Shown here piece by piece: positions 1 to 6,970 of a DNA stretch of 6,970 nucleotides; position 1 is the first letter of the stretch, and each line of letters opens with the position of its first letter. The position numbers were made by a program, and so were the translations under genes. The stretch is from a virus. Below the pieces are notes generated by a model, which saw nothing but the letters and a program-made list of their open reading frames with translations, did not search any database and had not been told where the DNA came from. The DNA is taken from the IMG/VR virus record IMGVR_UViG_3300022745_000015, positions 1 to 6,970 of that record; one strand, 5' to 3'.

Positions 1-127
1 AAAATTAGAACATCCTCTAAACGAGGTTTATCAATCCCTGACGGGAAATTTTAAGGCGACCAAGCAATGACCAAAATAGTAGTTCCCTCTCCCGAAGTCC
101 GCGAAATGAAGGGCATCGGCAAAACGT
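1..127. repeat. Terminal redundancy, left copy (identical to 6844-6970)
   Basis: Base-by-base reading shows 1-127 equals 6844-6970. The repeat includes the gene V start codon (67 = 6910). Confidence 0.97.
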
Positions 128-357
128 CCGGCAAACCTTATCACATGCGGATTCAAACTGCATATCTGTATCCATGCGATGACGCTGGAACCTTCGGGGA
201 ATTTCCTGACAAATTCGAGATTTCCCTCGAAGAAAACCAACAACCCTACCCCCGCGGTCATTACCAGTTGCACCCTTCAAGCGTTCGCGTGTCGCGGGAT
301 GGACGCATAGAAGTGCGCCCCCGCTTGGTCGCGATTCCCTCGAAGCAAAACGCTTGA
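67..357 (+). CDS. gV: ssDNA-binding protein, Ff gene V protein (g5p) homologue, 96 aa
   Basis: ATG at 67 with AAGG at 53-56 upstream. Hand alignment to remembered M13 g5p shares GKPY, the Q..Y block, L.E.Q..Y.(P/R)G.Y..H.SS..V and a C-terminal RLV, at similar length (96 vs 87 aa). Confidence 0.9.
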   Translation: MTKIVVPSPEVREMKGIGKTSGKPYHMRIQTAYLYPCDDAGTFGEFPDKFEISLEENQQPYPRGHYQLHPSSVRVSRDGRIEVRPRLVAIPSKQNA

Positions 358-367
358 GGGGTGCGCC

Positions 368-583
368 ATGCACATCAATGACGTCGAATCAATCGGGCAC
401 ATTGCGCGCCTGGCGGTTCTCTCCGCGCTTGCTCGTGCTGCCCTTGGTGCCGAAGCAGAGCTCGCGCCCGAAGTTTCAAAAATGGTCATTACGGTCGAAC
501 GTACAACGGACGGTAACCCGTATCCCGTTTCGGCTGAGTTTTACGGCGCCCACGCTATCCCCGTGGGTGGGATGAGCTTATGA
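368..583 (+). CDS. Hypothetical protein, 71 aa
   Basis: ATG at 368 is preceded by GAGGGG (355-360). Its stop overlaps the next start in ATGA (580-583). I recognise no motif. Confidence 0.6.
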   Translation: MHINDVESIGHIARLAVLSALARAALGAEAELAPEVSKMVITVERTTDGNPYPVSAEFYGAHAIPVGGMSL

Positions 584-774
584 GCTATCTCGCCGATTTG
601 GCCCAAGAGCGCGAGCTTGCTATTGAAGTCACCTTCCGCCTGGGTGGCATCCCCAAAGACGTCCGGCGTTTGTTGGTACGTGCCATGAATCAGATTGAGC
701 AGGAAATGCTGTCCAGCATCCGGCACGGCTTCGAAGTCTCTCATGCTGACTGGCTAAATACGCCTGCAATATGA
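580..774 (+). CDS. Hypothetical protein, 64 aa
   Basis: The ATG lies inside the ATGA overlap with the upstream ORF, and its own stop lies inside a second ATGA (771-774). The predicted protein is helical and charged with no recognisable motif. Confidence 0.6.
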   Translation: MSYLADLAQERELAIEVTFRLGGIPKDVRRLLVRAMNQIEQEMLSSIRHGFEVSHADWLNTPAI

Positions 775-923
775 GCAACATCGCTCGTCGCTTCGTGGTC
801 ACCCGGTCCTGGCTTGAGTGCCATTCGTCCGGGGACTATCCCTATTTCGCCACCATCGAACTGCAAAACCTCATGGCCCGGGTTCGTGAGGACGCGGCCT
901 ATTTGATTGGGATGGACGCATGA
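771..923 (+). CDS. Hypothetical protein, 50 aa (not in the supplied ORF track)
   Basis: Hand translation gives MSNIARRFVVTRSWLECHSSGDYPYFATIELQNLMARVREDAAYLIGMDA. It exactly fills the gap between two ORFs, with ATGA overlaps at both ends (771-774 and 920-923). Confidence 0.5.
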   Translation: MSNIARRFVVTRSWLECHSSGDYPYFATIELQNLMARVREDAAYLIGMDA

Positions 924-1441
924 TTGCGGCGTTGTTTGTCCGGCGTAACAGTCATTACAAGGATATTCCTGGCGTTGATTGTTATGACGCGGACCGGGAC
1001 GCGCTCACATTTAAGGGCGGTTTCCCTGGCATTTATCACCCTCCATGCCGTGCGTGGGGTAAATACGCTCATTGGGCCAAACCTCGGGCAGGCGAACGTG
1101 AGCTGGCTATCTGGTCGATGGATATGTGTCGCAAGTTCGGCGGCGTCATCGAGCATCCTTCAACGTCCAAACTGTGGACTGAATCCAAGTGCCTGAATTA
1201 CGGCGTGCGCGATGATCACGGCGGCGTATTGATTCCAGTTTATCAATCCTGGTGGGGCCATCGTGCACAAAAGGCCACCTGTTTTTATATCGTCGGACCT
1301 CTCCCTCACATTCCTGAAAACCCGGAAATTCGGCCAACGAAAACTATTGAAGGCATGGGCCGCGCCGAGCGGGAAAAAACACCTTTCGAGCTGGCTCTAT
1401 GGCTTGTCAATGTCGCTCGTGATTGCGAGGTCTCGCCATGA
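920..1441 (+). CDS. Hypothetical 173-aa protein with DNA cytosine-5 methyltransferase-like core motifs, lacking the SAM-binding motif I and a target-recognition domain
   Basis: ATG at 920 sits in an ATGA overlap. Motifs are GGFP..HPPC(43)RAWG (motif IV-like), IE(78)HP (ENV-like), Q(117)KATCFYIVG (motif VIII-like) and REKTPFELA (motif X-like). No FxGxG is present. Confidence 0.8.
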   Translation: MIAALFVRRNSHYKDIPGVDCYDADRDALTFKGGFPGIYHPPCRAWGKYAHWAKPRAGERELAIWSMDMCRKFGGVIEHPSTSKLWTESKCLNYGVRDDHGGVLIPVYQSWWGHRAQKATCFYIVGPLPHIPENPEIRPTKTIEGMGRAEREKTPFELALWLVNVARDCEVSP

Positions 1442-2253
1442 GCGCGCCCGAGGCTCTGAGCATGGCGAGCGGCTCCGCCGCCGACATGCACAGCGCCGAA
1501 GGCGCGGGGCTTGTCTCATTTAAAACAACTCAGATTTGTGTCAATTTATCCCCCTCCGCGACAGCGGAAAGGCGGGTAAAGCGGCTAAAAAAATCGGTCT
1601 GGGCCTCTGGCCACCTTCACGGCCTTGCTGACAACGGCTTCCGTGCCCCGCAATGCTGGTTCGTCACCCTCACCTATCGCGGCGTCGATGACTGGCAAAA
1701 AAACCATATCAGCAAGTCGCTTGATCTGTTTCGCAAGTGGTGCTACCGCAAGTCGATTCCCTGCCGTTACACCTGGGTTGCAGAGCTGCAAAGTCGCGGC
1801 GCTGTTCACTATCACCTTTTGGTCTGGCTACCACAAGGCGTCCGTATGCCCCAATGGGACCGCAGCTATGGCACAAAGTCCAAGTTCTGGCCTCACGGCA
1901 TGAGTAACACGCAAAAAGCAAAAAGCGGCGTTGGCTACCTCATGAAATATCTGTCCAAGCTGGGCGAGCTGACCCGGTTTCCAAAGGGCCTGAGGCTCTA
2001 CGGCATCGGCGGTCTGACACCACAAGCCCGCGGTGTTCGCTCCTGGCTCAATCTGCCGGAGTGGGTCAAGGCTGATTACGGCGTGGGCGAAGTCGTTAGA
2101 AAAAAAATCGGCCTGCTCGTCAAGGCGACGGGCGAACTATTGGACCCGGCCTATTCGGTCCAGCTCATCCCTCACGGTCTCATCGTTACCCCCCTGCGAA
2201 AAGTCTCGCAGCGCTGGCATGACGGGGCCTATTCGAAAGTGAATTTCGCATGA
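1438..2253 (+). CDS. Rolling-circle replication initiation protein (HUH endonuclease, gene II functional analogue), 271 aa
   Basis: Motif 1 is FVTLTY (1660-1677), the HUH motif HYH is at 1807-1815 (HYHLLVW), and the two-tyrosine motif YLMKYLSK is at 1936-1959. I prefer the ATG at 1438 (ATGA overlap with the upstream stop) over the TTG at 1423 used in the ORF track. Confidence 0.9.
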   Translation: MSAPEALSMASGSAADMHSAEGAGLVSFKTTQICVNLSPSATAERRVKRLKKSVWASGHLHGLADNGFRAPQCWFVTLTYRGVDDWQKNHISKSLDLFRKWCYRKSIPCRYTWVAELQSRGAVHYHLLVWLPQGVRMPQWDRSYGTKSKFWPHGMSNTQKAKSGVGYLMKYLSKLGELTRFPKGLRLYGIGGLTPQARGVRSWLNLPEWVKADYGVGEVVRKKIGLLVKATGELLDPAYSVQLIPHGLIVTPLRKVSQRWHDGAYSKVNFA

Positions 2254-2363
2254 CCGAATTATTTTTGCAGGGCGTTGCGTCCCTCGTTGCTATTGGTGTC
2301 GTCGGTGTCGTCCTGAATATCTGGATGAAGCGGCTAATTGATCGCGTTATTTTTAAGGGGTAA
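2250..2363 (+). CDS. Small hydrophobic protein, 37 aa, g7p/g9p-like minor coat candidate (not in the ORF track)
   Basis: Hand translation gives MTELFLQGVASLVAIGVVGVVLNIWMKRLIDRVIFKG: one hydrophobic helix followed by a basic tail. Its ATG lies in an ATGA overlap with the Rep stop (2250-2253). Its position before the coat gene matches Ff gVII/gIX. Confidence 0.55.
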   Translation: MTELFLQGVASLVAIGVVGVVLNIWMKRLIDRVIFKG

Positions 2364-2367
2364 AAAA

Positions 2368-2673
2368 ATGTCTGCCGTTTCTGATGTTGGTCTGCAAGTC
2401 GCACAAAACCTTTTCACGGTCGTTCAGCCTGCCCTATTGGTCGTCCTGGGCGCGTTCGTTACGTTCGTCGCGGCTGTGTACGGCGTGGTTCACGTCCTGG
2501 CCCTCATCAACGGCAAACCCTCGTCGTCGGTCGCTTACGACATGGGGCGAATTTTCGGCTCCATGGTGTACGAATCCGACTATCGCGATTACCGCGATAA
2601 ACGCGAAGCAAGCGCAGCGCGGCGGGAACGAAACGCCAAATTCTCGCGGCGTTATCGAAGCGAAAAGTATTGA
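2368..2673 (+). CDS. Membrane protein, 101 aa, paralogue of the major coat hydrophobic core with a long charged C-terminal tail
   Basis: ATG at 2368 is preceded by AAGGGG (2355-2360); the TTG at 2338 in the track is less likely. Residues 19-48 match the coat protein helix at 18 of 30 positions by hand alignment. The C-terminus is Arg/Lys/Tyr/Asp-rich. Confidence 0.75.
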   Translation: MSAVSDVGLQVAQNLFTVVQPALLVVLGAFVTFVAAVYGVVHVLALINGKPSSSVAYDMGRIFGSMVYESDYRDYRDKREASAARRERNAKFSRRYRSEKY

Positions 2674-2735
2674 ATTGATGCGCGTTGCATCGACCCTCGC
2701 CGGGTGGGTTACTCGGTAATTTTGAAAGGTTCGTT

Positions 2736-2936
2736 ATGAACAAGATCGTTAAATTGGGCGGCGTTGCTGCTCTGGCCCTGGGTGCTGTGTCCTCTTTCGC
2801 AGCTATCGATACCACCGCTGCCACCAGCGGCATTGCTGACGCACAAGCGGCTACCCTGGTTGTTCTCGGCGCTATGGTCACCATGGGTGCTGCCGTGTTC
2901 GGGGTGAAGAAGATTTTGCGCCTGATCGGTCGCTAA
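2736..2936 (+). CDS. gVIII: Major coat protein precursor (g8p-like), 66 aa: 22-aa signal peptide plus 44-aa mature protein
   Basis: ATG at 2736 is preceded by GAAAGG (2724-2729). The signal peptide MNKIVKLGGVAALALGAVSSFA is followed by a mature AIDTT... protein with an acidic N-terminus, a hydrophobic core and a basic KKILRLIGR tail. This is the classic inovirus coat architecture and size. Confidence 0.9.
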   Translation: MNKIVKLGGVAALALGAVSSFAAIDTTAATSGIADAQAATLVVLGAMVTMGAAVFGVKKILRLIGR

Positions 2937-2951
2937 ACCCTCGGGTTGTTC

Positions 2952-2975
2952 GTGTGGCTCCTTGCGGGGCTACAC
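2952..2975 (+). terminator. Stem-loop directly after the coat gene (possible attenuator or terminator)
   Basis: GTGTGGCTCC-TTGC-GGGGCTACAC forms a 10-bp stem including two G-T(U) pairs. Ff phages place a terminator after gVIII. No T-tract follows here, so the call is weak. Confidence 0.35.
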
Positions 2976-2996
2976 CTGCAACCATAGGCATAAAAC

Positions 2997-3578
2997 GTGA
3001 AATCAATCCGGCTCTATCTCCTGGCGTTGTGCGCCCTGCTTTGCTCTCAATCCTGGGCGGTTGTTACCTTCACGACGAACCAGACAAATACAAAAATTGT
3101 CGTTTCCGTGGATAACTCCTGCAATGCAATGATGCTTGCCCTGATGACCTCGCTCAATGTGGTCGCATCCACTAAAGCGCCATTCAAGGCGTATTCGTGC
3201 AGCGATGACCCGGTCCTTCAAACCTCTACGCTAATCCTGAAAGATTCGCTCGCCACACCGACCACGTATTACACAACCTTCACCAGCTGGACCAATGACG
3301 CCACCAAAGCACTCGCCACCTGGCAGGATTCCATTAACACGCAAAACGCGGCCATATCCCTGATGCAAACCAAGGTAGATTCGTTCATCGCGGGTGCGGC
3401 GTCTGCCACTGGCGGCGGTACGTCTGCACAGATAACCGTCAAGGATGCGTTCGGCACCGCGACGCCTGATGAATACGCGGCACTGTCAAAAATGTTCGGC
3501 CTCATCCTGGCGGCGGCTGCTGTCATTTGGGGCGTCAAGCAAATCAAGAATCTGCTTCTCAAGCGTCCTGAGGCTTAA
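2997..3578 (+). CDS. Secreted, C-terminally anchored virion or membrane protein, 193 aa, with a g8p-like C-terminal module
   Basis: A GTG start at 2997 gives a textbook signal peptide (MKSIRLYLLALCALLCSQSWA). The first in-frame ATG would delete it. The C-terminus PDEYAALSKMFGLILAAAAVIWGVKQIKNLLLKRPEA mimics the mature coat protein (acidic, hydrophobic, basic). Confidence 0.75.
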   Translation: MKSIRLYLLALCALLCSQSWAVVTFTTNQTNTKIVVSVDNSCNAMMLALMTSLNVVASTKAPFKAYSCSDDPVLQTSTLILKDSLATPTTYYTTFTSWTNDATKALATWQDSINTQNAAISLMQTKVDSFIAGAASATGGGTSAQITVKDAFGTATPDEYAALSKMFGLILAAAAVIWGVKQIKNLLLKRPEA

Positions 3579-3580
3579 CC

Positions 3581-4966
3581 ATGAGGATAAAAAACGATGT
3601 TCGATCCGTTACTAATGGCCTACGGCCTCGGCCTAGTGTTCCTGCTCTCGCTCTCTTTCCGCTGAGACGTGCGGCGCTTGCGCTTGCCTTGACCCTTGGC
3701 GCGTCCGGGTCCTGGGCTGGATATGCTCAGCTTGCGCCACCTCCTAACTGGGTCGCAAATACGATTAAAGTCGCTGCCAATGATGTGTCATTCGCTGGCG
3801 GTGTTCGGTCGGCGTCTGCTGTCGTTCAGGTCGCGGGGACTGCTGTAACCATGCCTGCGGCCTATCGTTTCGCGGCAAACGCTGGTAGTGTTGCTGCTTC
3901 GGCTGCGTTCGCTAATCCTGGCATTTTTGCGGCTCTTGCTATAGGGTCAACGGCCTATGCTGCTTATCAATGGTTTAAGGATGCGGGGTTCGAAGTACAG
4001 AACAACGTCTGGCAAAAAAAGACCATCACGACTACGTGCGCGGCTGGAACCGAAACTTACGGGACCGGGCAATGTGTGTCCTATCAAAAATTGTGCATCA
4101 CGGGTCAGCGCGGTCCGTTCTCTGACGTCCTCCAGGGTTGTCCCTCTGGCACGTCTGCCGTCATTCATATTCCGGCCAGTGGCACACCTTATTACACGGC
4201 CAAGGACCCGACCGGATACCCGTATAGCTCTAACTTTTACGGTCAAATTACCTCGGGCATCCCTGCCACCAAATACGACCCGGCCACCGAGCAACAAATT
4301 AAAGATGGCATGTCGTTGATTAACGTTCCCGGCAATGTCCCCCAGGTGTTCCCGGTCCCTAACGTTGCCTGGCCCGTTGAATCTCCTATCCTTAACCCGT
4401 CCCCTGCCCCTAGTCCGTCCAACCCTCTGACTGACCCGACGCCCACGCCACAACCAATGCGCGTTCCCCAGGGTGACCCGGTGCCGATCCCAAATACTTC
4501 CCCACAGCAATACAAAACGCCCGTCATCGATATAGTCCCTTCGCCGACTGCTGATTACCCCTGGCGCGTCGATATGCAGCCAAAAGACATAGTTACGACT
4601 AGTCCATCTCCTCTGCTCGTCTCGCCAGTTACCAGCACAACGTCCGGTACTGCTACGCCTACCGCTACAACGTCCACGCAAACCGACTGCGACAAGTACC
4701 CCGACAGCATCGGTTGTGCAAAATTCGGGGACCAGCCGCAGCCCGACAAACTTGTCAAAAATGACGTTCCCTTCACCCTGGCCACTGAGGTTTTCTCGTC
4801 CTCGTCCGGCTGTCCTTCTGATTTGACATTTAGCGTCATTGGTCGTTCATACGCGGTCAGCTACCGCCCGATCTGTGACCGTCTTGCACTCCTTCGCACC
4901 CTGTTTATCTGCATGGCGGGTGTGATGGCTGCTTATATCCTGGCCGATTCTTTCAAGATTCAATAA
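3581..4966 (+). CDS. gIII: Adsorption / minor coat protein (g3p-like), 461 aa
   Basis: It is the largest structural ORF and lies after the coat gene. It has a signal peptide ending at SWA (residue 46), Cys-containing domains, Pro-rich and Thr-rich linkers, and a C-terminal hydrophobic anchor LFICMAGVMAAYILADSF. GAGG lies 7 nt upstream of the ATG. The start is somewhat ambiguous (see findings). Confidence 0.85.
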   Translation: MRIKNDVRSVTNGLRPRPSVPALALFPLRRAALALALTLGASGSWAGYAQLAPPPNWVANTIKVAANDVSFAGGVRSASAVVQVAGTAVTMPAAYRFAANAGSVAASAAFANPGIFAALAIGSTAYAAYQWFKDAGFEVQNNVWQKKTITTTCAAGTETYGTGQCVSYQKLCITGQRGPFSDVLQGCPSGTSAVIHIPASGTPYYTAKDPTGYPYSSNFYGQITSGIPATKYDPATEQQIKDGMSLINVPGNVPQVFPVPNVAWPVESPILNPSPAPSPSNPLTDPTPTPQPMRVPQGDPVPIPNTSPQQYKTPVIDIVPSPTADYPWRVDMQPKDIVTTSPSPLLVSPVTSTTSGTATPTATTSTQTDCDKYPDSIGCAKFGDQPQPDKLVKNDVPFTLATEVFSSSSGCPSDLTFSVIGRSYAVSYRPICDRLALLRTLFICMAGVMAAYILADSFKIQ

Positions 4967-5250
4967 TGGGCACCCTCGCAACTTTTTTAATGAGCATTGC
5001 GGGTCCCCTGGCGTTCAGGGTCCTGACTATGCTTGGCATCGGCACTGTCACATTTACGGGCATAACTGCTGGCCTGCAAACCCTCATGGCCCAGGCCACA
5101 ACCAACTGGGCATCTGTAACGGGTGACGTCTTGCAATTGGCATCCCTGGCTGGCATCCCTCAGTGCCTGGGCATCATCTGCGGCGCGATGACCTCCCGTG
5201 TCGGCATCTGGGCTGCTGTGTCTGCAACTCGTTGGGTTGTCGCAAAATGA
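4966..5250 (+). CDS. Minor coat / membrane protein (g6p-like by position), 94 aa
   Basis: Its start overlaps the g3p stop (TAATG, 4964-4968). The protein has hydrophobic segments and sits between the g3p-like and g1p-like genes, as in Ff gVI. Confidence 0.75.
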   Translation: MGTLATFLMSIAGPLAFRVLTMLGIGTVTFTGITAGLQTLMAQATTNWASVTGDVLQLASLAGIPQCLGIICGAMTSRVGIWAAVSATRWVVAK

Positions 5251-6359
5251 TCTACTTAATTACGGGCGTTCCTGGCTCGGGCAAAACCCTCTACGCGGTT
5301 TCCACGCTTATCCAAAAATTAGCGTCTGAAAAAATCAAGGGCGATGATGGCCAGGACATTGAACGGCGGGTCGTTATTGACGGCATCCCGGATCTGGTTA
5401 TCCCCCATGAAATGATGGCGCCACCGCTCAAAAGCCATGAGGGCAAAACGGACCGGGGTGAGGGTGACGGGTTGTGGAACTGGCACAAGTGGTGCAAACC
5501 CGGTGACGTCCTGGTCGTCGATGAGGTCCAGCGCCATTGGCGTCCGCGTGGTATGTCCACAAAGCCACCCGAAGAAATCACGATGCTGGAAACACACCGA
5601 CACCTCGGGGTTGATTTCATCATCATTACGCAAAATCCAATGCTCATCGATCAGAACGTAAGGCGTCTGGTCGGTCGGCATCAGCATGTGCGGCGCTTGT
5701 TCGGCGGTGCGCGTGCGGCCATCTACGATTGGGACGGCTGCTCTGTCGATGTACATCGGACCGGCACAGCCACCACGACATATTGGGGCTACCCGAAGGA
5801 CGCCTACAAGCTCTACAAGTCCTCGGAGTTGCACACAAAGCAAAAACAAAAAATCCCTATCTGGCTGGTCGTCCCTGTCCTGGGCATCATCGGCGGCATC
5901 TTCCTTGCACCTCAGGCCATGGCGGTCATGACGGGCGCGGCTACTGGCAAAGGTATTTCTAGCAAAAAAGTAGAAGTGCCTCCTCCGGTGCTGCCTGCGC
6001 CAGTGTCGCTACCTCCTGCACCTGCTACACCCGGTCAACAAACTACGCCACCCGTCGCGGGGACCCTGCCACCTGCGCCACTCCCTGGTACTGCATCAGA
6101 TAAGCCAGTAATTGCAGGCTGTATCCGTACGGCCACCCGCTGCGGCTGCGTCGATGAAAAAGGCGTTGCCGTGGACGTCGAGGAAAAAATTTGTCACTCC
6201 CTGGCCCCATCAGGCACAAAGGTGGTTGATCTGGGACCAGATACGCCCATTAGCCCTGAATCTCGATTTGCGTTTGAAATGGGCCAAATGGCCAGAACTG
6301 CCGGACCCTCTGCGCCTCCCGCCACTGAAAAACCACGGGGACCCGCTCGGAGCGATTAG
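5247..6359 (+). CDS. Assembly ATPase, Zot / g1p family, 370 aa
   Basis: ATG at 5247 lies in an ATGA overlap with the upstream stop; the GTG at 5163 in the track is rejected. Walker A GVPGSGKT is at 5265-5288 and Walker B-like is VLVVDEVQ. A single TM helix IPIWLVVPVLGIIGGIFLA is followed by a Pro-rich, Cys-containing periplasmic tail. Confidence 0.92.
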   Translation: MIYLITGVPGSGKTLYAVSTLIQKLASEKIKGDDGQDIERRVVIDGIPDLVIPHEMMAPPLKSHEGKTDRGEGDGLWNWHKWCKPGDVLVVDEVQRHWRPRGMSTKPPEEITMLETHRHLGVDFIIITQNPMLIDQNVRRLVGRHQHVRRLFGGARAAIYDWDGCSVDVHRTGTATTTYWGYPKDAYKLYKSSELHTKQKQKIPIWLVVPVLGIIGGIFLAPQAMAVMTGAATGKGISSKKVEVPPPVLPAPVSLPPAPATPGQQTTPPVAGTLPPAPLPGTASDKPVIAGCIRTATRCGCVDEKGVAVDVEEKICHSLAPSGTKVVDLGPDTPISPESRFAFEMGQMARTAGPSAPPATEKPRGPARSD

Positions 6360-6381
6360 CGACGGATAAGCGGGGCGGGGT

Positions 6382-6400
6382 ATGGGGCGGCGTGCCCCAT
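6382..6400. terminator. GC-rich hairpin between the convergent Zot-like and repressor genes
   Basis: ATGGGGC-GGCGT-GCCCCAT forms a perfect 7-bp stem with a 5-nt loop. It lies between the stops at 6357-6359 (+) and 6409-6411 (-). There is no U-tract on either strand, so it may instead be a ssDNA structural signal. Confidence 0.35.
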
Positions 6401-6408
6401 GTAAGGCG

Positions 6409-6807
6409 TCAGCATAGGCATTGCCTATCGAAACGGGCAGGGCTATATATACCATCTATACATCGTATAAAGTAGGAAACCGCCTCACTAGCGGTAGCCG
6501 AACACGAAACGGCGGCCGCGCCAGTCGCTACCAAGGCTTTTTTTAGTGCTTCGCGCAGGCGCTTTCCTTTCTCGGTCCCTTCGTACTGCGCGGCCACGGC
6601 TCGGCACGTCCACACGGTCGGCTCCATCCCGGCAATCTCGGCCATTAGTGCTACGTCACCCGCTGGACATGGCTTTCGTCCGTGTCTCCAGTCGCTAACG
6701 GCTGATCTTCCGACCTCTAGGCGCTTTGCCAATTTGTTGTCGTTTCCTGCCTCTTTACTGGCCAGGTCGATCAATTCAATTAAAAAATTATTTTCGGGCT
6801 TGTGCAT
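6409..6807 (-). CDS. HTH DNA-binding protein, putative phage repressor / immunity regulator, 132 aa
   Basis: ATG at 6807 is preceded by a strong AAGGAG (complement of 6814-6819). The Cro/XRE-like helix-turn-helix reads NKLAKRLEVGRSAVSDWRHGRKP. It is the only gene on the - strand and is divergent from the structural and replication operon. Confidence 0.85.
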   Translation of the reverse strand: MHKPENNFLIELIDLASKEAGNDNKLAKRLEVGRSAVSDWRHGRKPCPAGDVALMAEIAGMEPTVWTCRAVAAQYEGTEKGKRLREALKKALVATGAAAVSCSATASEAVSYFIRCIDGIYSPARFDRQCLC

Positions 6808-6836
6808 TTGTGCTCCTTTCGAGTACATTACGCGCC

Positions 6837-6856
6837 ATGTTCTAAAATTAGAACAT
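6837..6856. promoter_or_regulatory. Candidate operator: 20-bp palindrome in the divergent intergenic region
   Basis: ATGTTCTAA-AA-TTAGAACAT has perfect 9-bp inverted arms and lies between the repressor start (6807) and the gene V start (6910 = 67). A weak sigma70-like pair, TAGAAC (6849-6854) N17 TATCAA (6872-6877), would make the operator overlap the -35 of the rightward promoter. The promoter assignment is tentative. Confidence 0.55.
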
Positions 6857-6970
6857 CCTCTAAACGAGGTTTATCAATCCCTGACGGGAAATTTTAAGGC
6901 GACCAAGCAATGACCAAAATAGTAGTTCCCTCTCCCGAAGTCCGCGAAATGAAGGGCATCGGCAAAACGT
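6844..6970. repeat. Terminal redundancy, right copy (identical to 1-127)
   Basis: It matches 1-127 exactly by direct reading. Confidence 0.97.
6910..6970 (+). CDS. gV: Partial second copy of the gene V 5' end (redundant with 67-127, truncated by the window end)
   Basis: This is the same ATG and codons as 67-127. It is a consequence of the circular overlap, not an independent gene. Confidence 0.6.
   Translation, partial: MTKIVVPSPEVREMKGIGKT

Follow-up and report, generated by a model that had tools for sequence, protein, structure and literature searches.

Of all SAM-binding elements in class I methyltransferases, a group that includes DNA cytosine-C5 methyltransferases (C5-MTases) such as M.HhaI and M.HaeIII, the FxGxG loop is conserved best. 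In M.HhaI, the arginines of motif VIII touch the target cytosine, while the reference consensus sequences for motifs IX and X read TxRExARL and GNxVP, respectively. Among viral enzymes, an iridovirus C5-MTase of reduced length can methylate plasmids although it reportedly has neither motif IX nor motif X (PMC10899263), and Pf filamentous prophages carry dcm (PMC7549136). One described relative of the protein analyzed here is Gp8 of the Rhodobacter microvirus Ebor, which is already annotated as a 'putative DNA methylase' on the basis of HHpred (E 2.3e-8; PMC11980548). Gp8 shares 44% identity over 97% of our target, and this independent HHpred assignment carries the same label as the original prediction for the present locus, which had described a minimal C5-MTase-like protein encoded by an ssDNA phage (PMC11980548).

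The window analyzed here is the whole 6,970-nucleotide stretch of viral record IMGVR_UViG_3300022745_000015. Its exact 127-nt terminal repeat implies a circular, inovirus-like genome of 6,843 bp, and a Pfam scan recovered a filamentous ssDNA phage gene set comprising the ssDNA-binding protein (ssDBP; Phage_DNA_bind), REP_ORF2-G2P, Zot and a repressor, consistent with the predicted ssDNA phage origin. A blastn search with the full genome as query, run against 50,697 phage records, returned no match. As read from the list of open reading frames, the target ORF starts with ATG, encodes 173 amino acids and takes up approximately 7.6% of the phage genome. It is one link in a chain of ATGA-type overlaps at 580, 771, 920, 1438 and 2250, and the following features define its immediate surroundings:

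920-1441, + strand: target ORF, a single-domain C5-MTase-like protein and member of PHROG 12600 (ORF list, PHROG match, homologues, AF2 model, Foldseek)
920-923, + strand: ATGA overlap between the target start codon (920-922) and the stop codon of the upstream orf50 (921-923), read directly from the sequence
1438-1441, + strand: ATGA overlap between the target stop codon TGA (1439-1441) and the rep start codon ATG (1438-1440), read directly from the sequence
1438-2253, + strand: co-translated neighbor, the rolling-circle replication initiator REP_ORF2-G2P (Pfam PF23343, E 1.9e-32; PHROG 2969)

The overlap at 1438-1441 bears out the predicted translational coupling of the target ORF to rep, and an overlap with the downstream Rep gene was found again in related small viral contigs.

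The target belongs to PHROG 12600, a large uncharacterized phage family, with a significant full-length profile match (E 7.8e-52) and shared invariant residues. One search identified 557 homologues and another 1,931 clusters at 50% identity; members were found in at least 585 viral loci, spanning inoviruses, microviruses and tailed phages, and in the genomes of at least 332 bacterial species. Genomes bearing the family can be as small as 4.7-7 kb. No model in Pfam (at E<=1), NCBIfam or PADLOC matched the target. Even in a lenient Pfam scan at E<=10, none of 76 diverse family members matched PF00145, and the Dam, N6_N4_Mtase and D12 models found no match inside the target domain of these 76 proteins.

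To locate the residues held constant in the family, column composition and conservation were determined across these 76 members, with identity down to 37%. P41, P42, C43, G75, E78, P80, S83, Q109 and K118 are invariant. The conserved segments, together with one variable linker, are as follows:

932-1003, + strand: N-terminal conserved region, residues 5-28, with beta1 'AALF', S11, Y13, D23, R26, D27 and A28 (column composition)
1037-1051, + strand: motif IV equivalent H40-P41-P42-C43-R44, with Cys43 (codon 1046-1048) as putative nucleophile (P41, P42 and C43 in 76/76; C43 placed on C81 by hhalign)
1139-1168, + strand: putative motif VI equivalent G74-G75-V-I-E78-H79-P80-x-x-S83, with the Glu78 codon at 1151-1153 (G75, E78, P80 and S83 invariant)
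1244-1297, + strand: motif VII/VIII region Q109-x3-G113-H114-x3-K118-x-T120-x-L-Y123-I-V-G126 (conservation, hhalign)
1298-1369, + strand: short, variable, Pro-rich linker, residues 127-150, at the position of a target-recognition domain (length comparison)
1370-1438, + strand: C-terminal motif R151-E152-x-T154-P155-x-x-F-A-x-W-L and final helix 156-168, candidate equivalent of motif IX or X (conservation, AF2 helix)

In the AF2 model, Cys43 lies in the loop after strand beta4, and Glu78 ends the strand formed by residues 75-80, after a long helix (59-73). The motif strings and residue numbers first proposed (HPPC with Cys43, IE78HP, Q117KATCFYIVG and R151EKTPFELALWL) are exact in the ORF. The spacings of 35 residues between Cys43 and Glu78 and 39 between Glu78 and Gln117 had been described as near those of M.HhaI, and indeed compare with 38 (Cys81-Glu119) and 42 (Glu119-Gln161) in the M.HhaI sequence as verified against PDB 10mh. 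The identification of Gln117 as the motif VIII glutamine, on the other hand, did not survive the family comparison, as column 117 is unconserved among the 76 sequences (E14, R14, P12, Q11). Conservation in this region resides instead in the invariant Q109 and K118 and in G113, H114, T120 and Y123, each kept in at least 90% of the members.

The C-terminal motif is conserved as well (R151 in 74/76, T154 in 75/76, P155 in 74/76 and L162 in 75/76). It had been described as resembling motif X, but under the standard Posfai/Kumar numbering the consensus quoted there, RxLTPxExARL, belongs to motif IX. Only a single C-terminal motif (RExTPxxFAxWL) is recognizable; its similarity to motif IX in hhalign is weak and falls short of significance (E 0.09), and it also bears a likeness to the motif X-type RSSVPxxLI of small methylases related to Lactococcus phage P087 gp15 (P087-like proteins). 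At the other end of the protein, the N-terminal columns are strongly constrained (n = 76: L5 73, S11 66, Y13 75, D23 73, R26 74, A28 74). This region occupies the position of the SAM pocket of C5-MTases, from which we infer a role in cofactor binding.

Several parts of a canonical C5-MTase are missing, as had been predicted. The FxGxG motif is absent from the target, and no GxG loop follows beta1 in any of 267 family members, where the sequence reads LF-V/A-R-x-D/N-S-x-Y-K. The Phe-to-Cys distance is 37 residues in the target compared to 63-64 in M.HhaI and M.HaeIII, corresponding to a cofactor half shorter by approximately 26 residues. Where the recognition domain would be expected, the count from G126 to R151 gives exactly the 24 intervening residues of the earlier estimate (approximately 24; family range 20-59, median 25), whereas in M.HhaI and M.HaeIII motifs VIII and IX are over 100 residues apart, the distance from the Gln of motif VIII to motif IX being 111-122. 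No target-recognition domain was present in any family member examined, and a literature search on mini C5-MTases devoid of this domain found nothing relevant. Finally, the residues aligned with motif VIII QxRxR are Q117, A119 and C121, each at an unconserved position, so that both arginines are absent and, in agreement with the original prediction, replaced by Ala and Cys.

We next consider the evidence for structural kinship. The AF2 model of the target has a pLDDT of 94 and a pTM of 0.89, and Foldseek comparison with 350,542 PDB chains placed DNA C5-MTases at all of the best 50 matches, led by M.HaeIII (E 8.1e-4) and followed by DNMT3A/B, DNMT1, ZMET2, DIM2, M.HhaI and CP-933R; these best 50 included no amino-methyltransferase, DNMT2 or RNA m5C methyltransferase. 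The model thus has the catalytic-domain fold of class I methyltransferases and, among solved structures, comes nearest to C5-MTases, with marginal scores (TM 0.33-0.53, about 0.45 for the best match; rmsd 4-8 Å). In a viral fold library, the best matches were proteins of 200-250 amino acids annotated as cytosine methyltransferases (E 3.3e-7, TM 0.61-0.63), and a single phage N6-adenine methylase appeared at rank 44 (E 0.068).

Profile comparison of the family with 27 verified C5-MTases by hhalign gave a score of 26.4 (E 0.0047), higher than a reversed control and all 200 column shuffles (mean 14.2, maximum 24.1). The alignment runs collinearly across motifs IV and VIII, superimposing HPPC on GFPC, C43 on M.HhaI C81, and target residues 113-126 on GIPQKRERIYMIC of M.HhaI. 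Direct alignment to M.HhaI is offset by approximately 5 residues at E78, which aligns with the ENP of P087-like methylases. The latter form a bridging family: they match C5-MTases with an hhalign probability of 91% and share a signature with the target (VIENPxxSxxW and VLEHPxxSxLW, respectively). Together, the fold and profile comparisons support the predicted relationship to C5-MTases, while the Pfam search at PF00145 does not. With N-terminal and C-terminal fragments, hhalign scores were at noise level. A single-sequence search of the PDB with the target found nothing, and the matches of a PDB profile search, which placed the C-terminal helix on designed helical repeat proteins, were rejected as spurious. 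Relatives of P087 gp15 itself are few, with 28 close ones in a large protein search and none in the viral-contig scan.

The genomic surroundings of family members are typical of orphan phage methylases. Fusions join the domain to D12 Dam methylases (2 members) and ParB_N, and genes for N6_N4_Mtase, canonical DNA_methylase, Lar, NinB and NinG occur as neighbors, with HTH and zinc-ribbon proteins also among the DNA-directed partners. In one case a Dam gene directly precedes the homologue, and another homologue is situated within a Mu-like packaging module, a location in which lactococcal 936 phages also carry orphan methylases (PMC4190342). The enzymes characterized in that study are adenine methylases only, so that it offers no functional precedent for small C5-like proteins (PMC4190342). 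The label 'DNA N-6-adenine-methyltransferase' under one tblastn match was found to belong to the adjacent gene, the homologue being an unannotated ORF. In 11 of 61 viral loci the homologue is immediately upstream of Rep, often overlapping it, as it is here, in fSU1 and in Ebor; the downstream Rep types are Rep_trans, REP_ORF2-G2P, Rep_1 and microvirus VP4.

On balance, we consider it somewhat probable that the target is an orphan DNA cytosine-C5-modifying enzyme, probably SAM-dependent, that protects phage DNA from restriction. It represents a miniaturized single-domain homologue of the C5-MTase catalytic domain, which retains the predicted machinery of covalent catalysis (Cys43 in PPC, Glu78, the motif VII/VIII region and the C-terminal helix) and lacks the glycine-rich FxGxG loop, approximately 26 residues of the cofactor half and the entire target-recognition domain. 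Methyl transfer from SAM could then take place in a non-canonical pocket lined by F6, S11, Y13, D23, R26, D27, R151 and E152. Since the early replication operon yields both the protein and Rep, the protein could act on the replicative form as soon as it is formed, and modification at that moment would shield it from host restriction. That approximately 7.6% of a genome in the 5-7 kb range is given over to this gene argues for a strong benefit, most plausibly restriction escape, and the lack of a recognition domain suggests very short or relaxed sequence specificity. As a counterpoint, this lack leaves duplex-DNA binding and base flipping without an explanation. Also speaking against the favored reading are the family-wide absence of a glycine loop after beta1, the missing Pfam methylase signal, the marginal fold scores, the loss of the motif VIII arginines and the low share of 5mC calls in phage Ebor (PMC11980548). 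Among tetranucleotide palindromes in the phage, only GATC (0.53) and CTAG (0.67) are low, which does not indicate the target of the enzyme, and the C-containing sites CCGG, GGCC, GCGC and CGCG are undepleted (0.91-1.02).

The invariance of the Cys/Glu pair, in a family without FxGxG, without a recognition domain and with a reduced cofactor half in every member, would also be expected of a C5-MTase-derived enzyme that employs the same mechanism for another reaction or with another cofactor, operates without SAM, or acts mainly on ssDNA, given that base flipping and a recognition domain are needless on single strands. The conserved R8, S11, Y13, K14, D23, R26 and D27 resemble no C5-MTase motif, C5-MTases catalyze SAM-independent side reactions in vitro, and the gene is found directly upstream of rolling-circle Rep proteins from three Pfam families and of microvirus VP4. 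Furthermore, only 1.58% of cytosine calls in phage Ebor were 5mC, and its authors were unable to trace methylation to Gp8 (PMC11980548). We nevertheless regard such an enzyme as unlikely, if deserving of serious attention, since dsDNA tailed phages carry the family just as commonly, at ordinary orphan-methylase sites and in Dam fusions, potential SAM-holding residues remain (an aromatic residue after beta1 and acidic ones after beta2), and no positive evidence points to a different cofactor or product. A 'bare' C5-pyrimidine-modifying core, devoid of SAM loop and recognition domain and directed at ssDNA or replicating DNA with hardly any sequence specificity or none, perhaps with another cofactor or product, is a rather doubtful proposition; if true, phage DNA-modifying enzymes would gain a new class, and the protein would be a candidate minimal tool for sequence-independent cytosine modification. 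There is a very slender chance that the substrate is RNA, as in a DNMT2-like tRNA enzyme, or a free nucleotide (dCMP or dCTP). The lack of a DNA-reading domain would fit a small or structured substrate, and DNMT2-type enzymes, sequence relatives of M.HaeIII and M.HhaI, have the C5-MTase fold; the top 50 PDB matches, however, contained neither DNMT2 nor RNA m5C methyltransferases, and the fusions and neighbors (Dam, ParB_N, HTH, zinc ribbon, Lar) are DNA-directed.

The losses of motif I, the recognition domain and the motif VIII arginines, combined with the lack of a Pfam methylase signal, could alternatively reflect an inactive derivative resembling dead paralogues of the DNMT3L type. It might be a relic, regulate by binding DNA, or act as a decoy for a host restriction or defense factor, which it would titrate. 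This we judge improbable. Cys43 and Glu78, which dead paralogues typically lose, are invariant in 76/76 members, arguing for retained catalysis, and the strong conservation of the N-terminal half across approximately 1,900 clusters contradicts the degenerate relic that had been among the options first raised. Purifying selection on the 1,931 clusters is strong, even where the genome measures no more than 4.7-7 kb, and in four related inoviruses the target gene is 60-66% identical compared to just 33-45% for Rep, ssDBP and Zot. A related inovirus appears to be replicating in Variovorax sp. GB1P17, on contig NODE_27 (about 1,149x coverage, 7,012-bp tandem unit). An amino-methyltransferase (N6-adenine or N4-cytosine), with HPPC as a variant of (D/N/S)PP(Y/F) as in small phage Dam families, appears very improbable. 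The PP core and the beta4-loop-helix-beta5 layout are common to class I DNA methyltransferases, the viral fold list contained the N6-adenine methylase at rank 44, and Ebor DNA gave 11.5% 6mA calls, which its authors were unable to link to Gp8 (PMC11980548). The interpretation of HPPC as a DPPY variant was our initial idea, and it was dropped after the PDB fold search, in which the top matches were all C5 enzymes and none an amino-methyltransferase. Moreover, the C5 signature consists of a Cys where the stacking aromatic would otherwise stand, combined with an invariant Glu at the ENV position, the domain itself gave no Dam, N6_N4_Mtase or D12 match, and the D12 matches in the family correspond to separate, fused domains outside it. 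In the two fusions concerned, the complete D12 Dam domain alongside the target domain argues for a complementary rather than redundant activity. Equally slight are the prospects that the protein serves rolling-circle replication as an accessory factor to Rep instead of protecting DNA, in which case the link to Rep here, in fSU1, in Ebor and in 11/61 viral loci would be functional and not just positional: most members reside in tailed phages without a nearby rolling-circle Rep, and the partner Rep families are mutually unrelated, as would fit a mobile cassette occupying a permissive site in the early operon.

If active, an orphan, probably SAM-dependent cytosine-C5-modifying enzyme, as favored here, would rank with the smallest known DNA cytosine-C5 enzymes and would imply that neither the glycine loop nor a recognition domain is indispensable to a class I fold, the one for cofactor binding and the other for engaging DNA. 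A minimal enzyme of relaxed specificity could serve epigenetic footprinting, whereas an ordinary m5C methylase that recognizes a short site would amount to a useful annotation without surprise. Because the family is absent from Pfam and NCBIfam, many 'hypothetical' phage proteins would gain a function.

Canonical C5-MTases (PF00145; M.HhaI, M.HaeIII, Dcm) provide the best structural matches to the target, which resembles M.HhaI in its Pro-Cys motif after beta4, the invariant, candidate motif VI Glu that ends the next strand, a motif VIII-like strand and near-equal spacings. In contrast, the target measures 173 amino acids compared to about 330, lacks FxGxG, the recognition domain, the motif VIII arginines and approximately 26 residues between beta1 and the Cys, and has just one recognizable motif of IX and X. 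Ebor Gp8 belongs to the same family and is likewise encoded directly upstream of a rolling-circle Rep in an ssDNA phage, although that phage is a microvirus and the present one an inovirus; its annotation derives from one HHpred match, and the missing motif I and recognition domain are not discussed in the paper (PMC11980548).

A further comparison is offered by small viral C5-methylase-like proteins (about 210-250 amino acids) of Lactococcus phage P087 (gp15), Mycoplasma phage MAV1 (MarMP), Halobacterium phiH and a Tetraselmis virus, which head the Foldseek matches in the viral library. These share PPC and E-x-P-x-x-S-x-x-W with the target and, like it, lack a canonical FxGxG and a full recognition domain, but they are 40-70 residues longer, retain a motif III-like segment as well as the helix that follows beta1, and still reach PF00145 weakly (E 0.022). 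Sequence similarity between them and the target family is barely detectable (E 0.012), no experimental data on these proteins came to light, and a literature search on MarMP yielded no paper evidently dealing with its function. The iridovirus enzymes, ISKNV DNMT and that of frog virus 3 (the HHpred match Q67472, which we take to be this virus's DNA methyltransferase), are likewise shortened viral C5-MTases. ISKNV DNMT, reportedly without motifs IX and X, methylates DNA de novo, and these enzymes are reported to differ from the target in keeping motif I (PMC10899263); they are encoded by large DNA viruses of eukaryotes. Lastly, the target shares with inactive paralogues of the DNMT3L type a reduced C5-MTase fold without the normal cofactor site, yet the catalytic residues are lost in DNMT3L, whereas the target family preserves both Cys43 and Glu78 throughout.

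The last 127 nt of the 6,970-base window are an exact copy of its start, which indicates a circular genome of 6,843 bp, and its gene set is that of a filamentous (inovirus-like) ssDNA phage:

67-357, Phage_DNA_bind ssDNA-binding protein (ssDBP)
368-583, small ORF of 71 aa (orf71), between ssDBP and target
580-774, small ORF of 64 aa, between ssDBP and target
771-923, small ORF of 50 aa, between ssDBP and target
920-1441, plus strand, target ORF, 173 aa
1438-2253, rolling-circle initiator REP_ORF2-G2P (Rep)
2250-2364, short hydrophobic ORF of 37 aa (MTELFLQGVASLVAIGVVGVVLNIWMKRLIDRVIFKG), read by eye, below the ORF-list cut-off
3581-4966, g3p/TspB-like putative adsorption protein, 461 aa
5247-6359, Zot
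6409-6828, minus strand, divergent HTH repressor

Small membrane and coat-like ORFs and a g6p-like protein are also present. The early genes are chained by ATGA stop/start overlaps (at 580, 771, 920, 1438 and 2250), and the target stop overlaps the rep start, in agreement with the coupling originally proposed. We found no nucleotide-level relatives of the whole genome among phage records. The three small ORFs preceding the target had no matches in Pfam, PHROGs, NCBIfam or PADLOC, and a homologue could be detected for orf71 alone, in a single related viral contig (L006; 41% identity). The 37-aa ORF, which begins at the ATGA overlap with the rep stop, may encode a small phage membrane protein. 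The adsorption protein gives weak hits to the Neisseria TspB C-terminal region (Pfam E = 2e-4) and to several PHROGs of unknown function, and its middle region is Pro/Thr/Ser-rich. Within the genome unit (1-6843), GATC is scarce (14 observed, 26.5 expected, ratio 0.53), as is CTAG (ratio 0.67), and the C-containing palindromes CCGG, GGCC, GCGC and CGCG stand at 0.91-1.02; the low GATC and CTAG counts may reflect pressure from host Dam-linked or GATC-targeting restriction.

The target matched PHROG 12600 ("unknown function"; E = 7.8e-52); Pfam, NCBIfam, PADLOC and the PDB sequence set gave no match. A word-indexed search returned 557 relatives, none of which has a name or a Pfam domain, and an exhaustive profile search yielded representatives of 1,931 clusters at 50% identity, with E below 1e-30 for 374. 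The gene occurs in at least 585 viral contigs, whose lengths group at about 5-9 kb and at 30-60 kb, and in the genomes of at least 332 species of Proteobacteria, Bacteroidota and Acidobacteriota, the closest homologues being from Comamonadaceae and other Burkholderiales. Isolated phages with a homologue include the inovirus Xanthomonas fSU1, the microviruses Rhodobacter phage Ebor and Tortoise microvirus 37, and tailed phages of Pseudomonas, Caulobacter and Ralstonia. The family is real, large and uncurated. One homologue, missed in the record of a 77-kb Caudoviricetes genome (MW202476.1), occupies an unannotated ORF at 3001-3393, directly downstream of an annotated Dam methylase.

An AlphaFold2 model of the target, built on a 41-sequence alignment, was very confident (pLDDT 94.0, pTM 0.89) and describes a six-stranded alpha/beta protein (strands 2-5, 19-22, 37-39, 75-80, 102-108 and 119-125) whose long helix covers residues 59-73 and whose C-terminal helix covers 156-168. 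In a Foldseek comparison with 350,542 PDB chains, DNA cytosine-5 methyltransferases (C5-MTases) took all of the top 50 places; the matches comprised M.HaeIII, M.HhaI, DNMT1, DNMT3A/B/C, ZMET2, DIM2 and the CP-933R prophage enzyme. The scores were marginal (best E = 8.1e-4, query-normalised TM 0.33-0.53, rmsd 4-8 Å), but a list made up of C5-MTases only is informative despite them, because the PDB is rich in other Rossmann-fold methyltransferases. Stronger matches came from a viral library; these proteins are unusually small and carry cytosine methylase annotations (A0A0A0RJX0, E = 3.3e-7, TM 0.61; a Tetraselmis virus protein, TM 0.63; the phiH C5-MTase; Lactococcus P087 gp15). As modelled, the target has a C5-MTase fold.

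At the sequence level, none of 76 diverse family members matched PF00145 even at E ≤ 10. We therefore compared the family profile with a C5-MTase profile of M.HhaI, M.HaeIII (both verified) and 25 viral C5-MTases. The 90-column local hhalign alignment (score 26.3-26.4, pairwise E = 0.0047, uncalibrated probability 7%) places HPPC43 on GFPC81 of M.HhaI and residues 113-126 on motif VIII (GIPQKRERIYMIC). None of 200 controls with shuffled columns scored as high (mean 14.2, sd 2.4, maximum 24.1), nor did the reversed profile (17.9). A bridging group is formed by P087-gp15-like proteins (~238 aa, "putative C5 methylase") of Lactococcus, Streptococcus, Enterococcus and Mycoplasma phages, which align with canonical C5-MTases at 91% hhalign probability (E = 1e-6) and whose VIENPxxSxxW pairs with the family's VLEHPxxSxLW (E = 0.012). 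This shared motif supports the assignment of Glu78 as the putative ENV glutamate. The P087 gp15 record itself (11474-12112, "DNA methyltransferase", 212 aa) seems short at its C terminus, its ~238-aa relatives extending to a motif X-like segment, NYNLRSSVPxELI. The record may contain a frameshift or a sequencing error. For Ebor Gp8, 44% identical to the target, an HHpred match to UniProt Q67472 (E = 2.3e-8) led to the label "putative DNA methylase" (PMC11980548). That label for one homologue is already known; we found no account of the family's unusual architecture in the literature.

The original prediction of a minimal C5-MTase-like protein thus holds in its essentials, given the fold matches and the placement of C43 on C81 of M.HhaI. 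HPPC43, IE78HP, Q117KATCFYIVG and R151EKTPFELALWL all lie where predicted, and the Cys-to-Glu and Glu-to-Gln spacings of 35 and 39 residues compare with 38 and 42 in M.HhaI (sequence checked against the PDB). P41, P42, C43, G75, E78, P80, S83, Q109 and K118 are invariant across the 76 members (down to 37% identity), and near-invariant positions run from the N terminus to the middle (L5, Y13, D23, R26, A28, H40, W46, G74, H79) and through the C-terminal part (G113, H114, T120, Y123, R151, T154, P155, L162). Cys43 and Glu78, the putative nucleophile and N3-protonating acid, are therefore among the best-conserved residues, which argues for retained covalent catalysis and disfavours the degenerate relic or simple decoy that had also been considered. 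The proposed motif VIII-like segment is present, but Gln117 itself is variable, the conserved neighbours being Q109, G113, H114, K118, T120 and Y123. The RxLTPxExARL-type consensus is motif IX in the usual C5-MTase numbering and had been mislabelled motif X; the family's RExTPxxFAxWL helix matched neither significantly and could be either.

FxGxG, the motif I SAM-binding loop, is absent from the target as claimed, and a glycine loop was found in the N-terminal half of none of 267 members. Compared with M.HhaI, this half is short by ~26 residues (Phe-to-Cys 37 vs 63), yet strongly conserved all the same (S11, Y13, D23, R26, D27/N, A28), so it presumably binds something; an aromatic residue that follows beta1 and acidic ones that follow beta2 would fall at C5-MTase sites touching the SAM adenine and ribose. 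The target-recognition domain (TRD) slot spans 24 residues in the target, as first noted, and 20-59 across the family. Since an HMM match, motif I, the motif VIII QxRxR and a TRD are all missing, we do not file the target under Pfam DNA_methylase; to judge from the model, it does have a C5-MTase fold, and most plausibly it works like a C5-MTase.

In ssDNA phages, the gene lies directly upstream of Rep, usually overlapping it (window, fSU1, Ebor), and does so at 11 of 61 scored viral loci, with Rep proteins of three Pfam families (Rep_trans 6, REP_ORF2-G2P 4, Rep_1 1). Tailed-phage neighbours are N6_N4_Mtase, NinG and NinB downstream and a canonical DNA_methylase and the restriction-alleviation protein Lar upstream, a setting typical of orphan methylases. 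In two members the protein is joined to a complete D12-class Dam methylase, and in one to ParB_N. N-terminal extensions of 50-105 aa in six members (P0193, P0234, P0260, P0204, P0151, P0171) resemble small DNA-binding modules (AbrB/SpoVT-like, Cys-rich zinc-ribbon-like, HTH) and may supply DNA binding in place of the absent TRD; many others look like ORF-calling artefacts. Relative to the window, four inoviruses (L116, L117, L004, L113) have a target homologue 60-66% identical and ssDBP, Rep and Zot 33-45% identical, whereas L006 shows the opposite pattern (Rep 70%, target 60%), suggesting strong constraint, cassette exchange or both. One of these, on a 14,255-bp contig of Variovorax sp. GB1P17 (NODE_27; NZ_JBPJZR010000027.1; L115/L116), is a tandem repeat of 7,012-bp period, syntenic with the window (ssDBP, target homologue, Rep, g3p, g6p, Zot). 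Its coverage is ~1,149x, where a chromosomal contig from this assembly has ~33x, and a third copy lies in the chromosome (L118). NODE_27 probably represents a phage replicating as an episome in a cultured isolate, which offers a ready experimental system.

In M.HhaI-type chemistry, Cys attacks C6, Glu acts at N3 and C5 is methylated from SAM. Fold, conserved residues and context are shown here, and we infer SAM as the cofactor, DNA cytosine as the substrate and protection as the role: orphan C5 modification, with SAM in a non-canonical pocket, that shields the phage from restriction, a reading we hold at somewhat better than even. By analogy, Cys43 would attack C6, Glu78 would protonate N3, the activated C5 would accept the methyl group and beta-elimination would free the enzyme. 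Early co-translation with Rep would allow the replicative form to be modified while being made and so protected from host restriction. Because a recognition domain is lacking, short or relaxed specificity is expected; alternatively, specificity may come from oligomerisation or partner domains.

Several points speak against a methylase: neither the SAM loop nor a TRD is present at all, motif VIII lacks its arginines, and Ebor DNA gives a low 5mC signal (1.58% of calls) that the authors of that study were unable to assign to Gp8 (PMC11980548). That the enzyme uses another C5 chemistry or cofactor, or acts on ssDNA, is a serious minority option, at about one chance in five; non-canonical cofactor binding, ssDNA action or a non-m5C product would, if true, carry far greater significance. 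An inactive regulator or decoy is improbable given the invariant Cys and Glu. We consider it slightly less probable still that HPPC is a variant of DPPY in an amino-methyltransferase, against which the fold matches and HMM results speak, and give equally little weight to a Rep accessory factor, given the spread in tailed phages. An enzyme directed at RNA or nucleotides appears the least likely.

An orphan-methylase role finds parallels in known systems. In the Mu-like Pseudomonas phage Doze, the homologue sits between a small DNA-binding protein and a large packaging gene, a slot resembling the placement of methylases within the packaging module in lactococcal 936 phages (PMC4190342). A shortened iridovirus DNMT, which reportedly has neither motif IX nor motif X, remains able to methylate DNA (PMC10899263), and dcm genes are found in filamentous Pf prophages (PMC7549136); these last two precedents make a methylase plausible.

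What the first reader, a model, noticed from the sequence alone, without database searches (positions are those of the whole stretch)
2997..3578. Natural display-like protein: a signal peptide and ~125-aa ectodomain fused to a g8p-like C-terminal module
The last ~40 residues (TPDEYAALSKMFGLILAAAAVIWGVKQIKNLLLKRPEA) reproduce the acidic, hydrophobic, basic layout of the mature coat protein. They also share the AAV.(F/W)GVK.I core with it (8 of 17 positions with one gap, by hand). Upstream lies a Thr/Ser-rich ectodomain with two Cys residues that I cannot assign to any family. The gene lies between gVIII and the g3p-like gene, where Ff phages have nothing. It might insert into the capsid lattice or the tip as a decorated coat subunit, giving a second host-interaction or shielding protein.
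Basis: partly seen in the sequence, partly recalled or inferred. Interest (0 to 1): 0.65.

Follow-up and report, generated by a model that had tools for sequence, protein, structure and literature searches.

The report
Coat-protein-derived minor protein of inovirus
This filamentous-phage gene encodes a secreted ~120-residue domain tethered to a helix that is a diverged copy of the phage's own major coat protein. It belongs to a conserved, unstudied family found just before the adsorption gene, and is most likely a minor capsid (tip) protein, not a new kind of system.

Summary
ORF 2997-3578 (193 aa) is a real gene under purifying selection (dN/dS 0.07-0.15). It has a signal peptide, a ~124-aa Thr/Ser-rich two-Cys ectodomain with no detectable relatives by sequence or fold, a flexible linker and a 48-aa C-terminal module.

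The module resembles the clade's major coat protein g8p in register and beyond composition. Profile-profile comparison gives 94.9% probability (E 4e-8), and 0-1 of 3000 segment-preserving shuffles reach the real score.

The protein is not a one-off. It is an enlarged member of a family (about 57 cluster representatives) whose minimal form is 58-65 aa and lacks a signal peptide. In every locus examined the order is g8p, hairpin or terminator, this gene, a conserved 22-aa hydrophobic peptide gene (window 3597-3665, overlapping g3p), g3p-like, g6p, Zot.

The same cassette layout occurs in Ralstonia phage RSS1 (ORF5/ORF6) and in Neisseria-type phages. In NgoΦ6, Orf5 has been reported in virions.

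My best reading is a low-copy capsid protein whose g8p-like helix takes a coat-like position at one filament end, paired with the 22-mer as pIX pairs with pVII in Ff, so that its N-terminal domain is displayed. This is inferred and no virion data exist. A role in host range is not supported.

The parts
2736..2936 (+). g8p, the major coat protein (66 aa; signal peptide plus a 44-aa mature helix). It is the reference for the similarity.
   Evidence: Pfam Phage_Coat_B, E 5.2e-5, 23.6 bits. PHROG 1859. Orthologues in all related loci.
2939..2988 (+). Stable RNA hairpin directly after the g8p stop codon (core stem 2952-2975, UUGC loop) with no T-run. It probably acts as an attenuator or mRNA-stability element separating g8p from the downstream minor-protein genes.
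   Evidence: MFE -31 kcal/mol, z -3.4. Hairpins at the same place in L005 and L001, and canonical hairpin + T-run terminators in L007 and L008. The consensus terminator scan did not call it.
2997..3059 (+). Signal peptide of ORF193 (residues 1-21, GTG start, cleavage predicted after SWA).
   Evidence: Read from the sequence. Aligned signal peptides in long family members. One or no amino-acid changes against L012 and L013.
3060..3431 (+). Ectodomain plus linker (residues 22-145). It comprises a small alpha-beta-beta-beta domain holding the C42/C68 pair, a long helix 109-135, and a flexible Gly/Ser/Ala linker of about residues 136-145.
   Evidence: AF2 model, mean pLDDT 72. No Foldseek match in PDB or BFVD with E<0.07. 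The DxSC...CSxDPV motif is shared by 16 homologues. dN/dS 0.02-0.19.
3432..3578 (+). g8p-like C-terminal module (residues 146-193: ITVKDAFGTATPDEY - TM - WGVKQIKNLLLKRPEA) plus the stop codon. This is the conserved core of the family.
   Evidence: family. (similarity to g8p). AF2 helix 157-189 with pLDDT about 90.
3597..3665 (+). Conserved 22-aa hydrophobic peptide gene (MFDPLLMAYGLGLVFLLSLSFR), overlapping the 5' end of the g3p-like gene in another frame. It is a pVII-like candidate partner of ORF193.
   Evidence: Present directly after the module gene in 15 of 15 loci, and free-standing in L005, L006 and L018. Among the window, L012 and L013, 26 of 27 substitutions are synonymous in its frame and 25 of 25 are nonsynonymous in the g3p frame. 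Analogous peptides exist in RSS1 (ORF6) and the Dulem viruses.
3581..4966 (+). g3p-like adsorption protein with a TspB-type C-terminal domain. Its ATG lies 2 nt after the ORF193 stop codon.
   Evidence: Pfam Neisseria_TspB. NCBIfam VF_TspB_C_term, 1.2e-10. N-terminal and central domains are swapped in L012 and L013.
4966..5250 (+). g6p-like minor coat protein (DUF2523).
   Evidence: Pfam DUF2523, 1.6e-17. PHROG 1242.
5247..6359 (+). g1p/Zot assembly ATPase.
   Evidence: Pfam Zot, 1.8e-22. PHROG 197, 4.6e-69.
2368..2673 (+). A second g8p paralogue (101 aa). Its N-terminal half is a g8p-like helix without a signal peptide, followed by a ~50-aa Arg/Tyr/Lys-rich C-terminal extension. It is an accessory gene, absent from L012.
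   Evidence: BLASTP against g8p: 18 of 29 identical, E 3e-8. hhalign 95.1%. A homologue lies between g8p and the module gene in L001.

Best explanation
ORF193 is an enlarged member of a conserved family of coat-protein-derived minor structural proteins of non-Ff inoviruses.

Proposed mechanism; every step is inferred unless marked as shown:
1. The gene is transcribed at a low level, behind the hairpin that follows g8p, and is translated together with the g3p gene.
2. The protein is exported by Sec and its signal peptide is cut after residue 21. It then sits in the inner membrane N-out/C-in, like g8p.
3. During extrusion its 48-residue g8p-like helix takes a g8p-type position in the capsid. It does so in a few copies at one end of the filament, not along the shaft.
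4. It probably partners with the conserved 22-aa hydrophobic peptide encoded immediately downstream. In Ff, pIX alternates with pVIII around a pVII core in the same way.
5. The disulfide-bonded ~120-aa ectodomain, on a flexible linker, is thereby displayed outside the particle.

Shown: the gene is real and under selection; the helix is specifically g8p-like; the family and its gene order are conserved; the 22-aa gene is real. Inferred: topology, virion incorporation, copy number and which end.
For: - Gene under purifying selection.
- Module similar to g8p, in register and above composition.
- About 57 family cluster representatives have a constant module and variable N-termini.
- The order g8p, module gene, 22-mer, g3p-like, DUF2523, Zot is invariant in all loci examined, including prophages in Burkholderiaceae, Polaromonas and Hylemonella MAGs. 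This is the behaviour of a core morphogenesis gene.
- That set gives five membrane/structural proteins, the same number as Ff. Minimal genomes such as L005 show no other small hydrophobic ORF that could play the pVII/pIX role.
- N-out topology is supported by acidic residues before the TM and basic residues after it. An even number of Cys occurs in 47 of 56 N-tails. Signal peptides occur only where the N-tail is at least 100 aa.
- A hairpin or terminator follows g8p, the start codon is GTG, and the gap or overlap with the next genes is 2-4 nt. These point to low abundance and co-expression with g3p.
- The tail is less basic than that of g8p (family mean net +1.5 against +4). A Glu near the C-terminus is invariant or nearly so. 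The 22-mer has an invariant Asp3 and a terminal Arg or Lys.
- In f1, pIX Glu29 forms a salt bridge with pVII Arg33, and pIX alternates with pVIII in the first layer with its N-terminus exposed (PMC10175506). An acidic N-terminus and a terminal Arg are described as pVII hallmarks (bioRxiv 10.1101/2023.12.30.573655).
- Across 9 lineages the C-terminus of the positional analogue is closer to its own g8p than to foreign ones (permutation p about 0.003).
- NgoΦ6 Orf5, which has the same position and is followed by a 2.6-kDa Orf12, was reported in the filament and modelled as coat-like at its C-end (PMC7561177).
Against: - There are no virion, expression or topology data for any member of this family.
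- No sequence similarity to f1 pIX, pVII or the g3p C-terminus was found.
- Homology to the Neisseria/RSS Orf5 family is not demonstrated (hhalign 9%).
- The gene lies next to g3p/g6p, not before g8p where Ff keeps gVII/gIX. It could therefore belong to the other tip.
- The window also has a 37-aa hydrophobic ORF (2250-2363) at the canonical gVII/gIX position.
- Many family members have 60-100-aa N-tails without a signal peptide, which is awkward for N-out insertion.
- Similarity to g8p could reflect shared membrane or assembly-machine contacts rather than co-assembly in the particle.
Confidence: 0.55

Rival explanations
1. Adapter or co-receptor at the g3p/g6p (terminating, infecting) end. 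The g8p-like helix bridges the coat lattice to the g3p/g6p bundle, and the ectodomain sits beside g3p.
For: The gene is immediately upstream of g3p-g6p and translationally coupled to them, behind the post-g8p hairpin. Its position is the same in every locus.
Against: The ectodomain does not co-vary with the swapped g3p receptor domains in L012 and L013. Minimal members have only about 20 exposed residues. This reading would leave these phages with no candidate for the initiating cap except the 22-mer.
Confidence: 0.2
2. Sparse decoration of the shaft. Occasional copies replace g8p anywhere in the lattice, as in engineered hybrid pVIII display, giving a shielding or adhesive coat.
For: The helix is g8p-like over the whole packing and DNA-facing segment. 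Its size equals that of mature g8p (48 against 44 aa). In the window's own copy the tail keeps four K/R.
Against: At family level the tail is much less basic than g8p and carries a conserved C-terminal Glu that would face the DNA. The low-expression context applies here too. The conserved pairing with the 22-mer is not explained.
Confidence: 0.1
3. Not a virion component. It would be an inner-membrane periplasmic protein that uses a g8p-like helix to contact g8p or g1p in the membrane. Possible roles are assembly chaperone or regulator, or superinfection exclusion.
For: No virion data exist. g8p-like helices could mediate lateral contacts in the membrane. The window holds another g8p-like paralogue with a cytoplasmic basic tail, so the helix is reused in different contexts.
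Against: The gene is universally retained inside the structural module in free phage contigs and prophages, unlike typical accessory or exclusion genes. No PADLOC match. There is precedent for NgoΦ6 Orf5 in particles.
Confidence: 0.12
4. The resemblance to g8p is only the generic composition of a single-pass anchor (acidic, hydrophobic, basic), and the gene is an unrelated membrane protein.
For: BLASTP finds no alignment. Pfam Phage_Coat_B does not hit the module. A PDB profile search finds no coat protein.
Against: Segment-preserving shuffles and reversed sequences fail to reach the real scores. Other TM proteins of the same phage do not score. hhalign gives 94.9%. A cognate-specific signal appears across lineages.
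Confidence: 0.03

Closest known systems
Orf5 of Neisseria filamentous phages (NgoΦ6 Orf5, MDAΦ orf5), with the 2.6-kDa Orf12 that follows it
   Same: It is encoded directly after the major coat gene and before a tiny hydrophobic ORF and the TspB-type adsorption gene. It has an N-terminal Cys-containing domain and a C-terminal TM helix with a short charged tail. For NgoΦ6 it was modelled as coat-like at the C-end, reported in the filament, and called an accessory structural protein (PMC7561177). MDAΦ orf3-orf7 are assigned to morphogenesis (PMC5526601).
   Different: Sequence homology is not demonstrable (hhalign 9%). The only hint is the N-terminus of P0010 (58%). The Neisseria-type proteins are about 100 aa, lack a signal peptide and carry a different N-domain (MGYxVGxxCY...). 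ORF193 has a signal peptide, a different 2-Cys domain and a much clearer g8p-like module.
Ralstonia phage RSS1 ORF5 (phrog_12382, unknown function) and ORF6 (26 aa)
   Same: The same cassette in a cultured betaproteobacterial inovirus: mcp, then ORF5 (111 aa, C-terminal TM, no signal peptide), then ORF6 (MLAIDFWLWAGFLLPVLPAVIIFRGL), then g3p, g6p and Zot.
   Different: ORF193 does not match phrog_12382. The C-terminus of RSS1 ORF5 is not detectably like its own coat protein.
Ff (f1/M13/fd) pIX with pVII, the round-tip cap
   Same: The logic of the proposed mechanism is the same: a single helix occupies coat-like positions alternating with pVIII around a core of a smaller hydrophobic helix. Other shared features are an exposed N-terminus that tolerates fusions, a near-C-terminal Glu, a partner with an acidic N-terminus and terminal Arg, and adjacent coupled genes (PMC10175506).
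   Different: pIX is 32 aa and is encoded upstream of gVIII. ORF193 is 193 aa with a signal peptide and lies downstream of g8p.
Major coat protein g8p (Pfam PF05356 Phage_Coat_B) and engineered pVIII/pIX display fusions
   Same: The module equals a mature g8p in length and in helix register, and shares the (W/F/Y)G(V)K...L..L motif. The layout of signal peptide, passenger domain, flexible linker and coat helix is that of a display construct.
   Different: It is below the Pfam threshold. The tail is less basic and ends in a conserved Glu. It has its own conserved pre-helix motif, TVKDAFGTATP. It sits in a low-expression context.

Membership tests
Inovirus major coat protein g8p (Pfam PF05356 Phage_Coat_B) | Match to the curated family model at or above its cut-off | tested here: not met
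   No Coat_B hit for the whole protein (E<=0.1) or for the isolated module (E<=10). The window's true g8p scores 23.6 bits against a cut-off of 23.5.
Inovirus major coat protein g8p (Pfam PF05356 Phage_Coat_B) | Helix homologous to coat proteins of the same phage clade | tested here: met
   hhalign 94.9%, E 4.4e-8. HMM 12-19 bits. 0-1 of 3000 segment shuffles reach the real score. Reciprocal test: 55 of 57 members at p<1e-3.
Inovirus major coat protein g8p (Pfam PF05356 Phage_Coat_B) | Small mature protein (about 44-50 aa) that begins right after the signal peptide | tested here: not met
   A 124-aa ectodomain plus linker precedes the helix.
Inovirus major coat protein g8p (Pfam PF05356 Phage_Coat_B) | Strongly basic C-terminal tail that lines the DNA, with no acidic end | tested here: not met
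   The mean net charge of the family tail is +1.5 against +4 for g8p. A Glu two residues from the end is invariant or nearly so.
Inovirus major coat protein g8p (Pfam PF05356 Phage_Coat_B) | Thousands of copies per virion | not testable with these tools
   Only indirect evidence: a hairpin or terminator between g8p and this gene, and a GTG start.
Orf5-type accessory structural protein of Nf/RSS-type inoviruses (NgoΦ6 Orf5; RSS1 ORF5 = phrog_12382) | Encoded between the major coat gene and a tiny hydrophobic ORF plus the adsorption gene | tested here: met
   Window gene order. Same order in RSS1, Dulem 50/54/61 and human-saliva inoviruses.
Orf5-type accessory structural protein of Nf/RSS-type inoviruses (NgoΦ6 Orf5; RSS1 ORF5 = phrog_12382) | N-terminal Cys-pair domain plus a single C-terminal TM helix with a short charged tail | tested here: met
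   Compare the sequences.
Orf5-type accessory structural protein of Nf/RSS-type inoviruses (NgoΦ6 Orf5; RSS1 ORF5 = phrog_12382) | Sequence homology to the family | tested here: inconclusive
   No PHROG hit. A2 against A7: hhalign 9%, p 0.0036. Dulem 61 Orf5-like scores 11.4 bits on the module HMM. N-terminus of P0010 against A7: 58%.
Orf5-type accessory structural protein of Nf/RSS-type inoviruses (NgoΦ6 Orf5; RSS1 ORF5 = phrog_12382) | Presence in purified virions | not testable with these tools
   Reported only for NgoΦ6 (PMC7561177).
Ff pIX (g9p) minor coat protein | Sequence similarity to pIX | tested here: not met
No PDB hit.
Ff pIX (g9p) minor coat protein | About 30-aa protein without a signal peptide, encoded upstream of gVIII | tested here: not met
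   ORF193 is 193 aa, has a signal peptide and lies downstream of g8p. Minimal relatives are 58-65 aa without a signal peptide.
Ff pIX (g9p) minor coat protein | Paired and coupled with a pVII-like peptide (acidic N-terminus, hydrophobic, terminal Arg), and a near-C-terminal acidic residue | tested here: met
   The 22-mer is present in 15 of 15 loci, with invariant D3 and terminal R/K. The module Glu is conserved. The f1 features are taken from PMC10175506 and the preprint.
Ff pIX (g9p) minor coat protein | Location at the first-emerging tip, alternating with pVIII | not testable with these tools
   Needs cryo-EM or immunogold labelling.
g3p / TspB-type adsorption protein | C-terminal assembly domain of the g3p/TspB type | tested here: not met
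   The neighbouring gene carries it (NF041109, 1.2e-10), and ORF193 has no such hit. Module HMM against the fd g3p C-terminus: p 0.009, 1.9 bits.

The most novel reading that the evidence does not exclude
This family and the 22-aa peptide together would be the 'missing' pIX/pVII-type initiating cap of the many integrative, non-Ff inoviruses that lack recognisable gVII/gIX. The cap subunit would have arisen by duplication of the coat gene. It would then have been used repeatedly by nature as a display scaffold, acquiring signal peptides and folded ectodomains. Some filaments would then carry a second, functional (adhesive or shielding) domain at the end opposite g3p.
Probability: 0.28. Interest if true: 0.7.

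Novelty: new variant of a known kind. Interest (0 to 1): 0.5.

Why it matters
How integrative filamentous phages start assembly without recognisable pVII/pIX is an explicitly open question (bioRxiv 10.1101/2023.12.30.573655).

This analysis gives a concrete, testable pair of candidates: a coat-derived helix protein and a conserved 22-aa peptide. The pair is conserved from Comamonadaceae phages to RSS1 and Neisseria-type phages.

It also shows that coat-gene duplication is a recurrent source of inovirus membrane proteins, since this one genome holds three g8p-like helices.

It suggests a natural N-terminal display scaffold that tolerates domains from 20 to about 150 residues. That could be of use for engineering non-Ff phages of plant and human pathogens.

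It also flags an unannotated overlapping gene, which gene callers miss, in a widespread phage group.

Tried and rejected
Searches that found nothing:
- Megablast of the whole window against GenBank phages: no match.
- tblastn of ORF193, P0010 and a minimal member against the phage collection: nothing usable. No deposited phage carries this family.
- Pfam, PHROG, NCBIfam and PADLOC on ORF193 and on its two halves: nothing. The GalE hit of 19 bits against a cut-off of 394 is spurious.
- PDB sequence searches with the module profile, the full-length profile and the 22-mer profile: no coat or tip protein.
- Foldseek of the AF2 model against PDB and BFVD: best E 0.87 and 0.07, with no meaningful fold match. 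The model is only moderately confident (pLDDT 72, 16-sequence alignment).

Ideas rejected:
- The family C-terminus (...NLLRNRPES) might be homologous to the fd g3p C-terminus (...ANILRNKES, recalled from memory). The HMM score was only 1.9 bits.
- The gene might be a recent duplicate of g8p. Identity is only about 30%, and the module is conserved across phages as its own family.
- The hairpin after g8p might be a canonical terminator in the window. It has no T-run and the scan did not call it, although relatives do have canonical ones.

Search limitations:
- The search for related loci with the broad module alignment failed for lack of a conserved stretch.
- The first genome scan found nothing.
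Full report
**Context**

The window is a complete circular inovirus genome, assembled as a 6984-nt metagenomic contig. Genes on the + strand:
- g5p ssDNA-binding protein, 67-357
- Rep, 1423-2253
- a 37-aa hydrophobic ORF, 2250-2363
- a 101-aa TM protein, 2368-2673
- g8p, 2736-2936 (Pfam Phage_Coat_B)
- ORF193, 2997-3578
- a g3p-like protein with a TspB C-terminal domain, 3581-4966
- g6p (DUF2523), 4966-5250
- Zot/g1p, 5247-6359

A repressor lies on the - strand, 6409-6828. No GenBank phage is similar at DNA level. The nearest Zot proteins belong to Dulem viruses, Ralstonia RSS-type phages, Pf3 and Xanthomonas phages.

**Observation check**

The ORF is exactly as described. It is a real gene. 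Two IMG/VR relatives (L012, L013) carry 94-98% identical copies, with dN/dS of 0.07-0.15 overall. The module gives 0.04-0.13 and the ectodomain 0.02-0.19.

The ectodomain (residues 22-145) is 29% Thr+Ser and has Cys42 and Cys68. It has no Pfam, PHROG, NCBIfam or PADLOC family.

An AF2 model (mean pLDDT 72) shows four elements:
- a small alpha-beta-beta-beta domain, residues 42-94
- a long helix, residues 109-135
- a low-confidence Gly/Ser/Ala linker
- a confident 33-residue C-terminal helix, residues 157-189

Foldseek finds no credible match in PDB or BFVD.

**Is the C-terminus really g8p-like?**

Pairwise BLASTP says no. Smith-Waterman scores 46. Four of 2000 global shuffles and 15 of 2000 segment-preserving shuffles reach that score.

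The family-level tests are decisive:
- An HMM of the 48-residue module from 34 homologues (A2) scores 12-19 bits on the g8p proteins of this clade. Per-comparison p values are 5e-8 to 6e-6. The alignment is in register with the last 30 residues of g8p.
- Reversed sequences score about 0. Only 0-1 of 3000 shuffles per g8p reach the real score, even though those shuffles preserve the amphipathic, TM and basic segments.
- hhalign of the module profile against a profile of six clade g8p proteins gives 94.9% probability and E 4.4e-8, with columns 13-45 aligned to 13-45.
- Reciprocally, the g8p HMM hits 55 of 57 family members at p<1e-3, and 91% lie above the 99th percentile of their shuffles.

The module is therefore equivalent to a whole mature g8p (48 against 44 residues). 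It is not just a generic anchor.

It also has features of its own. These are the motif TVKDAFGTATP(D/E)xY before the helix, an invariant Trp, a less basic tail (family mean net +1.5 against +4 for g8p), and a Glu two residues from the end that is invariant or nearly so.

**The family**

An exhaustive phmmer search found 37 cluster representatives. A profile search added about 20 more. All share the module, and the N-termini vary widely.

The minimal form is 58-65 aa, for example MGTTVSCPTSTCTLVISPYVATADDY...IWGAKQILNLLRNRPEA. It has a 20-residue N-tail with a two-Cys loop and no signal peptide. Sixteen representatives share ORF193's DxSC...CSxDPV domain.

Signal-peptide-like N-termini occur only when the N-tail is at least 100 residues: 10 of the 16 such proteins, and none of the 40 shorter ones. 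The N-tail holds an even number of Cys in 47 of 56 proteins. Together with the acidic-TM-basic charge layout, this argues for an N-out/C-in topology like that of g8p.

None of these proteins has a name, a Pfam domain or a PHROG, and no deposited phage genome contains one. Hosts, where visible, are Burkholderiales: a Burkholderiaceae MAG prophage, and Polaromonas and Hylemonella MAGs.

**Genomic context**

Every locus examined has the same order: g8p, module gene, g3p-like, DUF2523 g6p, Zot.

A strong hairpin follows the g8p stop codon in the window (-31 kcal/mol, z -3.4, no T-run). Relatives have hairpins or canonical hairpin + T-run terminators at the same place. From general knowledge, Ff also has a terminator after gene VIII. 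ORF193 starts with GTG, and its stop codon lies 2 nt before the g3p ATG. The gene therefore belongs to the low-expression g3p/g6p/g1p unit.

**A hidden partner gene**

A 22-23-aa hydrophobic ORF lies directly after the module gene in all 15 loci checked. Its consensus is MFD(P/I)xLLxYxFGLxFLLWLLF(R/K).
- In the window it is 3597-3665 and overlaps the g3p 5' end in another frame.
- In L005, L006 and L018 it stands alone, and its stop codon overlaps the g3p ATG.
- Among the window, L012 and L013, 26 of 27 substitutions are synonymous in the 22-aa frame. All 25 scored in the g3p frame change the amino acid.

It is therefore a real gene that gene callers miss.

**Comparison with known phages**

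The cassette has the same layout elsewhere: a C-terminally anchored protein followed by a 22-29-aa hydrophobic peptide.
- In Ralstonia phage RSS1 it is ORF5 (111 aa) plus ORF6 (26 aa).
- It also occurs in Dulem viruses 61, 54 and 50 and in human-saliva inoviruses.
- Those Orf5-like proteins form a family that is widespread in Neisseria genomes and is unnamed. RSS1 ORF5 is phrog_12382, of unknown function.

For N. gonorrhoeae NgoΦ6 the literature lists Orf4 (the coat protein), Orf5 (10.5 kDa), Orf12 (2.6 kDa), Orf6 and Orf7. It reports coat-like modelling of the Orf5 C-end and its presence in the filament, and calls it an accessory structural protein (PMC7561177). MDAΦ orf3-orf7 are assigned to morphogenesis (PMC5526601).

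Direct homology between ORF193's family and this Orf5 family is not shown:
- hhalign of the two profiles gives 9%.
- Dulem 61 Orf5-like scores 11.4 bits on the module HMM.
- P0010 joins an Orf5-like N-terminus to the module (58%).
- One Orf5-like protein has a sub-threshold Pfam Coat_B hit at its C-terminus.

Across nine lineages, the C-terminus of the positional analogue is more similar to its own g8p than to foreign g8p proteins (permutation p about 0.003, driven by four lineages).

**Mechanism**

In f1, pIX helices alternate with pVIII around a pVII bundle in the first layer of the round tip. Their N-termini point outward, which is why display works on them. pIX Glu29 forms a salt bridge with pVII Arg33 (PMC10175506). 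An acidic N-terminus and a terminal Arg are described as pVII hallmarks, and many integrative inoviruses are said to lack pIX.

The clade studied here has exactly five conserved membrane or structural proteins: g8p, the module protein, the 22-mer, g3p-like and g6p. Minimal genomes show no other small hydrophobic ORF.

I therefore propose that the module protein takes g8p-type positions at one end of the filament together with the 22-mer, exposing its N-terminal domain. ORF193 would be a version in which that N-terminus has grown into a Sec-exported, disulfide-bonded domain on a flexible linker.

Which end it occupies is open. Its neighbourhood with g3p/g6p and the window's extra 37-aa ORF at the canonical gVII/gIX site argue for the g3p end. 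Component counting and the Glu/Arg parallel argue for the initiating end.

Shaft decoration is less likely because of the conserved acidic C-terminus and the low-expression context. A purely membrane role cannot be excluded.

A host-range role is not supported. L012 and L013 have swapped g3p receptor domains next to an almost unchanged ORF193.

**Verdict**

The gene is a new, enlarged variant of a known but poorly studied kind: the Orf5-type accessory structural protein of non-Ff inoviruses. Its derivation from the coat protein is shown here more clearly than before. Everything about its location and function in the virion is inference.

Noticed in passing
window 3597-3665 (+); also L005 about 3318-3386, L008 8184-8252, L007 8206-8274, L001 4289-4357, L015 3414-3485: An unannotated, conserved 22-23-aa hydrophobic peptide gene (MFDPLLMAYGLGLVFLLSLSFR) follows the module gene in 15 of 15 loci. 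In the window it overlaps the g3p 5' end out of frame. Of 27 substitutions among close relatives, 26 are synonymous in its frame, and all 25 scored in the g3p frame are nonsynonymous. It has pVII-like features: an acidic N-terminus and a terminal Arg or Lys.
   Followed up: yes
window 2368-2673 (+): A second coat-protein paralogue. Residues 20-48 of this 101-aa protein are 62% identical to g8p residues 37-65 (BLASTP 3e-8; hhalign 95%). It has no signal peptide and carries a ~50-aa Arg/Tyr/Lys-rich C-terminal extension. It is absent from the close relative L012. In L001 a homologue lies between g8p and the module gene. A similar TM plus Arg/Tyr-rich ORF exists in L021 (5399-5626).
   Followed up: partly
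window 2939-2988 (+): A strong RNA hairpin lies right after the g8p stop codon (-31 kcal/mol, z -3.4) without a T-run. Relatives have hairpins, or canonical terminators (L007, L008), at the same position. It is probably an expression boundary between the major and minor coat genes.
   Followed up: partly
L012 2993-4441 and L013 789-2144, compared with window 3581-4966: Phages whose ORF193 copy is 94-98% identical carry g3p-like genes with entirely different N-terminal and central domains. The first ~15 residues and the last ~100 residues are the same. This is modular swapping of the presumed receptor-binding part.
   Followed up: partly
window 2250-2363 (+): A 37-aa hydrophobic ORF (MTELFLQGVASLVAIGVVGVVLNIWMKRLIDRVIFKG) overlaps the Rep stop codon, at the position where Ff has gVII/gIX. 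It is conserved in L012 (35 aa) but not seen in other clade members (L005, L007, L008).
   Followed up: partly
family proteins P0002, P0010, P0020, P0021, P0027, P0029 and others: Many family members have Cys-rich N-terminal tails of 60-100 residues but no recognisable signal peptide. How such tails would cross the membrane is unclear. Some may be mis-called starts.
   Followed up: no
L001 5604-5675 (+): A 23-aa hydrophobic ORF (MIALVSILGVFLVVFITTRPNKS) with an AAGG Shine-Dalgarno motif lies between the g3p-like and g6p genes of the Logan contig. It was not checked in other loci.
   Followed up: no
L008 and L009 (JGI contigs), L007, L019, L020: Relatives are integrated prophages in Burkholderiales genomes. 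In L008 and L009 they lie next to pilMNOPQ and a PBP1-type gene. Some carry a resolvase-family recombinase (L007, L009). The window itself encodes no recombinase.
   Followed up: no
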